From the IMG/VR virus record IMGVR_UViG_3300042195_000088, positions 1 through 61,628 of that record: DNA of 61,628 bases; one strand, 5' to 3'. Each line of letters starts with the position of its first letter. Positions within the stretch are counted from its first letter, which is position 1. This document shows positions 1 to 61,628 of the stretch, in pieces. A program made the position numbers and the translations under genes. The DNA comes from a virus (Duplodnaviria; Caudoviricetes). A model generated the notes under the pieces. It saw only the letters and a list, made by a program, of their open reading frames with translations, did not search any database and was not told where the DNA came from.

Positions 1-63
1 GCCATGGAGAGACTATTTCCCTCGTACGAATTCATAGCGAATCCTATGGGAGCCTCGAAGTAA

Positions 64-390
64 ATGGCGCGTGGCGGATATCGACCCGGAGCAGGCCGGC
101 CCAGAAAGGCTGGCAAGCGTTCTGACGAGACGCAGAAAGAAGCCGCGCCGGATGACCTGCCGGTGAATCCGACAGAGAGCCGCACTCCACTGGAGTTCAT
201 GCTGGCTGTGATGAATGACCCGGGGCAGCCACCGAATCGGCGCGATCGCATGGCGATTGCGGCCGCACCCTTCATTCATGCCCGCGCAGGGGAGAAGGGG
301 AAGAAGGAAGAGGACGCCGAGAAGGCCAAGCGTGCCGGGGCTGGGAAGTTCGCGCCTGCGGCGCCGCCGAAAGCCAAGACGGTCAACTGA
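64..390 (+). CDS. terS: Terminase small subunit
   Basis: N-terminal MARGGYRPGAGRPRK motif and PLEFMLAVMND segment typical of TerS; directly upstream of TerL. Confidence 0.85.
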   Translation: MARGGYRPGAGRPRKAGKRSDETQKEAAPDDLPVNPTESRTPLEFMLAVMNDPGQPPNRRDRMAIAAAPFIHARAGEKGKKEEDAEKAKRAGAGKFAPAAPPKAKTVN

Positions 391-397
391 GTAGTCG

Positions 398-2059
398 ATG
401 GAGTGGACCACGGCGTGCCCTGACTGGGAGCGCCGGATTGTCGCCCGCGAGTCGCTGATTCCGTTCGCACCGTTGTTTCCCGCTGAGGCAGGTCGTGCGC
501 TCGGGGTGTTCAACGAACTGCAGGTCGTGGACGTGGCCGGCAGCCCGAAGCTTGGGGCGATTTGCCGCCCCTGGCTGTCCGACTTTGTGGGATCGGTGTC
601 CGGCGCGTATGACGCGGAGTCAGGCCGGCGGCTCATTACCGAGTTCTTCCTGCTGGTATCGAAGAAGAACTCCAAGTCCTCGACGGCGGCGGGGATCATG
701 TTGACGGCGCTGATCCTGAACTGGCGTCAGTCGGCGGAGTTTCTGGTGCTCGCGCCGACGATTGAGATCGCGAACAACTCGTTTTATCCCGCCCGAGACA
801 TGGTGCGGGCGGATGACGAGCTCTCGGATCTGTTCCAGGTCCAGGATCACCTGCGGACCATCACCCACCGCGGCAACGGCGCGACCCTGAAGGTGGTGGC
901 GGCGGACAACGAGACCGTCGGCGGCAAGAAGGCGACCGGCGTCCTCATCGATGAGTTGTGGCTGTTCGGCAAGAAGGCCGGGGCCGAGAACATGCTTCGC
1001 GAGGCGACGGGAGGACTTGCGTCCCGGCCGGAAGGATTCACCATATTCCTGAGCACGCAATCGGACGATCCGCCCGCCGGGGTGTTCCGACAGAAGCTCC
1101 AGTACGCCCGGGGAGTCCGGGATGGGCTGATCGATGACAAACGGTTCCTGCCGGTCATCTACGAGTTCCCGCAGAAACTACTCGAGGACGAGTCGCACAA
1201 GGACAAGTCGTTCTTCTACGTGACTAACCCGAACCTGGGTGCGTCGGTGGATACCGAGTTTCTGGAGCGCGAGTTCCAGAAAGCCGAGAACGACGGCGAG
1301 GAGTCCATGCGTGGATTCCTCGCCAAGCACCTGAACGTCGAAATCGGTCTTGCGCTTCGTTCTAACCGCTGGGTCGGTGCGGATTTCTGGGAACCGTGCG
1401 GATCGGGACCGCTGGGGCTCGACGAACTGCTCGAGCGCAGCGAGGTGGTCACGGTCGGCATCGACGGCGGCGGCCTCGATGACATGCTCGCGCTGTGTGC
1501 TTTGGGTCGCGAGGACGGCGGCAAGTGGCTGCACTGGGCGCATGCGTGGATTCACCCGATCGTTCTGGATCGCCGCAAGGCTGAGGCACAGCGCTTCCGT
1601 GATTTTCAGAAGAGCGGCGACCTCACCATCATTCAGGACGCGGGTGAGGATATCGAGCAGCTGGCGGATTACGTCGAGCGCATCGAGAAGTCGCAGCTCA
1701 TGGACCGCATCGGCGTGGACCAGGCCGGCATTGCGGACATTGTCGATGCGATCGTTGCCAAGAAAATCGAGCGCGACCGAATCATTGGCATCCCGCAGGG
1801 CTGGCGCCTCGTGAGCGCGATCAAGACGCTGGAGCGGCGTCTGCACGAAGGCGGTATCCAGCACGGCGCGCGGCCGCTGATGGCGTGGTCCGTTGGTAAT
1901 GCGAAGGCAGAGCCCCGCGGAAACGCGATCATCATCACGAAGCAGGCGGCGGGCTCGGCCAAGATCGACCCACTCATGGCGACGTTCGATGCGGTGGCGC
2001 TGATGGCACTGAACCCGACGCCGCGGAAAAAGAAGTACCAACTTTTGTTTGTGGGGTAA
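398..2059 (+). CDS. terL: Terminase large subunit
   Basis: 553 aa; Walker A-like VSKKNSKS, Walker B VLIDELW, nuclease GIDGGGLDD and C-terminal KIDPLMA motifs. Confidence 0.95.
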   Translation: MEWTTACPDWERRIVARESLIPFAPLFPAEAGRALGVFNELQVVDVAGSPKLGAICRPWLSDFVGSVSGAYDAESGRRLITEFFLLVSKKNSKSSTAAGIMLTALILNWRQSAEFLVLAPTIEIANNSFYPARDMVRADDELSDLFQVQDHLRTITHRGNGATLKVVAADNETVGGKKATGVLIDELWLFGKKAGAENMLREATGGLASRPEGFTIFLSTQSDDPPAGVFRQKLQYARGVRDGLIDDKRFLPVIYEFPQKLLEDESHKDKSFFYVTNPNLGASVDTEFLEREFQKAENDGEESMRGFLAKHLNVEIGLALRSNRWVGADFWEPCGSGPLGLDELLERSEVVTVGIDGGGLDDMLALCALGREDGGKWLHWAHAWIHPIVLDRRKAEAQRFRDFQKSGDLTIIQDAGEDIEQLADYVERIEKSQLMDRIGVDQAGIADIVDAIVAKKIERDRIIGIPQGWRLVSAIKTLERRLHEGGIQHGARPLMAWSVGNAKAEPRGNAIIITKQAAGSAKIDPLMATFDAVALMALNPTPRKKKYQLLFVG

Positions 2060-2066
2060 CGACTCG

Positions 2067-2354
2067 ATGAGCATTCGAAATGACGTTGACGACCTGATCG
2101 CGTTCCTTGATTCGCTGGCGAAGATCGATCCGGTCGCGATGGGCGCGCTCATCGCGGCGCGCGTCCCGTGCAATCAGGCGTTCGCCGACCATCCGACAGT
2201 GCAGTCCGGCGACTCGATCATCGGAATGCTTGGGATTCTCAACGGCTACGCGGGTGTGTTTGATGACGGACCGCGCAAGGGCTGGGGTCCGATCAGTGCC
2301 GTCATCGAGAGCGATTGCAGATGCACGGGTTTCGCGCGCACAAAGAACGACTGA
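2067..2354 (+). CDS. Hypothetical protein
   Basis: ORF MSIRNDVDDL... filling the gap between terL and a terminator hairpin. Confidence 0.55.
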   Translation: MSIRNDVDDLIAFLDSLAKIDPVAMGALIAARVPCNQAFADHPTVQSGDSIIGMLGILNGYAGVFDDGPRKGWGPISAVIESDCRCTGFARTKND

Positions 2355-2377
2355 CAATCCACCACTTTCCCCGAACG

Positions 2378-2406
2378 ACCCCCGCCCTGAGCGGGGTTTT
2401 CCATTT
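2378..2406 (+). terminator. Probable intrinsic terminator
   Basis: CCCCGC-CCTGA-GCGGGG stem-loop followed by TTTTCCATTT. Confidence 0.6.
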
Positions 2407-2419
2407 CTGGAGCACTGAA

Positions 2420-3289
2420 ATGAGTTCTGGTCCAACGCTTTACATGACTTCCGATCTCGCAGGCAAATCAGTGTCCATCGATGGGCAGAGCATTAAGTCG
2501 GTCGTCATACATCGGGCCTACAGCCTGCTAGAAGTCAAAGAGATTTCGGAAGAGGACGAGCATTACGTCGTCAAGGGTATGGCGACCACGCCGACGCCCG
2601 ACCGCTACCTTGATGAAATCGATCCTATGGGCGCAGAGTTTGCAGAGAGCATTGCGCTGCTGTGGCAACACCGTTCCGATCAACCGGTAGGCAGGGCGGA
2701 GTTGGGGAAGCCCACTAAAAAGGGAATCCCCTACGTAGCAAAGATCCCGAAGGTCAAGGAAGCCGGCGCACTGCGCGACAGAATCGAAGAGGCGGTTCAG
2801 TCGATCAGGTATCGACTCGTGGCGGCTGTATCCATCGGATTCCGTGTGCTGGAGAACGCCCTTGAATACATGGGCAACGGCGGCATCCGTTTTTTGAAGA
2901 TCGAGATTCTTGAGCTTTCGCTCGTGACCATTCCGGCCAACGCGGAAGCGACCATCGATTCTATCAAATCCATCGATCGTCAATTCTTCCTGCGCGCGGC
3001 AGACGCCGATGTGATGAACGCCGTTCGCGATATTGGAATGGCTATCAAAATCCACATGGGGCACATGGATGGGACCGTCGAGATTAGCGATGAGTCTCAG
3101 CAGGAAATGATGGACCTGATGAAGCGCGCGCACGCTGCGCTTACTGATTCAGAGCCAATGGGCAGCATGGCCGCGTCTGGCCAATTGAAGAAAGCTGTCG
3201 TAAAGCTCGACACCCCCGGCGTCTCGGGATCACCGGCCGCAAAGCGCGGCGCAATCAAACTCATCCCGAGGAAATACGAAAATGCCTAA
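2420..3289 (+). CDS. HK97-type prohead protease
   Basis: GMATTPTPDR, LLWQH, VSIGF and ELSLVTIPAN motifs; ATG at 2420 preceded by GGAG. Confidence 0.9.
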   Translation: MSSGPTLYMTSDLAGKSVSIDGQSIKSVVIHRAYSLLEVKEISEEDEHYVVKGMATTPTPDRYLDEIDPMGAEFAESIALLWQHRSDQPVGRAELGKPTKKGIPYVAKIPKVKEAGALRDRIEEAVQSIRYRLVAAVSIGFRVLENALEYMGNGGIRFLKIEILELSLVTIPANAEATIDSIKSIDRQFFLRAADADVMNAVRDIGMAIKIHMGHMDGTVEISDESQQEMMDLMKRAHAALTDSEPMGSMAASGQLKKAVVKLDTPGVSGSPAAKRGAIKLIPRKYENA

Positions 3290-4673
3290 GTCTATTGCAG
3301 AGCAGGTCACTGACCTGGAAAACACCCGTGGCGCCAAGGCGGCACGCATGCAGGCCATCGCGCAGAAGTCGATCGACGAAGGTCGTTCGATGGACGAGGC
3401 GGAGACCGAAGAGTTCGACACCATCGAGAGCGAGGTCGAGTCCATCGACGCAGACCTCGTGCGCATGTCGAAGCTCGACAAGCTCATGAAGAGCGCGAAG
3501 CCTGTCGTCGACCAGAAGGGCGCCGATCCGAAGAAGGCGGCCTCGTCACTTCGCGATCCGTCCGGTCCGTCCATCATCATCCAGCGTGATGCTGAGGAGA
3601 AGTTCAAGGGTCAGAACTTCACGCGCATGGTCATCGCGAAGACGCTAGCGCAACTCGATGGCATTTCGCCTGTTGGAATCGCGCTGCGACGCTGGGGCAA
3701 GACCAACCCGACACTCGTTGAATTGGTCAAGGCCGCAGTTGAGGGCGGTGGATCGGGTTCGGGCGAATGGGGCGCGGAACTGGTACAGGCGGATAACCGC
3801 TTTACCGGTGACTTCATCGAGTTCCTGGACTCGATGACGGTGTTCAACCGCTTGCCACTGCGCGAAGTGCCGGCGAACGTCACCATCAAGGGGCGCGATG
3901 GGACCGGCGTGGGATACTGGGTCGGCGAATCGAAGGCCATCCCGGTCTCCGCGCTGGATTTCAGCACCGTCAGCCTCACTCCGCTGAAGGTGGCGGCTCT
4001 TGCGGTCATCTCCAACGAGTGGCTACGCGACTCCACGCCATCCGGCGAGATGCTGGTGCGCGACGGATTGGTGAATGCAGCCGTTCAGCGCATCGACACG
4101 ACGTTCCTGTCTGCGACCGCCGCATCGGCGGGCGTGTCTCCGGCTGGGTTGCTGAACGGCGTATCCGCCATTCCCGCAAGCGGCGTTGATGGCGATGCGG
4201 TACGTGCAGACATTCAGTCGCTCTATGAGGTGTTCATCGCGGCGAAGAACGCACTGGGACTGTGGTTTGTCATGGACCCGGCGCTCGGCAAGGCGCTGCA
4301 GCTCATGCGCAATGCGCTTGGGCAGCAGGAATTCCCGGGGATCACTGCTGCTGGCGGAACGCTCGAAGGTGATCAGGTAGTCACCGGCGAGAATGTCGAG
4401 GCCGGAAACATGATCCTGCTCAAGCCTTCGGATATCTGGAAGATCGGAGACGGCGGAGTGCAGGTAGCCATGTCCCGGGACGCGACGATCGAGATGGATT
4501 CGGCGCCGCAGGGGGACTCGCAGGCTCCCACGGAGTCGAGCGCCAGTTTGGTGAGCATGTTCCAGACAGAAAGCACGGTCATCAAGATTGTGCGGTCGAT
4601 GAACTTCGCCAAGCGCCGCAGTCATGCGGTCCAGTACGTCTCAGGTGCCGCCTACAACGGGGCCGCGACCTGA
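3282..4673 (+). CDS. Major capsid protein (HK97 fold, with N-terminal delta domain)
   Basis: 463 aa after the protease; coiled-coil N-terminus, YWVGESKAIP and SMFQTES motifs. Confidence 0.92.
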   Translation: MPKSIAEQVTDLENTRGAKAARMQAIAQKSIDEGRSMDEAETEEFDTIESEVESIDADLVRMSKLDKLMKSAKPVVDQKGADPKKAASSLRDPSGPSIIIQRDAEEKFKGQNFTRMVIAKTLAQLDGISPVGIALRRWGKTNPTLVELVKAAVEGGGSGSGEWGAELVQADNRFTGDFIEFLDSMTVFNRLPLREVPANVTIKGRDGTGVGYWVGESKAIPVSALDFSTVSLTPLKVAALAVISNEWLRDSTPSGEMLVRDGLVNAAVQRIDTTFLSATAASAGVSPAGLLNGVSAIPASGVDGDAVRADIQSLYEVFIAAKNALGLWFVMDPALGKALQLMRNALGQQEFPGITAAGGTLEGDQVVTGENVEAGNMILLKPSDIWKIGDGGVQVAMSRDATIEMDSAPQGDSQAPTESSASLVSMFQTESTVIKIVRSMNFAKRRSHAVQYVSGAAYNGAAT

Positions 4674-4679
4674 CCCATT

Positions 4680-4716
4680 GGCGCCCGGTTTGTGAGGGCC
4701 GGGCGCCCCCTTTCTT
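4680..4716 (+). terminator. Probable terminator after capsid gene
   Basis: GGCGCCCGG-10 nt-CCGGGCGCC stem followed by CCTTTCTT. Confidence 0.55.
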
Positions 4717-4728
4717 CGAGGAGGACTC

Positions 4729-4953
4729 ATGCAGATTGAGATCAAAGGTCGAACGCTTCGCGTGAAGCGCAAACTCGGTCGCGCATTGGTGACAATGGGG
4801 CGTGCGCGCGAGACGCGGACCTACGAGACGCGCGTGGAGGTGCCGGAGCCGGTTCCGGCTGTTGAGGAAGAACAGGAGATTTCCGAGCGCACCGGCAAGC
4901 CAAAGCGACAGTACCGTCGCCGGGATATGCAGGCCGAGACTGGCGAAGACTGA
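4729..4953 (+). CDS. Small head-module hypothetical protein
   Basis: Strong GAGGAGG RBS; basic KRQYRRRD C-terminus; stop overlaps the portal start. Confidence 0.7.
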   Translation: MQIEIKGRTLRVKRKLGRALVTMGRARETRTYETRVEVPEPVPAVEEEQEISERTGKPKRQYRRRDMQAETGED

Positions 4954-6482
4954 TGCGTCTGTTCGGTCTGGATTTTTCGATCAAGCGCTTCCGCCAGAAG
5001 GCGACGCAGGCGCTCACGTCGTTGAGTGGCAAATGGTGGCGCATCTTCGATGCGTGGCCGGGCGCGTGGCAGCAGGACGTCGTACAGATTGACGAGACGA
5101 AGGTTTCGTCCAACTGGGCGGTGTTCGGATGCGTGACGCTGATCGCAAGCGATATTGCGAAGATGCCTGCGCGTGTCATGCAGTTCAATCGGCAGACGCG
5201 CATATGGGACGAGACGATCATGCGCCCGGTTTTGCGCAAGCCGAATCGCTTCCAGACCCGTATCGAGTTCTTCAAGATGTGGCTGTTCTCCCTGCTCTTG
5301 CAGGGGAACACTTACATCCTCAAGCAGCGCAATGAAGACGGGTTCATCGTCGCGATGTATGTGCTGGACCCGTGCCGTGTCACGCCACTCGTGGCTCCTG
5401 ACGGCAGCGTGTTCTATCAACTCGCGAGCGATAATCTCTCGGGTATCACGGACACTGTCACCGTTCCAGCGAGCGAGATCATCCACGATAGGATGCACAC
5501 GCTGTGGCATCCGCTGATTGGTGTGTCACCGATCTACGCGTGTGGGATTGCAGCCATGCAGGGACATGCAATCCAGCAGAACAGCGCCAAGTTCTTCGAG
5601 AACATGAGCCGGCCGAGCGGGTTGCTGACTGCGCCGGGCGCGATCTCCGACGAGACTGCGGGACGTTTGAAGACCGCATGGCAGGAGAATTACAGCGGCG
5701 GCAATGCCGGCAAGGTCGCAGTGCTGGGCGATGGCCTGAAATACGAGGCCATGACGATCACCGCGGCGGATTCGCAGCTCATCGAGCAGTTGAAGTTCTC
5801 CGGCGAGATGATCTGCGCAACATTTCATGTCCCGCCCTACAAGCTCGGTTTGGGGCAGATGCCGACCGCAAACAATACCGGTGTATTGAACCAGCAATAT
5901 TACGACCAGTGTCTACAGCCAATCGCCGAGAATATCGAGCTGCGTCTGGAAGATGGGCTTGAGCTCGTATCGCCGCAGTTTGAAGTGTGGATGGATGAGT
6001 CTGTTCTGCTGCGCATGGACCCGGCAACACGCCTGAAGGCGCATAGCGAGTCGGTCGGCGGAGGCTGGCTTGCGCCGAATGAGGCGCGGCGCCAAGAAAA
6101 CTACGCACCGGCCGAGGGCGGAGACACCCCGTATCTGCAACAGCAGAATTACTCATTGGCCGCACTCAGCCGTCGCGACAACTCGGAAGGCGTAGGCACG
6201 CAGGTCACGGCGCTGCAGTCGCTCATTGCCGCCGGCGCCAAGGGCGAGATCCCGGTGGATTCGGTGCGCGCCGCGATCAAGGCCGCTTTCCCGCTGCTCG
6301 AGGATGCGGAAGTCGAGGCGATGGTGAAGCCGCTGGAGGACTTCGAGCCTCCCGCGCCGCCGGTAGCCGCACTTCCGGCGCCAGTAGCCGAGGACGAAGA
6401 CGAAGAAGATGACGACGAGGAATTCGCCATGCGTTTCGCCATCGACCTGACGCGGGAACTGGATAATGCCGAAACAGCGTGA
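4953..6482 (+). CDS. Portal protein (HK97 family)
   Basis: AVFGCVTLIASDIAKMP, LLLQGNTY, EIIHDR, GVSPI and NEARRQEN motifs. Confidence 0.93.
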   Translation: MRLFGLDFSIKRFRQKATQALTSLSGKWWRIFDAWPGAWQQDVVQIDETKVSSNWAVFGCVTLIASDIAKMPARVMQFNRQTRIWDETIMRPVLRKPNRFQTRIEFFKMWLFSLLLQGNTYILKQRNEDGFIVAMYVLDPCRVTPLVAPDGSVFYQLASDNLSGITDTVTVPASEIIHDRMHTLWHPLIGVSPIYACGIAAMQGHAIQQNSAKFFENMSRPSGLLTAPGAISDETAGRLKTAWQENYSGGNAGKVAVLGDGLKYEAMTITAADSQLIEQLKFSGEMICATFHVPPYKLGLGQMPTANNTGVLNQQYYDQCLQPIAENIELRLEDGLELVSPQFEVWMDESVLLRMDPATRLKAHSESVGGGWLAPNEARRQENYAPAEGGDTPYLQQQNYSLAALSRRDNSEGVGTQVTALQSLIAAGAKGEIPVDSVRAAIKAAFPLLEDAEVEAMVKPLEDFEPPAPPVAALPAPVAEDEDEEDDDEEFAMRFAIDLTRELDNAETA

Positions 6483-7701
6483 TCTGACCGGACTCGTCAA
6501 GGCCGTTGCGACGGTCGTGCGCGAACATTTCGCGAAGGCTTGCCGGCCGCTCATGGAGCGCATCGAGGCAGTCGAACAGCGGTTTTCCGCCCTGCCGGTA
6601 CCCAAGGACGGAGAGCGCGGCAAGGACGGCCGAAACGCCTTCGAGGTGGCGGTATCGCTCGGTTATGAAGGGACCGTCCACGAGTGGATGGATTCCCTGC
6701 AGGGAAAGAGCGTCATGCTCGAGGACATGAGGCCGCTGATCTTGGAGTTCGTGAATCAGATCCCGAAGCCCAAGGATGGTCTGGACGGGAAAGGCGTCAC
6801 GCTGGACGACGTACGGCCGTTGATTGTGCAGGCTGTTGCCGAACTACCGAGGCCCAAGGATGGGCTCGATGGCAATAGCGTCACGCTGGACGATGTTCTC
6901 CCTCTCGTTGAGAACGCTGTCAAAGCGATTCCTGCGCCGAAGGACGGAAAGAACGGCGCAACGACTGATGAATTGGCGCCGCTGTGCGAGCAGTTGATAT
7001 CAAAAGCCGTTGCCGAGATCCCTAAGCCTAAAGACGGCATTGATGGCAGGAGCGTGACGGCCGAGGAGGTGCTTCCTGAACTGAATGCGCAGCTTCAGAA
7101 AGCTGTCGATTCTCTTCCGATTCCGAAGGACGGAACGAGCGTTACGGTCGAGCAGGTCATGCCGGAATTGCGGGCCGCGCTCGACATGGCCATCAAGGAT
7201 ATTCCGGTTCCAAGGGACGGCATTGATGGCAGGAGCGTGACGCTCGATGACGTCCGCCCGCTCATGGACACAGCCATTGCCACTTGGGCGCTGGAATTTG
7301 AGCGCCGCGCGTCCGATCTGATACAGCGCTGCATTGATCGCATCCCGAAACCTGCTGACGGCAAGGCCGGTCGCGATGCGTTCGACCTCGAAGACGTGCG
7401 GCTTTCTATCGCAGCCGACGAACGGACACTCACGCTAGCATTTGTCCGTGGTGAAGAGATGGTGGAGCGCAGTGTTGTGCTAACGCATCCGATTTACCGC
7501 GGCGTATGGCGGGAAGGTGATTTCAGAAAGGGCGACTGCGTGACGTTCGGTGGTTCTGCATGGATTGCCGTGCGTGACACGAAGGCGAGGCCCGAGACAG
7601 ACGACAGTTGGAAATTGAGCGTGAAGCGCGGGCGCGATGGCAAGGACGGCCTGAAGGGTGATAAAGGCGACCGCGGCCCACCGGGCAAGGTGGCCGCATG
7701 A
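6466..7701 (+). CDS. Repeat-rich collagen-like neck/head fibre protein
   Basis: About 7 PKDGxDGxSVTxxDVxPL repeats; C-terminal YRGVW...GDCVTFGGSAW domain and GxxGxx tail. Confidence 0.75.
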   Translation: MPKQRDLTGLVKAVATVVREHFAKACRPLMERIEAVEQRFSALPVPKDGERGKDGRNAFEVAVSLGYEGTVHEWMDSLQGKSVMLEDMRPLILEFVNQIPKPKDGLDGKGVTLDDVRPLIVQAVAELPRPKDGLDGNSVTLDDVLPLVENAVKAIPAPKDGKNGATTDELAPLCEQLISKAVAEIPKPKDGIDGRSVTAEEVLPELNAQLQKAVDSLPIPKDGTSVTVEQVMPELRAALDMAIKDIPVPRDGIDGRSVTLDDVRPLMDTAIATWALEFERRASDLIQRCIDRIPKPADGKAGRDAFDLEDVRLSIAADERTLTLAFVRGEEMVERSVVLTHPIYRGVWREGDFRKGDCVTFGGSAWIAVRDTKARPETDDSWKLSVKRGRDGKDGLKGDKGDRGPPGKVAA

Positions 7702-7967
7702 TGCTCATCGATCTGGATACCGCCAAGCGCCATCTTCGATTCAATGACGATGAGGTTGCGCCTGACGAGATCATTGAAGAGAAGATCGTTCAGGCTTCGG
7801 CCGTCATTCTCGACTATCTGAAACTGAGCGCCGAGCCGTACGAAGTCACCGAAGTCATGAAGGCGGCGACCTGTCTTGCCGTTGAAGCATTGTTCGACGG
7901 TGGCGATCCGCTCTCGGATGTGGTCATTCGCCTTCTGCATCGACGTAGAGACCCAGCGCTCGCATGA
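7698..7967 (+). CDS. Head-tail connector (HK97 gp6-like)
   Basis: IDLDTAKRHLR start, ~89 aa, position after the head genes. Confidence 0.8.
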   Translation: MMLIDLDTAKRHLRFNDDEVAPDEIIEEKIVQASAVILDYLKLSAEPYEVTEVMKAATCLAVEALFDGGDPLSDVVIRLLHRRRDPALA

Positions 7968-8299
7968 GGAAGGAAACGTATCGGTCAGGCGAGCTAGACC
8001 AGCGTGTGACGTTTCGCCGTGAGCAGCAAACCTCGGACGGCATGGGCGGGCAGTCCAAGACGTGGGGCGATGTGGCTACCGTCTGGGCGCATGTACGGCC
8101 CATGTCGGGACGGGAACGCGAGCACGCCGACCGGCTCAACGCCGAGGCGAACTACCTGATTGTTATCCGCTACCGTACCGACATTGACGAGACCGACGTC
8201 GCGGTGTGGAAAGGCCGGCAGTTCAACCTGCGTTTCAACAAGGACCGTGCGCGTTCCCGGTTCCTGGAAATCGAGGCAGAGCGCGGAGTCGTGGTGTAG
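7964..8299 (+). CDS. Head closure/adaptor (SPP1 gp16-like)
   Basis: SGELDQRVTF, DGMGG, TVWAHVRP and IRYR motifs. Confidence 0.85.
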   Translation: MRKETYRSGELDQRVTFRREQQTSDGMGGQSKTWGDVATVWAHVRPMSGREREHADRLNAEANYLIVIRYRTDIDETDVAVWKGRQFNLRFNKDRARSRFLEIEAERGVVV

Positions 8300-8724
8300 T
8301 GAAGAACGGAGCGCGGATCATCGGACTCGAAGATCTTCAGGAAACGCTGTTGCAGGTTATGCCGCGCGAAGCGAAGAACATCCTTCGCCGCACGACCTAC
8401 CAGTTGGCCACGAAAGTGCGAGACGGCGTGAAGGCCAAGGCGCCCGTCCATACCGGAAACCTCAAGCGATCCATCAAGGCCAAAAGGGATCGTGGCACGA
8501 AAACCAACATTGCCGCCTCGGTTATTGCGGATCGTGGTGGTGGTCGTTCAGGCAAGGGCTATCACAGTCACTTTCTGGAATTCGGAACCGTGAAGATGCA
8601 GGCGCAGCCGTTCATCGTTCCGACTGTTGAGGCAATGCGGCCGGAAGTGACGGAGATGTATCGCACTGAATTCGGTGTGCAGTTCGAGCGTGAGATGGCC
8701 AAGCGCCACAAGAAGCGCAAATGA
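8299..8724 (+). CDS. HK97 gp10-like tail completion protein
   Basis: APVHTGNLKRSI and HFLEFGTVKMQAQPF motifs; GTG start overlaps the upstream stop. Confidence 0.85.
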   Translation: MKNGARIIGLEDLQETLLQVMPREAKNILRRTTYQLATKVRDGVKAKAPVHTGNLKRSIKAKRDRGTKTNIAASVIADRGGGRSGKGYHSHFLEFGTVKMQAQPFIVPTVEAMRPEVTEMYRTEFGVQFEREMAKRHKKRK

Positions 8725-9119
8725 AGTTCGAAGAGGCGCTGCAGAAGGCCGTCTACGAACGGCTTTCGAATTTCCCGACGATGCCACCCGTCTATGATGA
8801 GGTACCGAAGGATGCACCTGAGCACTACGTCGTAATTGGCGAGGATACGCACGCGCCTTACGATACGGACGATTCCGTTGGCAGCGAATCCACTATCACG
8901 CTGCACATCTGGAGCAAGTCCCATCGCGGAAAGATGCAGGTCAAGGCCACGCAGGGCTTGATCTACGAGGCGCTGAATCGTCACGAGCTCGTCGTCGACG
9001 ATTACGACCTAGTCACACTGGAGTTCGAATACTCCGAGGCGATGCTCGACCCCGACGGGCTTACCCGCCATGGAGTCAATCGCTACCGCGCGCTGCTCGA
9101 GCAGTCAGCCGCCAGTTAG
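8721..9119 (+). CDS. Tail terminator (DUF3168-like)
   Basis: LQKAVYERL, VYDEVP, YVVIGED and TRHGV motifs. Confidence 0.8.
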   Translation: MKFEEALQKAVYERLSNFPTMPPVYDEVPKDAPEHYVVIGEDTHAPYDTDDSVGSESTITLHIWSKSHRGKMQVKATQGLIYEALNRHELVVDDYDLVTLEFEYSEAMLDPDGLTRHGVNRYRALLEQSAAS

Positions 9120-9152
9120 TTTCTTCCACTCGTTCCATCTGGAGATTGCAAC

Positions 9153-9554
9153 ATGCCCGCATTGGTTGGCCGTAAGGTCACGTTCACCCCGACTGGTGCC
9201 GGGGCCCCGGTCACGGGAATGCGCACCAAGACGATCACGCTCAACAACGAGCCGATCGATATCACCTCGGACGACGATGACGGCTGGCGTACGTTTCTCG
9301 CGTCAGACCCTGCTGAGCGCTCAATCGACATGAGCGTGGAGGGAATCACCAAGGACAACGAGCTGATGAAACTCGCCGCCCTTGGCGGAGCCAACCTCAT
9401 CTCCGAGTACACACTGAACTTCCCGGGGCTGGGCTCGTTCACCGGGGATTTCTACATCGGCTCGCTGGAACTGGGAGCGCCATACAACGAGGGCGTCACG
9501 TTCTCGTGCTCGATTCAGTCGAGCGGCCCGGCCGTTTTCACTGAGGAATCCTGA
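9153..9554 (+). CDS. Tail tube (major tail) protein
   Basis: NNEPIDITSDDDDGWRTFL motif of GTA/TP901-type tail tube proteins. Confidence 0.85.
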   Translation: MPALVGRKVTFTPTGAGAPVTGMRTKTITLNNEPIDITSDDDDGWRTFLASDPAERSIDMSVEGITKDNELMKLAALGGANLISEYTLNFPGLGSFTGDFYIGSLELGAPYNEGVTFSCSIQSSGPAVFTEES

Positions 9555-9910
9555 TGGCGAAGACCGTCGAGGCCGTCATCAACGGCACGGCATACCAGAT
9601 GCCGGCCTCCTACAAAGCGTCGAAGGAAATCGCGGAGAAAGTGGGCGATCCGCTCAAACTCGCATTATCCGCGCACCAGAACAATGGCGCCGTACCGATG
9701 AGCGTGGACGACGTCGTTACGATCATCGCCATCGGCGTGAAGCACGCCGGATGCAGCCTGCCAAAAGATGAGATCGGCGAGCACATCGTTTCCGCAGGGC
9801 TGATGACCTTTCTGCCGATCGTGGGTAGCTACATGCTGGCAATCTGCACCGGATCTGCTGGAGAGGTGAAAGACAGCGCAAAAAAAGGCGGCAGGAAGTC
9901 AGCTGGCTAG
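9554..9910 (+). CDS. Tail assembly chaperone (gpG-like)
   Basis: Between tail tube and tape measure; ends in the slippery sequence GCA AAA AAA GG. Confidence 0.8.
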   Translation: MAKTVEAVINGTAYQMPASYKASKEIAEKVGDPLKLALSAHQNNGAVPMSVDDVVTIIAIGVKHAGCSLPKDEIGEHIVSAGLMTFLPIVGSYMLAICTGSAGEVKDSAKKGGRKSAG

Positions 9911-10098
9911 AGATCGTGAAGACCTCCTACCAACTTGCGGTTGGTGCATGGGGGGTTCAGCCGGGCGACTTCTGGGGCATGGATCACGAGGAATGGTGGT
10001 GGCTGTACGAGATCAAGAAGCCGCGCGATCGCCAAAACGACTATGCAGGCAATCTCACTCAATCCGATGTTGAAGAGCTATATGAGCTATTGCACTGA
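9880..10098 (+). CDS. Tail assembly chaperone -1 frameshift extension (gpT-like)
   Basis: A-run at 9880-9886; the -1 frame is open from there through ORF 9916-10098 (WGVQPGDFWGM). Confidence 0.75.
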   Translation, partial: KKRRQEVSWLEIVKTSYQLAVGAWGVQPGDFWGMDHEEWWWLYEIKKPRDRQNDYAGNLTQSDVEELYELLH

Positions 10099-12101
10099 TG
10101 GCATCCGCTAAAGCAATCGCCGCGCTACTCGTCCAGATCGGGGCCGATGTTTCTGGCCTCGAAGACGGAGCCAAGCGCGGCAACAAGTCGATGAAGTCCC
10201 TGGGCGAGCGGTCCAAGGAACTCGGCAAGGACTTGGCCGCCCTCGGTGCCACCGTTGCGGCCGCTGGTGCTGCGTTGGTGGCGGGCCTTGTAACGGCTGG
10301 CATCAGCGCAATCGACGCGCAGGCGAAGCTCTCCCGCTCCATCGGCAGCACGATTGACGGACTTCGTGGGCTGCAGCTTGCCTCGGGTGAGGCGGGCGTC
10401 AGTTCCGAAACCCTCGCCGGCAACATGCAGAAGCTCAATGCGCGGCTGGGCGAAGCTCAGCGCGGCACCGGGGAGGCGAAGAAAGCGCTCGACATGCTCG
10501 GGCTTTCCGCAGCCCTGCTCGGCCAGATGGATGCGGATCAGCGCATCGCGACGATCGCCGACCGGGTTGTGGAACTTGGCCTGTCCTCTTCCCAGACGGC
10601 GGATGTGCTGCGCAATCTCGGTATCCGCGGCGGGGAGATGGTGGATTTTCTCCGACAGGGCGGGGACGCCATCCGTGCGGCGCGCAAGGATGTGGATGAC
10701 TTCGGCCTGTCGGTGTCGGCCGTGGATGCCTCGAAGATCGAGATGGCGAACGATGCCATCGAGCGGATGAAACTGGTCATTGAGACCGTCAGCAACCGCA
10801 TGGCGATTGCATTCGCTCCGATCCTCAAAGCGCTGGCGGATCGCTTCAACACACTGGCCAAAGCCAACGGCGGATTTGGCGAGATGGCCGTGGAGGTATC
10901 CGAACGCATCATCATGGGCTTCGCCAAAGTGGCGGACGTCGTCCATATCGTTCAGATCGCGTTCAAAACTCTGCAGCTGGCCTTCGCAAAGTTCGGCGAA
11001 ATCGTCTGGACTGTGGTTGCGAGCATCGGCGAGGCATTCACGAGACTGGTGGATTTCCATACCAGCGGTGTGAATCTGATCATCCGGGGTCTCAACAAAC
11101 TGGGTGCGGGCATGGAGGAATTGCCATCGCTCAACGATTCTCAATTCATGCATGGGTTGCGAAGCGCTGCGGATACCGCAGGCGAGATCACCAATAAAAT
11201 CCAGATGGAGCTGCTGGATCTTGCGCAAGCCGATTGGCCGTCAGACAAGGTCACTGCGTTCATTTCGGAGGTGAAGAAGGCCGCGGATGAAGCAGCAAAA
11301 GCCATGGCCGCCGCTCAACCCGGCAGTGGCTCGTTCGAGTCGGAAGACGAAGGCGCGAAGAAGGACGAAGAGCGTGCGGCCAAGGAACTGGAACGGCAGC
11401 GCGAAGCGCTCGAAGCGAAGCTGCAGCAGATCCGTGAATTCGCGATGACGGAAACGGAGCTTGAAATCTTCCAGCACGAAGAGCGCATGTTGCGGCTGCA
11501 GGAAGGTTTGGAAGCTGAACTGCTGACGCGCCAGGAATATCAGACGCTTGAGGCCGCTCTGGCCGAAGAGCACCAGAAGCGATTGGCCGAGATCCGCAAG
11601 AAGGGAATGAGCGATCTCGAAAAGTTCACCAATGCCTCGTATAGCAAACAGGTCGGCATGGTCTCGGGCTATCTCGCGGACATTACTGCGGGAGTTGCCC
11701 GTGAGAACAGGGCGATGTTCGAGCTCAACAAGGCGGCCGGCATCGCCAATGCCGTTGTGGCTGCATACGAGGGCATCAGCAAGACGCTCGGGGCGTACCC
11801 GTATCCAATCAACATCGCATTGGCGGCGGCCCATGCGGCGGCGGCCTTCGCTCAGGTGAAGGCCATCGCCAGCCAGAATTTCAGCAGCGGTGGGACTGCC
11901 GCGCCGTCTCTCGCTGGCGGCACCCCCGCAACTCCCGTGACGCCCGTTTCTGGTGGAACTGCCGCCGGCGCAGGCGGGGGGTCACTGCTCACGGTCGAGG
12001 GCGTTGACCCTGACTCGCTCTTCAGCGGCCGTGCCGTACGCGCATTGGCAGACAGGCTGCAGGATCACTTACGCGACGGCGGAAGGGTGGCGTTCGCATG
12101 A
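10098..12101 (+). CDS. Tape measure protein
   Basis: 667 aa Ala-rich helical protein after the chaperones; LLVQIGADVSGL N-terminus. Confidence 0.9.
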   Translation: MASAKAIAALLVQIGADVSGLEDGAKRGNKSMKSLGERSKELGKDLAALGATVAAAGAALVAGLVTAGISAIDAQAKLSRSIGSTIDGLRGLQLASGEAGVSSETLAGNMQKLNARLGEAQRGTGEAKKALDMLGLSAALLGQMDADQRIATIADRVVELGLSSSQTADVLRNLGIRGGEMVDFLRQGGDAIRAARKDVDDFGLSVSAVDASKIEMANDAIERMKLVIETVSNRMAIAFAPILKALADRFNTLAKANGGFGEMAVEVSERIIMGFAKVADVVHIVQIAFKTLQLAFAKFGEIVWTVVASIGEAFTRLVDFHTSGVNLIIRGLNKLGAGMEELPSLNDSQFMHGLRSAADTAGEITNKIQMELLDLAQADWPSDKVTAFISEVKKAADEAAKAMAAAQPGSGSFESEDEGAKKDEERAAKELERQREALEAKLQQIREFAMTETELEIFQHEERMLRLQEGLEAELLTRQEYQTLEAALAEEHQKRLAEIRKKGMSDLEKFTNASYSKQVGMVSGYLADITAGVARENRAMFELNKAAGIANAVVAAYEGISKTLGAYPYPINIALAAAHAAAAFAQVKAIASQNFSSGGTAAPSLAGGTPATPVTPVSGGTAAGAGGGSLLTVEGVDPDSLFSGRAVRALADRLQDHLRDGGRVAFA

Positions 12102-12757
12102 GGGGGGTATTTCAGGCCACGATCGTCGATGACGACGGAAACGTCGTGTCAGAGGCGAACATCGAAGTGCGCGACGAAGTCTCGGGCGATCTGGTGCAGG
12201 TCTACGAGGAGTTCGAAGCCGGTGACACGTTGGGCAATCCGTTCACGACGGACACTGACGGATTCACGCGGTTTTACCTTGAGTCAGGCTTATATCGAGT
12301 TCGCGCCTACCTCGGCGCGTTCGAGCGCATCTGGCGCCACGTCATGATTGGCGCCGGGACGTTCCTCTCGGAGTTCATCGAAACCGGCTCGTTTACCGGA
12401 GCGCTCTCCGGAATGGATGCGACCACGGAGGGCGATATTTACTGGGAGCGAACCGGACAAAAGGTCACGCTCTATGCGCGCGCCAATCTGACTGGAACGT
12501 CGAACGACGCCGTGCTAACCCTCACTGGTATGCCAGTGGCGCTTAGGCCGGCAAATGACAAGTTTGCACATGTGTCGAACATGGTGGACAACGGAACTTT
12601 CGGCTACATCGGTCAGGCATACATAACAAGCGCAGGAGCGATCCAGTTGTATCTGATGACCGTGACCGGCTCAAGAATTGTTGCTACCAGCAGCTGGACT
12701 GGATCCGGCCAAAAGGGGTTGGGAATTGGCTGGACGCTCACGTATTCACTCGACTGA
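12098..12757 (+). CDS. Short receptor-binding/tail fibre protein
   Basis: N-terminal ~85 aa similar to the N-terminus of the 15794 tailspike; C-terminal beta domain (WERTGQKVTL...GMPVALRP) resembles fibre tips. Confidence 0.6.
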   Translation: MRGVFQATIVDDDGNVVSEANIEVRDEVSGDLVQVYEEFEAGDTLGNPFTTDTDGFTRFYLESGLYRVRAYLGAFERIWRHVMIGAGTFLSEFIETGSFTGALSGMDATTEGDIYWERTGQKVTLYARANLTGTSNDAVLTLTGMPVALRPANDKFAHVSNMVDNGTFGYIGQAYITSAGAIQLYLMTVTGSRIVATSSWTGSGQKGLGIGWTLTYSLD

Positions 12758-12760
12758 CTC

Positions 12761-13570
12761 ATGATCGTCATCAGTTCATCAGTCGTGCTGAGCCCGGTTG
12801 CGGCAGCGATCGATGCAAGAAACCCCAGGATCGGCTGGCGCAATCTCGTGACTGCCGGCAACGTATTCTCGGACGAACAAACAGACGAAGAACCGGTCGT
12901 CAACATCGCCAATCCCGCGACCTATCTCATGTGGCGCGGGGAAACTACCGCGGAACAGTCGGTGTCCGTGACGCTCGATAGCGCGCAAGACGTCAACTAC
13001 TTCGCCATCGCGAAACACAATCTGGGATCGACCGGCGCCACCATCGTCTTCCAGTCAAGCACGGATTCCGCTACGTGGGTCGATGTGACGGAGCCGCGTG
13101 TGCTGAACAGTGACTTCGTCGTCATTCACGAGTTTGACACGGTCTTCGCTCGGTACTTCCGGCTTCTGATCACACCCGGCAGCGAGCCGCCAGCCATTGC
13201 GGTGCTCTATATCGGGACAACGCTTGCTCTACAACGACGCATCTACGTCGGTCACACTCCTTTGCCCTACGGCCGCAAGACGACCATCTCGAGCGGCAGG
13301 TCCGAGAGCGGGCAGTTTCTCGGGCGGGTGATGCGACGGGAGTTTCTGGAGTCGTCCGTGGACCTTCAGAACCTCACCCCGGCGTGGTACCGCGAGCATT
13401 TGGACTTGTTCGTTCAGGCCGCCCGAACAAGGCCATTTTTCTGGGCGTGGCGTCCCTCGTCGTATCCGAACGAAACGGGATACGCGTGGCTCACCGATGA
13501 CCCGAAGGTCCAGAACTCCCGCCCGAACGGCATGATGCAGGCGTCGTTCTCCATGCAAGGCGTGCGCTAG
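12761..13570 (+). CDS. Distal tail-like protein with carbohydrate-binding (discoidin-like) insert
   Basis: Position in tail module; ARYFRLLI and PFFWAWRP segments. Confidence 0.6.
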   Translation: MIVISSSVVLSPVAAAIDARNPRIGWRNLVTAGNVFSDEQTDEEPVVNIANPATYLMWRGETTAEQSVSVTLDSAQDVNYFAIAKHNLGSTGATIVFQSSTDSATWVDVTEPRVLNSDFVVIHEFDTVFARYFRLLITPGSEPPAIAVLYIGTTLALQRRIYVGHTPLPYGRKTTISSGRSESGQFLGRVMRREFLESSVDLQNLTPAWYREHLDLFVQAARTRPFFWAWRPSSYPNETGYAWLTDDPKVQNSRPNGMMQASFSMQGVR

Positions 13571-15792
13571 TGCATGCTGAACTGCCCGTCACAATCGTCG
13601 AAATCGACATTCCCTTTTGTGACCTCAACTACGGCGTCGCGCCCTGTACTGCGCAGGTCGGCGTAACCGGTGAGCGCCGGTGCTTCAATACGATTCGCAC
13701 GTGCCAGGATCGGGCGAACTTCACCCCGTCTCCCAAGACGCTGCGCTTCTGCACGCCGACGTCGGAGCTGAATTTCACCCGGCTCGGTGAGCCCGTAGTC
13801 GTTATTCCGTCGATGCAGTCGGTATCGGTTACGCCTGCCGTGGTGAACCCGGGCGTTGACATAGGGCAACGCGAGTCCGTACGGGTGTCTTTCAAGGACC
13901 ATCCGCATTCGGATGCGGGGCTCGACAAGTATCTGTCGACCCGTCCTTACAACCCGTTCGAGCAGGGCACGTTCTGGGCGAAACTGCGTGCCAGAAATCC
14001 CTCGCTTGAGGGCTACGCCTTTCGCCTGCTACGAGGTGAGCATGGCCAGCCGCTGGAGGAGATGAAGACATACACGTATGTCGTCGACTCCATCACGGGC
14101 CAAGCTGAAACGATTAGTCTCGTTGCGAAGGATGTGTTGATCCTCGCAGACAAGAAGAAAGCACAAGCGCCACTCATCTCCAATGGAGTGCTGGCTGCTG
14201 GCATTTCTGAGTCGGACGGGTCGCTGACGCTTTCCCCCGCGGGAATCGGAAACGAGGAATACCCCGCGTCCGGGAAGGCAGCCATAGGCGGAAAAGAGGT
14301 TGTCTCGTTCACCCGCAGCGGTGACACGATGACGATCACTCGCGCGCAGAGCGGCACGGAAACTGATGAGCATGATGAAGGCGATATCGTCCAGTTGGTT
14401 TTGATCTACGACGCAGAGCAGCCCGCCAACATCATCGAAGACCTGCTCGTCAACTACACGCCCGGCATCGACCCTGCGTGGATCGATACGGACGAGTGGG
14501 ACATAGAGGTTGATCAGTTCATCGGCCGACTGTACTCGGCGGAGATCGCAGAACCCACTTCGGTCGTGGAGTTGCTGAACGAGCTCATAGAGCAGATCGG
14601 GCTCGTGTTCTGGTGGAATCCGGTGGACGTGCGGCTCGAGCTTCGGTCCCTGCGGCCTGTCAGCCCAGAGTCTCGCCTGTACACCGACGATCAGATCATC
14701 GCAGCGAGCTTCAAGGCAACGGAACAGCCGGCTCGGAGAATATCCGAGGTCTGGACGTATTACGGACTCAGGAACCCGCTGGAGCCACTGGACGAGGAAC
14801 GCAATTACAAGGCTGCGATTGCGACGTTCGATGATGAGTCGGATCAGGACTACGCGCAGCCGGCCATCAAGAAGGTGTTCTCGCGCTGGATCTTCGACAA
14901 CAACCGGCCGGCGGCGGCACGACTGAATGCAATGCTGCTGTCCCGCTACCGGGACGCACCGCGGAAACTGACCTTCTCGCTGTACTCCACCATCGATGAC
15001 GTCCCGATGCTGGGCGGTGGCTTCCGGGTGCAGTCATGGTCATTGCAGGATGACACCGGGGCGGAAATCGCGGTACCTGCACAAGTTACTTCGCTCGAGC
15101 AGAGAGACGATCGATTCGTCGTCGACGCGCAGGAGTCGATCTTCTTCTCGCAGGGCGATATCGAGACCGTCAAACTGATCTTCATCGACAACAGTGTTGC
15201 GAACGTCAACCTGCGCACGCTGCACGATCAGATCTACGCCGCCCCGCAGGAGTACGACCAGATCCGCTGCATCGTGAGCTCCGGCGCGATAGCGGGATCG
15301 TTCAACGTGGGCGATTGGCCCGACTACGTCGATATCGAAATCATCATCAACGGGCGCATGCAGGGGAGCGGCGGACGGGGCGGTGAGTTTTCTACGCCTG
15401 ATGGTCAGCCCGGCGGGACGGCGTTCTACACGCGTTACCCGGTGACCGTGACCAACAATGGCCAGATCTATGCAGGCGCTGGTGGAGGCGGTGCCGGCGG
15501 AGAACTGCTCGCGTTCACTGTCGCGAATGGCGGTGGCGGTGGCGGCGGAGCGGGATTCCTCCCGGGCGCAGGTGGCGTAGGGTCGCAAGGCAATGGCCAG
15601 CCCGGAACTCCTGATGCGGGCGGAGCGGGCGGCGGATCGGGAATATTTTTGGGTGGCGCTGGCGGTGGCCCCGGCGCTGCAGGCAGCAACACATCCATAG
15701 CAAATGGAGGGACTCCTGGAGTTGCGGTCGATGGCGAGAGCTTTATCACATGGACCTTAGAGGGTTCGATCCTTGGCGCACGAGTGAACTGA
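13570..15792 (+). CDS. Tail tip hub/central tail protein with Gly-rich C-terminus
   Basis: 740 aa; N-terminal Cys cluster (C..YGVAPC...RCFNTIRTC); Gly-rich GGGGGG repeats at the end. Confidence 0.7.
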   Translation: MHAELPVTIVEIDIPFCDLNYGVAPCTAQVGVTGERRCFNTIRTCQDRANFTPSPKTLRFCTPTSELNFTRLGEPVVVIPSMQSVSVTPAVVNPGVDIGQRESVRVSFKDHPHSDAGLDKYLSTRPYNPFEQGTFWAKLRARNPSLEGYAFRLLRGEHGQPLEEMKTYTYVVDSITGQAETISLVAKDVLILADKKKAQAPLISNGVLAAGISESDGSLTLSPAGIGNEEYPASGKAAIGGKEVVSFTRSGDTMTITRAQSGTETDEHDEGDIVQLVLIYDAEQPANIIEDLLVNYTPGIDPAWIDTDEWDIEVDQFIGRLYSAEIAEPTSVVELLNELIEQIGLVFWWNPVDVRLELRSLRPVSPESRLYTDDQIIAASFKATEQPARRISEVWTYYGLRNPLEPLDEERNYKAAIATFDDESDQDYAQPAIKKVFSRWIFDNNRPAAARLNAMLLSRYRDAPRKLTFSLYSTIDDVPMLGGGFRVQSWSLQDDTGAEIAVPAQVTSLEQRDDRFVVDAQESIFFSQGDIETVKLIFIDNSVANVNLRTLHDQIYAAPQEYDQIRCIVSSGAIAGSFNVGDWPDYVDIEIIINGRMQGSGGRGGEFSTPDGQPGGTAFYTRYPVTVTNNGQIYAGAGGGGAGGELLAFTVANGGGGGGGAGFLPGAGGVGSQGNGQPGTPDAGGAGGGSGIFLGGAGGGPGAAGSNTSIANGGTPGVAVDGESFITWTLEGSILGARVN

Positions 15793-15793
15793 T

Positions 15794-17569
15794 ATGGCAT
15801 TAGCAGCTTGGCAAAGCACTGTCGTTGACGAGAGCGGCGACGTTCAGGCGAACGCGCAGATCGAAGTGCGCGCGGAATCAAGCGGCGGCCTTGCGGCTCT
15901 GTATTCCGATCGGGACGGCCTTGTGAGCATTGGCAATCCGATCACTGCTGGCGACGATGGATTCGTTCGTTTCTACACCGCTGGAAATGCGCTGCGAATC
16001 GTTGCGACGAAAGGCGCGTTCTCGCGCACGTGGCGACACGTGTCGGTTGGGACATTGGGTGAGCGTGACACGCTTCCCGGAAGTCTTCTTGAAATTGAGA
16101 TCACCGACGCCGAGATCGCCGTCGGGGTGACGCCGGTCAACTATGCGTATGCGCCGGATGATTCCAGGCGCCAGGGCATCATCGCGGACAACGCCACCAA
16201 CAACGATGCCGCTATCGCAAGATTCTGCTCGGTGATGGCAGCGCAGGGCGGCGGTAACATGTATTTCCGCGGTGAGGACGCGATCCTCATCAACGACGAT
16301 ATCGAACTGCCGTCGAATGTCACGGTGTACTGCGAAACGTGGATCAAGCGCTCGGGTACAGGCGGGACATACGATGCCATCTTCGTGGGCGTACCGGGCG
16401 CGACGGACATTACGCTGTTCAATCCCAAGCTCGACTGCGACAGTCAGGCGGGGATGAACTGCATCATCATGCGGGCCGATAACCTGCGCTTCAAGGTCAT
16501 CGGCGGCGAGCTCAAGAATTGCGTCCACGACAAGGGCGGTAAGCTCGGTGGCCGTGCGATCAATATCGAAGCTGGTGTTACCGATCCGGACATTCCAAAG
16601 TCTTCCGTCGTCACGGGCGTCAACATTCACGACTGTTACATGGCGATCGCTCTTTCGGGCGGGGATACGCAGGAGGATGCGAATTGCGTACTCTCGGCCA
16701 TCACAGTGGAAAACTGCGAAGTCCTGATCGGGCTGTTTGGCAACGCCGCCGGCTATCCACACGACGGCGACTCGATGAGCTACATCGTCTCGGGCGTGAT
16801 CGCGCGTAATGTGGGCGCCTCGACGACCTATACCCGGGACCATGGCATCATTTGCGCCGACCGCGGCTGCAACGTGCTGCTGTCAAACATCTACGTGTTC
16901 AACGATAGTGTCTACGGCACGTCGGCCACCATCGCAGCGGTACTGTATGGCGATTTCGCCAACGTCCACGTCAGTAATTTTGTCTACGACGGCGCGGCGG
17001 CGAGCATCTACACCGGGTATGCATGGCAGGAGGCGGACTCCATCTCCGATGGTGGCCACGTCACCCAGCGCAACAAGTGGCAGATCACGGTCAACGGCAC
17101 GCTCCCCGACACGATTGTGCTGGGGATCGACACGGCGAATCGCTTCATTAACAGCGATTTGGACTTTCGCATCACGACATTGTCGAACAATCGCGCCATC
17201 ACCGGCAGCTGCGACAACAAGGTAAGCGTGTTCATGCGCCTCTATGAGGCGACGAACAACACGCTGTGGGAAGGATTTCTCAATGACTTCTCTGCCTCAT
17301 TCCAGCTTGACGACACTCAAAACAAGCGTATCCAGATAGGCGGTGTCTCGACGTTCGATAACAATGGTGTGCCCTTCACGCTCGGCTTCGACACCGCAGG
17401 TTATCAGCTCGTCAACGGCGACGAAGCTATTGGCCTTGCAATTCAGGACGGCATCAGCACGCCCGCAACGGTTGCCGGACGCGCGACGATCTACGTGGAT
17501 GGCAGCGATGGTGATCTGAAATGCCGTTTCGGCGACGGCACCATCAAAGTCATCGTCGCTGACACCTAA
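15794..17569 (+). CDS. Tailspike with parallel beta-helix (pectin-lyase-like) domain
   Basis: GIIADNATNNDAAI...GGGNMYF...IELPSNVTV entry motif followed by Asn/Ile/Val-rich beta-helix repeats. Confidence 0.75.
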   Translation: MALAAWQSTVVDESGDVQANAQIEVRAESSGGLAALYSDRDGLVSIGNPITAGDDGFVRFYTAGNALRIVATKGAFSRTWRHVSVGTLGERDTLPGSLLEIEITDAEIAVGVTPVNYAYAPDDSRRQGIIADNATNNDAAIARFCSVMAAQGGGNMYFRGEDAILINDDIELPSNVTVYCETWIKRSGTGGTYDAIFVGVPGATDITLFNPKLDCDSQAGMNCIIMRADNLRFKVIGGELKNCVHDKGGKLGGRAINIEAGVTDPDIPKSSVVTGVNIHDCYMAIALSGGDTQEDANCVLSAITVENCEVLIGLFGNAAGYPHDGDSMSYIVSGVIARNVGASTTYTRDHGIICADRGCNVLLSNIYVFNDSVYGTSATIAAVLYGDFANVHVSNFVYDGAAASIYTGYAWQEADSISDGGHVTQRNKWQITVNGTLPDTIVLGIDTANRFINSDLDFRITTLSNNRAITGSCDNKVSVFMRLYEATNNTLWEGFLNDFSASFQLDDTQNKRIQIGGVSTFDNNGVPFTLGFDTAGYQLVNGDEAIGLAIQDGISTPATVAGRATIYVDGSDGDLKCRFGDGTIKVIVADT

Positions 17570-18399
17570 TGCTTTTTGAGCACCGCACGAAGAAAGAGCC
17601 CGTCCGGCCGGCGCTCGCTGAAATCCGGAGTGGCCGGCGTGGGAACGAATCGTTTCAGCCAGGGGGCGACCCGGCGGGCGATGGCTTTCACGTGGCGCAT
17701 GAGCGTGCGACGTGCAATGGCAGGCCCTGCGGTGAACACCTCGATCGGCTCAAGCTCCACACGAGCGAGCAGCGCCCGCAAGCTTTCGGTCTCGAAGAAC
17801 GTCAGATGCGGTTCGTGAAACGCCTGAGAATGCAGTGCCGGGAGCGTGTCGTGCGGGACTTCAATCACGAGCAGGCCATGGGGCGCCAGCGCAGCGCCCG
17901 CGCGTGCCAGAAATGCATGCGGGGCGGTGACATGCTCGAGGACGTGCGATATGACGATGACGTCGTAGGGTCCGTGGAGCGGCTCGACACGAATTTCCGC
18001 GGGCAGAATACCCGCGTCGGGCTCATCTGTGGCCAATGTGGCGTGTGGGTATCGCTCGCCTATGGCGATCAGGTTGTGTCCGTATCCTGCGCCGATTTCG
18101 AAAACACTGCGCACCTGTGCGGCATGAATGCTGACGAGGTCGGCAAGCGCCAACGCACGTGCCCGGTACCAACGGCTCTCGGCTTCGGTGTCGTTCCGGC
18201 CGATGCCGCCCACACGGTATCCCTCCCGGTAGTATGCGGAGAGCTTCCCGGCATCCACCCGGGAGATATTGGCCTGCCTGAGCCCGCATTCAGTACATCG
18301 ATGGATATTGACGCCGCAATAGATGCTTTTGAATTCGGTAGACTCGAATCGATAGCGGATGGCCGGTTCCAGTTTTCCGTTACACGCTACACACGTCAT
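17566..18399 (-). CDS. Class I SAM-dependent methyltransferase (antisense moron)
   Basis: N-terminal CxxC..CxxC, VFEIGAGYG, YDVIVISHVLEH and IEVP motifs; upstream AGGGAG RBS and extended -10 TGTTATAGT on the minus strand. Confidence 0.85.
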   Translation of the reverse strand: MTCVACNGKLEPAIRYRFESTEFKSIYCGVNIHRCTECGLRQANISRVDAGKLSAYYREGYRVGGIGRNDTEAESRWYRARALALADLVSIHAAQVRSVFEIGAGYGHNLIAIGERYPHATLATDEPDAGILPAEIRVEPLHGPYDVIVISHVLEHVTAPHAFLARAGAALAPHGLLVIEVPHDTLPALHSQAFHEPHLTFFETESLRALLARVELEPIEVFTAGPAIARRTLMRHVKAIARRVAPWLKRFVPTPATPDFSERRPDGLFLRAVLKKH

Positions 18400-18446
18400 G
18401 ACGACTCCCTTTTTCGCGCAACTATAACAGGACCACTGGAGGGGCC

Positions 18447-18920
18447 GTGACGACGAATGCAGAGGAAGTGCAATTTACGGCCGGATTTGAGCGCGAGCCC
18501 GAGGTGGAAGCGCAGAAGCCCGCCTATCACGACGTCACGGTGACCGTGCTCGACAGCTGGGTAAAGAAACTCTGGCGCGCGGACGGGTTCATCAATCGCA
18601 TGCTGGACTCGCTGAGCGTGCTGGGCGGAAAGGTGCGCACGCTGGCGGATGGCCGGGGCCCGAATGATTTCGCCGAAAGCGACTTCGAGCGCGGGATGAA
18701 GGCTGGGTCGCGACTGTCATCGTCAAACAACTACGGCGGGAACAACAACACCGCAGGATCATCCAAACTCGGTTGGCTCATCACGCTCAACATCGCCATA
18801 ACGCTCGGAGTGTCGAGCTGGGTAGTCAAGACGATCATCGACTACGGCAATCGGATCGTCAGGATTGAGTGTCGGATGGACCCGCAGTGCGTGTCCGTGG
18901 TGCTCCGTGAGCAGCCGTAA
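18447..18920 (+). CDS. Hypothetical membrane protein (lysis region)
   Basis: GGAGG RBS; single C-terminal hydrophobic helix. Confidence 0.6.
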   Translation: MTTNAEEVQFTAGFEREPEVEAQKPAYHDVTVTVLDSWVKKLWRADGFINRMLDSLSVLGGKVRTLADGRGPNDFAESDFERGMKAGSRLSSSNNYGGNNNTAGSSKLGWLITLNIAITLGVSSWVVKTIIDYGNRIVRIECRMDPQCVSVVLREQP

Positions 18921-18951
18921 TATTCTGGCGCTCCAATAAGAGGAGCGCGTC

Positions 18952-19359
18952 ATGAACGAAGCACCAGAATCCTTCGCCACGACCGAAGGCACCAACGAGC
19001 CAGCCAATCTTCAGGGCTCACACGGATCATCGCACTCGCGCTCGAATGCCGAGATCCACGATCGCACCGGTCTCTACATCGCAATCCTTGCGTTGCTCGT
19101 TGCAGGTATGGCGCTCGGGTTTGAGATTTCGCGCGCAATGTCCACGAGCGAGTTTCGGCGCCTTGAAGAACGAAACGTTGAATCCAGCATTCAGGCCGCC
19201 GTATCTGATGCGCGCGCCAGTCTGCAGCAACAAGTCGCACAGACCAAGACCGACGCGGATGCAGCGCGCATCAATGCACGAGTCGCCGTTGACGAAGTCG
19301 AGCGCATGCGCACAGGGCTCGCCGCCAAGGGCATCATCATTCCCAAACCGGAGCACTGA
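18952..19359 (+). CDS. Single-TM coiled-coil protein (lysis region)
   Basis: AGGAG RBS; LYIAILALLVAGMALG helix followed by a coiled coil. Confidence 0.6.
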   Translation: MNEAPESFATTEGTNEPANLQGSHGSSHSRSNAEIHDRTGLYIAILALLVAGMALGFEISRAMSTSEFRRLEERNVESSIQAAVSDARASLQQQVAQTKTDADAARINARVAVDEVERMRTGLAAKGIIIPKPEH

Positions 19360-19364
19360 ACATC

Positions 19365-19559
19365 ATGAGTCACGGCATAATTATCATTGATTTCGTCGGC
19401 CCGATCTTCGCGGACCCTCGCGTGCGCGAAACGCTCGATGCGCAAACGTGCGCGAAGGTCGATGCCATCCTCCAGAAAGACACGCTAACCCGGCGCGACA
19501 AGCGGTGTCTTGCGCGTGCGCTGGAAGACTGGATCACACACGAGGATGACGATCACTGA
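19365..19559 (+). CDS. Hypothetical protein
   Basis: GGAG RBS; fills the gap in the operon. Confidence 0.5.
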   Translation: MSHGIIIIDFVGPIFADPRVRETLDAQTCAKVDAILQKDTLTRRDKRCLARALEDWITHEDDDH

Positions 19560-19923
19560 TGTGTCACAGGCGCAGCTACTCTCTCTCGTCGGTGCGCTCT
19601 TCACCCTGCTCGTCGCGATGGTGGCCGTCGTCTTCAACAGCCTGCGCGAGCGAATCAAGGCTCTCGAGGCCGCCAACAATGCGGCTGTCATACAGTCGCG
19701 TGTTGATGCGATTGCCGCGGATATCGCACGGCTCGAAGGTCGGTTCGATCAGAGGCAGCGAGACCGGGACAAGTTCGACTATGAGTGGCGGCACGGGGAA
19801 TACGTGGACACAATCAACTCCATAAACGTGCGGCTGCTTCCGCTGCCGACTGCCATCGAAGCGCTGAAAGAGCAGGTCGCGCGGTTGGATCGCAAAGTGT
19901 TTAACGGGCAGACGGCACGGTGA
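19546..19923 (+). CDS. Single-TM coiled-coil protein (holin/antiholin/spanin-like)
   Basis: LLSLVGALFTLLVAMVAVVF helix followed by heptad repeats. Confidence 0.55.
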   Translation: MTITDVSQAQLLSLVGALFTLLVAMVAVVFNSLRERIKALEAANNAAVIQSRVDAIAADIARLEGRFDQRQRDRDKFDYEWRHGEYVDTINSINVRLLPLPTAIEALKEQVARLDRKVFNGQTAR

Positions 19924-20105
19924 GCGAATACGTCGGGATGATCATCGCCGGAAGCGGACTCGTCATCGCACTGCTCACTCTGGCGCTTAGCCAGCGCTAC
20001 CACTGCCGGCGGGACGACAGACTGCGCGGCCAGCAGGATCAGCGCGTGGAGGATCACGAGCGACGACTGCTGCGGCTGGAGCACACGCGGGACGGTGGGC
20101 GGTAA
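19920..20105 (+). CDS. Small single-TM protein (holin-like)
   Basis: N-terminal TM helix and DHERRLLRLE tail; coupled to the endolysin start. Confidence 0.5.
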   Translation: MSEYVGMIIAGSGLVIALLTLALSQRYHCRRDDRLRGQQDQRVEDHERRLLRLEHTRDGGR

Positions 20106-20500
20106 TGCCTCGCTTCTCCAGTCTGTCAGAACAGCGCCTCCTGTCGTGCGACGAACGGCTGCAACGTCTCATGCGAGAAGCCATCAAGCATGTGGACTTC
20201 ACCGTCATATGCGGCCACAGGGGACGGGACGAGCAGGAAGACGCCTTCCGGCTCGGTCGCTCCAAAGTGCGCTGGCCAAACTCCAAGCACAACCGCTACC
20301 CGTCCGTGGCGGTCGATGTTGCGCCGTACCCGATCGATTGGCAGGACACCGCACGGTTCGCCCGCTTGGCCGGCTACATCGAGCGCATCGCTCAGGAGAT
20401 GGACATTCGCATCCGCTGGGGCGGCGATTGGGACATGGACGGCCGGACGGCTGACGAGCGCCTCGTAGACATGCCCCACATAGAACTCATTACGGAGTGA
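20105..20500 (+). CDS. Endolysin, peptidase M15 (L-Ala-D-Glu peptidase type)
   Basis: CGHR, SKHN...AVD, RWGGDW and DMPHIEL zinc-peptidase motifs. Confidence 0.92.
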   Translation: MPRFSSLSEQRLLSCDERLQRLMREAIKHVDFTVICGHRGRDEQEDAFRLGRSKVRWPNSKHNRYPSVAVDVAPYPIDWQDTARFARLAGYIERIAQEMDIRIRWGGDWDMDGRTADERLVDMPHIELITE

Positions 20501-20505
20501 CCTGA

Positions 20506-20697
20506 ATGCCAGAACCATCCAACGCCCCGACCCGAAAGGTCGCAATCGGCGGCGCCGCCGGCGCGCTGGCGACGATCATCTGCTGGGCCTCGTCCGCATT
20601 CGGCGGGGTAGAGATCCCGGCGGAGATCGCTGTCGCCATCACGGCGCTCGTCACTTTTGGCCTTCAGTACTTCGTCGCAGACAAGGAGACCACATGA
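20506..20697 (+). CDS. Holin (two TM helices)
   Basis: PTRKVAIGGAAGALATII...IPAEIAVAITALVTF; immediately after the endolysin. Confidence 0.7.
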   Translation: MPEPSNAPTRKVAIGGAAGALATIICWASSAFGGVEIPAEIAVAITALVTFGLQYFVADKETT

Positions 20698-20903
20698 CCC
20701 ACTCTCTCGCCGCCGCTGCCACCCTGTGCGCCGTCCTCTCGGGATGTGCGAGTCTTAATAGCCAGGTCGCCCCACGCGTCGCCAAGGCCGTGAAGGCGTA
20801 TTGCTTAGAACCGCAAGAATCACGCACGTTGATTCGCGCGCAGGTAAACCAAATCACCGCGCCAAACAGCGTGAAAGTGACATGTGAGGGCGATGTAGAA
20901 TAG
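20694..20903 (+). CDS. Lipoprotein, probable outer-membrane spanin component
   Basis: Signal peptide with LSGC lipobox; last gene of the lysis cassette. Confidence 0.65.
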   Translation: MTHSLAAAATLCAVLSGCASLNSQVAPRVAKAVKAYCLEPQESRTLIRAQVNQITAPNSVKVTCEGDVE

Positions 20904-20961
20904 CGGGAACGTGACGCGTCCTGTGTCGTGAGGCGGGAGTCTAGGCACGGTGCAGCGCTCG

Positions 20962-21965
20962 TCAGCCCAGCGCACTTCCTGCGAACGGGTCAGGCAGCGC
21001 CGGGTCCCTGATGCCCATCTGCGCGGTACCCAGGGCCTTTGCTCTCAGCCCGTCACCGCTTGTCGTGATCGTACAAGGCGGGAATGAGAATTGGTCGATT
21101 AAGTAGACCTCGCAATTCTCTCCCTCCGATACCGTGACGAGCGCGACGCCCGAGACTTCGAGGGACTTGCCGTCAGCTTTGTAGATTCGGATCTTCATGG
21201 CGGCTCTCTCAGATAATTCAGAACGTCGGCTCTTCGGTCGGCGGATCGATGCGGTGGTAGCAGCGGGTGCAGATATGCTCACCTCTCGCCAGCCGCTCGA
21301 TCATCTCCGCAGCCTGCTCAAAGCGTAGCGCGAAGTGCGGCATGACGTTGCGGTGGTGTTGGTCAATCACTGGCGGCGGCGGTGGTTCTTTCGCCCACTC
21401 GCGATTTACACGAGCGCGCTCGCGCAGCCATTGCGCCATGCCGGCGGGGCCGTGCTTGTCTACTGACGCGCTCATCAGCTATCAGTAGCTCGCTTCAACC
21501 ACTCGCTTATTTTCACGAGCGCCGCATCAACCCCATCAATCCCCGGCGACAGTTCCTTGTACCAATCGTCCTCTGGGTCGATGGTCGCGCAAAGGTGATC
21601 GGCACAGTCGCGCAACTTGTGAACGGCCTCCATTAACTCCCGCACCTCCGCCTGTGGCGGGTAGGGCGGCTTGTGCTCCGGCCAGCGCCTATTGCTGCCA
21701 GCGGTGTAGCCCTTCCCATACGCACGTGAATACGTGGCAGTCACGGGTGCTCCGCGCGCTCGCCGCGCCAATACTTCCGAACTTCAGCCTTCACGCGCTC
21801 CCACTTCGCATCGAGCAGGCGGCGAAACTTCCGCTGGCCGTCCTGCCGCGCGCCGTAGTGCGTTGGACCGAGCCGCTTGTCGTGCTTTCGGCCGACCTTC
21901 TTGCGATTCCCGGCGCGCGTGAACTGCTCTGAGAGCGGCGTTTTGTGGTCGAAATCAAGTCGCAT
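20962..21965 (-). other. Cluster of small leftward hypothetical ORFs (e.g. 21218-21475, 21475-21771, 21741-21965)
   Basis: Overlapping start/stop chain at the distal end of the early-left arm; no recognised motifs. Confidence 0.55.
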
Positions 21966-22041
21966 GGCGCCCCCGGCAGGATTCGAACCTGCGACACCGG
22001 GAATAGAAGTCCCGTGCTCTATCCAACTGAGCTACGAGGGC
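21965..22041 (-). tRNA. tRNA-Arg(UCU) with encoded CCA
   Basis: Reverse complement GCCCTCGTAGCTCAGTTGGATAGAGCACGGGACTTCTATTCCCGGTGTCGCAGGTTCGAATCCTGCCGGGGGCGCCA folds as a cloverleaf; anticodon stem CGGGA/TCCCG, anticodon TCT, GGTTCGAATCC T-arm. Confidence 0.95.
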
Positions 22042-22046
22042 GGAAT

Positions 22047-22313
22047 TCATTTGAAGAACCGTTTCGGACATTCAAGAGTGAGTCCAACGATCTCTCCATC
22101 GCCGTCAGGCGTGTTCTCGCGGTGGATCTCGATACCCTCCGCGACACGGATCGTCGTATAGCTGCAGTCCTTCAGATGGATGTAGAGATTATCTAGGCGC
22201 TCATGATAGTAGGCGCACGGCTTAAACTCGCCGCCGCGCATGCTGCTGAGCAAGTCGTCCAGGGACAGAAAGGCAATGTCGCCTGAACGGTCATCCGGGT
22301 GTGGATCAGTCAT
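22047..22313 (-). CDS. DUF2283-like small protein
   Basis: YYHERLDNLYIHL...DGEIVGLTL pattern. Confidence 0.45.
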   Translation of the reverse strand: MTDPHPDDRSGDIAFLSLDDLLSSMRGGEFKPCAYYHERLDNLYIHLKDCSYTTIRVAEGIEIHRENTPDGDGEIVGLTLECPKRFFK

Positions 22314-22583
22314 GCTCACCTCCTCGACGCACTGCGGGTCTGCCCGGCCGGCGCAGGTACACGGCCAGAGTCCGTGGGTATTGCGCGGGCCAGAGGCTAC
22401 GCCCATTCGCCAATTGTTCGTATTCTTCGTCCATCCAAGCGCAAGCGTTGGCAATCAGTCCGCAGTTGCCGCAAGCCTCGTGCGACTCTCCAATACGCCT
22501 CCATCGCACGCGTCCTCGCGCATGACGCCTGCACCCATCTGCAGGGCATGGGCACACATAGCGATGACCGCATCGAGGGCAAA

Positions 22584-22889
22584 TCATGATGGCCTGTGCT
22601 CCAAGAGCCATTGAGTGATTTCCTTGGCAGTGACTGAGCCCTGATGCTTGTCTGGATGGCAGAGCTGAATGAGTTGCCTGAAACGCTTTGAATCAAGCCC
22701 CAAAGCTCCATTGCCATTCATCTTGATTCGTGCGGGTTTCCGCATGAAACGAGTGATGTAGAACTCAATGGTACGAAGGGAGACTGACATCTCTTTTGCC
22801 AGTGATTCATTAGATGGCAGTTTCTTGCGGGTAGCCGCAACTTTAGCTATGCGAGCCAATTGAGCCTTTGTGAGTTTGGTTGTTCGCAT
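22584..22889 (-). CDS. HTH protein with C-terminal J-domain-like HPD segment
   Basis: SNESLAKEMSVSLRTIEFYI (HTH-like) and FRQLIQLCHPDKH. Confidence 0.6.
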   Translation of the reverse strand: MRTTKLTKAQLARIAKVAATRKKLPSNESLAKEMSVSLRTIEFYITRFMRKPARIKMNGNGALGLDSKRFRQLIQLCHPDKHQGSVTAKEITQWLLEHRPS

Positions 22890-22929
22890 CAGAGGCGCTC
22901 AGGTTCTCTCGTCTCGACGCTCAGCGCGC

Positions 22930-25019
22930 CTATTGAGGCGTGCCATGGACATGGCAATACGGAGGAACATCGCCGGGTCCTGCGGCTTTGCACCCACATG
23001 GATACTCTCGGGTGGTGTGGAGCGCGCGCGATTGCTCAACCACCTCAGCGATTCCAGAACTCGGCACGGACGCTGATCTCATTGGATAACACCTTTCGCA
23101 AAGTGGCAGTTTCATAGACTCTCTCCGGTTCTCACACCAGCTCTAGCCATCCACGCCTCGCGCATCCAGCGCTTGAACGATGAGCCCCAACCGCTCCTGA
23201 AAGGCTCGTCTGAGCCGTACGCGCGTGTGAAACCCTTTCGCTGCCAGTCTTCAAACCACGTCTCAAAGTCTTCGTTCTCGTGCTCTTCTGCTTGAGCCTC
23301 AAGCATCTCTGCCGTGTGGCATTCGCTGCGCATGTGCTCGCCGGGCATCACGCACCCTTCTAGTCCGCATGCGAGTACCATCTCGTGCTCATCGTCATTT
23401 TCCGGCTCGCGATAGCCATCGTCGTTTTCGAATCGATCTTCTTCGTATGGGTTGCTCATGAGGTGCATCCTCTGTCGCATGGATTGCGGCGCATCGCATG
23501 CGGCGGATAATGCTGACACGAGTAGTACGTCACGCCGCTTTCATACGGCAGTCGAATTTCCGTCCACGACAGGGTCGACGCGGCAGCGACACGCGCGTCC
23601 ACGCAGGATACGCACCCGCAGCCGGTGTACGGCACCAGCGGGTCTTTGCTCCAGTGGGCAGACGGCAGGACGACAGGTTCCGTCTCAGAGCGGCTCACGG
23701 CGAAACTGGATTTCCCCATCGCGCGCCGCGCACACTCCTCGCCGTACCTGCGAATCTCTGTGATGGCCTCGCCCAGCGTTGTGCGCTCGGCCTTGTAGCG
23801 CTGCATGATGTTGTGGGGCTCGCGGTCTTGAGGCGCTGGCGGTTCGGCAGGTAACCCCGTGAGCGTGAGTCCTTCGGTTGCGGCTCTGACGCGTGCCCCG
23901 TGAACGGGGCAATCAGGGTCGTTCTTCCAATGCTGAGTGACCGTATCACCATGCTGGGTGAAACGTACGCAGGTGCATTGCGGTTCGCTCCGTGAGTCAG
24001 CGAGCTGGCCTGCGATGTAATCCGCGAGATTTTCCAGTTCGGCAATGCCGGCGGTGATGGTCGAGTGCCCAGTCGGTGTTAATACATCCGCGAGCTGCAT
24101 AGCCTCGCGGGTGTCATCGTATGCCCACCGGCTACAGCGATAGCCCTGCAGGATCTTCAGTACCTGCTCTGTAGTCATCGTCTTTGTCACAGCCCCACCC
24201 CCTTCGCCGCCGCCTCTCGCATCTGGTCAATGATCCGCTGCTGGTAGGCTTCCGGCGCGGTCTTGGGCACGAAGCCCTCGATCCCTGCCCATATGTCGTA
24301 CACCTCGCGGCAGTGGGGGCAGGTGGGTTCGGATTCACCTCGCAGGAAAGCGGCCATCTCCAGTCCGATCTCGTTCGGGATCGTGAATTCATCCTCACCG
24401 CATGCATCGGCAATCTTGGCGCGGCCGCTCAAGTAATCGGCGATTTCATCCTTTGTCATGAGAACCTCGTGACACGAAGACGTCCACATCGTTCACAGCA
24501 CCATAGCCAGAACATCGGGCCGTCTTTGCGATTGTCCCGGCAAAGCGCCGCTTCTTCCTTTCGATGCCGGCAGAATAGTTGCTTGAAACTCATGGTTCCG
24601 CCGTATGGTTCAGCGCGCTACCAGTTTGATACCGACAGGGCCGCCAGTGAGGCGTGACGCTGATTCAATTGCTTCCTCGAGCGATGAGGCTTGAGTAACA
24701 GTCGAGACGTGCCCGTCCGGCTCCTTGCGGAGTACAGACCACATCCCAAATTCGTACGTCAGAAGAAACTCGGTCATAGAGGCTCCGAAGTTGAGTTATC
24801 GGGTGAGTAGAGCATCCGCTCGAATCGCATACCGAGATCCCGAGCCCTCTCTTCGCCCGCAAGATACCCGGCGCGCTCAGCGTGATATCTTCTATCCGTG
24901 AACGTTTTGCGCCGCAGATCGGCTAGTTGATTTCGCCTCGCCGACAGACCGTCCACAATGTCGCGCAACTCTTGCCGCGTGACCTCGATGTGAATCGCGT
25001 CGCTCTCACCGATTGCCAC
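22930..25019 (-). other. Cluster of leftward hypothetical ORFs (23112-23460, 23456-24190, 24187-24460, 24774-25019 and others)
   Basis: Coupled small ORFs, several Cys/His rich; no recognised families. Some starts are approximate. Confidence 0.5.
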
Positions 25020-25155
25020 TGGCTCTATCCTTTCGTTTCGCGACGAGCTGTCGGTAATACTCGGCGCCCCCTCGCGCCTTGCGCTTGCCCTTGCCGGCCT
25101 TTCCGCCAGCCGCCCCGAGCAGGGCAGCAGCGGAAGATTTCTTCTTGCGGGCCAT
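25006..25155 (-). CDS. 49-aa basic Gly/Lys-rich protein, possibly DNA-binding (not in ORF track)
   Basis: MARKKKSSAAALLGAAGGKAGKGKRKARGGAEYYRQLVAKRKDRASGNR; ATG overlaps the upstream TGA. Confidence 0.65.
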   Translation of the reverse strand: MARKKKSSAAALLGAAGGKAGKGKRKARGGAEYYRQLVAKRKDRASGNR

Positions 25156-25397
25156 CAAGCCGCCTTGCGCAGCTGGATGCGCCAGCCCGGCGTGCCCGTG
25201 TTACACACCTCGCGAATCGGCTCATCCGTTTCCTTGTCGTGGGTGTCCGTGTACTCCACCTCGCCGTCGTCGTCCGCGCTGACTTCCTCGATCGCGCTCA
25301 GGGCTGCGTCGATGTTCTGGACGCGCACAGTAACCGTGCGGTCTTCGTTGATGCTCGTGCCGATGGCGTTTTCGATCTGAGTGCGCAGCGTCGTCAT
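25155..25397 (-). CDS. Acidic hypothetical protein
   Basis: MTTLRTQIENAIG...; GGGAG RBS and its own promoter. Confidence 0.65.
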   Translation of the reverse strand: MTTLRTQIENAIGTSINEDRTVTVRVQNIDAALSAIEEVSADDDGEVEYTDTHDKETDEPIREVCNTGTPGWRIQLRKAA

Positions 25398-25435
25398 CTT
25401 CTTCTCCCGGTCAGGACCATCCCGACTATGGGGAG

Positions 25436-25464
25436 AGTATACGCAAGCGCTTGCGTACATGCAA
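25436..25464 (-). promoter_or_regulatory. Sigma70-type promoter with an 18-bp perfect palindrome
   Basis: TTGCAT-17 bp-TATACT on the minus strand; TACGCAAGCGCTTGCGTA at 25440-25457. Confidence 0.8.
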
Positions 25465-25688
25465 CTACTATCGATGCCGCTACGCATCAGGAGGCGCTGC
25501 TGGTTGAACGGCGCCGCACTTACAGCGAGCTATTTTAAGCCCTTCCAGAGACTCCACACGCTTCACCTCGCGATTCCGGGCCATCAAGTCGGCCGCGAAA
25601 TTACCGATCTCCCGACGAGTCGTCTTCTCGTCGTCAACGAGTGCCGCTGTGACGTTTCCGCAGCACTTGGCCACGCCGATGTAGTAGC

Positions 25689-26051
25689 TCATGATGTGTA
25701 CTCGAACTCGATCCGCGTCACGATGCTATCCGGCGTGCAGCCCTTGTGGGTGCCGCAGAACATCTGGACGAACTCGTAAATCTGGACTTCGCCAAAACCC
25801 TCGCGGATGCATTCTTCGATCCCGTACTTAGGGTCGTCCATCATCCGGCGCAGCGGCTCAAGCGTCACGCCAGTCACACGGATAGGCCCGCGTAGCCGTT
25901 CAATCTTCTCGCCGGGCTTCAGGCCCATCCCTTTCCGCACCGGCTGTATGAGCGTCCCAGGCTTCAGGGTGCGCCAGCCCATGCGGCGGGTCACCGTCTT
26001 GGTGCCAGCCTTGACTTGCTCGGTCGTGAGCGCAAAGGACATGTTACGCAT
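25689..26051 (-). CDS. ASCH/PUA-like domain protein
   Basis: MSFALTTEQVKAGTKTVTRR, REGF and RIEF motifs. Confidence 0.8.
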   Translation of the reverse strand: MRNMSFALTTEQVKAGTKTVTRRMGWRTLKPGTLIQPVRKGMGLKPGEKIERLRGPIRVTGVTLEPLRRMMDDPKYGIEECIREGFGEVQIYEFVQMFCGTHKGCTPDSIVTRIEFEYTS

Positions 26052-27052
26052 CGGGCTTCCCACGCAAGTATGGCGCGACAGTCTCCGGCTCGCAGAAAAG
26101 GTCGTATTCGCCAGGAGGAAGCCCGGGAGCGTACAGGTGCAGCACCTCCATCGTTCCATCCTCCCCGACACGGATCGCCGCTATAGGGGCCTGAGCATGC
26201 TCTGGAACTCCAGAAAGGGCCTTCTCGCCAGCCGGTAGGCAATCGCATATCCAGTCGCACTGGACAGTCTGCGATCCATGGTGAAAGTCGTGCCATGACT
26301 TTGCAGCCGTGACGAATCGCTGCAGGGCTGCGCGAAGCTGGGCGTTCTCTTCCCGCACAATATCGAGCCCTTGCTCTTGCCCGGCTATCGTGAGCTTCAT
26401 GTCAGCGATCTTCATAAAATACGCCCCAGTTTGCGGTAAACGTACTCGGACAGGCATTGTGGAGCATCACCGCGCCGCCGGAAAACCTCGTAGATTTCAT
26501 TGAGCAGTACGGTATCCGTACCCACGTCCTGCCGGTGTGAGTCGCGCCTCAGTAGCTCCTGCTCCAGTACGACTTCATCGACTTGGCCGATGATCTCTGA
26601 AGCATCCACCTCAACTTCGACTGTTGAGTAGATGCGTCTAGCGGGACTAGCCATTGGAGTCTCCGGACTGTGGTGAAATAGCTCGGCCGGCCTTCAGGCA
26701 CTTCCTGCACATTTGCGCAGGCCCGATAGTCGAGAGTCGATCGATGCTGTACCTGTACCCGCACACGCTGCGAGCCGTATCGACGTCGCGCGATGCCGGG
26801 CTCCAGTGGTGGAAAAGTCTGCCGGTTGGCGTCTTAGCCCACATCGTTAGGCGCTCTCGTGGGGTTGAGCGCGTCGCTTCGCATGGGGCCACTGCGGCAG
26901 GATCGGTCGAAGCCGTGCCTCCCGCTCATCGATGGCCCGCTGCAGGCTGCGCGCAAGCATCGGCTTGATGACGCGCTCGCGGATCGCCATGCGTAGCCGC
27001 TCGACGTCCTCCTTCGGGACCGGCGTCACCTTGCTTGGATCGATGTTCAGCA

Positions 27053-27244
27053 TCAGCCACCCTCCGCAGGCGTGGGGACTTGTTGCGGTCGCGCTGCCAT
27101 CGCGAGGGCGAGCAGGCTGTAGACGGCGGCCTCAAGGTGCTCGGCGGCATCGCCGGTCGTCGTGAGTGACTGCTCGCGCTCAACCTTGCCGTCGAACTCG
27201 CGACGGAACGTCACGGTGACCTTCGGGATGTACGGCTTAGCCAT
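27053..27244 (-). CDS. Hypothetical protein, paralog of 28398-28625
   Basis: PKVTVTFRREFDGKVEREQS shared with PRFTVTVRRECDGKVEREQS. Confidence 0.6.
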   Translation of the reverse strand: MAKPYIPKVTVTFRREFDGKVEREQSLTTTGDAAEHLEAAVYSLLALAMAARPQQVPTPAEGG

Positions 27245-27268
27245 GCTTTGCTCCCACGGTTGGATGTT

Positions 27269-27613
27269 TCACTTTATTCTTCCCGCAACGCCAAGCAGGA
27301 TTGTCTCGATCCGCGAAATGGACTCCTCCATTGACGCGAGACGCGAGACCACTTCGGCAGAGATCTCAGGCGAGGATTTCTCAGTGCCGGAAAGACGAGC
27401 GATCTCTTTACCAGGAATAAAGGTTCGACCGCCTTCACGAATCACTATGATCTGTTCAGCGTTCATCATTTTGTACAGCGTCGCGTGGCTTGTGCGCAGA
27501 TATAGACAGGCCTCGTTGATGGTGTATCGCTGCACGAGATCCAATGGCGGCACTGCTGGAATGGTCGACGCTGGTTTTCTTGAACCACGTTTACTCGCGC
27601 TCACGATGACCAT
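27269..27613 (-). CDS. Excisionase-like HTH DNA-binding protein
   Basis: YTINEACLYLRTSHATLYKMM...GGRTFI motif. Confidence 0.75.
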   Translation of the reverse strand: MVIVSASKRGSRKPASTIPAVPPLDLVQRYTINEACLYLRTSHATLYKMMNAEQIIVIREGGRTFIPGKEIARLSGTEKSSPEISAEVVSRLASMEESISRIETILLGVAGRIK

Positions 27614-28401
27614 TCCCGCTTCGGGCGTCCCGGAGGTCTGGGTTTGCAGGCTTCATCGATTTTGTCGAGTAGCTCCATGAGCTTCGTCACGCGCTCCAGA
27701 ATATGCCTCTTGTTGGCTTTGCTGGCCTCAGCCACGATGAAGTCGTGGACCTTGTTGAGCGTCTCCTCCATGTTGACCAACGGCAAGAGCGCATGGTCCG
27801 TGAAGCGCTGCTGTGGTGTGTCCCGCTTGCGGGCTTCCTGTTCTTCTCGTTTCTTTTCACGTTCCTTCGTTTGACGCTCCCTAGCCTCGGCCTCTCTCCG
27901 CTTTCTCTCATTTGCCTCCCGCACACCTTTGGCGAGCGGTGACTCTTCCGCGATCCGACCTACAAGGAACTCGGCGCGCCCGGAGACGCCAACTTCATCC
28001 GCTACCCGATCGATGTCTGACTTATCCTCGAAAGAGGCCAGTTCTTCGCCGCGCTTGGCTTTGCTGCTCCATACGCGGCGCTCCGCCAGTACCTTGTATG
28101 GTTCTCCGAGCATTTTTGCGCAGATGAACATCTGGCGGAGCGCGTGTGCTTTGAGCTTTTGTGCCTCGATGATTGCGCGGTTGTCCTCGTGTAGCCGCCC
28201 CCATAGCGCGAGGCCTTCTGCAGCCATAAGGACGCGTTTTGTGGTGTCGATGTCGCGGACAGAAGCTAGCTGCCTCACCGCCTCTTCGTAGATGATTGGC
28301 GGCGACGGCTCCTTTCGCAGTTGCTGAGCGACGATGTCGCGCTGGACCGCTGGCAGCTTAGAGATTTCATGTTGAATGACTGCAGGAAGCGTAATCGTCA
28401 T
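27601..28401 (-). CDS. Hypothetical helical protein
   Basis: 266 aa ORF coupled to its neighbours; charged coiled-coil C-terminal half. Confidence 0.65.
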   Translation of the reverse strand: MTITLPAVIQHEISKLPAVQRDIVAQQLRKEPSPPIIYEEAVRQLASVRDIDTTKRVLMAAEGLALWGRLHEDNRAIIEAQKLKAHALRQMFICAKMLGEPYKVLAERRVWSSKAKRGEELASFEDKSDIDRVADEVGVSGRAEFLVGRIAEESPLAKGVREANERKRREAEARERQTKEREKKREEQEARKRDTPQQRFTDHALLPLVNMEETLNKVHDFIVAEASKANKRHILERVTKLMELLDKIDEACKPRPPGRPKREWSS

Positions 28402-28625
28402 GGTTTCTCCTGAGCTACTGATGCGCTGTCGGGTTGTGGATTGTTAAGAGACGCAAGGCTGATCGCGTTGCTCACGATCTCTTCGAGGTAGTAGCCGGAA
28501 CCGCCTACCAGCGAGATGGACTGCTCGCGTTCTACCTTCCCGTCGCACTCTCGACGGACGGTCACCGTGAAGCGCGGGTTGTACAGATTAGCCACGAGGT
28601 ACTTCTCCATTGTCATGTAGGTCAC
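28398..28625 (-). CDS. Hypothetical protein, paralog of 27053-27244
   Basis: Shared DGKVEREQS motif. Confidence 0.55.
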   Translation of the reverse strand: MTYMTMEKYLVANLYNPRFTVTVRRECDGKVEREQSISLVGGSGYYLEEIVSNAISLASLNNPQPDSASVAQEKP

Positions 28626-28799
28626 CCCAGCTGCCGCGGCAGGCTCGAGATGCAGTGTCGGGCGGCGTGGGTACGTCGCCCCAGGTACGGCCCACCCGGG
28701 CGTCGCGGATCGTCTTGACGTGGACGCGCCAGATGCGGGACCAGTGCATGTCCGTGAGACCGGAGGTGCGGATAAGTGTCACGCGCGTGGCGTTCAGGC

Positions 28800-29468
28800 T
28801 CATACGAGGTGTTTCCATGTATGACCCATACGGGCAGCGATCACGGCGCCTGTAGAGCAGCCAAAGCGACGCGCCCATTCTCTGAGAGTCACATCAGGAT
28901 TGCTGCGTATTTCGCGAACCCTCTCGGGCGTCAACTTGCGTATGCCAGAACCTGTCTCGGCTGGCGACGTACCGTGCTTGAAGCGATCCGCCTGATTGCC
29001 CACCGCGGTATCCCATCGCAGGTTGCTCAATCGACTGTCGGCGCCGTTGCCATTGTTGTGGCAGCCTTCGTGCGCAGGTGAAGGGCGCGGGCCAACGAAA
29101 GCCTCCAGCACCATCACATGAATCGCGATATGGCCGCGGCGCTCCTTGTCCCTCACCTTTACGACGCGATAGCCGCCCTCCATTGGCATGCCGATGCAGA
29201 GGCGGCCGGTCTGGTGCAATGAGTACACGCGTCCCATGTTCGAAACGCGGTAGTACTTCTCCCAGCCAACTACGTGGCGCCAATCTTCGCCGGGCAGCAC
29301 GAACTTCCCAGGCTCGAAAGGCGCCGCTGGCTGTGGCTTCTTCCATCCGCGCCGTTGGAGCGGGCGGCACGCATCACAGAACCGGGCGCGCAACGGCAGG
29401 GGATCGGCGAGTGCTGCACCGCAGCGGTGACAGTGAGGGTGTCGACGTCTGCGCGCTGACGCCGTCAT
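28800..29468 (-). CDS. NUMOD4/HNH homing-type endonuclease
   Basis: EDWRHVVGWEKYYRVSNMGRV (NUMOD4) and HVMVLEAFVGP...CHNNG...NLRWDT..N (HNH). Confidence 0.88.
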   Translation of the reverse strand: MTASARRRRHPHCHRCGAALADPLPLRARFCDACRPLQRRGWKKPQPAAPFEPGKFVLPGEDWRHVVGWEKYYRVSNMGRVYSLHQTGRLCIGMPMEGGYRVVKVRDKERRGHIAIHVMVLEAFVGPRPSPAHEGCHNNGNGADSRLSNLRWDTAVGNQADRFKHGTSPAETGSGIRKLTPERVREIRSNPDVTLREWARRFGCSTGAVIAARMGHTWKHLV

Positions 29469-29469
29469 G

Positions 29470-29670
29470 CGGCCCTCCAAAATCCAGCGCTACGTGATTG
29501 ATTGCGTTCGCACGTGATAGCACGTATTGATACGATCCGGCAGACGCTAGAATTGGCGTAACTACATGACGGAGCAGGCGAAAGTGCGGATACTCTTTGT
29601 GTGCCTCGGCAGCAGATGTGGCACGCGTAAGTAGCTGATTCCACTGACGCTCTCCACAAACTCTCCATTT
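29470..29670. other. Candidate attP with replacement 5' end of a host LMW protein-tyrosine phosphatase gene
   Basis: Lower-GC gap 650 bp past int; IHF consensus match (minus strand AATCAGCTACTTA, 29628-29640); tandem CTCTCCA repeats (29650-29667); mini-ORF 29566-29634 MTEQAKVRILFVCLG. Confidence 0.7.
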
Positions 29671-30091
29671 AGCACTCACTATCCGCGGCCGACTGTATGG
29701 CCCGCAGGGCTGCCTTCAAGGCCGGTCCGCGCATTGACTCCAGTGGTACCTCACTTCGGTCCCAGCGTGGCATCTTGTTGTACTTGGGCTGAAATTTTCT
29801 GATGTACCTCGATTCAAGCGGAGTGAGTTCGGAGCGCTTGCACGTCAGGGTGAAGTAGCGATCGAATTGCATCTTTCCCTTGCATACGTGGTCGTATAGG
29901 CGCGCCCACAGGTTGATCGATTGGCCGACATAGACGACCTGCCCTTCGTCCAACAGGAAGTAGATGCCCGGCGTGCGCTTCTGCCTGACGATTGCGCCTG
30001 CCGCGATCTGGTCGAGTTCCAATAGCTCGTAGCTTTTCGGTGGAGGCGGGAGATCGGGAAGTTGCCGGACTCGCTGGAATGGCTTTCTCAT
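29669..30091 (-). CDS. GIY-YIG domain protein
   Basis: GIYFLL...VVYVGQSINLWARLYDH...LESRYIRKFQPKYN. Confidence 0.85.
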   Translation of the reverse strand: MRKPFQRVRQLPDLPPPPKSYELLELDQIAAGAIVRQKRTPGIYFLLDEGQVVYVGQSINLWARLYDHVCKGKMQFDRYFTLTCKRSELTPLESRYIRKFQPKYNKMPRWDRSEVPLESMRGPALKAALRAIQSAADSEC

Positions 30092-30279
30092 GAGCGCTCC
30101 AGCCGGTCGCCGTCCTCTTTTATGAGCCACTTCACGGCGTACACCACCATGGTGGGCACCTCCGTCTCGGCTGACACATAGCGCCGCATCGTGCGCTCGT
30201 TGATCTCCAGCACTCTTGCAGCGCGCCGCTGAGAGACGCCACCACGCTCTAAGAGCCTTCTGAAACTTGGGCCTTTCAT
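30088..30279 (-). CDS. Small XRE-like HTH regulator
   Basis: GVSQRRAARVLEINERTMRRYVS. Confidence 0.8.
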   Translation of the reverse strand: MKGPSFRRLLERGGVSQRRAARVLEINERTMRRYVSAETEVPTMVVYAVKWLIKEDGDRLERS

Positions 30280-30286
30280 ATCGCAT

Positions 30287-30322
30287 AGTGTAGGGCATAC
30301 AACCCTAGGGCGTAAAGCCCTA
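30287..30322 (-). promoter_or_regulatory. Promoter/operator of the small HTH gene
   Basis: Two overlapping inverted repeats TAGGGCATACAACCCTA and TAGGGCGTAAAGCCCTA; -10-like TACACT 7 nt before the ATG. Confidence 0.6.
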
Positions 30323-31435
30323 TACAGGCACCTTGATTCGCACCCAGTCGAGCCCGCGGTCGTCGTGGTACATGGCCGTCGTTTCGGGGTCGGTGTGGCC
30401 CAGCAGCTCCTGTGTATCGACCCCACCCTGGGCCGCATACAGACGCTCTGAGAGGCTGCGGATCTCATGGAAGGTCGGCGGGTCACGGTCGCCCCAGTCG
30501 AGCTTCGGGGCCGCTACGGCCTCGCCAAAGCGGCGGGAGAGGGTATCGATCCAGATGCGCTGGCCGACGGGGCTGTTCCCCCGGGCTACGGTCTGGTGGA
30601 TGAGGTGCTTGCTCACGATGCCTGTTCGGCGGCACTGGCCGACCACATCGCCGAGAGACATACCGAACGCCTTTAGGCGGAGGTCCAGTGGGATACGGAT
30701 TCGATGCCGCTTCGGCCCCTTCTTAGAAGCCTGCGCGCACCACCAATCCCCGTCACGGAAGTCCTTGAATTGCGCATTGACCACGTCTTCTCGGCGCTGA
30801 CCGGAGACCAAAGCCAACGCCATGGCGTTTCGCAGCCAGACAAGGTCGGTCGCGTGGTAGAGCTGCATGAAGACTTCGAACGACAGGCGCGAGCGCTTCA
30901 CCTCGACGGATACCGGTAGCTTCGTGTCGAGCACCGGGTTCTCTGCGACGTACCAGCCCTGCACTCGAGCTTCGCGGAAGGAGTCGCGCATGTAGTTGCG
31001 CAGCGCCTGGGCGGTGCGCGCCTTGCCTTCGCCCTCAGCCAGCGCCGTCAACCCTTCTGAAATCGTCAAAGCCGTGACGTTTTGCAGAGGGGTCTCGGCC
31101 TTCAGCATCGATACCATGCGCTTGCCGAGGCTCTTGTACGTGCGCAGGGTGTTGGCAGCGAAGTCGGCCTTATTGAGCATGGCCTGATACTTCTCGTTCC
31201 ACTTCTCGACGCTGCGGTCGGCGGTGCCCGTCAGCCGATCGATGAGGCGCGGACGCCCGGCGAGACCCGCGCAATGGATGTTGGCTTCGACGGCCTGAGC
31301 GAATGCCGCCGCGCGATCTCGGCCAATCCCATGCTCTACGCCGGTCTCGGGATGACGCCACGAGTAATAGCCGTCCCGCTCATAGAGGTTTGTCGGCCAT
31401 CCCCGCTTCGATTTACTGCGCTGTCTGGGACTCAC
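30320..31435 (-). CDS. int: Tyrosine integrase, lambda Int-like
   Basis: Arm-binding N-terminus (PTNLYERDGYYSWRHP), SGQRRED (R), FHEIRSL (HxxR) and LLGH...TAMY. GTG start at 31435 is inferred. Confidence 0.95.
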   Translation of the reverse strand: MSPRQRSKSKRGWPTNLYERDGYYSWRHPETGVEHGIGRDRAAAFAQAVEANIHCAGLAGRPRLIDRLTGTADRSVEKWNEKYQAMLNKADFAANTLRTYKSLGKRMVSMLKAETPLQNVTALTISEGLTALAEGEGKARTAQALRNYMRDSFREARVQGWYVAENPVLDTKLPVSVEVKRSRLSFEVFMQLYHATDLVWLRNAMALALVSGQRREDVVNAQFKDFRDGDWWCAQASKKGPKRHRIRIPLDLRLKAFGMSLGDVVGQCRRTGIVSKHLIHQTVARGNSPVGQRIWIDTLSRRFGEAVAAPKLDWGDRDPPTFHEIRSLSERLYAAQGGVDTQELLGHTDPETTAMYHDDRGLDWVRIKVPV

Positions 31436-31676
31436 GGTACACCCTGGCGTATGACGGGTCTGAGGGATCGATGTAGCGGGCGTTCTCGGCAACGTAGTAG
31501 GTGCGGCCGTACTTGCGCGGAACCGGCAGAATGCGAGCCTGGCGTGCCCAGCGGCGGAGTGTCCCGATGGTGGGCGCATGCTCGCCGAAACGTGCGCTCG
31601 CCCACGCGTCCAACGGGATCTCCTTTTCAGCGGTTTTCGCGTGTGTTTGCATGTTTCGCATTGTGGGCAGATTCAT
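31413..31676 (-). CDS. xis: Excisionase
   Basis: IPLDAWA...PTIGTLRRWARQARILPVPRKYGRTYYV, lambda Xis-like, overlapping the int start. Confidence 0.88.
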   Translation of the reverse strand: MNLPTMRNMQTHAKTAEKEIPLDAWASARFGEHAPTIGTLRRWARQARILPVPRKYGRTYYVAENARYIDPSDPSYARVYRESQTAQ

Positions 31677-31754
31677 AAGCCACGCAAGATTCCGCTGGAA
31701 TTCGCGGATGTGATGAGGCTGTGAGTCACTGCGCGCCGTCCATCTACAAGCGCG

Positions 31755-34330
31755 TCACTCGGCCTTCGAGCCGACAGTCCGGCAGGCATGCGCCAGCAGT
31801 TCAGGTAACTGAAACTTGAGGTAGCGCCGCTCGTTGCGGTCGTTGAAAGCGATCTCGATCAGGCCGTCTTTGGTGAGGTCAGTGACTTCCACCAGAACGT
31901 TCTCGTCGACAACCTCTTCGCCTTCGCCCTTCTTGTCGAAAGTCATCAGTTGGGCGACGAACTCTTTGTTAATCGGCATTGTGTTTTCCTTTCTCGCTCT
32001 GATGTTGCGACTCGAATGCGACAGCGTGAAAAACCGCTAGCATCGCGTTCACGCCGTCGTGCGACAGCCGCAGCGGATAATCCGTTTTGCCTCGCACGAA
32101 CACGAAGTAGTAGCCGTCGCCGTCTTCGCATCGGTAGCAATGAATCTCGCGCTTTTCGCCGTTCACTTCGAACGTGACTGAGCGGCCGTCTACGCCTCTC
32201 GTTGGGGTATCACTCATGAGGCGGTGTCCTCGCTCTGATGTTTCGCCTGCATCTGGAGCAGCGCGGCCACATAGCCATGCCGCCACGCTGCACGAACGAG
32301 GCCTGTGACGTTCTGCACCGGATACTCCTTGGCGAAGTCCACCTTGTTGGCGGCCTCTTCTGCTAGCAGGTATTCGTTCGTCACGTTGATGGTTTCGTTA
32401 CTCATGAGGGCCGGTGTCCTCGCTCAAAGCGCTTCGTCTGATCGGCCGAACAGAGCACGGTGCGCAATACAGGCATCGCATACCTGATCGGCTCCGTATG
32501 TGGCCTCGGCCGTCCGCTGGTTGCGGTAGCAGCTCCCAATGCCTGACGTGGAGTTCTCGCAGGCTCCGCAGGTTTTTCGCAAGATCAGCATCAGACCTTG
32601 TTCGCAACGTTTGGCGTATAGCGGATCACTCATGCTCGCGTGCCTCGCTTTCAGTGGCTCTAATCCCAATCATCACAGCCGTTGTCATATCTGGAGTCCT
32701 CTTCGCGGAGCCGGTCATCGCGCCGCTTCCGGCAAGGACCGCATACGTAGTAGACCGGTCCATGCAGTCCCTCGTCGTAGTCGCGCGTAGGCCGTATCTC
32801 CGCGGCTTTCTTTTTGCACCAGTCGCACTCGTCAGGCGCGTAAACGCCGCTCTCTTTGTATTCCAGATAGCATTCGTCGCAGAAGTCGTGCATCTCGCAG
32901 CCGAAGGAATCGGTCTCGCCTTGCACGCGACGTGTGGCTGGCCTGTCAGGGTGGTCGTCACACATCGTGCCCTCGGGCACTGCGTACGCGGCGCCTGGAA
33001 GCGTGCTGATTGGCCCGGTTACGTCAGCCATGCTCATTTATCCTTGTGCCTTGTTACTTCCGCTCTTCCGGATCGCCGCAGTAGTCACACGAGTCGAAGC
33101 TCTTGCTGTACTTGCACAGATGGTCCGGGCTGGTCTCGCAGTACCATTGATCGGCGTGCTTGCCGCACGCGCATTTCGCACCGCCATGGCTGCCATCTAG
33201 TTCCCAGACGTGCTCGTGAGGTGCACGAGGCGCTTCCACATCGGCAGCTGACGCTTCCCACTGCTCATCTGGGTGGCACAGGCACTCGGCGGCGTCGACA
33301 GCCTTGCACTTCGGGCATGGGCCTAACGCAGTGACCTTCACGCCCGTGTCAGCCAGCGCGGCGCGCAGCTTGTCGGCGCGGCTCGGAGCGAGCTTGTCCT
33401 CTACGTACTCGCTGCACTCCATCGCCCATCTGTTGTGGTCCGACAGCCACCAGCGGAACGGCGGATCAATCGTGCGGGTCATCGCGTCAGGGTGCGTGTG
33501 GTGCATGCAGTGGGCGCGCACGAAGCACGGCACGCCATCAGCGCCGACGCCGTTGCAGTAGCCGAGCCCCACAGCAGCCGGTCCCACGCCCGCAGGCGTG
33601 ATGCCGTATATCCGCAGCGTCTCGCGCAGTTGCGCAACCTCGTTGTTACGCAGGGCCAGAGATGCCTGAGCACGCGCAAGGTCGGTAACGATGCGGGCCA
33701 CATCCTCCACCGCGCAGTCGCGTTCGTGAACGGACTGCAGGCGCTTCGTGGTCTCAGCCGTCCATGCGTCGTGCGTTTCGGCTAGGGCGCGTTCCATCCG
33801 CTCGGCCTCGGCCTGCTGTGCGCGCACCAGTCGGGCGACAAGTTCTATCTGTGTTCTCTCGCTGCCGCCATATGCGGCCTTGGCTTCTGCATCCAGCATG
33901 CGCAGGATGGCCGGGACGTTGAACTGCTCGGCGCCGAGTTGCGTTAGCTGCTGGCCTGCAGGGAGGTTACTTCCGCTCATGGCATGCCTTACAGTGGCCG
34001 CAGTTGTAGCAGCAGCCTTGGTCGTCATCTTCGAAGTTCGAGCAGGCAGCACCCCAAAGCTCCGGACGATCGCCGAAGCAGTCGCATACCAGATCGGCGC
34101 GCTCATCAGTGGAATTGTGAGCATCAGACATGGATCGGATTCCTGTGAGGAAGTCGGCACACAGAGCAGCGTCCGGCATGTTTCCCTTTTTCGAGCCTCG
34201 CGAACGGGTGATTGAACACTCGATGCAACCACCGAAGCTCGGCACATGTTGCCGCGCCAAAGGCCCCATACCTTTTGACCGTGAACGGCGGCTCGTCGAG
34301 GCGCTCCTCGGTGCTGAGCGCGTCAGACAT
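31755..34330 (-). other. Cluster of leftward hypothetical ORFs, many Cys-rich
   Basis: Chain of ORFs at 31755-31979, 31969-32217, 32214-32405, 32660-33037, 33054-33980 and others, with overlapping starts and stops. Confidence 0.5.
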
Positions 34331-34529
34331 GAACGTCCACCTTGTCAGGATGCTCCTCGCACCACTTGCGCCTCGTGATCTCACCGCGGTCGATGATCAC
34401 TGTCTTGGGAGCGATCAGGCCGTAGCGCACCTGATTGCCATGCGACCCCAGTTGCAAGATCGTGATGCGCCGGCCGTCTTCGAGCGTGATATCGATCTGT
34501 TGGCCCGTTCGTCTCGTGAGAATTAACAT
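34323..34529 (-). CDS. csrA: CsrA/RsmA family translational regulator
   Basis: MLILTRRTGQQIDI...GNQVRYGLIAPKTVIIDRGEI matches CsrA (MLILTRR..E...GNQVRIGI.AP..V.V.REEI); AGGGG RBS. Confidence 0.88.
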   Translation of the reverse strand: MLILTRRTGQQIDITLEDGRRITILQLGSHGNQVRYGLIAPKTVIIDRGEITRRKWCEEHPDKVDVHV

Positions 34530-34545
34530 CGCAATTCCCCTTATT

Positions 34546-34749
34546 TTATAGGCTTTCCGGTGGATCAACCTTCACTATCTCGCCTTTCTTGATTCCCTCG
34601 TCCCAGTCAGCGAGGTCCAGTTCTTCGACAGTCCCATCGAAGTACTGCACCTCAAGGAACCACTCGTCTTCGTCAACCATGACGATCTCGAACATGGGCC
34701 CGTCGCCGTCGCGGTACCAGTCGCCGGCCTGCGGAGTTACTGAGGTCAT
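34546..34749 (-). CDS. Small acidic protein (DUF6763-like)
   Basis: P..GDWY...FEIV..DE...EVQYFDGTVEELDL..W pattern. Confidence 0.6.
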   Translation of the reverse strand: MTSVTPQAGDWYRDGDGPMFEIVMVDEDEWFLEVQYFDGTVEELDLADWDEGIKKGEIVKVDPPESL

Positions 34750-35056
34750 GGAACCGCCTCAACAGCATCCAGTTTGTCCGCATACTCGCGCAGGTAAGAC
34801 GCGAGCGATTTTGCGTATTCGCCGCCGTCCTCGGCGTGTATGTTCGCGAGGTACTCTTCCATGACTTCTTTGAAGTCGACTATCAGAACCCCGCAGCTAT
34901 TGTAGATTGCGTGTTCGTCTTCGACCGTTTCGAAGTACATGGGAACGCCCAGGGCGAAATAGGGCACGCCATGCTCATCACACTGAAACGACAGGTCGAA
35001 TGTGCGCTTGCCGTCGTCAAACGGCAGGTCCTCGCCTTCTGAATCCACCATGTACG

Positions 35057-35494
35057 TCAAGGTAGGCTCCGTTCCGCTTCGGTCTGCGGAACCTGACGCG
35101 GTACGATCTTGGTCGGCGGACGCCCCGCAGGGAGCTTCAGTTCCTTCTGCGTCTCGTCGTACAGATCCCACTCGGTCACGCCGTGATCGACAAGAAACGC
35201 CTTGCTGCCGTCCTTCACGGTGGCGCCGAACACCGCACGCGCCTCGGCCCTGCTTGTGTACGGATACGGGATGATTGCCTCGTGATACCAAGAGTGCAGC
35301 GGGATGGAATAGCCATGCCCGTAGCGCTTGCCAGGTTTCAGGAGGTGATGGATGTGCAGCGAGCCTTTTCGAGATTCCGGCACCGGAAGCTTGCGCGCTG
35401 CCCGGTTACGCGAAAGCACACATCCGAGTTGCCGCGCGGCTTTCTCGCGCGCTCGTTCGGCCGGAGTCGGCCACGTTTGATTCTTGTGCCACAT
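35057..35494 (-). CDS. Ref-like HNH nuclease (recombination enhancement)
   Basis: IHHLLKPGKRYGHGYSIPLHSWYH; position in the recombination cluster. Confidence 0.6.
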   Translation of the reverse strand: MWHKNQTWPTPAERAREKAARQLGCVLSRNRAARKLPVPESRKGSLHIHHLLKPGKRYGHGYSIPLHSWYHEAIIPYPYTSRAEARAVFGATVKDGSKAFLVDHGVTEWDLYDETQKELKLPAGRPPTKIVPRQVPQTEAERSLP

Positions 35495-35973
35495 CAGGCG
35501 GCGCACTCCCGTACTGGCTCGCGGAAGATGCGCGGGCACTCAGTCTGATAGTTTTCGCTGGCGTAGCGGTCTACCTCGTTCTCGAGGTCAGGGGCGGTCA
35601 TGCGCAAGATGGCCGCGCAGACGGTCATCGCCTTGCCGAATTCCTTGGTGAAATTGTCCTCATCGGGAAGGTGATCGTAGTCGTAAGGCAGGGCCTGACG
35701 ATGAATCTCACCGTCCATAGTCATGAACTCCTCGACGTGTCCAGCTTCGTATGCAATCGCACGCCGGAAAGCCTTGTCGTCCGTGTAGCGCTCCTGGTTG
35801 TCGAACGTCAGTTCCAGAAGACACATGAAAAGGCAGTGATGCTTGTAGTTGCGCGGCTTCGAGAACTTACCGCGGTACACCTGCCCGAGTTTCTGCTTGC
35901 GCCACTCAGCCTCGCTCTCGGCGCCCTCAGGCACCCAGCCGGTCAGCGTGCGGCGCTGGAGTATGTCGGCCAT
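35494..35973 (-). CDS. DUF1367/NinB-like protein
   Basis: KPRNYKHHCLFMCLLELTFDNQ motif. Confidence 0.65.
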   Translation of the reverse strand: MADILQRRTLTGWVPEGAESEAEWRKQKLGQVYRGKFSKPRNYKHHCLFMCLLELTFDNQERYTDDKAFRRAIAYEAGHVEEFMTMDGEIHRQALPYDYDHLPDEDNFTKEFGKAMTVCAAILRMTAPDLENEVDRYASENYQTECPRIFREPVRECAA

Positions 35974-36242
35974 CAGAATGGGTCTCCGCCTTTGTCAGCG
36001 TACTGCGCCGGGGGATTGCCGGAGGCTCCCTGATGTTCGCGGGCCACCTTCGGCTTCACGGTCAGCGACATGAATTTCTTGCCGCCGGGCTTCTTGCTCT
36101 CTTTGATCCACGCATCCAGCCAGAATTCCTTGCCGTCCACGTTGATGCTGCCGCGATAGTCCGGCCAGTTCGGATTGCCGCCTTCCTTGTCATTTTTGAA
36201 CAGGACACCCCTGTTCGTATTGTCGTATTCCCGGTCGCTCAT
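35973..36242 (-). CDS. Small SSB-like protein
   Basis: NTNRGVLFKND...PDYRGSINVDGKEFWLDAW; C-terminal DPF. Confidence 0.7.
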   Translation of the reverse strand: MSDREYDNTNRGVLFKNDKEGGNPNWPDYRGSINVDGKEFWLDAWIKESKKPGGKKFMSLTVKPKVAREHQGASGNPPAQYADKGGDPF

Positions 36243-36859
36243 GCCGCGCTCCGCTTCGGTTGGACGGTTTCCATGAGCGAGACGAGCTCGCGCTCGAACA
36301 GGTCGACGGCCTTCCGCAGACGCTCGATGAATTCCTCGTCGCGATGGACGCGCTTCACAAAGAGAGGCAGCTTCGGGCAGTAGGAAACGAAATCGCAGAA
36401 CTCCCGCTCTGCCACCCAAAGCTGCCCCTGGATCTGCGCCATGTGCTCACTGGGGACGGCATCCCCGAGCAGCACGTCAAGGTGCAGGTGTGCCAGCTTT
36501 GACTTGATTTCGAGCATGCCGTTGTCCCCGATCAGGGAGTCAGGACTGCAGCCCACGGAGCCGTTGCGGATGAACCCGACAGGCTGCGGCTCCACGTCGG
36601 CCTGGAACGCGTACATGTTCCGCGCGTCGGGCTCCTGCTCGTGTCCGCGCTCCATGTGCTCGTTTTTGTAGCGGTACATGGGATCGCCCGTCAGGCGCTC
36701 GCCTATGAGCTTGAGCATGTACTCGCGGCGAGTAACGGACGGCTCGCCTTTCTTGCGTCCCTCGCGCATCACGGTCGCGAATTCGGAAGCCGTCACGATG
36801 CCGCGCCGAGCTTCGCACCATTCATCGCTGCCCTGAGGCATGTTGAATACTTCGATCAT
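36239..36859 (-). CDS. YqaJ/lambda-type exonuclease
   Basis: QGSDEWCEARRGIVTAS, GCSPDSL, LEIK and QIQGQLWV motifs. Confidence 0.92.
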   Translation of the reverse strand: MIEVFNMPQGSDEWCEARRGIVTASEFATVMREGRKKGEPSVTRREYMLKLIGERLTGDPMYRYKNEHMERGHEQEPDARNMYAFQADVEPQPVGFIRNGSVGCSPDSLIGDNGMLEIKSKLAHLHLDVLLGDAVPSEHMAQIQGQLWVAEREFCDFVSYCPKLPLFVKRVHRDEEFIERLRKAVDLFERELVSLMETVQPKRSAA

Positions 36860-37584
36860 CGGCGCATCGCCTCCAGCGTCTTGATGACCTCGGAGTAGTT
36901 CGCGGCCGGGATCTCGGAGAGCGCGCCGACTTTCGCCCAGGTGAGAAACTTCTTCTCATCCTTGCCGAGCTCCGTCAGCAGAGCGCGTATGTCAGCGATT
37001 TGCTTCTCGCTCACTCTCTCGCCCTGCCTGTTTCCGTCCTTGTCTTCCCCGGCAATGACGATGTTGAAGATCAGTTTCGTGAGGTAACGCTGGCCGTAGC
37101 TCATGGTCGAGCCAAACCCCTGCACGCCGGTCTTGTTTGGATTGCCCTTGATGCCGACAAGATCGGGCGGGAGGTCAGCGAACCGATTCTCCGAATGCCC
37201 GTCCAGATGGGACACCTTGCATGTTTCGCGATACCAACCTTGGATGGGGCAATCTGCCGTGCCAAACGACAGCGCAAACCCGTGGCGGGTATAGATTGGC
37301 TTCGCGACGCGGTCGAGTTCCTCCAAGGCGGCGTAGAACGAACCCGTTTGGCTGTTCTTCGTTCTTCCGACGACTACAGGCATCTCCGCTTGGCATGCGG
37401 TCATGGCGACGTTGAACGCGACTTCAGCCTGCTCACGTCGGATTTCCCTGGCGATCTGCCACAACTCGCGGACCTTTTGCGCGTCGATGGCCGGGTCTTT
37501 TGCGGCCCGCATCAGGATTTCATACGCGCCACCATCCTGTCCCGTCGTGGGAAGCTGGTCAGCTGGTAGGGCTACTGCGTTCAT
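36856..37584 (-). CDS. erf: ERF family ssDNA-annealing protein
   Basis: YAALEEL...HGFALSF and GSTMSYGQRY...GEDKDG motifs. Confidence 0.9.
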   Translation of the reverse strand: MNAVALPADQLPTTGQDGGAYEILMRAAKDPAIDAQKVRELWQIAREIRREQAEVAFNVAMTACQAEMPVVVGRTKNSQTGSFYAALEELDRVAKPIYTRHGFALSFGTADCPIQGWYRETCKVSHLDGHSENRFADLPPDLVGIKGNPNKTGVQGFGSTMSYGQRYLTKLIFNIVIAGEDKDGNRQGERVSEKQIADIRALLTELGKDEKKFLTWAKVGALSEIPAANYSEVIKTLEAMRR

Positions 37585-40500
37585 TTCGTATCTCCGTAGT
37601 ACCCGCGCGCGCGGTCCCATGCGGTCGTGCGCGGCAGGCGAATGTTGGATTTGCGTTTCGGCTTGCGCTCAAAGTCAGCGATCGCAGCCACAACGCCGAT
37701 CAGGATAATCAGGGCCATCACGGCCATGCCGATTTGCTCGAGCGTCACGACTGGCCCTCCGGGAATTGCTCCGCGTCGATGCGTGCGGGGTCGGTGGTGA
37801 GAGGCGTTGTTGTTTTCTGAGCAGGCTTGCCCGGCAGATCGAAGAAGGTGATGCATACCTTGCACTTCGCCTTCCACGGATCGATTACCTCGATGGTCGT
37901 GTCCGGTCTCAGCAGATCGTGCTGACAGTCACCATCGGCTTTCTCAGCGGAGTTGGGATTGATCGCGCGCTCCGCTCTTCCGACAAGGCATTTACAGTCC
38001 GGCTCATGCGTAGCGCCCGAGTAGAAGCAGTCCATCGTCGCAACGATGCGGGCGATTTCGAGCAGTTCATTCGCTGTCGTCTCGATCCGGCGCGGCGATC
38101 TGGCGAAAGCCTTGTCGAACGATGCGGCCTCACTAGGTGCAAGCTCACGTGGCGTCTCGGGAGGAGAGTGATCGAGATACGCCCGCGCCTCGCGTTCTAT
38201 TGCAGGGTCCAGCCAATCACGCTTCGTCGGAAGATCGCGAACGATGGAATGGAGCATCCAGCGCGTGCGGACTGACTCTTCCGTCATGTGCTCGATGGTC
38301 GCAAGCAGCTTTTGCTTGTCTTCTTCCAGCTCCGCGCAACACTGTTTTGAGGCGAGTAACTCCGAGGGCCGCGAATCCGAAGACTCGCTTGCTTGATGCC
38401 CGCAGGCTGTCGTGGCCCCCGGAGTCACATTCAATTTTGAGGACGGCGGGATAGGCGAGGGCTCAGGGGAGCCATCACAGCGTGCGGACTTGGTGTGCCG
38501 CCCGCCGCCGTACGCGCCGCAATAGCAGATGCCTGGACCGTTCATGTGGCGTCCTTCAGTGCGGACAGAAGCTCTGTGATGAGCGGCTGCAGCCGTTCGA
38601 AATGCCCGTGGTATGTGTGCTCGCGCATACCTTCCAGAGCAAAGGCTGCTGCGCGTACCAAGCCACGCAGCTTCTCGTTCTCACACACCGGACAGAACGA
38701 AAAGCCCGGGGGGACTTTCGCGCCTGAGGCAATCCCGTGAGCGGCGTGACGCTCGCAAATGCAAACGCCGGTATTCATGGACCCACCTTGACGTCGTGCC
38801 AGATCGCAGACGTGCCGCATTTCGAGCACGTCACAGAGACCGCGCCATCGAGCATGCCGCCGTCCTTGATTTCGATTTCCGGGCCGTCGAACTTGTGCGT
38901 GCACGGGCCATCTGGGCAGCGACAATCGCAACGCTGATCATTGGACTGGTTAGCGCTGCTCATGGCATTCCGCCTTGTGTCCACAGCCCATGCACTTGCC
39001 CGTGTCGTCATCGCGGAATTTTCCGCATGGGACGGTCCCGTTTTCGCAGGGCTCACAGACGTGCTGATCGTCAGATCCCATTGCGGCGCGCCTGCGTCAT
39101 CGACCGAACCGTGTCCGCATTGACCTCGGCGGCGAATCGCGCGCCGGCCAATTCCTTGCGCAACTCGCGCACCACGTGCCGCAAGTCGTCCGGTTCCATC
39201 TCGGCCAACAGCCGCTCGAATTCCTCCTCGTTGGCGTCGGCGTGGGCTCGCTTCAAGAACGCTTCCCAGTTGGTCGGCGTCCAACTCTCTCGTGCTCGTC
39301 GGTAGCTCATCACAGGACACCTCTCTTGCGGTCCCATTGGATCTGGCAAAACGTCATGAACCTGTGCGCGTCACCGTCAGCCTTCAGGTGCCCGTCTTTC
39401 CTGGGGTTGGGCAGATCGTGGCCGGTCGCGACGTAGTACTCTTTCAGCGCTACGATGTTCGCCTGCATCCAAACGCCGAAGCATTTGATGCTCTGGTTGT
39501 TGAGCACGGGTCGCGTGATACAGCGTGCGGTGATCGGCTTCAGCAGTGCGTTCACGACCGCGCCTCCAGCGCTTCATCCAGCCGGTCGAGCGTCTTGGCA
39601 TCACAGATATTGGAGCCACCGCCCTTGCGGCTTCGGCGGCTGCCGGCCACGCGCAGGGCCGCTGCTTCAATCGCCCGCAGTCTCGCAAGCTCGCGCGTCT
39701 CGATCTGCGTGTAGACGTCCTCGGTGATCATTTGCGCTCCGGGCACAGCGGCAGGTCGTGGCACGTGCGGCACACAGGGCATTCGAGCGTCTGGACGCGC
39801 TGCTTTGGCTCGTAACACGGCATCTCGCCTTCGTTGTAGCAGTTGAAAATGCCGTTGATCCGGCCGCGCCCCTTGCCGCAGAACTGCACGTTCTCGGGCG
39901 CGCCTTCGTACGGCACGAGCTTTCGCTTCCAGTACTTCACCGGGCAGGAGAAGCCGTCGAGCGTCTTCAACTCGCACGTCTCGCCGTAAGTGGCTTCGTT
40001 GTGATCGAGGTGTTTGCAAGGCTTCATTTCGAAACATCCTCATCCGGGAGCGCGTCGGCTTTGCGTGAGGTGTACGCGCTGCTTTCTTGTCCGGTGCTCA
40101 TGCCGCGAGCCTCGGCGGATGTTTCCACTGAGAGGGAACGAGTCCCGCGCACAGCAAACAGTCGCCTGTGACAAGGTCCACGGACCATACGCGCCCGCGC
40201 TTGTCACGAAAGATGTGATCGCCGCTCGTGAATCCGAGATAGGTGCAGAGATGGTCTCGCACGTCTCCGCCGAATTTGCCTGCGAGGTGTCGAGCCAGAA
40301 CTAGCGCCGGCCGGGCTCTGCTCGTTGCCTGACAGTGCCTATTCATTGGAGGCGATCTCGCAGCGGCAATAGCTATGGCCGGCTATGTGGCACTTCTCGC
40401 ACCAGTTCGGCGTGCCGTACTCGATGCTCACGAGGGCACGCATCACGTGCGTGAACGTATCGGGGGCGAGGTACCCGCTCAGCACATCGATGCCGTCAAC

Positions 40501-41245
40501 CCGCTCGATGTGTAGGTAGCGCGCTGGCGGAACGGTCGGGTCCGGATGCTGCCGACCGTGCAGTAGCTTTCCGTCACTTCCGCGCATCCTCATGATGCGG
40601 AAGCGGATGTGAGTAGGCTGAGAGCCCACTTTCCCTTTCGCCTCACTTGCAAGCGTGCTCATGCCGTCACCCCGGCAGGCAGCAGGGACTTCAGGAAGTC
40701 GAGCTCGGCTTGGGCGGCGGCTACGACAGCCGGGTCGCTGCCGACGTGCGCACCGTCTACCGTTGCGAAATACGATTCGCGCGCATCGTCATACGCGGCG
40801 AAAGGCGACCCGCGACAAGCGCTCATTCCTGTGGCTTTCATCACTGGGCAGCCGTGACAGTCGTCGTCCCAGAACATCAGGCACAGCGGGCAATCCTTCC
40901 AGAGCGTGCCGTCGGTGCCTTCGGCTACGACTCGCTCCCATTTGCGGATGGAGCCACGCAGAGCTTCGAGCGTTTCCGTATCCATCGGGGCTTCTGCGGT
41001 GACTGTCGCTTGCTCGCTCATGAGCGCACCCGCAGAGCGCGCGGCAGGTACGTCTGATAAGGCCACTGCTTGGCCAGCAGCAACTGCGCGTCCGCCCGGT
41101 CCGCCTTGTGATACCGGCCCTGTGTCTCGACGGTCGTTCGGCGGCGGAAGATCATGTGATCTTCATTTGTGAGCCGGTAGAACTCGTTCAGTTCTGGGAG
41201 AACTGGCATACCGCCCTTCGCCTGATTGCCTGCCTGCCTTTGCAT
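37581..41245 (-). other. Early-left operon of small hypothetical ORFs
   Basis: About 12 coupled ORFs from 41245 leftwards (e.g. 40659-41021, 40339-40662, 39728-40027, 39310-39555, 37745-38545). Confidence 0.55.
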
Positions 41246-41284
41246 TCCGTCTCTCCCGCCCGTGTATCGGGCCAGTGAGGACGG

Positions 41285-41349
41285 ACATTACGCTTCCGGT
41301 GTAAGCGTGTCAACACCCGAAGTGTAAGCGGTGAACGAAAGTGTAAGCG
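41285..41349 (-). promoter_or_regulatory. pL-like promoter with operators
   Basis: TTGACA-17 bp-TAATGT on the minus strand; GTGTAAGCG three times; TTACGC-N5-GTGTAA dyad at 41288-41304. Confidence 0.8.
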
Positions 41350-41387
41350 CGGCCGCTTTTCTGCGGCGCGGTATTCGAACGTCCTAG

Positions 41388-41795
41388 CTAGGGCCTATGG
41401 GGATGTGGGCGCGCAGGAGGCGACGCAGGGGCCGGGTCAGGCGGGGGCTCTGAGGCTGTCTTCTCGTACTTCGCGGCCCGCAGGAGCCTTTCCTGCGCGC
41501 TCTTGTCCAGCTTCGTCCAGATAGACAGCAATTCGCGGGTAGCGGCGTCCATGGCGTCCTCAGATAGCTTCGGGCCGCGGCCCGTTTTCAGCCATTCCGT
41601 ATTGACGCCTCGGTTCATCGCCAAGGTAATCAAGTTCTTCTGTCCTGGCAGTCCGTCCCCGTCCCGCCATTTCTGGACCGCCGAGGGCCAGATATCGAGC
41701 TCGCGCCCGATATCCGATAGGCCACACGGCAAGCCGACGTCCTGACTGGACTCTTCGAGCCTGTCCCAGAACGTTTCCTGCGGTGCCTTTGCCAT
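41388..41795 (-). CDS. CI-like repressor lacking an S24 peptidase domain
   Basis: HTH LSDIGRELDIWPSAVQKWRD and VNTEWLKTGRG; ~135 aa; divergent from cro. Confidence 0.85.
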   Translation of the reverse strand: MAKAPQETFWDRLEESSQDVGLPCGLSDIGRELDIWPSAVQKWRDGDGLPGQKNLITLAMNRGVNTEWLKTGRGPKLSEDAMDAATRELLSIWTKLDKSAQERLLRAAKYEKTASEPPPDPAPASPPARPHPHRP

Positions 41796-41869
41796 TACCG
41801 AAGTGTGAAACAAGGCGTTTACACTCCGGGTCTATTGTTATCTTCCATTTCCGGTGTAAACTTTGGAGC
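41796..41869. promoter_or_regulatory. oR/pR-pRM-like region
   Basis: CCGAAGTGTGA, TTACACTCCGG and TTCCGGTGTAA repeat the oL motif; TAAACT -10 at 41857-41862. Confidence 0.7.
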
Positions 41870-42142
41870 ATGCAAAGCATCGTCGCAAGCGCTATTGACC
41901 ATATTGGGCTGACGAAACTGGGAAATCGCTTCGAGATTCGCCCTTCGGCCGTGCAGAAGTGGCGCGACAACTGTCGATTGCCGCAGACCGACCTGTCAGG
42001 ACTGACCGCGTACGCCGCAGGCATCGCGGAGTTGAGCGGGGGTAAGTTCACCGCCGAGCAGCTGCTCGCTGAGACGCGCACAGCTTGGGAAAAGATCTCC
42101 CCGCGAAGAGGTCGGCGCAAGCGCAATGGACGGCCCAGTTGA
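41870..42142 (+). CDS. Cro-like repressor
   Basis: AIDHIGLTKLGNRFEIRPSAVQKWRDNCRLP...G.T.YA..I motif. Confidence 0.85.
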   Translation: MQSIVASAIDHIGLTKLGNRFEIRPSAVQKWRDNCRLPQTDLSGLTAYAAGIAELSGGKFTAEQLLAETRTAWEKISPRRGRRKRNGRPS

Positions 42143-42427
42143 TGGGCACAACCGCATTCCATGTTCGCTCCTTGAGGACCACGCGTAACCCATGCCAGTC
42201 CTTGGCTTCGCGCGCACTTCCTTCCGGGGGAGGGTCAGGGGCCTCGAGCGGTGCGCTGTATTTTTCCGAGCTTCAGACCGTAGCACCCGAGACTTATGTC
42301 TGCAAATAAATGCAACTTGGATTTTCGGGCGCGGCGCGGGGAGCGCTTACTGCTTGGTGCGGCGCGTTTATCGCACCTCGTGTTCGCAGTGAGGGCGAGA
42401 GGATGAGATCAGCACAAGAGGAATTCA

Positions 42428-43287
42428 TGAACACCGACTGCGCCACGTTTGCTCCGACTCCGCGCTCGCTGGGCCGCCGATTACTCGACCGGCTCTTTCC
42501 GCAGCGCCGATTGCCTATTCCGGAAGACACCGAAGGCTTTGCGCCGTCCTACATGGTCACCGGCTGCGTGTGCCATCTCGACTGGCGCGACCGCTTGCGT
42601 GTGCTCGTGAGCGGTCGCGTGCGTATCGAGATCCAAACCAAGACGGACGTCGTCGTCAGCCGCATGCAGTCGCAAAGCGTGGTCTGCGTGCTGCCGCCTT
42701 CGCGCGCAAGTCTGGAGTCGCTGGCATGAACGAACAACAGCGCCGTCTCCACGACGAACTCATGAAGCGGTTCACCGCCGATGGCCGTCTCATAGAGGCA
42801 GGTTGGCAGTCGATGCTCCTGCTGGTGCTTCCGAAGGACGCGCCAGCCGTTCAGGTGGACGAAATGCGCAAGGCGTTCTTCATGGGCGCGCAGCATTTGT
42901 ATGCGGCCCTGATGTGCATCATGGACGAGGACGCCGAGCCCACAGACAAGGACCTCGAAAAGATGGGCCTCATTCACAACGAGTTGGAGGCGTTCCGCAT
43001 GGAAGTCACCAACGTCCACTCTCCTGGGAGAGGTTGATATGCAAGAGATGCAGCACCCGGACGGGACGGTATCCCGTGAGTTTTTCAGCGACGTCGAGCT
43101 CAAACGCGGCGAGATGCACAAGCGACGAAAAGAGCTGGAAAAGCAGGGTTATTCCATCGCTCGCGTCGCCTACATCATGAAGAAAAGCAAGTACACGCCG
43201 CACATCGGCAAGCAGGAGTGCGAGCGTCGACTGCGGCAGATGCAGCGAGACGAAGCCAAGCGCGCGAAGACTGCGGAAGTCGCATAA
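42428..43287 (+). other. Three hypothetical ORFs (42428-42729, 42726-43037, 43039-43287)
   Basis: Coupled ORFs with RBS-like sequences. Confidence 0.6.
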
Positions 43288-43433
43288 CGATTGAGCTGAC
43301 GCCGCGGTCGCACGCGGCCTTGAGGGTCTGATGAATTTCAAATTCGGTGCGCCGCGTGTGGGCAGATCGCCTGAACCCCGGCTTCTGTTTACGTGCGACG
43401 CGGCGCGCCGATTCTCTCTGCGTGGGGGCTCGC

Positions 43434-44171
43434 ATGCCGCGTGAATCCAAACTGCCGGCCCCGACCGCGAAAGACATCAATGAGGCGCATCGGCTCGCGC
43501 GCTCATCCGCCGAGACTGCCATTCAGCACGCAATCCGGTGCGGAAAAATGCTTGCGACAAAGAAGGTATCGGTCAAGCACGGCGAGTTTGAGAGATGGGT
43601 CGTTCAGAACTGTGAGTTTTCGGACCGGCAGGCGCGCCGCTATATGCAGGCCGCGGTCAAAACGGACACGCGTGTCCGTTTTGACTCTCTTCGGCAATTG
43701 CTCGGCGTTGAAAATAAACAGAAAAAACGGGAACCAGTCACGCCGCCGGCACAGCCGTCTCCGTCTCCGCAGGCCCAACAGCCGTCCGCTGTCGTGGTCG
43801 ATCTCCAGAAGCCCGGGCAACACGCGACCAAGCCAACGCCGTCGCCTGTTGAAGTTATTCCGGCTCCCGATTTCGACTTCACCGACTACGAACCGGAAGA
43901 CGACGACGCCTGTAAGGCGAACGTCGAGAACGTGATGATGGCCGACGACAAGCTCCTGGCTATGTATGAGGAGCTGAAGAAAGTCCATCGCGAGATGCAG
44001 GGGCTAAAGGCATCGCGGGATCACTATCAATCGCAGGCCGGCGAGGCGGTTCGTTTCGTCAAAGCGCGGGACCGGGAGATAGAGAAACTCAAGAGGGATT
44101 TGGCGAGGGCGCGCGAAGAGAACGAAGCGCTGCGCGAGCGCGTAGCCATCATGGAGACGGCGGCGGCATGA
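43434..44171 (+). CDS. DUF3102-like protein
   Basis: AIRCGKMLATKK..VKHGEFERWV..NCEFSDRQARRYM. Confidence 0.75.
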   Translation: MPRESKLPAPTAKDINEAHRLARSSAETAIQHAIRCGKMLATKKVSVKHGEFERWVVQNCEFSDRQARRYMQAAVKTDTRVRFDSLRQLLGVENKQKKREPVTPPAQPSPSPQAQQPSAVVVDLQKPGQHATKPTPSPVEVIPAPDFDFTDYEPEDDDACKANVENVMMADDKLLAMYEELKKVHREMQGLKASRDHYQSQAGEAVRFVKARDREIEKLKRDLARAREENEALRERVAIMETAAA

Positions 44172-45718
44172 ACGGCGATTTGTTCGATACGCACAGCACT
44201 TTTGCGTTCCCGCCCCCGCGCGAGTGCCAGACTCGTGCGATCGAAAGCCTGCGCGAAGGGCTCCGCGCGGGTCATCGAAATCAGTTGCTCGTGCTGCCAA
44301 CCGGTGGTGGCAAGACAATCGCTTCGCTCATGCTCATCTCTGAGTCGCTGAAGAAGGGCCGGCGCGCAACATTCGTCTGCGATCGCATCACGCTCATCAA
44401 CCAGTGCAGCGAAAATGCTGACAAGTATGGGCTGCATCATCACGGCATCGTGCAGGCGAATCACTGGAGGCGCGACAACTCGTTGCCGTTCCAGATCGCA
44501 AGCGTGCAGACGATAGGCAAGCGTGGCTACTGGCCGCCTGCTGACCTTGTGGTGATCGACGAAGCCCATGTCCTGCATGCGGCGCATAAGGAGTTGCTGA
44601 CGGCCGGACGTACGCCCGTGATTGGGCTTACTGCGACCCCATGCACCAGGGGGCTCGGGAAATACTTCACTAACGTCGTGAACGCCGCGACGATGCACGA
44701 GCTCACCGAGGCCGAAGTGCTGGTCCCGATGAAGATTCTGTCTTGCACGGCGCCCGATATGAAGGGTGCGGCGACAGATAACAAAGGCGAATGGACTCGT
44801 GAGGCTGCCTCGGAGCGTGAGGCGAAAATCATCGGAGACGTGGTGGCGGAATGGATTGCTCACGGCGAGAACCGTAAGACCATCGCATTCGGTGCAGATA
44901 TCGCCTACTGCGGACAGCTCGTGCAGCGGTTCAATGCCGCTGGCGTGAGCGCCGCGGCCTACACGTCCGAAACAAGTGATGCCGAGTGCGCGGATCTGCT
45001 GCAGGAGTTCCGCAAGCCGGATTCGGCCGTGCGGATTCTGGTGTCAGTCGAGAAGCTCGCGAAGGGGTTCGACGTGCCCGATGTGGGTTGCGTCATCGAT
45101 GCGCGCCCGTTGCGTAAATCACTGTCTACGGCGATTCAGATGTGGGGGCGCGGACTGCGCTCGTCGCCCGGCAAGACCAACTGCATCCTGTTGGATTTTA
45201 CTCGCAACATCGTGCGGTTCATGCCGGAGTTCGAGGATATCTACTACAACGGATTTCGCTCGCTGGATGAATCGGAAAAGCTCGACAGTAAGCCACGTGA
45301 AGACGATTCGGATTTCACGCCTGCCGGCTGTCCTCAGTGTGCGCACAAGCCATTCAGCCGGCGCTGCCTTGCGTGCGGTTTCGAGAAGCCAACGCAGGCT
45401 CTGGAAGATACGTCGGTTGGCGAGATGCGGGAGGTGGTGATCGGCAGCGGTAAGAACAGAAAAGTGCTCGCGGCAGACGAAGTTGATTTATGGCGACAGG
45501 TCTGTGGTTACGCGCGCGCATACAGCAAGCCCGAGAAGCAGGCCGGAAGGGCTGCAAATCTGTTCCGCAATATCACAGGCAGATGGCCGCCGCGCGAGTT
45601 CGTCTTCGATCAGACAGAGTCATCTCCGGTTACACGCAATACGCGCAACAAAATAAAAAGTCTCGACTGGGCATGGCGGGCGATGCAGACGAAGACCCGG
45701 CACGAGGCGCAGGCATGA
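44168..45718 (+). CDS. SF2 (DEAD/DEAH-like) helicase
   Basis: LPTGGGKT, VIDEAH, LTATP, KGFDVP and QMWGRGLR motifs; CxxC finger. Confidence 0.95.
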   Translation: MNGDLFDTHSTFAFPPPRECQTRAIESLREGLRAGHRNQLLVLPTGGGKTIASLMLISESLKKGRRATFVCDRITLINQCSENADKYGLHHHGIVQANHWRRDNSLPFQIASVQTIGKRGYWPPADLVVIDEAHVLHAAHKELLTAGRTPVIGLTATPCTRGLGKYFTNVVNAATMHELTEAEVLVPMKILSCTAPDMKGAATDNKGEWTREAASEREAKIIGDVVAEWIAHGENRKTIAFGADIAYCGQLVQRFNAAGVSAAAYTSETSDAECADLLQEFRKPDSAVRILVSVEKLAKGFDVPDVGCVIDARPLRKSLSTAIQMWGRGLRSSPGKTNCILLDFTRNIVRFMPEFEDIYYNGFRSLDESEKLDSKPREDDSDFTPAGCPQCAHKPFSRRCLACGFEKPTQALEDTSVGEMREVVIGSGKNRKVLAADEVDLWRQVCGYARAYSKPEKQAGRAANLFRNITGRWPPREFVFDQTESSPVTRNTRNKIKSLDWAWRAMQTKTRHEAQA

Positions 45719-45918
45719 ACGTTGTCCCGCTGTGGCCCAATGTTCGTTACTACTGTTCAGCCTGTGACGAGCGCTTCTACGAATACGAGCGAGAAAAGCA
45801 CGAGCATTGCATTGAGCATGTGTATTGCGTCGGCTGCGGCCGCGCGTTCGCTCCCGGTGAAGAAGACTGCCCTATGTGTGGCGCGCCCGCACCGAAGCCT
45901 CTCGCTGAGGCCGGATGA
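45715..45918 (+). CDS. Small zinc-finger protein
   Basis: MNVVPLWP...CSAC...CVGC...CPMC; coupled to both neighbours. Confidence 0.5.
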   Translation: MNVVPLWPNVRYYCSACDERFYEYEREKHEHCIEHVYCVGCGRAFAPGEEDCPMCGAPAPKPLAEAG

Positions 45919-46754
45919 CACTGAACGATGCTATCGCCGCCGCGGGCATGACGCCGCCACCGCGGATTGTTCCGGGCCGCTGGGTGCGCTTTCCTGGCGC
46001 CGGTAAGAGCAAGCCCAACCGCGCTGGCTGGTGTCGAGTCATCACGCCGACTCTCGCAATCTTCGGTGACTGGTCGAGCAATTTCACTGCGACATGGACG
46101 GACAGCACACACAGGGATGATGCGGAGTCTCGCAGACTGCTCATAGATGCCCGTCGTCGCGAGCAGCAATTCGCGCGAGAGCAGCGTGAGAGGCAGCGTA
46201 AAGCGGCCATCGAGGCGAGCACGCTCATTGCGTCGTGCCGCTCTGGCACGCATTGCTACCTCGAGCGCAAGGGATTTCCGCAGCGACGCGAGTTGATCGA
46301 CGAGAAGAAGAACCTCGTCATTCCCATGCGCGACTCGCGCGACTACTCGCGGATTCTCTCTGCGCAGTTGATCGCGGAGGACGGAAGTAAAAAATTCCTT
46401 CCAGGCGGCCGGGCGAAAGGCGCCGTATTTCGCATTGGCGCGCCCCAGGGCCGCATCGTGCTGTGCGAGGGGTTCGCTACCGGCTTGTCAATCGATGCCG
46501 CCCTGAAGCGTCTGCCGGGCGAGCACGCGGTGATCGTGTGCTTCTCAGCGAAGAATCTGGAGCTCGTGGCGAAAGCGTATCGGAGCGCCGTGGTTGCCGC
46601 GGACAACGATCACTCCGCTACCGGCGAGGAGGCTGCAAAAGCCACAGGGCTGCGCTGGACGATGCCTTACGAGGTTGGAACGGACTGGAACGACCTGCAC
46701 GCCAACATGGGATTGCATGTCGTGGTGGAGAGAATGCGAGAGCTACTGAGTTGA
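45915..46754 (+). CDS. TOPRIM primase
   Basis: YLERKG, LCEGFATG, AADND and DWND motifs. Confidence 0.92.
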   Translation: MTLNDAIAAAGMTPPPRIVPGRWVRFPGAGKSKPNRAGWCRVITPTLAIFGDWSSNFTATWTDSTHRDDAESRRLLIDARRREQQFAREQRERQRKAAIEASTLIASCRSGTHCYLERKGFPQRRELIDEKKNLVIPMRDSRDYSRILSAQLIAEDGSKKFLPGGRAKGAVFRIGAPQGRIVLCEGFATGLSIDAALKRLPGEHAVIVCFSAKNLELVAKAYRSAVVAADNDHSATGEEAAKATGLRWTMPYEVGTDWNDLHANMGLHVVVERMRELLS

Positions 46755-46807
46755 CGCGAACCATCGCGTCGGGGGCCAGAAATGCAACCACGGCGGCGCG
46801 ATGAGAA

Positions 46808-46940
46808 CCCCTACCGTGGATAGACGCTGAAACAGGGGAATAAAGGTGGCGAAGCTAGCGCCTTTGCGTCGAACGGCTGGCGGGTCATGCGATACGTCGA
46901 CGCATGTGAAGGCAAACCCGGCTTACGGGGCTAGGTTTGC
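46808..46940. other. Four-hairpin non-coding element, candidate replication origin
   Basis: Consecutive inverted repeats directly downstream of the primase, including a GCGAAGC mini-hairpin. Confidence 0.55.
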
Positions 46941-47739
46941 TCCTCGTCTCCGCATGTTCCGGTCTCTTGATCCTCTCTGACTCTTAGTTGAAATGAGGAT
47001 AGCGATGGCTCTTTGGCTGATTCGTAAAAACGGCAAGAAAGTCAAAGCTCATATATGGGGTGGGGGCGATACAGCTTGTCGTATGGCCTCAACTGGTGGA
47101 CTGAAAATGAATCGATTCGAGGTTCGCAGTGAACGCGGGCAGCACGACATTTGCCACATGTGCCAGCAATGCTCCCAAGTCTCCGGAACTGGAATGGGTA
47201 AAAGTGAACAACTGGCTGATGGAAACGAAATGCGGAAAGTTTCGATGCCGGAAGTACTACTTGGGTGACGTGCTCGACGATCCTGGCGAGTGCCGGTATC
47301 AGCTTTTTGCGGAGAACCGCATGCGTTGCGGCCCGCCCGCGGACTCGTTCGCCAAGGCGCAACAGTTTGCGAATGGGGTTTTTCGATGAATGAACCGATC
47401 GTGAAGATCAAATACCCACTTCCTTGTGGTTGTGCAGGGCCGGCCTACATCAGCCGGTGCGCAACTCATCAGGAAAGCGCTCGTGCCGAGCACCGGGCAA
47501 TGCCCGAAGGCCCGCCCGAGTGCCCGCATTGCGGAGGATCACTTCGTCATCCTCAAGCGCCAGTAGTCCATGGAGGGCGCACGGAATGACCACGCCTGAC
47601 TCGATGACGGCGCGCGGATTCTCAAGCAGCAGCTTAAACAGGGCATTCATGGCGTTGATTAACATCGCAACAAGTGTGCCACTGTGAGCCGTTCGTTTCC
47701 ACATTTGCAGGCCGATGCGGATGCGAAGGCGAATACCTA

Positions 47740-48057
47740 ATGCTTGATGGAACTGAATTTTTCGAGTGCTCGTGTGGCAGTGATGAGCATACGTTGCGAT
47801 TCATTCTGTCGTTTGACGAGGACGAGCCGAGTATCTACACGACCGTATTTCTCGGAGCCTATCCGCTAGGCTGGAAGCGACTGTGGACTGCGATCCGGTA
47901 TCTCTTCGGCTACAAATGCAAGTACGGACACTGGGACTGCTTCGAGCTGCGCCAGGAGGATGCCGAGCGAATGCAGTTCATGCTTCAACGCCTCATCAAC
48001 GTTATTGCTACGCGACAGGAGCGCAAGGTGCAGGCGGATGCGAAGGCGGCAACATGA
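47740..48057 (+). CDS. Hypothetical protein
   Basis: FECSCGSDEH...WKRLWTAIRYLFGYKCKYGHWD. Confidence 0.6.
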   Translation: MLDGTEFFECSCGSDEHTLRFILSFDEDEPSIYTTVFLGAYPLGWKRLWTAIRYLFGYKCKYGHWDCFELRQEDAERMQFMLQRLINVIATRQERKVQADAKAAT

Positions 48058-48614
48058 AGTGGACGGCACGCGAGATCGCGAGAGCCGTGCACCTGAACGT
48101 ATTCAGGGCACAGCATGTCGTCATGGTGCCGGACTGTCAGTGGACCGGGCACGAGTGCGATCTGCTGGTGGTACGCAACGACCTGCGCCTCGTGGATATC
48201 GAAATCAAGATCAGCCGTGCCGACCTGAAGGCGGATGCTGCCAAGGACAAGTGGTTTGACATGCCGGACCGATGGCCGTGGGGACAGGAGCGACCACGAA
48301 CGCCACGCGCTTACCCTGCGAAGATCTGGAAGCATTACTACTGCATGCCGCGCGCAATCTGGGATGACGAGCTGCTTGGCTGCATCCAGCCCATCAGCGG
48401 CATCCTGTTGATCCGCGATCATTACGACGTCGCGCCGCTCGTATCGATCAAGCGACAGGCACGCCCGAACAGGGCAGCCATGGCGATATCGGCGAGGGAC
48501 GTGATCGATATCGCTCGCCTGCAGAGCAACCGGATGTGGGACGCTTACGATGAGGTAGACCGCCACCGGCGCGCGGTCTCATCCACCACCTGCGATGCGA
48601 AGGCGGGCGCATGA
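48054..48614 (+). CDS. MmcB-like PD-(D/E)xK protein
   Basis: ECDLL...IEIKISRADLKAD..KDKW and HYYCMP motifs. Confidence 0.7.
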   Translation: MKWTAREIARAVHLNVFRAQHVVMVPDCQWTGHECDLLVVRNDLRLVDIEIKISRADLKADAAKDKWFDMPDRWPWGQERPRTPRAYPAKIWKHYYCMPRAIWDDELLGCIQPISGILLIRDHYDVAPLVSIKRQARPNRAAMAISARDVIDIARLQSNRMWDAYDEVDRHRRAVSSTTCDAKAGA

Positions 48615-48892
48615 GGCCGAAGTACGCGCCAAGGCGCGACGTACCCGAGTCTGGCATCGTGGATGCCCTCGAGTCCATCGGCTGGGACTGCGTGCGCCTC
48701 AGCAGCGAGGAGCTACCCGACTTGCTCTGCCGTCACCGCGGCTCGGGTCAGCTTGCGCTGCTCGAGATCGACGGCATCACCAAGTACCGCAAGCGCAAGC
48801 AGTCGCAGCTCGACATGTTGGCCGCGTGGAATGTGCCTGTGGTGAAGACGTTTGACGAAGCGTGTAGGGCGCTCGGGAGCAAGATTTCGTAA
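48611..48892 (+). CDS. Small PD-(D/E)xK endonuclease (VRR-NUC/resolvase-like)
   Basis: RD..E..IVDAL...LPDLL...LLEID. Confidence 0.6.
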   Translation: MRPKYAPRRDVPESGIVDALESIGWDCVRLSSEELPDLLCRHRGSGQLALLEIDGITKYRKRKQSQLDMLAAWNVPVVKTFDEACRALGSKIS

Positions 48893-48914
48893 TGGTTTCA
48901 CGTGGAACTAATTC

Positions 48915-49385
48915 ATGAACGCCAAGCTCGACCGCCGTTCGATAGCGCCGATCACCGTAGCGGTGCGCCCACGCCCGATCACGATCGGCACTCCGCGAAT
49001 AAGTCGGCTCACGCTCACAGAGAAGCGCTCACTGAACGCGATACTCAACCGGTGGGGCAACTGGATGGAGAAGCACTCGCACTTCGACGGCTATCCCGGC
49101 GTCAACATTCTGGAGGCGTACATCGGCAGCGATGCTGGTGTTCCGGGTCATCGCATTCTGTGCCTTGAAATGCCCATCGACGTCTACACGACCCATCAGC
49201 GAGTGATCCGACTTCCCGAGCAGGAACGAGAAGCGGTGTGGCTTTGGTACGTCCCGCGAGTGAAGGAAAATGGTACACTCTGGAGTGTGGGTGAGCGCTG
49301 CGAAATAGCTGGAATTACAGAAGAAACGTTACGCAAGCGGGTGTCTCGGGCTCGCATGAGAATCGCGGGAGTCGATCCAGAATGA
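48915..49385 (+). CDS. Q-like late antiterminator
   Basis: LNRWGNW N-terminal motif and C-terminal HTH (GITEETLRKRVSRAR); typical position. Confidence 0.65.
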   Translation: MNAKLDRRSIAPITVAVRPRPITIGTPRISRLTLTEKRSLNAILNRWGNWMEKHSHFDGYPGVNILEAYIGSDAGVPGHRILCLEMPIDVYTTHQRVIRLPEQEREAVWLWYVPRVKENGTLWSVGERCEIAGITEETLRKRVSRARMRIAGVDPE

Positions 49386-49861
49386 GCCTTGTCGGTGTGC
49401 CGACGTTCACTTCGGACGGCAGGCTCCGCGGTTCGTACGTCTACATGCTGATGTGTCAGGACGGCGCGCCGATCTACATCAAAATCGGAATGTCAGACGC
49501 GCCGTTGAGGCGGCTCGAGGAATTGCGCAAATCGTGCGCGGTGACACCGAAGATTCTGGCGACGGTTGCGCTGCCATCGAGAAAGATCGCGTTTGCTCTG
49601 GAGACGGACCTGCATGTGGTGATGGCGCCATGGCAGACGGTGGGTGAGTGGTACTCGTACACCGGGGACGACAAGGCTGCTTTCAATGATTCGTGGCAAC
49701 GCGTCTTTGAGAGGTACGCCCGGCCCGGCTGGTCGCTTCGATGGAGCAAGGTTGCTGTGGAGCCCATGAGGAAGCTCGCGGAGAGCAGAAAGCGGCTGTA
49801 TCAGCATCGCTGGGCTACGCGCGGTCGTGCTTATCATGACTTTACGCGTGATGTTCGGTGA
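49382..49861 (+). CDS. GIY-YIG/T5orf172-like protein
   Basis: YVYM...IKIGMS..PLRRLEEL...LE..LH...GEWY. Confidence 0.8.
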   Translation: MSLVGVPTFTSDGRLRGSYVYMLMCQDGAPIYIKIGMSDAPLRRLEELRKSCAVTPKILATVALPSRKIAFALETDLHVVMAPWQTVGEWYSYTGDDKAAFNDSWQRVFERYARPGWSLRWSKVAVEPMRKLAESRKRLYQHRWATRGRAYHDFTRDVR

Positions 49862-49891
49862 ACATCGAGACGAGAGAACCGGAGCGAGTCC

Positions 49892-51260
49892 GTGAACTGG
49901 AGAGATGCTTTGTCTGAATTGCCGCGGCAGAATGGCGAGACGCTGTGCTACGGCCGGGGTCTCGGATATTTCGTCGCGACCTTTTCAGCTTTCCCAGAAG
50001 GCGGTGGAAGCTGGGAAGATGACGGAGGGGAAATCTGGTTCGCGGCGCCAGATCAGATCACGGATTGGTGTGAGATTACGCCACCTGAGCGTCGAGACGA
50101 GAGAACTTCACCGGAGCCCGGCGATGGTCGTTAGACAGCAACCCAAGACGGCAGAGCAGTTCCTGGCTCTTCCCATCCGCAAGCCCGGCCCAACGTCTCG
50201 TGCGTACTGGGCCGAGGAGGATACGATCCTGTCTGCTACCGACGAAAACGGTGTTGATTGGCAGTTGGCCGAGGACGCACAAGGGACATTCCGGAGAACC
50301 ACATGATCCCTATCCTGCTGAACCACGATCACTCACGCGTAATCGGAACCGTGCATCAGGCAGATGGCCGACTGTTTGTCGAGTTCACTGCGGACGTGCC
50401 GGTCACGCAGGAGTTGTTCCTTGAGATGTTCGGCAACCCCGGAGCACGCGTGCTTGAGTCCGAAGAGAAAGACGGGGTCACGCTCATTCGGAAAGCGGAG
50501 ATTCTGGAGTTTTCTTTCTCGCCGATAGTGGCGAGGACATGACGACGAAGAAAAACGCGGAATTGGTTGCCGAGCTTCGGTGGCTATCCGAGCACTACGC
50601 CGGCCAGCCAAAAGCGCTGCTGGAAGAAGCTGCTGCACTGCTGGCGGAAGATTCCGCTCCGGAACTGGCGAAGTCCGGCATGGCCACCGACCCAAGCGGG
50701 GAGCCATTCCAAGTCGAGATCGTTGAAGTAATGCAGGCGTTGGTTGCCTATGAAAAGAGCTTCGGCTTGTGGTGCGAGCATTTCCTGAAGCCGTATCTGC
50801 TGGAAGGCAAGGCGGTGGCGGTGAAGGTCTTGCAGACAACCCCAGTATGAAGTCCATCGAAGACAACTTCACGGATTGGGAAAGCGGAGTGTTTGGCTAT
50901 GGATATGGTACCGGCGAAGAACACACCCTGCGCGCCCTGAAAGACTTCCTTGCAGCGGTCCCGCAGGAGGGTAGTTACGACTACCGAAATCTTGAAGCGG
51001 CTGTGTCTGCGCCGGTTGCATGGCTGTTGATCAGCGTGCTCACGCGTGACGAGAAAATCGAATACGGAACCTCATCGCGCTATGGTTGGCTGACCGAATC
51101 CGGGAAAGCCCTGAAAGAGTTTGTCTCAAGCCGAACGCTGGAGCAGCTTTACGAACTGACTTCGCGAGGCGAGGATTATTGCGAATGCTATCCAGAGCAT
51201 TGCAACTGCGGAGATGGGGACTGTCGGCCTAGCAATCCGTTCTGGGCGAAGCGCGGTTAG
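49892..51260 (+). other. Small hypothetical ORFs (49892-50134 DUF551-like, 50303-50542, 50539-50850, 50847-51260)
   Basis: Coupled ORFs; ITDWCEI ending resembles DUF551. Confidence 0.55.
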
Positions 51261-51293
51261 CTCAAAGACGAGGGATGATTCCGTAATCCCTTG

Positions 51294-51331
51294 TTGCGGC
51301 AGTCACAATTTCGGGTTAGCGTATCTACGCT
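51294..51331 (+). promoter_or_regulatory. pR'-like late promoter
   Basis: TTGCGG-17 bp-TAGCGT, then a second -10-like TACGCT (possible sigma-dependent pause) and a terminator ~30 nt downstream. Confidence 0.55.
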
Positions 51332-51351
51332 ACACAAGCTATCTCTCCCAT

Positions 51352-51380
51352 AAGGCCCGCCATTCGAGCGGGCTTTTTTA
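51352..51380 (+). terminator. tR'-like intrinsic terminator
   Basis: AAGGCCCGC-CATTCGA-GCGGGCTTT followed by a T run. Confidence 0.85.
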
Positions 51381-51393
51381 TTGGAGCCCCCCA

Positions 51394-52437
51394 TTGCGCT
51401 ATCTCCTCACGCTAGCCCTGCTGCTGGCTGCACCCGCGTGGGCGCAGATCACGTACTCGCCTATCGCCAACGGCACGTACCAGCCGCTTCACGGCACGAC
51501 GATTAGCGGCCCGATCAACGTACGCCTGCAGTCCTGCCCGCCTGGCCCGTGGACGTACCGGGTGGACGGGGTATTCCGCAACACAGAGCAGTCCTGCCCG
51601 TTTGATTTGGGCGGGGACAACTTCATGTTGAGCTTGCCGGCCGGCGCGCACACCATCACGGCCACGGGCTCGACCACGCACACGGCGAGCTTCACGGTGG
51701 GTGGCCCGGCGCCGCCTACTGACCCGGTAGCGACGGGCAATGTCCTGCTCGGCTGGAGCGCTCCCACGGCGTGTGCTGACGGTGCGTTGCTGAGCGAGTG
51801 CCCGACATTAGGCTTTGAGATTGAGCAGGCTGCATCGGCTGGTGGTCCGTGGTCCCCGATTCGTACGGTATCCCCCACCAGCACGTCCTATCTGGTCGAA
51901 AATCTCGCGCCGGGCACGTACTTTTGGCGTCTGTACACGATCACGCTGGAGGATCTGCGCAGCGCTCCATCCGAGGTAGCCTCGCGTACGGTCACGGCTC
52001 CCGAGCCTCCGCCGCCCACCTGCACCGCTCCACAGCCCGCCGCGGAAACTCGCACGAACGCATGCGTCGCGCCCGCTGTCGGCACATGGGACCAGACCCG
52101 TACCTACACGACCGCTGCCTATCCCACCTGCTGGAGCGCCGGAGAATGGCTCCCAGCGAGTGCGCCGACGGGTGCGTGCGTCGTGCCGCCGCCCACCGAG
52201 ACATGGCGGGTCGCGGATGCGGCAGCCGGCAGCCGGCCTGTCTTCGAGCCTGTCGCCGACCTCGCAGAGACCGCCACGGTACGCGGGACGGTGCAGGGCC
52301 GGGTGGATGTGGGGGTGGCATGCGGGCAAGAGGTGTTCCGCGTCGGTCGCAACAGTTACCGCTACGTCGATGAGCGTGACGTGGCGCTCGACTCGCCGAC
52401 CTATCGGGGCCGGGAGCACGTCGCGATATGCCGGTGA
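51394..52437 (+). CDS. Signal-peptide protein with Ig-like and fibronectin type III domains
   Basis: TTG start after GGAG; MRYLLTLALLLAAPAWA signal; LGWSAP...YLVENLAPGTYFWRL...SAPSE FN3 pattern. Confidence 0.8.
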   Translation: MRYLLTLALLLAAPAWAQITYSPIANGTYQPLHGTTISGPINVRLQSCPPGPWTYRVDGVFRNTEQSCPFDLGGDNFMLSLPAGAHTITATGSTTHTASFTVGGPAPPTDPVATGNVLLGWSAPTACADGALLSECPTLGFEIEQAASAGGPWSPIRTVSPTSTSYLVENLAPGTYFWRLYTITLEDLRSAPSEVASRTVTAPEPPPPTCTAPQPAAETRTNACVAPAVGTWDQTRTYTTAAYPTCWSAGEWLPASAPTGACVVPPPTETWRVADAAAGSRPVFEPVADLAETATVRGTVQGRVDVGVACGQEVFRVGRNSYRYVDERDVALDSPTYRGREHVAICR

Positions 52438-52718
52438 ACCCAACGCGGATCGCTTTCGGCGTTCCCGGCCTATGCCCCATCACATTCGACAGCGTGAGAA
52501 CACGCCTCAAGGGCTACAAGCCCACTCACATCGTGCCGATGTACGTGAGGGTATCGTGGGGCGAAGTTGTGATCCGCGGCGGCTATCGCTCGATGACCGT
52601 CATCGACGGGCGGGGCCGGTCCATCCCGCGCAAGCCGAAGGGCACCGCAATGGGCCCAGGCTCGGTCAGACTGCCCGGGCCGCGCAAAAACGAGCTGCGT
52701 GAGATGTGGGCGGGTTGA
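52428..52718 (+). CDS. Hypothetical basic protein
   Basis: Overlaps the upstream stop. Confidence 0.45.
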   Translation: MPVNPTRIAFGVPGLCPITFDSVRTRLKGYKPTHIVPMYVRVSWGEVVIRGGYRSMTVIDGRGRSIPRKPKGTAMGPGSVRLPGPRKNELREMWAG

Positions 52719-52760
52719 GTGGGTCTGCTGATGCTTCGCTCGTCCGTTCCGGTGGTCTGA

Positions 52761-53600
52761 GTGGGCTTCTTTCTGATCAGCGGCGCTGGCGGGCAGTCGT
52801 TCGGCGGAGGTGGGGAAGTCTCATCGTTCTTTCATGACGACTTCAGCACTCATCCCGAAGACGCCGCGCCGGTCTCGGTAGGGGCGACCTATGCCGCATT
52901 GGGCTACGTAGCGGGAAACTCAGAGCCCAGTGCTGTCGCGATGCTGGCACGGTCTAGCGTGCATTCAGCGATTCTCGCGGATAGCCGTATCCCGGCCGAG
53001 AAGGATCGCTTTTTCTCGGCTTCCTATCAGAGCGTCGAGCACAACGGACGGCTGCTCGTCGATGTGCGCGGGGCGGATAGCGGCTCGGACCCGCGTGAAA
53101 TCTGGATTTCTCTCTACGAGGGCCGCCCGCCGGGCGAGAACGTATTCTCGGGAGAGAAATGGATTCGTTGCGGGAATTTCGATACCGACTTCGGCGGCGA
53201 CCGCGGCCACGACATTATTTTTTCGTTGGATGCAGATGGTGGCGGCAGCAACTGCAAGACGATCTTTTTTCAGAACTCTGCGAATGCGTTCCAGTGGAAC
53301 CCCGAACCTGAAGTGGGTTTTACCTGGGATGGCTCCAATGAGTTCTTCGAGTTTGGGGTTCGCCTCTCGTCCACGTCGTCCAGTACGGATGGGTGGGGAG
53401 AAGTTTGGAAGGGCGAAACCAAGGTCGACACGTTCAGCAACTTGCGTATGAACGCAGATGCAGGCGACGCGGCGCGCGGCTTTCAGCTAGTCGAGATTGG
53501 CGGCTGGAACAGCGCATCGGGCGGTACCTACCCGATGACGCGAACCATCTCAGCGGTGCGTATCTCGCTCACGAGGCTTGGTCCATGGGCGATTACCTGA
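52761..53600 (+). CDS. Putative lectin/jelly-roll (polysaccharide-lyase-like) virion protein
   Basis: FFHDDFS start, EIWIS...GEKW and DGWGEVW beta-rich pattern. Confidence 0.5.
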   Translation: MGFFLISGAGGQSFGGGGEVSSFFHDDFSTHPEDAAPVSVGATYAALGYVAGNSEPSAVAMLARSSVHSAILADSRIPAEKDRFFSASYQSVEHNGRLLVDVRGADSGSDPREIWISLYEGRPPGENVFSGEKWIRCGNFDTDFGGDRGHDIIFSLDADGGGSNCKTIFFQNSANAFQWNPEPEVGFTWDGSNEFFEFGVRLSSTSSSTDGWGEVWKGETKVDTFSNLRMNADAGDAARGFQLVEIGGWNSASGGTYPMTRTISAVRISLTRLGPWAIT

Positions 53601-54339
53601 CGCCCACCATGAGCTCGTCATTGAAGCGCTTGAGGGTGATTCCGTGAGCCTCACAGGCTTTGCGCACGCTGGCCTCGCAGCCGTGCCCGTGGGTTTCGAT
53701 GACGAGATTGTCGACGACGTCGAGCCACGGACAGGGTGCGGCAAAGAGAGATTCTTCACCACCCTCAATGTCGATCTTGAGCACGCTGATTCGATCGTGA
53801 CCGGTTTCCCTGAGCAACGAGGCGATATCCACGGCCTGCACTTCGGGGATCTCGTGGGCTTCGGCTTCCCGGACGCAACGCCCCCACTCGCGGCCGTCGC
53901 CGCCGGCAAAGTCACCGACCATGAGCCCGGCGGAGCGCCACCAGATGCCCGCACGAAACGGCCGGATGCGAAATCCGTACGGCGTGAGGTTGCAGATCAT
54001 CTGCGCGTAGTTGCCCACGTCGGGTTCGACAGCGACGACCACGGCATGCGGGAAGCGAGTGGCGAAGTATGCCGAACTGAAGCCGACATTCGCTCCGCAG
54101 TCGATGACGAGCTGGGCGCCCCTCACGTGATCGAGGCAGCGGTACTCGCGGTGACTGAATACCTGCCCGAAGGATTCGAGGTCGCTGGTGCCGCGCCGGC
54201 ACTGGAGTGGATAGCGCGCGTGCTTGCTGCGCACGGTGAGCAATTCAGGCGGCGCAAGTCGGTTTCGGATTCTCTGAAATGTGAAGTGCGCCGTAGACAG
54301 CGGGCCGAGATTTCTGAGCACGTCGATGTGACTGAGCAT
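53593..54339 (-). CDS. FkbM family methyltransferase (antisense moron)
   Basis: TSDLESFGQVF..REY, IDCGANVG, VAVEP and LKIDIEGGE motifs. Confidence 0.92.
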   Translation of the reverse strand: MLSHIDVLRNLGPLSTAHFTFQRIRNRLAPPELLTVRSKHARYPLQCRRGTSDLESFGQVFSHREYRCLDHVRGAQLVIDCGANVGFSSAYFATRFPHAVVVAVEPDVGNYAQMICNLTPYGFRIRPFRAGIWWRSAGLMVGDFAGGDGREWGRCVREAEAHEIPEVQAVDIASLLRETGHDRISVLKIDIEGGEESLFAAPCPWLDVVDNLVIETHGHGCEASVRKACEAHGITLKRFNDELMVGVR

Positions 54340-54452
54340 GTGCATCCCTGTCGTTGTTGTTCTGGCGACCATCCTAGCCTGTGTCGCCATTTGGCGGCAA
54401 CCATCGGGAGATTGAGTTAAGTGGGCGCGCAAACTAAAGGCGGAGGCCAAAC

Positions 54453-54683
54453 ATGATTTTCATGCTCGCCGGCAACGAGACGGAGGCCACCGATTATGCC
54501 GCCAGCCACAGCATGGAGGCTGGATCGTGGATTTATCTCGATGTGATGCTTCGGCTGCGCGGCAAAGGATATGGCCCCCAGCACACAATGCTTTTCGTGG
54601 GGGCGTACGCGTCGAACCCGCTTTATGCCGAGGCGCTGTCGTATGCGCAACGCGGGGAATTTGTCATCGAGTACGGGGACTGA
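54453..54683 (+). CDS. Hypothetical protein
   Basis: GGAGG RBS; 76 aa. Confidence 0.6.
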   Translation: MIFMLAGNETEATDYAASHSMEAGSWIYLDVMLRLRGKGYGPQHTMLFVGAYASNPLYAEALSYAQRGEFVIEYGD

Positions 54684-54688
54684 ATTAG

Positions 54689-56260
54689 GTGGCCGGGGCA
54701 TTCGTCGATTACGACGACAACGCACCCGGGACGACCAGTCAGTCGTCTATCGCGCTGTCGGCGAACTACACGCCTGCGGCCGGCAATCTCATCATCATTG
54801 CCGTCTCTTATTTCCGCGGCACTCAAGCCACGGTCAATATGCCATCGGCGTGGGGCACGTTCATCCAAGGCGGCCACTTTTACAACGGCGCTGACGGCGC
54901 CGGCGTCCGCTGGGGGATCTACGAGAACGTCTCGGCTACCGCGAGCGATGCCAACGTCACGTTCAGTGGTGGTGACGTGGATTTCCCTGGCATCCAAGTC
55001 GAGGAATTCTCCGGCCTTCTCACCGCATCTGCGCTTGTCGCCAATCCCACAGGGGTGCGGCAAGCCGCACCGGGAACTGGCGCGGGTGCCATCACGGTAT
55101 CTGCAACGCCCGGTTCGGCACCGGCCATCGTGTGGGGGCTGTCCTACTGCATCGGCAGTGCCGACAATTGGGACACCGCAGTCAGTGATACTGGCCGTCC
55201 GCGCATATGGCCCTATGGCGGTGCTACGTTCTTCGGCAAACCCCAGGACGCCGGAGTCATATCCACGGATGCCAAGGCACTTACGTGGACGACGAACAAC
55301 GGTGATGAGATCTACTACTCCATCGCCATGGCGTTGGCGGAGGCGGCCGAAGAGGGAAACGTCACACTCGATGTTGACGCTGGCGCGATCACCGTCGCAG
55401 GCCAGTCAGTCACCACGGCACACACTGCGGCGCTAACCGGTGGCGCAATCTCCATTGCCGGATCGGACGTCACGCTCAATGCAGGAGCGGACACGGCGCT
55501 CTCAGTAGAGGCTGGCGCCATCTCGATTGCGGGCCAGTCGGTCACGGCGAATCTCACTGAAGCCGTCGGCGCTGGCGCTGTCGAGGTCGCCGGCCAGAGC
55601 GTGACGCTCGATCGCACCGCCGTGCTGAGCGCTGGTGCGATTACTGTCGCAGGCCAGGATCAGCTGTTCGAATACGCGGTGCCGTGGGATGCCGGAGTTG
55701 TTACGGTTGCCGGGCAATCCATCGCTGCGGAACTGACGCAAGCTCTCACGGGTGGCGCGATCTCAATCGGCGGACAGGACGTCGCGCTCGATGCCGGGGA
55801 GAACGTTTCGCTCCCGGTAACCGCTGGCTCTATCTCAATCGCCGGCCAGTCACTTGCATTGCAGATTACGGCCAGCGTGTCCGCGGGCGCCGTGAGTCAC
55901 GCAGGTCAGTCGCTGTCAACGCTGCGACAGATGGCGGTGACTGCCGGCGCGGTGAGCATTTCCGGCCAGGACGTCGCGCTATCAGCAACAGGCGAAACGT
56001 CCCTGCCAGTAACAGGCGGGACTATTACGGTGTCCGGCCAGTCGATGGGCTTTGGCATCAGTTCACCGCTTACTGCTGGCGCCACGGCGATTACCGGGCA
56101 GGCGATTGCATTCACGTATACGGCTGACCTGTTGTCCGGATCGATCCAGATTGCCGGTCAGCTCATAACACTGATTGATTCCGGGGCGCTGCCTCCCCAA
56201 TCCGTGCTTGGGCTCACTGCAACCGTCACTCAGGTTGGCAAAAAGGCCACGCTGCAATGA
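54689..56260 (+). CDS. Repeat-containing fibre/appendage protein
   Basis: N-terminal globular domain plus 13 (A/G)G(A/S)I(S/T)(I/V)AGQ(S/D) repeats with 20- or 24-aa spacing. Confidence 0.7.
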   Translation: MAGAFVDYDDNAPGTTSQSSIALSANYTPAAGNLIIIAVSYFRGTQATVNMPSAWGTFIQGGHFYNGADGAGVRWGIYENVSATASDANVTFSGGDVDFPGIQVEEFSGLLTASALVANPTGVRQAAPGTGAGAITVSATPGSAPAIVWGLSYCIGSADNWDTAVSDTGRPRIWPYGGATFFGKPQDAGVISTDAKALTWTTNNGDEIYYSIAMALAEAAEEGNVTLDVDAGAITVAGQSVTTAHTAALTGGAISIAGSDVTLNAGADTALSVEAGAISIAGQSVTANLTEAVGAGAVEVAGQSVTLDRTAVLSAGAITVAGQDQLFEYAVPWDAGVVTVAGQSIAAELTQALTGGAISIGGQDVALDAGENVSLPVTAGSISIAGQSLALQITASVSAGAVSHAGQSLSTLRQMAVTAGAVSISGQDVALSATGETSLPVTGGTITVSGQSMGFGISSPLTAGATAITGQAIAFTYTADLLSGSIQIAGQLITLIDSGALPPQSVLGLTATVTQVGKKATLQ

Positions 56261-56310
56261 AGACGATCGGGGGCATCCTGCGCCTAATTTCACTGTGAAG
56301 GTGTAATCAC

Positions 56311-56349
56311 ATGGCTACTTTTCAAGTCACCGACGAGTGCGGGCAATAG
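56311..56349 (+). pseudogene. Truncated 5' copy of the 56834 gene
   Basis: MATFQVTDECGQ* versus MATFQVVDECGKYL. Confidence 0.8.
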
Positions 56350-56801
56350 CCGAAAAACCCGTAGGACATGTTGCAGTTGTGGCAGAGCACGCGGAATCCA
56401 TCTGGGAAGCCTTCGCGCTGTAGCCATGCATAGAATCGAGCGCCGAGTCCAGTGACTTCTTTTCGATGTTTATTTCCTCCGCCGTTGATGTGATCGATTG
56501 CCAGAAACTCGTATCGGTGCTCGCCGCAGCAGGCGCATTTTCCGCCATAAACATCGAGAATCCGTTTACGGCGCCGTTCGCGTGATTCGCGGCTCATGCG
56601 CAAATAATGCTCTGGATTTCTAGCGTACTTAGCGCGTCGACGTGAACGACGACGCTGCGCTACTTTCGGATCACGCTGCCATTTGGCATTGGCTGATAGA
56701 CAGCATTGCTTACACCACCATGTGAGCCTGTCTCTCTTGGATTTGTCCTGAAAGAACTGATCCCGAGGCTTCTCGTGCTTGCACTTGGAGCAAGTTTTCA
56801 T
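56322..56801 (-). CDS. HNH endonuclease (antisense insertion)
   Basis: KTCSKC N-terminal finger; YGGKCACCGE...LAIDHINGGG...LCHNCN...YCPH. Confidence 0.9.
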   Translation of the reverse strand: MKTCSKCKHEKPRDQFFQDKSKRDRLTWWCKQCCLSANAKWQRDPKVAQRRRSRRRAKYARNPEHYLRMSRESRERRRKRILDVYGGKCACCGEHRYEFLAIDHINGGGNKHRKEVTGLGARFYAWLQREGFPDGFRVLCHNCNMSYGFFGYCPHSSVT

Positions 56802-56833
56802 GCGCCCAATTATAACTGTGAAGGTGTAATCAC

Positions 56834-57274
56834 ATGGCGACTTTTCAAGTTGTCGATGAATGTGGAAAGTATCTAGGGGATGGCACAATAGATCTCGATA
56901 CCCACAGTTTTAAGGCCGTTTTGTCCAACGTTGCGCCGACCAAGGCCGGCAGCACAGTGTTGGCCGACCTGACGGAGATTGCGAACGGTAACGGCTACAC
57001 TACGGGTGGCGTGACGCTCGCTTCGGTCACGTGGCTCGAGACCGGTGCCGGTACGGGTATCTGGCAGTGGACTGTCGCGGATTTCTCATGGACTGCCTCG
57101 GGCGGGTCGATTGCGCAGTTCCGTTACGTCGCAATCTATGACGACACGCCGACGAGTCCCGCCGATCCTCTGGTCGGGTTCTTGGATTACGGCGCCGCCG
57201 TCGATATCACAGTGGGGAACACCTTCACTGTGGACGTCGGCGCGACGGGCATTTTCCGTACGACAGTTTCTTGA
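56834..57274 (+). CDS. Virion structural protein (fibre subunit-like)
   Basis: IDLDTHSFKAVL, EIANGNGYTTGGVTL, WTASGGSIAQFRY and LVGFLDYG patterns of small phage structural proteins. Confidence 0.7.
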   Translation: MATFQVVDECGKYLGDGTIDLDTHSFKAVLSNVAPTKAGSTVLADLTEIANGNGYTTGGVTLASVTWLETGAGTGIWQWTVADFSWTASGGSIAQFRYVAIYDDTPTSPADPLVGFLDYGAAVDITVGNTFTVDVGATGIFRTTVS

Positions 57275-57278
57275 GGAC

Positions 57279-57521
57279 ATGAACATGGCTACCGAAAAAG
57301 AATTGCTCGCTGCCATCGCCGAGGTCGAAAAACAGGCCGCGCCATTGCGGAAAAAGCGCGAGGCGTTGAACGCGGAGAGCGAAGCGCGTCGACTCGAGGC
57401 CCGCAAACTCTCCACGCAGATCCTTACGATTGAGGATCGCGCGCAAGTGCTGCGCTTTGAGCTCAAGATGCAACTGAAGCGCCAGGGGCGATTGACGCAG
57501 ATGGCGGTTACTCCAAAGTGA
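57279..57521 (+). CDS. Small coiled-coil protein
   Basis: GAGG RBS; heptad pattern. Confidence 0.55.
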   Translation: MNMATEKELLAAIAEVEKQAAPLRKKREALNAESEARRLEARKLSTQILTIEDRAQVLRFELKMQLKRQGRLTQMAVTPK

Positions 57522-57536
57522 GAACTTGGCTGCGAT

Positions 57537-57692
57537 ATGGCTGCCATCACTGAGATCAGGAAAATGGAATCGGTTGTCGTCAATCTGACCGTCACGCGCG
57601 AATTCATGCTGCGGGTATGGATTGCCACGCAGCTTTTCAGGCTGGGGGCTTTGGTTCTGGGCGGCCGCGTCGAAATAAACGAGCAGGATTGA
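57537..57692 (+). CDS. 51-aa hypothetical protein (not in ORF track)
   Basis: MAAITEIRKM...RVWIATQLFRLGALVLGGRVEINEQD fills the gap exactly. Confidence 0.5.
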   Translation: MAAITEIRKMESVVVNLTVTREFMLRVWIATQLFRLGALVLGGRVEINEQD

Positions 57693-57693
57693 C

Positions 57694-58038
57694 ATGCTCA
57701 GCGCTGCGCTCAGTCTCGGCTATCTTGCTGGCGACAGCATCGAGCTTGATTTCGCCGTTACCGACGAAGCCGGAGAGGTGGCCAACCTCACGGGAGACAC
57801 CGTGCAGTTTGCCATTGCCAATCGCGCAGGTGACGTCATTCTCGGCACAGAAGATGGAAGCGCTACGGTGACTATCACGGATGCGCCCGGCGGCCTTTTC
57901 TCAATCTCGGTCGCTCCGCAACTTACTGTGGACTTGCTTGGCACCTATCGGTTCCAGGTGCGGCTCGTGGATGTGAGCGGAAATGCGGCAACAGTTGCGT
58001 TTGGCTTCCTATCGTTCAAGAAGAACCTGCTTTCATGA
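57694..58038 (+). CDS. BppU N-terminal-like Ig-fold structural protein
   Basis: AGDSIELDFAVTD...NLTG...ITDAPGG...GTYRFQV pattern. Confidence 0.65.
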   Translation: MLSAALSLGYLAGDSIELDFAVTDEAGEVANLTGDTVQFAIANRAGDVILGTEDGSATVTITDAPGGLFSISVAPQLTVDLLGTYRFQVRLVDVSGNAATVAFGFLSFKKNLLS

Positions 58039-58584
58039 ATCATTCAGGGCTTCGAGAAAGCGGGCCAATTCGTCGGCGGGAACACCTTTCGCGCGCGCCT
58101 TTCGGTAGAAGTCGTAATCCGTCGCGGCGTGGGTTCCGAGCACACGAATGACGCCGTTATCCTTGCTTGCGGCGATGGCTTTCAGCGCATGAACCGGCAA
58201 CACGAAAGTGTTGGCGCTGCTCCATGCCACATAGGCCGACAGGCGAAGCAGGGACGGTTCGTAGTCAAAGTCTGTAACGGGAATGTCGGCGCCGTAGCGC
58301 TGGATGTTGCCGTCGATGTTCACGGCGATTTCGGTGATGCTCGTGATTCCAGGCTGCTCGAGCCGCACGATCACGAGACCCGGGTCGCGCCGGTCCCACG
58401 CAAGGTCAAGTGTTGCGCACTGGGCAGCGAATCCCGCAGCACGAATCTGGCACAGCTTCAGGCCGCTGGCTTTGAGGTAACTGGCCTTCGTGAAGGCGTC
58501 ATGTTCCTCCGAGATTCGGAAACCGAATCCGGCCGCATGGGCGCTGGAGGCGATCAGCAGGGCGACAGCGAAGAGGGCTTTCAT
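58033..58584 (-). CDS. Exported protein with signal peptide (antisense moron)
   Basis: MKALFAVALLIASSAHA signal; AAGGA RBS. Confidence 0.7.
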   Translation of the reverse strand: MKALFAVALLIASSAHAAGFGFRISEEHDAFTKASYLKASGLKLCQIRAAGFAAQCATLDLAWDRRDPGLVIVRLEQPGITSITEIAVNIDGNIQRYGADIPVTDFDYEPSLLRLSAYVAWSSANTFVLPVHALKAIAASKDNGVIRVLGTHAATDYDFYRKARAKGVPADELARFLEALNDS

Positions 58585-58790
58585 TGGTCGATCCTTCGGT
58601 TGAGTGGCTCTCAGCATGGCTCATTGCCCGGGAAGAGGGCTATGGCGGGTTTCACAAGAATGTCCCCCGACGGTCGGTCAGTCCGTTTGATCCCCGGGCG
58701 CCGCAGCAAATCGCCACAGGCGGGATGTGCGGCGGGGACCGAATGGCCCGCCATGGGTACGCCCCGCACTACGCCCTGGCGCTCGCTGGC

Positions 58791-59423
58791 ATGATCGCCC
58801 CGGAGACTCTCAGGGAACTGGAGACGCGTTTCTCGGGTGGCATCGAACTGAAACTGCGTCCCGTGAAGCCAAGCCCGCTGGACACCGTGCCGAATGCGCA
58901 GTCCGTGTTCCATGGCCACCGCATGCAGGAGACAGGCAATCCCAGAGTGCGCAACTACGCGCCCGGGTATGCCGCGCACCTGCCTGATTCGCCGATGACG
59001 GTTGTGGAGCTCGGGATTCTTCGAGGGGTTGGTCTTGCGATCTGGTGCGACCTGTTCCAAAGCACTCGTGTCATCGGGCTCGACGTGGACCTGTCGCATT
59101 TCGAAGAGAATCTGCCGAATCTGATCTCACGTGGAGCATTCACGGAGAACCGGCCGGAGGTGTTTGAGTTTGACGAGCTGGCGCCGGACGCTTCGGAGAA
59201 GTTGGAGGCCATCCTCGGCGACACCAAGGTGCACGTCTTCATCGACGACGCGCTCCATTACGACGCGGCGATTCTGAAGGCGATGCGGGATGCAATGCCG
59301 CACATGGCGCCGGGCGGCCGCTACTTCGTGGAGGACAACGCGAAGGTGCACGAGAAGATCCGCGCGGCCTATCCGGCGCTCGACGTGGAGTCGGTTGGGG
59401 CGCTGACGGTGCTCCAGTGCTGA
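58791..59423 (+). CDS. Class I SAM-dependent methyltransferase (O-methyltransferase-like)
   Basis: VVELGILRGVGLAIW, VIGLDVD, FIDDALH and PGGRYFVED motifs; frame also open upstream to 58584. Confidence 0.85.
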   Translation: MIAPETLRELETRFSGGIELKLRPVKPSPLDTVPNAQSVFHGHRMQETGNPRVRNYAPGYAAHLPDSPMTVVELGILRGVGLAIWCDLFQSTRVIGLDVDLSHFEENLPNLISRGAFTENRPEVFEFDELAPDASEKLEAILGDTKVHVFIDDALHYDAAILKAMRDAMPHMAPGGRYFVEDNAKVHEKIRAAYPALDVESVGALTVLQC

Positions 59424-61036
59424 AGGTGTTTTGCTGGTTCTGGAGGCAGAACCCACAGATGCACGGATATGGCCCGGACAAGGTCAATCTCTGGGCCGAG
59501 CAGATTTCCAGGCATCTGACGATCCCGCACACGCTTGCCTGCGTCACGGATCACCCCGAGGGGATTGACCCGAGCATCGAGATCATCCCGATGCAGCACG
59601 ATTTCGATCACATACGAGTCGCCGCATGGAAAGAGACGCTGAAGCTCCCACAGTGCTATCGGCGATTGACCATTTTCGCCCCTGATGCTGAACAGCGATT
59701 CGGCGCAAAGCGCTTCGTGAGCATGGATCTAGACATGCTGTCTTTCTCGAATCTCGATTCACTGTTCTCGCACGACCACGACTTTCGCATCCTGAAAGGA
59801 ACCGCAGCACACCGCCCCTACAACGGCGGAATGGTGCAGATGACTGCAGGCGCGCGCCCGCAGGTGTTTACGAAATTCACTCCTGAGGGTGCCGCGCAGT
59901 CCCGGCAGAAGTTCGTGGGTTCCGACCAGGCGTGGATCAGCCATGTCCTCGGCTACGGCGAAAAAACATGGGGCCAAAACGAGGGGGTCTTCTACAAGCG
60001 CCTCATGAGCGGAGATTCGTGGGCTCCACCGCGAAACATGCGCCTGTTGTTCTTCCCGGGAAGCCCCAAGCCGTGGGATATCAAGCATTCGGTCCCATTC
60101 ATCCGCGCAGCCTACGAGGGCAAGCCGATTACCCATGCGAGACCCCTGATGCTGCACGCCTACAACGACCCGAAGCACTGGGGTAAGTGGTTCTACGTGG
60201 CAGCGAAGAAACGCGGTGTAAAATGCCGTCTCTTCGATGCGAGTCTTCCGGGTCAGGGCGAGCCCACATTCGTGCGACTCGACCAGCAGGGCCCGCAGCG
60301 GGCCATCAGCCTGTCGATGGTGAAGCGATTGCATGCCCAAGGTTGCCCGACGCTTCCGAGCTCGCAGGAAGCGCTCTGGTACGACGATAAGATCGCCCAG
60401 CACGCAGTCCTGAAGCGATGGATGCCAGAAACCCGAATTGCGCGCACCCACGAGGAGGCTAAACGTCTGGCCGACTCGCTTGAGTACCCGATCATCAGCA
60501 AATCCTCCGAAGGGGCAGGATCTGCCAACGTTCGCGTGCTCAGCAACAAGGTAGAGGCACTGGCCGAGGCCAGCCGTGCATTCGGCACCGGCATCCTCAT
60601 GAGCTACAAGCGCCTGCAAAAGGGGTACGTCTACTGGCAGGACGTCGTACGGGACAACCCCTGCGACTACCGCATCTGCATCGTGGGCAAGTACCTGTAC
60701 GGCCTGAAGCGCATGAACCGCCCGGGTACTCTCATGGCCTCGGGCTCAGGGATCGTTGAAACCCTGAAGTTCGCAACCGACCGGGGGCGCAAAGCCGCCC
60801 AACTGGCAGTAGAGATCAGCCGCGCACTGGGCACTCAGTGGATGGCCTATGACGTGGTGTTCGAAGGGGATAGGCCCCTGGTGCTGGAAATGTCGAGCGC
60901 CTGGACCATGGAGGCGTACAAGGCCTGCCGCCTGTACACGTATGCCCTCGAGCCCACAAAGCTCATGGGCAATGAGTCATTCTCGGTAGCGGTAGAGTTG
61001 CTGCTCAGCATGAGCCAACAGAGTGCAGCGGCATGA
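59417..61036 (+). CDS. Glycosyltransferase-like (GT-A, DxD) / ATP-grasp (RimK-like) fusion
   Basis: N-half: ACVTD, VSMDLD, NGGM, GSDQAWI, FPGSPKPW. C-half: YDDK, YPIISKSSEGAGSANV, YWQ, DYRICIVG, AYDVV, VLEMS. Confidence 0.8.
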   Translation: MLKVFCWFWRQNPQMHGYGPDKVNLWAEQISRHLTIPHTLACVTDHPEGIDPSIEIIPMQHDFDHIRVAAWKETLKLPQCYRRLTIFAPDAEQRFGAKRFVSMDLDMLSFSNLDSLFSHDHDFRILKGTAAHRPYNGGMVQMTAGARPQVFTKFTPEGAAQSRQKFVGSDQAWISHVLGYGEKTWGQNEGVFYKRLMSGDSWAPPRNMRLLFFPGSPKPWDIKHSVPFIRAAYEGKPITHARPLMLHAYNDPKHWGKWFYVAAKKRGVKCRLFDASLPGQGEPTFVRLDQQGPQRAISLSMVKRLHAQGCPTLPSSQEALWYDDKIAQHAVLKRWMPETRIARTHEEAKRLADSLEYPIISKSSEGAGSANVRVLSNKVEALAEASRAFGTGILMSYKRLQKGYVYWQDVVRDNPCDYRICIVGKYLYGLKRMNRPGTLMASGSGIVETLKFATDRGRKAAQLAVEISRALGTQWMAYDVVFEGDRPLVLEMSSAWTMEAYKACRLYTYALEPTKLMGNESFSVAVELLLSMSQQSAAA

Positions 61037-61233
61037 AGAAGCAAGAGGCTATGAAGGTCGTCGCTACAGAGACCAGCATCGAGGCGGCAGAACTAACATT
61101 GCGGCACCCGGGCCAACTTGGCCAGATACTGGCTATGCATAGGTGGATACGTAGGTACCACGAGACGCGCGCAATCGCTGCTCATATCCCAACCAAGGAA
61201 GTGGTGGCTGTCGTCGGACCATATCGTGAGTAA
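61033..61233 (+). CDS. Hypothetical protein
   Basis: Coupled to both neighbours. Confidence 0.45.
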   Translation: MKKQEAMKVVATETSIEAAELTLRHPGQLGQILAMHRWIRRYHETRAIAAHIPTKEVVAVVGPYRE

Positions 61234-61558
61234 GCTCGGGCTGAAGTCCCTGCGCCCCTCAGTCCCCATGCTCAGCGCCCCCATCGTGAGGCACGACCCC
61301 CCACGCCTGAGCGCCACAGCCCGCGGGTACAACTACCGCTGGCAGAAGGTCAGTAAGCAGTACCTCGACAAGCACCCCCTGTGCGTGGAGTGCCAGCACG
61401 AGGGCCATATAGGGGCCGCTACCGAGGTAGATCACCGCATACCCCACAAAGGCGATCAGGCGCTGTTCTGGGACGAGAGTAACTTTCAGCCCCTATGTCA
61501 CTCACACCATTCAAAGAAGACCGCGCGTGAAAATATTTTTGGCGCACGCAGGCAATAA
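61226..61558 (+). CDS. Packaging-associated HNH endonuclease (HK97 gp74-like)
   Basis: RGYNYRWQK...HPLCVEC...EVDHRIPHKGD..LFWD..NFQPLC..HHSKKT; upstream of terS on the circle. Confidence 0.92.
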   Translation: MSKLGLKSLRPSVPMLSAPIVRHDPPRLSATARGYNYRWQKVSKQYLDKHPLCVECQHEGHIGAATEVDHRIPHKGDQALFWDESNFQPLCHSHHSKKTARENIFGARRQ

Positions 61559-61628
61559 AGCGGCCTCGCTCGCGAAATATTTTTCGACGGGGGGAGTGTT
61601 GGTTTTGTGCGACGAAACGCGTAGGGAC
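61523..61628. other. Probable cos/packaging region (continues into 1-63)
   Basis: Gap between the gp74-like HNH and terS; two AAATATTTTT elements and a G run. Exact cos site not identifiable. Confidence 0.45.

What the first reader, a model, noticed from the sequence alone, without database searches (positions are those of the whole stretch)
29470..29670. Candidate attP carries a promoter and replacement N-terminus of a host LMW tyrosine phosphatase
Seen: in a lower-GC gap downstream of int, a plus-strand mini-ORF (29566-29634) reads MTEQAKVRILFVCLG-SRCGTRK*, preceded by TTGATA...TAGAAT (29527-29553, short 15-nt spacer) and flanked by an IHF-consensus site and tandem CTCTCCA arm-like repeats. 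Established: ILFVCLGNICRS is the N-terminal catalytic P-loop (CX5R) of low-molecular-weight protein tyrosine phosphatases and their ArsC-type relatives, and some integrative elements restore the genes they interrupt. Inference: the phage crosses over inside the active-site codons (core near TGCCTCGGCA, 29602-29611) of a host ptpA/wzb-like gene and rebuilds it under a phage promoter. Lysogeny would then rewire a phosphatase family often linked to capsule/EPS control, potentially the phage's own receptor. I do not know of this integration target being described.
Basis: partly seen in the sequence, partly recalled or inferred. Interest (0 to 1): 0.88.

Follow-up and report, generated by a model that had tools for sequence, protein, structure and literature searches.

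The report
Phage attachment site rebuilding a phosphatase gene
The short gap beside this phage's integrase gene is its chromosomal attachment site, and it carries a spare start and first 15 codons of a bacterial tyrosine-phosphatase gene, so the gene the phage cuts on integration stays whole; the trick is known, but I found no paper describing this target gene.

Summary

- **What is there.** The mini-ORF at 29566-29634 lies in a roughly 210-bp attP of a lambda-type integrase phage.
- **Close phages.** Three related free phages (integrase 66-79% identical) keep the same architecture. Each has its own ATG and N-terminus running into [IV]L[FM]VCLG, then diverges.
- **Lysogens.** In 4 of 5 bacterial genomes with 50-64% related integrases, a truncated host-native phosphatase start and an intact LMW-PTP gene with a new, element-supplied start lie on one contig. 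They flank the integrase-bearing element (2.2-57 kb). The fifth is cut by a contig end.
- **Codon pattern.** The supplied codons vary at third positions and never at second positions.
- **Target.** In 4 of those 5 genomes it is the ptp gene after kdsB (with lpxK in 3), not a capsule wzb.

Not shown: the promoter (suboptimal 15-nt spacer, not conserved), exact IHF sites, any capsule or receptor link, and this phage's own host attB.

Replacing a gene's 5' end on integration is known from dusA islands. I found no paper on this target, but this scan noted it three times before on other DNA.

The parts
30320..31435 (-). Lambda-type tyrosine integrase (371 aa, GTG start)
   Evidence: Pfam Arm-DNA-bind_1 (2.9e-12) and Phage_integrase (4.8e-12). 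The 371-aa form matches all homologues. Best named phages are HK022/434-type at 37-38% identity.
29669..30298 (-). GIY-YIG domain ORF between int and attP (context, not part of the site)
   Evidence: Pfam GIY-YIG 2.6e-05. Absent in L002, where attP follows the int stop directly.
29470..29680 (.). attP region (P arm, core, P' arm)
   Evidence: Aligns at 70% mean column identity with the region just after int in L002, L098 and L099. GC 0.52 against 0.60 for the window.
29473..29479 (+). P-arm copy of the arm-type repeat (CCCTCCA)
   Evidence: Partly conserved in alignment A2.
29491..29518 (.). Conserved P-arm block: ACGTGAT direct repeat (29492-29498, 29512-29518) and a one-mismatch IHF-like site (29491-29503, minus strand)
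   Evidence: Repeat family D3, IHF-like match, nearly invariant columns in A2. Function inferred (accessory-protein binding).
29527..29553 (+). Promoter-like TTGATA-15 nt-TAGAAT (unverified)
   Evidence: Read. The 16-18-nt-spacer scan finds no site. My own 15-19-nt scan: 8 of 300 shuffles reach its score. The second hexamer is CAGAAC, CAGAAA or CAAAAG in relatives.
29566..29610 (+). Phage-supplied replacement start: ATG plus 14 codons, MTEQAKVRILFVCLG, including the catalytic Cys codon (29602-29604)
   Evidence: Across 12 element-supplied 5' ends, variable columns at codon positions 1/2/3 are 5/0/7 of 7.
29596..29618 (+). Core region: 23 nt identical to L002. By homology with lysogen junctions, the inferred attP/attB identity ends at 29611 (GGCA|GCAGATG)
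   Evidence: 23-nt identical run; the junctions of G001, G002, G004 and G005 fall right after GGCA, GGGAA or GGCAA. Crossover position in this phage is inferred, not observed.
29611..29634 (+). Out-of-gene tail of the mini-ORF (SRCGTRK*). It would end the truncated host stub at the int-proximal junction
   Evidence: Analogous short tails follow the stubs in lysogens.
29650..29667 (+). P'-arm tandem arm-type repeats CTCTCCA x2, 11 nt apart
   Evidence: CTCCAC columns are invariant in A2. Analogous tandem repeats follow int in relatives.
28800..29480 (-). NUMOD4/HNH endonuclease-like ORF abutting the P arm (context)
   Evidence: Pfam NUMOD4 3.6e-08. HNH_3 4.7e-04, below its cut-off.
27269..27613 (-). 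HTH_17 ORF, candidate excisionase or regulator (context)
   Evidence: Pfam HTH_17 3.2e-08. Role inferred, not tested.

Best explanation
**What it is.** The gap 29470-29680 is the attP of a temperate phage with a lambda-type (arm-binding) tyrosine integrase.

**Layout.**
- The core lies in the codons for the start of the catalytic P-loop (Cys-Leu-Gly-Asn) of a bacterial LMW-PTP gene.
- On the P-arm side the phage carries its own ATG and 14 further codons, MTEQAKVRILFVCLG, in frame with the core.

**What integration would do.**
- The host's own start and first codons are left as a dead stub next to int, ending in the phage tail SRCGTRK*.
- At the far prophage end the phage-coded start is fused to the rest of the host gene, so an intact phosphatase is rebuilt.
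- The catalytic Cys is then phage-coded and the Arg host-coded.

**Shown.**
- The anatomy in the window.
- Its conservation in related free phages.
- The stub / element / rebuilt-gene arrangement in related lysogens.
- The coding-type conservation of the supplied codons.

**Inferred.**
- That this particular phage uses the same target and crossover point.
- That TTGATA-15-TAGAAT drives the rebuilt gene.
- That the CTCTCCA/CCCTCCA repeats bind the integrase arm domain.
For: 1. The integrase has Arm-DNA-bind_1 and Phage_integrase domains.
2. In L002 (integrase 78-79% identical) the homologous region sits directly after the int stop. It carries MKYRILFVCLGSRC..., a 23-nt run identical to the window (29596-29618) and the same arm repeats. 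L098 (68%) and L099 (66%) have the same layout with different N-termini.
3. Lysogens, 5 genomes searched for PF01451. In 4, the stub and an intact LMWPc gene lie on the same contig and strand, with int between them.
   - G001: 56,987 nt apart.
   - G004: 37,571 nt apart.
   - G002: 8,169 nt apart.
   - G005: 2,182 nt apart.
   - Identical runs at both junctions are 10, 28, 18 and 11 nt. All end at GGCA, GGGAA or GGCAA, after which attL reads phage-like GCAGA.../GCAAA... (TACAC... in G005) and attR reads A(A)YATCTG....
4. In a relative of G001 without the element (L191), kdsB-like DNA runs straight into an uninterrupted ptp starting MTRILFICMGNICRSP. The G001 stub starts MTRILMICMG, while its intact gene starts MNYKVKMRILMVCMGN.
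5. Across 12 element-supplied 5' ends, the 7 codons before the junction vary at 5/0/7 of 7 columns for codon positions 1/2/3.
6. A [hydrophobic]x4-C-[LM]-G motif lies within 400 nt after int in 20 of 54 loci, while only 25 such hits occur in all 798,726 nt of those loci.
7. In the integrase tree, the window falls in a 27-row clade (SH-aLRT 91). Twenty of the 27 carry the stub, counting the window at 710 nt and L021 at 1.8 kb.
8. The rebuilt G001 protein matches LMWPc positions 1-143 of 144 at 121.5 bits.
Against: - No attB or lysogen of this phage or its closest clade (integrase at least 66% identical) was seen. All four members are free-phage forms.
- The exact 25-mer spanning the stub has 0 matches in 185,579 species genomes and 0 in the viral collection.
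- The 18-nt expected-attB pattern had no exact match in 401 Burkholderiales genomes.
- Seven of 27 clade members show no stub: L003, L101, L103, L105 and L037, plus L102 and L107, which have under 500 nt of flank. L105 has a homologous P' region but a different core.
- The one sequencing run that holds the phage shows a single contig across the site and no junction forms.
- Promoter:
  - The standard scan finds none.
  - The -10-like hexamer is not conserved.
  - The attR upstream regions of 4 lysogens give no better promoter match than shuffles: 265, 299, 45 and 284 of 300 shuffles reach their score.
Confidence: 0.88

Rival explanations
1. **Passive relic.** The phosphatase fragment is host DNA captured once by imprecise excision. 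It marks the site but has no role in keeping the gene working, so the hybrid gene is non-functional or irrelevant.
For: - The promoter is unconvincing, and most supplied starts lack an obvious ribosome-binding site by eye.
- L099 carries a longer phosphatase-like stretch (SICRSQIAAEF) past the core, as expected of captured gene DNA.
Against: - All 12 element-supplied starts keep an ATG in frame, and the codon-position variation is 5/0/7.
- The four hybrid genes are open, with full or contig-limited LMWPc matches.
- The N-termini differ between elements (MTEQAKVR, MKYR, MNNKRKVR, MR, MNYKVKMR...) while the frame is kept.
Confidence: 0.06
2. **Broken phage gene.** The phage once carried its own LMW-PTP gene, and the flanking homing-endonuclease-type genes (GIY-YIG, HNH) destroyed it, leaving only the first codons.
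For: The gap is flanked by a GIY-YIG ORF and a NUMOD4/HNH ORF.
Against: - L002 has neither endonuclease gene yet has the same stub, cut at the same point, directly after int.
- No continuation of the phosphatase frame exists in the window: the motif scan finds one hit only.
- Lysogens of relatives show the site is an integration junction.
Confidence: 0.02
3. **Chance resemblance.** The real attP lies elsewhere, for example upstream of int, and targets a tRNA or another gene.
For: None beyond the lack of a directly observed attB.
Against: - The strict motif appears in 0 of 200 shuffles.
- Position and architecture are conserved next to int in relatives.
- 20 of 27 clade members carry the stub.
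Confidence: 0.02

Closest known systems
dusA-associated integrases and their islands/prophages (Farrugia et al. 2015, PMC4482086; abstract and section 18 read)
   Same: - Tyrosine-recombinase elements that insert in the 5' end of a conserved protein gene and replace that 5' end with element-supplied sequence.
- Putative promoters were proposed upstream of the rebuilt gene.
- One integrase family is tied to one conserved target across many Proteobacteria.
   Different: - The target is dusA, not an LMW-PTP gene.
- There the replaced part is a structural beta strand, and the paper states it holds no known cofactor- or tRNA-binding residue. Here the junction splits the catalytic CX5R loop.
- This integrase has a lambda Arm-DNA-binding domain. 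Kinship to the dusA integrases was not tested.
Phage lambda / HK022 / 434 Int-attP system
   Same: - Integrase with an N-terminal arm-binding domain and a C-terminal catalytic domain. HK022- and 434-type integrases are the best named matches.
- attP of roughly 200 bp next to int, with tandem arm-type repeats on the int-proximal side and a further copy on the other arm. The comparison with lambda's arm layout is from my own knowledge.
   Different: - Only 37-38% identical.
- Lambda's attB is intergenic, whereas here the core is inside a coding sequence and the P arm encodes a replacement N-terminus.
- Arm-site binding, IHF and Xis dependence are untested.
Lactobacillus crispatus prophage PhiM247, whose attL-attB includes 96 nt of the msrA 5' end (PMC10763512; passages read)
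   Same: A prophage attachment site overlapping the 5' end of a protein-coding gene, with similar but non-identical attP/attR and attB/attL versions.
   Different: Different host phylum, target gene and integrase. The passages I read make no statement about a rebuilt catalytic motif.
Earlier notes of this scan on other DNA (e1-128489, e1-5188742, e1-4840262)
   Same: They describe mobile elements inserted in the start of a tyrosine-phosphatase gene that carry a replacement front end. One notes the split P-loop.
   Different: They are unchecked AI notes on other genomes (a 54-kb prophage, Ruminococcus cassettes, a 9.5-kb satellite-like element). I did not test them. Here the free-phage attP form is seen, and an integrase clade is tied to the target.
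Phage 21 / e14 integration in icd with a replacement 3' end (recalled from memory; no call)
   Same: An intragenic attB where the phage carries a substitute gene end, so the gene stays functional.
   Different: The 3' end is replaced there, so no start codon or promoter has to be supplied.

Membership tests
Lambda-type (arm-binding) tyrosine integrase with complex attP | Integrase with an N-terminal arm-DNA-binding domain and a tyrosine-recombinase catalytic domain | tested here: met
   Pfam PF09003 2.9e-12 and PF00589 4.8e-12. Invariant R214, H323, R326, H347 and Y356 in the 40-sequence alignment.
Lambda-type (arm-binding) tyrosine integrase with complex attP | attP adjacent to int, with repeated arm-type sites on both sides of a core | tested here: met
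   CTCTCCA x2 at 29650-29667 and CCCTCCA at 29473-29479. Conserved in 4 aligned attPs. In L002 the site abuts the int stop. Binding itself was not tested.
Lambda-type (arm-binding) tyrosine integrase with complex attP | Core identical to a bacterial attB, giving direct repeats at prophage ends | tested here: inconclusive
   - Met in relatives, with 10-28-nt identical runs at both junctions in 4 genomes.
- Not found for this phage: 0 exact 25-mers and 0 exact 18-mers in 401 genomes.
Lambda-type (arm-binding) tyrosine integrase with complex attP | IHF sites and an excisionase | tested here: inconclusive
   Only one-mismatch IHF-like sites, and 34 of 200 shuffles do as well. An HTH_17 ORF at 27269-27613 is a candidate Xis only.
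Target-restoring intragenic integration (5'-end replacement type, as for dusA islands) | The element carries an in-frame substitute for the displaced gene end | tested here: met
   ATG plus 14 codons ending in the conserved [IV]L[FM]VC[LM]G. Codon-position variation is 5/0/7.
Target-restoring intragenic integration (5'-end replacement type, as for dusA islands) | Lysogens hold a truncated native end at one junction and an intact hybrid gene at the other | tested here: met
   Seen in 4 of 5 related lysogen genomes. An empty site in a relative has the native start. Seen in relatives only, not for this phage.
Target-restoring intragenic integration (5'-end replacement type, as for dusA islands) | The element supplies a working promoter for the rebuilt gene | tested here: inconclusive
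   TTGATA-15-TAGAAT is present. The standard scan finds 0 sites. It is not conserved in relatives.
dusA-associated integrase family (sequence membership) | Sequence kinship of the integrase to the DAI family | not tested
   No DAI sequence was compared. Only the mechanism is likened.
LMW-PTP (Pfam LMWPc, PF01451): is the mini-ORF itself a phosphatase? | Complete P-loop C-X5-R and a domain of about 140 residues | tested here: not met
   The mini-ORF has 22 codons. After C-L-G it reads S-R-C-G-T-R-K*, so Arg is not at C+6. It is a gene fragment. Full LMWPc matches occur only in the rebuilt host genes of relatives.

The most novel reading that the evidence does not exclude
A broad clade of lambda-type integrases, in Proteobacteria and perhaps beyond, has specialised on the P-loop codons of LMW-PTP genes. 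In every lysogen the catalytic Cys would then be virus-coded and the Arg host-coded. Integration also cuts ptp out of the lpxK-kdsB envelope operon and puts it behind phage DNA. Lysogeny would therefore change how much of this phosphatase is made, a hidden form of lysogenic conversion tied to cell-envelope biogenesis.
Probability: 0.2. Interest if true: 0.65.

Novelty: new member of a known kind. Interest (0 to 1): 0.45.

Why it matters
- **A recurrent target I found no paper on.** It adds a prophage target, the start of the LMW-PTP gene (mostly the one after lpxK-kdsB), and an integrase clade tied to it. This helps annotate prophage ends and the many phosphatase-like mini-ORFs next to integrases.
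- **A split active site.** The junction cuts the active-site loop, so lysogens make a chimeric enzyme whose nucleophile comes from the phage. This gives a clean natural case for asking how tolerant the N-terminus of these phosphatases is.
- **Possible change in expression.** It also lets one ask whether separating ptp from its operon alters its expression.
- **The mechanism itself is not new.** A replacement gene end carried in attP is established.

Tried and rejected
- **Direct DNA searches.**
  - The exact 25-mer across the stub gave 0 hits in genome contigs and 0 in viral contigs.
  - blastn of 28500-31700 against named phages gave no match.
- **Context of the closest integrases.** I used the search for related loci instead.
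- **Sequencing runs.** Only one run holds the phage. It is a sediment metagenome and possibly the source. Its one contig spans the site, with no loose ends or joints, so it says nothing either way about integration.
- **Host attB hunt.**
  - The 18-nt expected-attB pattern with up to 1 mismatch, in 401 Burkholderiales genomes, gave 0 exact matches and 15 one-mismatch places in 14 genomes.
  - Of the 10 places that became loci, only L184 is an LMW-PTP start. It shares 13 nt, GTGTGCCTCGGCA, with the window. It is not next to kdsB.
  - The other 9 are chance matches in other frames. Five places were not examined.
  - The host therefore remains unknown.
- **Motif counting.**
  - My first regex required a Met within 15 codons. 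It gave 13 of 78 genome loci, against a background of 35 hits in 1.28 Mb.
  - It undercounted stubs with GTG/TTG starts or CC before the Cys, and gave one false positive by eye (L103).
  - For one search I passed 46 of the 88 loci. The 42 dropped rows were IMG/VR records that end within about 10 nt after int.
  - The labels used in the tree statistics were the undercounting ones. I rely on the recount, not on the printed change counts.
- **Downstream essential gene.** I checked whether an essential gene follows ptp. The neighbours differ (P-type ATPase, UvrC, RNase E on the other strand), so I dropped the idea.
- **Literature.**
  - Seven searches found no description of an LMW-PTP gene as a phage or island attachment site.
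  - The listed hits I opened (PMC10763512, PMC5446998, PMC3835674; passages only) mention the phosphatase in unrelated contexts.
  - The library lacks most subscription journals, and supplements were closed, so this is not proof of absence.

Full report
**What the window is.** The window is a 61,628-bp viral contig, classed linear and about 81% complete. On the minus strand it carries:
- a tyrosine integrase at 30320-31435, with a lambda Arm-DNA-binding domain and a Phage_integrase domain. All homologues are about 371 aa;
- a GIY-YIG domain ORF at 29669-30298;
- the 188-nt gap of the finding;
- a NUMOD4/HNH ORF at 28800-29480;
- further on, an HTH_17 ORF at 27269-27613.

Because int sits mid-contig, this is a free-phage form and not a provirus cut at its ends.

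**Observation.**
- The mini-ORF 29566-29634 reads MTEQAKVRILFVCLGSRCGTRK*.
- TTGATA (29527-29532) and TAGAAT (29548-29553) are 15 nt apart.
- CTCTCCA stands twice at 29650-29656 and 29661-29667, and a CCCTCCA copy lies at 29473-29479.
- The gap has GC 0.52 against 0.60 for the window.
- A strict version of the phosphatase-start motif occurs once in six frames and in 0 of 200 shuffles.
- Correction 1: the IHF sites fit the consensus only with one mismatch each, and that is not unusual (34 of 200 shuffles).
- Correction 2: the GIY-YIG ORF separates int from the gap.

**Related free phages.**
- The closest viral contig, L002 (integrase 78-79% identical), has no GIY-YIG gene. Its int stop is followed at once by a homologous region with three parts:
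  - tandem GGAGrG-type arm repeats;
  - a mini-ORF, MKYRILFVCLGSRCSTWNCLI*, on the strand converging on int;
  - the same ACGTGATTGAT and CACGT...ACGTATTG blocks.
- A 23-nt run, TTTGTGTGCCTCGGCAGCAGATG (window 29596-29618), is identical in the two phages.
- L098 (68%) and L099 (66%) have the same layout, with MNNKRKVRILMVCLGS... and MRVLFVCLGSICRSQ....
- So four diverged phages keep an ATG, a short and variable N-terminus, and the conserved hydrophobic run ending Cys-Leu-Gly. The P' side diverges after that.

**Related integrated elements.**
- A scan of one genome per species with an integrase alignment returned 78 loci. The best are 50-55% identical over the full length.
- Just after int, many carry a phosphatase start.
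- I searched five of these genomes for PF01451 and fetched the junctions.
- In four genomes, a truncated start and an intact LMWPc gene lie on the same contig and strand, with the integrase-bearing element between them:

| Genome | Distance between stub and intact gene |
|---|---|
| G001 | 56,987 nt |
| G004 | 37,571 nt |
| G002 | 8,169 nt (truncated int) |
| G005 | 2,182 nt (truncated int) |

- The fifth (G003) is cut by the contig end.
- The two junctions share identical runs of 10, 28, 18 and 11 nt. All end at GGCA, GGGAA or GGCAA.
  - After the run, the int-proximal junction continues with phage-like sequence: GCAGA... in G001 and G004, GCAAA... in G002, TACAC... in G005.
  - The distal junction continues with A(A)YATCTGYCG..., that is Asn-Ile-Cys-Arg-Ser.
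- By homology the window's junction is GGCA|GCAGATG, ending at 29611.

**Which copy is native.**
- Upstream of the int-proximal stub lies GC-rich host DNA.
  - It encodes a CTP_transf_3 cytidylyltransferase (KdsB type) in 4 of the 5 lysogen genomes scanned: L004, L058, L005 and L038.
  - LpxK precedes it in L004, L005 and L038.
  - L010 has a Ser/Thr kinase instead.
- Upstream of the intact gene lies lower-GC element DNA.
- In a relative of G001 without the element (L191), kdsB-like DNA runs straight into an uninterrupted gene starting MTRILFICMGNICRSP.
  - The G001 stub starts MTRILMICMG.
  - The G001 intact gene starts MNYKVKMRILMVCMGN.
  - Of the five relatives' loci viewed, three (L191, L193, L195) show such an uninterrupted gene and two show none within the locus.
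- The direction of replacement is therefore clear. The element supplies the new start, and the host's start is left behind.
- The rebuilt G001 protein matches LMWPc positions 1-143 of 144.

**Is the supplied piece coding or just a recognition site?** Across 12 element-supplied starts, the seven codons before the junction vary at 5, 0 and 7 of 7 columns for codon positions 1, 2 and 3. All 12 keep an in-frame ATG. This is the pattern of a protein-coding constraint.

**How tightly the integrase clade is tied to this target.**
- With a motif that needs no Met, 20 of 54 loci have the stub within 400 nt after int. Only 25 hits occur in all 798,726 nt of those loci.
- In a quick maximum-likelihood tree of 55 integrases, the window sits in a 27-row clade (SH-aLRT 91).
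- Twenty of the 27 carry the stub, counting the window (710 nt from int because of the GIY-YIG ORF) and L021 (1.8 kb).
- Seven do not: L003, L101, L103, L105 and L037, plus L102 and L107 with short flanks. L105 has a homologous P' region with a different core.
- A 17-row Oxalobacteraceae clade has none.
- In L006, L008, L039, L020 and L080 the site is inverted relative to int. In L006, L008, L039 and L080 the full gene follows int on the same strand. L020 has only a stub there.

**What is not shown.**
- *This phage's own host.*
  - No attB or lysogen of this phage was found.
  - One Burkholderiales LMW-PTP start shares 13 nt with the core but lies in another context.
  - The host is unknown. 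Relatives point to Proteobacteria, and one integrase homologue bears a Terriglobia label.
- *Promoter.*
  - The standard scan finds none.
  - My relaxed scan ranks TTGATA-15-TAGAAT above 292 of 300 shuffles.
  - The -10-like hexamer is not conserved in the three sister attPs.
  - The upstream regions of four rebuilt genes have no good match.
- *Capsule, EPS or receptor link.* Nothing supports it. The target in relatives is mostly the ptp after lpxK-kdsB, and its downstream neighbours vary.

**Comparison and novelty.**
- Replacing a gene's 5' end on integration is established for dusA-specific islands and prophages (PMC4482086, abstract and section 18).
- A 5'-end attB is also reported for PhiM247 in msrA (PMC10763512, passages).
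- The integrase and attP architecture are lambda-like, with HK022/434-type integrases at 37-38% identity.
- Seven literature searches found no description of an LMW-PTP gene as an attachment site. The library is limited and supplements were closed.
- This scan has noted the same kind of insertion three times before on other DNA. I did not test those notes.
- I class this as a new member of a known kind. It is tidy, recurrent and useful for annotation, with one appealing detail: the active-site loop is split between phage-coded and host-coded halves.

**Verdict.**
- Confidence that this is an attP targeting an LMW-PTP 5' end with a replacement start is 0.88.
- The promoter and any physiological rewiring remain open.
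- Interest is 0.45.

Noticed in passing
window 29669-30298 (-) and 28800-29480 (-): A GIY-YIG ORF and a NUMOD4/HNH ORF sit on either side of attP. L002 lacks both: its attP abuts the int stop, and by eye a second tyrosine-recombinase-like ORF (L002 7411-8256) follows. The attP flanks look like a landing place for selfish or extra genes.
   Followed up: partly
window 27269-27613 (-): An HTH_17 ORF (Pfam 3.2e-08) lies about 2 kb from attP. It is a candidate excisionase or AlpA-type regulator.
   Followed up: no
L010 (G002 16.8-25.0 kb) and L038 (G005 24.5-26.7 kb): Decayed elements of 8.2 kb and 2.2 kb with truncated integrases are still flanked by the native stub and the rebuilt gene. In these genomes the element-supplied N-terminus appears to have become a fixed part of the host gene.
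   Followed up: partly
L006, L008, L039, L080, L020 (just after int): The att site is inverted relative to int. In L006, L008, L039 and L080 the element-supplied start and the full phosphatase gene follow int on the same strand. L020 has only a stub (GTG start) there. L006, L008 and L039 are similar (L006 and L039 nearly identical) up to the P-loop codons and diverge after them.
   Followed up: partly
L105 5090-5300: An integrase 53% identical to the window's has a homologous P' region (TCCACGTGGAAC) but a different core with no phosphatase start. This may be a switch of target within the clade.
   Followed up: no
L009 (Anaerolineaceae MAG) and P0064 (Terriglobia MAG label): Integrases of this clade, with a stub in L009, appear in bins labelled Chloroflexota and Acidobacteriota. 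This is either a wider host range or mis-binned phage contigs.
   Followed up: no
L099 5117-5330: The attP-borne fragment continues past the junction as SICRSQIAAEF, so it still resembles the phosphatase. The P' side may also derive from a captured gene copy.
   Followed up: no

Follow-up and report, generated by a model that had tools for sequence, protein, structure and literature searches.

Homing endonuclease genes are regarded both as markers and as drivers of the boundaries of genetic exchange between phages. To our knowledge, natural junctions that reveal how a homing endonuclease gene entered a new site are rare. The nrdA gene of Aeromonas phage Aeh1 is reportedly a gene in pieces, with the homing endonuclease gene mobE lying inside the phage gene without an intron or intein, and both halves of nrdA are said to be needed and to assemble. 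The free-standing Seg and Mob genes of T4-type phages lie between other genes, belong to no intron or intein and occur sporadically (PMC2988022). Intronless homing of this type is described as involving co-conversion of the flanks in the neighboring gene, with microhomology junctions where one flank is non-homologous, and one-sided homing in T4 was resolved by illegitimate repair at microhomology (PMC2988022). A different architecture is described for the WHO elements of Torulaspora and Lachancea yeasts (Coughlan et al. 2020, PMC7282813), in which the endonuclease gene adjoins its target gene. The WHO element carries a replacement gene end, and the displaced old end stays beside the endonuclease gene (PMC7282813).

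Features of both systems are found together in a 61,628-nt stretch of viral DNA (IMG/VR record IMGVR_UViG_3300042195_000088, Caudoviricetes; the whole stretch is referred to here as the window). As in the T4-type systems, a nuclease gene sits sporadically between two genes with no intron or intein; as in the WHO elements, it adjoins a gene, here called gene Y, a fragment of whose end is found on the other side of the nuclease gene.

Results

The nuclease gene is located on the minus strand (Table 1) and its product is matched by phrog_2255 ('HNH endonuclease', 1.3e-17) and phrog_1035 ('endonuclease VII', 2.9e-15); its score against Pfam Endonuclease_7 (17.5 bits, with a cut-off of 23.6) leaves it outside that family by Pfam's own threshold. 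An N-terminal CxxC...CxxC zinc ribbon is combined with an HNH core, and residues C89, C91, C92, D103, H104, C140, N142, C143, N144, C153, P154 and H155 are invariant in an alignment of 56 sequences. We take the Asp-His and Asn residues to be catalytic and the two CxxC pairs to be the zinc ligands. The best Foldseek rows for the AF2 model (pLDDT 93) are HNH-bearing proteins, all of them weak matches (Cas9 4oge, E 0.029; Gme HNH 4h9d, E 0.13; T5 SciA 9qgx, E 0.36), and a sequence search of the PDB returned no match. Among 5.8 billion proteins, 1283 homologues were identified, none of which is more than 69% identical. The gene is present as a single copy in the record, and its ORF is intact and reads in frame through both junctions. 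Its antisense orientation to the flanking genes rules out an intein, and Rfam families, including introns, gave no match at E ≤ 1 in positions 55000–58500. The initial annotation had proposed a free-standing homing endonuclease without an intron or intein, and the profile match and sporadic presence of the gene agree; the sequence evidence supports a free-standing HNH/Endo VII-type nuclease gene with predicted activity. No promoter-like or terminator-like site was called for the gene.

The HNH ORF ends in ...GYCPHSSVT*, and the stop codon (56322–56324) lies inside the upstream repeat copy; the earlier observation that the C-terminus YCPHSSVT* and the stop are encoded by the antisense of that copy was thus correct. 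The G-Y-C-P-H motif occurs in 117 of 120 HNH homologues and C-P-H is invariant in the 56-sequence alignment. Relatives are alike up to C-P-H, while the tails beyond it are unrelated and vary from 1 to 153 aa; in the nearest relative (P0121, 69% identical) the tail is 26 aa long.

The HNH gene is bracketed by a direct repeat of ~62 nt with a spacing of 523 nt, which places the ATGs of the two copies at 56311 and 56834. The repeat contains an intergenic flank, a ribosome site, and the ATG plus first nine codons of a start of the gene Y type. The initial annotation had reported that the ribosome site and first codons occur on both sides of the nuclease gene, and the core identity of 35 of 36 nt (56292–56327 against 56815–56850) was recovered in a repeat even longer than then stated. 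Within the core, 24 nt (ACTGTG...ATGGC) are exact at 56292 and 56815 and occur only these two times in the window, where dinucleotide shuffles predict 0.00 copies by chance. A repeat search returned 60 nt at 82%, and flank-to-flank alignment around the HNH gene scored 38 (z ~31). Because the repeat extends further on the left than first described, to 56276 and 56798, the HNH start codon (antisense 'cat', 56799–56801), aligned to 'cct' at 56277–56279 of the upstream copy, falls within the downstream copy. The HNH gene therefore takes its ATG from the left margin of the downstream copy and ends inside the upstream copy, which encodes its last four codons and stop; the HNH-specific DNA between the copies amounts to ~460 nt. 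No terminal inverted repeats were found at the HNH boundaries. A transposon-type insertion with a target-site duplication was rejected, since the sole ORF is the HNH gene, inverted repeats are lacking, and the repeat is neither short (62 nt) nor exact.

Table 1. Coordinates of features at the HNH locus (positions in the 61,628-nt window)
Feature	Position	Strand	Basis
Upstream gene, 523 aa	54689..56260	+	ORF; rich in ~20-aa repeats (families D2/D3)
Upstream repeat copy (relic)	56277..56338	+	left flank 13/16 identical plus a 1-nt indel; core 35/36; last 11 nt 6/11
12-codon relic ORF, MATFQVTDECGQ*	56311..56349	+	translation; ribosome site in common with gene Y
HNH / Endo VII-type nuclease gene (activity predicted), 159 aa	56322..56801	-	profile matches, conserved residues
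HNH-specific DNA (HNH codon 2 to His155)	56339..56798	.	repeat alignment; GC 0.53
Downstream repeat copy: antisense HNH ATG, working ribosome site, gene Y start	56799..56861	+	
Gene Y, 146 aa, begins MATFQVVDECGKY	56834..57274	+	phrog_644
First 30 codons of gene Y, low GC3 (0.40), candidate co-transferred flank	56834..56923	+	composition

To the right of the core the copies diverge abruptly. All five differences in 56328–56338 are transitions, identity falls to 7/18 across 56339–56356, and the density of differences is 1/36 in the core and 5/11 just to its right (Fisher p 0.0016). The sequence evidence argues for the repeat copies being two alleles rather than one diverging copy. It had also been claimed that the upstream copy continues as GAC GAG TGC GGG and the downstream copy as GAT GAA TGT GGA, both encoding DECG with all four third positions changed, and it was suggested that the sequence differences may protect gene Y from cleavage. 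The codons are as described, but the interpretation as an ancestral copy and a protective recoding is largely wrong. The TGC GGG CAA TAG of the relic is the antisense of the G-Y-C-P-H of the HNH itself, and codons 10–12 and the stop of the relic ORF are antisense HNH codons. With the invariant Y-C-P-H encoded opposite them, the C, G, Q and stop codons of the relic must be counted as HNH sequence rather than as duplicated target. Further, the HNH frame and the gene Y-type frame have common wobble positions, so the change of all third positions follows from two independent codings. It should be noted that any antisense overlap with common wobble positions can yield the same residues with changed third positions without recoding, and such patterns deserve caution.

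Purine/pyrimidine matching to the right of the core remains high (27/29, reached by 2 of 300,000 random pairs), including 16/18 between the HNH-native 56339–56356 and Y codons 10–15 (empirical p 8e-4). HNH homologues at unrelated loci already reach 10–15 of 18 (six motifs, five loci). Deep homology through the HNH tail was rejected for this reason, and the match over the 18 motif-coding nt is treated as mostly a motif-level coincidence, part of which is still unexplained. The match may have helped the left joint to form.

Gene Y belongs to phrog_644 (function unknown; 5.3e-20) and has 1586 homologues. The AF2 model of its product (pLDDT 96) has a weak best Foldseek match to a Bxb1 tail tip chain (9d93_Ra; E 0.025, prob 1.00, TMt 0.70), and the product is probably a tail-tip or fiber-associated protein. 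The upstream 523-aa gene has no PHROG and no significant Pfam family, and its nearest homologue elsewhere (P0244) shows 54% identity over the repeats, in an alignment that covers 42% of the query; its ~20-aa repeats are tail-fiber-like. Gene Y is intact behind the second copy of the ribosome site and start, which agrees with the earlier proposal that the gene was rescued by a second translation start. The start of the downstream Y protein is identical in two relatives of 91–92% identity (P0001 and P0242, compared as proteins). At least one of the two seemingly lacks the HNH, in that none of the HNH matches listed comes from its presumed contig, and the presumed contig of the 91% relative also encodes a homologue of the upstream 523-aa gene. 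At the protein level, the downstream start is therefore not specific to the HNH, and what would be an 'imported' start is the norm of the sub-lineage, which would make the T7-type relic the odd one. Both QVTDE and QVVDE starts are natural in relatives (L007, L162 and L165 against L002, L160 and others), and the Y N-terminus is a mosaic seen only in its own cluster. An origin of the Y body in a different clade from that of the first nine codons was rejected, as body identities overlap (69% against 67–70%) and do not separate the groups, and the claim is limited to an N-terminal mosaic.

Composition changes across the locus. GC3 is 0.57 in the HNH gene and 0.69 in the upstream gene (0.69–0.74 in neighbors overall), while codons 1–30 of gene Y have a GC3 of 0.40 against 0.74 in the rest of the gene. 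This drop of -0.34 is equaled by none (0/113) of the full-length Y homologues, for which the mean difference is -0.02 (sd 0.085, minimum -0.20). The low-GC3 codons are contiguous with the low-GC HNH gene, and this foreign-looking segment is a candidate fit for a replaced 5' end or co-transferred flank.

The HNH is absent from all 160 loci of Y homologues (0/80 viral, 0/80 metagenome). Of the 82 loci that could be evaluated, 68 have a same-strand ORF whose end is within 100 nt of the Y start, and the seven wider gaps inspected, of 14, hold small same-strand ORFs; a recurrent insertion site before Y was rejected. No flanking repeats were detected at 16 other HNH-homologue loci (scores ≤11, none above the maximum of their own shuffles), and flanking repeats as a habit of the HNH family were likewise rejected (0/16). 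A degenerate pattern of the core had no match in the viral contig collection, and blastn (distant mode) against the phage collection returned only short HNH-core matches to Arthrobacter phages and one EBPR phage match within Y. The closest Y loci (60% among viruses, 75% among metagenomes and 64% among genomes) are not near enough to define the ancestral DNA. The whole stretch is contained only in run X1, the probable source run; run X2 holds a 202-nt piece of the upstream gene. No HNH-free joint was present in the assembled contigs of the runs searched; contigs drop rare variants, and this result is not evidence of absence. The literature searched describes no phage case in which a nuclease gene borrows its start or stop from a duplicated neighbor start, and the passages searched in PMC2248197 (a Xanthomonas oryzae phage), PMC8351571 (Rephine.r) and PMC10448857 (nuclease boundaries) make no mention of duplicated gene starts.

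Discussion

The arrangement is best read, with a probability of roughly 0.55, as the scar of one homing-type acquisition in which the gene side was homologous, the other side was joined by microhomology and a dead 12-codon relic was left behind. This reading builds on the repeat, the identity of the HNH gene, its sporadic presence, the HNH-native origin of the 'CGQ*' codons and the composition break. From these we infer a donor, an order of events, a microhomology joint and any nuclease activity. The donor would have been a related phage with an antisense HNH in a short spacer before its own Y gene, from which the HNH, donor spacer, ribosome site and ~30 first Y codons were presumably copied into the present lineage. 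On the right side, ordinary homology within Y would have sufficed to resolve the exchange, at about codon 30. Given the variability of the repeat-rich upstream gene, the left side would have offered no homology that could be used; here, resident DNA ending in its own Y codons 9–10 may have been joined to the HNH 3' end just past C-P-H, through a microhomology of a few bases near GAGTG. The resident ribosome site and nine codons would then remain as a dead relic, with the downstream copy as the working Y start, and the relic would now provide the last four codons and stop of the HNH on the other strand as well as open the 12-codon ORF. The absence of a flanking repeat at the 16 other HNH-homologue loci suggests that the event was one-off.

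Several observations count against an acquisition scar. Two diverged alleles would not be expected to keep a perfect 24-nt core beside saturated wobble differences, and extra conservation or a gene-conversion patch is needed to account for it. Additionally, the 91–92% relatives have the downstream-type protein start, the 16/18 purine/pyrimidine match is only partly explained by the HNH motif, and no promoter-like or terminator-like site was found for the HNH.

A possible, though doubtful, alternative is that the relic, the HNH and a putative cleavage-resistant Y 5' end constitute a self-contained homing cassette comparable to the WHO elements. The HNH would cut sensitive Y starts in related phages, with the relic as the left arm and the Y body as the right arm, and each homing event would swap the 5' end of the victim and turn the old start into a new relic. 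The Y N-terminal codons, read antisense, would interlock at each wobble position with the invariant C-terminus of the HNH. As described for WHO, an endonuclease, a resistant duplicated end and a displaced old fragment would lie together (PMC7282813), and the HNH has the full Y gene on one side and a piece of that gene's start on the other. The first 30 codons, with their low GC3, adjoin the HNH, and the relic core (35/36) is long enough for a homology arm, which would be useful as a built-in left arm beside an upstream neighbor as variable as the 523-aa gene (54% over 42% of the query). A Y N-terminal mosaic limited to its own cluster is also what gene-end swapping would be expected to produce. 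The arrangement is, however, not recurrent, with no case among 160 Y loci, no repeats at the 16 HNH-homologue loci and no HNH >69% identical. The downstream protein start is common to relatives seemingly without the HNH, and half of the supposed difference between sensitive and resistant starts is HNH coding sequence. If the cassette were real, it would be the first viral 5'-end analogue of an element known only from yeasts, and its own left arm would permit homing into any phage with a related Y, whatever the upstream tail-fiber gene.

An in-situ duplication within one lineage is unlikely. The entry of a ~460-nt HNH fragment, whether into a staggered break or through unequal crossing-over or a template switch, would have left 62-nt copies that were at first identical and whose edges later diverged (e.g., the HNH ATG, an AT-rich leader and a tuned tail). 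The exact bounding of the HNH-specific DNA by the repeats, with start and stop codons both drawn from repeat DNA, is consistent with such an origin, as are differences that fall at the repeat edges, beside or within functional signals, including a downstream left flank that reads TTATAAT on the HNH strand directly before the HNH ATG. The divergence is nevertheless uneven (1/36 against 5/11, p 0.0016), and past the right end of the core the copies differ at about half of the wobble sites, too many for a recent duplicate with 24 perfect nt. Duplication in place also leaves the low GC3 up to Y codon 30 unexplained, and the locus has no terminal inverted repeats, transposase or called promoter.

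It is very improbable that the HNH is a domesticated phage function (e.g., a packaging-associated or recombination nuclease), with the mini-ORF and repeat regulating Y translation. The ORF is intact with all invariant residues, and the mini-ORF and Y have a ribosome site in common, but none of the 160 related loci contains the HNH, which is antisense to its neighbors, foreign in composition, not adjacent to the terminase gene at 398–2059 and without a conserved partner. An assembly artefact joining two strain variants is scarcely credible: the record is a linear contig from a metagenome assembly, with an estimated completeness of 81%, and its stretch was found in run X1 only, but a contig of a second assembler from the same run, though not an independent sample, spans 55600–57600 with 0 differences, the two repeat copies differ, and the HNH ORF is in frame through both junctions.

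If the locus is an acquisition scar, both junctions have been kept, one of them homologous with a likely co-transferred tract in a tail-type gene and the other non-homologous and exactly at the end of the conserved core of the nuclease. As such, the locus provides a specific instance of 'one-sided' acquisition in nature that can be put to the test. Unlike the mobE-split nrdA, the upstream piece consists of nine codons and the downstream gene Y is complete. WHO elements replace the 3' end of FBA1, where here it is a 5' end with its ribosome site, and WHO proteins are described as LAGLIDADG and intein-derived (PMC7282813). WHO elements are also recurrent and clustered, with demonstrated resistant and sensitive alleles (PMC7282813), whereas the present arrangement was seen at a single locus and its resistant allele is putative. 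In the mitochondrial atp6 and cob genes of Endoconidiophora resinifera, a duplicated gene end is similarly parted from the intact gene by endonuclease ORFs (PMC6279837). These fungal cases are described as partial C-terminal duplications beside free-standing or degenerate homing endonuclease ORFs, and they differ from this locus in being organellar, in affecting 3' ends and in belonging to the LAGLIDADG or GIY-YIG families (PMC6279837). The cyanophage nuclease F-CphI is likewise described as free-standing, with an Endo VII-like His-Me catalytic motif and a position next to its target gene, but F-CphI acts together with an intron in psbA (PMC6083498). Compared to the T4 systems, the protein here is predicted to be a zinc-ribbon and Endo VII-like HNH and not a GIY-YIG Seg or a T4 Mob. 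Two further features set the locus apart from T4-type intronless homing: the non-homologous side carries a 62-nt duplicate of the neighbor's start together with its ribosome site, and the two repeat copies furnish the start and stop codons of the nuclease ORF.

Direct repeat around the HNH gene

The locus lies in a viral metagenome record of 61.6 kb with an estimated completeness of 81%. A 24-nt string over the ribosome site and ATG of gene Y, the plus-strand gene that follows the antisense HNH gene, occurs exactly twice in the window (56292 and 56815; 0 expected), and the 35/36 nt repeat of that start reported by the initial annotation was recovered. The repeat is longer on its left side, continuing to 56276/56798 (13/16 identical plus one indel in an alignment of both sides), and a repeat finder returned 60 nt at 82% identity with a spacing of 523. 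The upstream copy starts a 12-codon ORF (MATFQVTDECGQ*) and the downstream copy starts Y (MATFQVVDECGKY). Both ends of the HNH gene fall in the repeat: its ATG (56799–56801) lies at the left end of the downstream copy, where the aligned triplet of the upstream copy is CCT, and its product ends in GYCPHSSVT*, with the stop (56322–56324) inside the upstream copy. The C-terminus and stop are thus encoded antisense to that copy, as had been proposed, with Y-type DNA limited to the last four codons and stop (SSVT*).

Coordinates of features in the viral record
Feature	Position	Strand	Remarks
Main structural module (terminase, head, portal, tape measure, tail fibre)	0.4–18 kb
Overlapping portal ORFs	4953–6482; 6466–7701	+	phrog_2271 profile positions 30–412; 502–857
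Coding tandem repeats in second portal ORF	6599–7277		84–87 nt
Replication genes	44–47 kb
21-nt string GATGCGAAGGCGG...ATGA (family D13), x3	47720–47740; 48037–48057; 48594–48614
T5orf172/MUG113 protein, 159 aa	49382–49861	+	Pfam 1.4e-05 and 2.6e-06, both above cut-offs
Second plus-strand gene block, holding HNH/repeat locus	51–58 kb	+
FkbM-type methyltransferase	53593–54450	−	Pfam 8.7e-12
Repeat-rich protein, 523 aa, upstream neighbour	54689–56260	+
Repeat core	56292–56327; 56815–56850		35/36 identical
HNH gene, 159 aa	56322–56801	−	N-terminal CxxC...CxxC ribbon, HNH/Endo VII-type core
HNH-specific DNA	56339–56798		only ~460 nt
Gene Y, 146 aa	56834–57274	+	phrog_644, PHROG 5.3e-20, function unknown
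Mosaic Y N-terminus	56834–56890
Weak Methyltransf_24 match	58584–59423	+
RimK-like ATP-grasp protein	59417–61036	+	22 bits, cut-off 21

The HNH product matched the PHROG profiles for HNH endonuclease (1.3e-17) and endonuclease VII (2.9e-15), while its Pfam Endonuclease_7 match falls short of threshold. D103, H104, N142, N144, the cysteine pairs, C153, P154 and H155 are invariant across 56 aligned sequences, and the predicted model (pLDDT 93) has HNH nucleases as its top structural neighbours, all weak matches. The source gene call (P0124) gave only 91 aa, but homologues extend over the full 159 aa that begin with the ATG at 56801. The record has one copy of the gene, and none of its 1283 homologues exceeds 69% identity, the value of the nearest. 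No intron or other RNA family was detected around the gene, and its position antisense to its neighbours bars an intein, so the description of a free-standing gene is upheld. The T5orf172/MUG113 protein is a possible second homing-type nuclease (GC3 0.73, no foreign look).

Gene Y has 1586 homologues (E ≤ 1e-10). The closest structural match of its predicted model (pLDDT 96) is a chain of the Bxb1 tail tip, a weak likeness (E 0.025, TMt 0.70) that makes the earlier label of structural gene plausible, short of proof. Y has a mosaic N-terminus: among the 120 best homologues QV[VT]DE (residues 5–9) occurs in three and YLGDG in 48, with both only in P0001, a member of Y's own 90% cluster; the start of its cluster mate P0242 is identical to that of P0001. 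The seam (residues 10–11, C-G) is the point where the relic meets HNH in the upstream copy.

Several observations concern the wider record. The divided portal profile may reflect a frameshift, a sequencing error or two genes, and the methyltransferases and ATP-grasp gene, all flanking the Y block, are possible modification genes. The GATGCGAAGGCGG string has gene-boundary-like spacing and may be a common signal of ribosome site and stop-start overlap. In X2, a soil-metagenome run of a different study, a 202-nt contig is one letter off the upstream gene in its repeats (55600–55779) and covers no more of the 2-kb stretch.

Antisense coding in the upstream copy

The initial annotation had read the four residues DECG (GAC GAG TGC GGG upstream, GAT GAA TGT GGA downstream) as recoded at third positions, and this reading is largely unsupported. 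In 117 of the best 120 of the 1283 HNH homologues, the protein runs ...C..C[NH]...G.CPH and then into an unrelated tail of 1 to 153 residues, a pattern repeated in homologues from viral contigs. In antisense, G-Y-C-P-H appears on the plus strand as ..G TGC GGG CAA TAG CC, the source of C, G, Q and the stop in the upstream copy, so that this stretch belongs to HNH. Third positions fall together in the two frames, and two independently constrained codings can therefore match at positions 1–2 yet diverge at each third one. Translated likewise in antisense, the true start of Y gives ...YFPHSSTT*, compared with ...YCPHSSVT* in HNH.

The 18 HNH-native bases at 56339–56356 have an unremarkable identity to Y codons 10–15 (56862–56879; 7/18, p 0.19), and 16/18 agree at the purine/pyrimidine level (9 transitions, 2 transversions; empirical p 8e-4, from 300000 random pairs of sense and antisense codings set in this register). 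As HNH homologues of unrelated loci reach 10–15/18 with Y, most of this match is probably a coincidence of two protein motifs, which the family motif explains only partly; the coincidence may have favoured the joint.

Probable recent arrival and proposed origin

Distribution and composition provide evidence that HNH is a recent, foreign arrival. Within the fetched flanks, no HNH homologue lies near Y homologues at 80 viral and 80 metagenome loci. Of 82 loci whose upstream sequence is long enough, 68 have a same-strand ORF that ends ≤100 nt from the Y start; the other 14 have wider gaps, and the seven inspected contain small same-strand ORFs and no nucleases. The 90% cluster of Y holds two further proteins (91–92% identical) on contigs of 10465 and 12637 nt, neither length appearing among the HNH matches listed, and the upstream repeat protein has a homologue on a contig that is also 10465 nt long. 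This makes it probable that a close relative has both neighbours and lacks HNH, the two 10465-nt contigs being taken as one from their equal length. GC3 falls from 0.69 in the upstream gene to 0.57 in HNH and 0.40 in Y codons 1–30, against 0.74 in codons 31–146, so that a low-GC tract spans HNH to about codon 30 of Y. The first-30-minus-rest difference of −0.34 compares with a mean of −0.02 (sd 0.085, minimum −0.20) in 113 full-length Y homologues.

A single acquisition is most likely and the simplest account of the locus, given this composition break, the joint exactly after C-P-H and the pattern of divergence. The copies differ at 1/36 positions in the core and at 5/11, all transitions, in the adjoining Y-type codons 6–9 (Fisher p 0.0016), and residue 7 is T upstream and V downstream, both types occurring in natural relatives; two alleles fit this better than one drifted duplicate. 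HNH would have been copied in together with the donor's spacer, ribosome site and ~30 codons of Y, with the right side resolved through homology inside Y and the left through a microhomology joint of resident Y codons 9–10 to the HNH 3' end. No flanking repeat was found at 16 other HNH-homologue loci, which argues for one event rather than a family habit. Two points count against single acquisition: the downstream protein start is shared with likely HNH-free relatives and is thus not HNH-specific, and the 24-nt core is perfect although the wobble positions next to it are saturated with changes. The latter needs an extra explanation such as initiation-region constraint, a patch of conversion or a role as homology arm.

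The last of these is what a cassette like the yeast WHO homing elements would predict, with the nuclease gene carrying a resistant replacement start and the old start left as a fragment serving homology. The architecture is the mirror image of WHO, at a 5' end, and the perfect core would fit such an arm, but recurrence of the arrangement was tested and not found, and this origin appears unlikely, if still the foremost competitor to single acquisition. Duplication in situ with later divergence, the drifted duplicate that suits the uneven differences less well, is somewhat less probable again. A domesticated function of HNH is improbable, and an assembly artefact more so, as another assembler's contig from the probable source run matches base for base.

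Comparison with known systems

Homing endonuclease genes that stand free in phage genomes are already known, as are co-conversion and illegitimate repair on one side; a review describes for T4 how homing with only one homologous side is completed by illegitimate repair at microhomology (PMC2988022), to which the proposed left-side joint is alike. In WHO elements, the endonuclease gene brings along a resistant replacement for the end of its target, and the old end stays as a fragment serving homology (PMC7282813); a gene end is likewise duplicated beside an endonuclease gene here, at the 5' end. Duplicated gene ends beside endonuclease genes are also known from fungal mitochondria (PMC6279837). 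A limited search of open-access full text, which leaves absence unproven, found no phage case with a neighbour's ribosome site and start duplicated around a nuclease gene and providing its start and stop codons. The parts being known and no matching phage case having been found, we count as new, within that search, a variant in which the duplicated ribosome site and start of a neighbour supply the start and stop codons of the nuclease gene.
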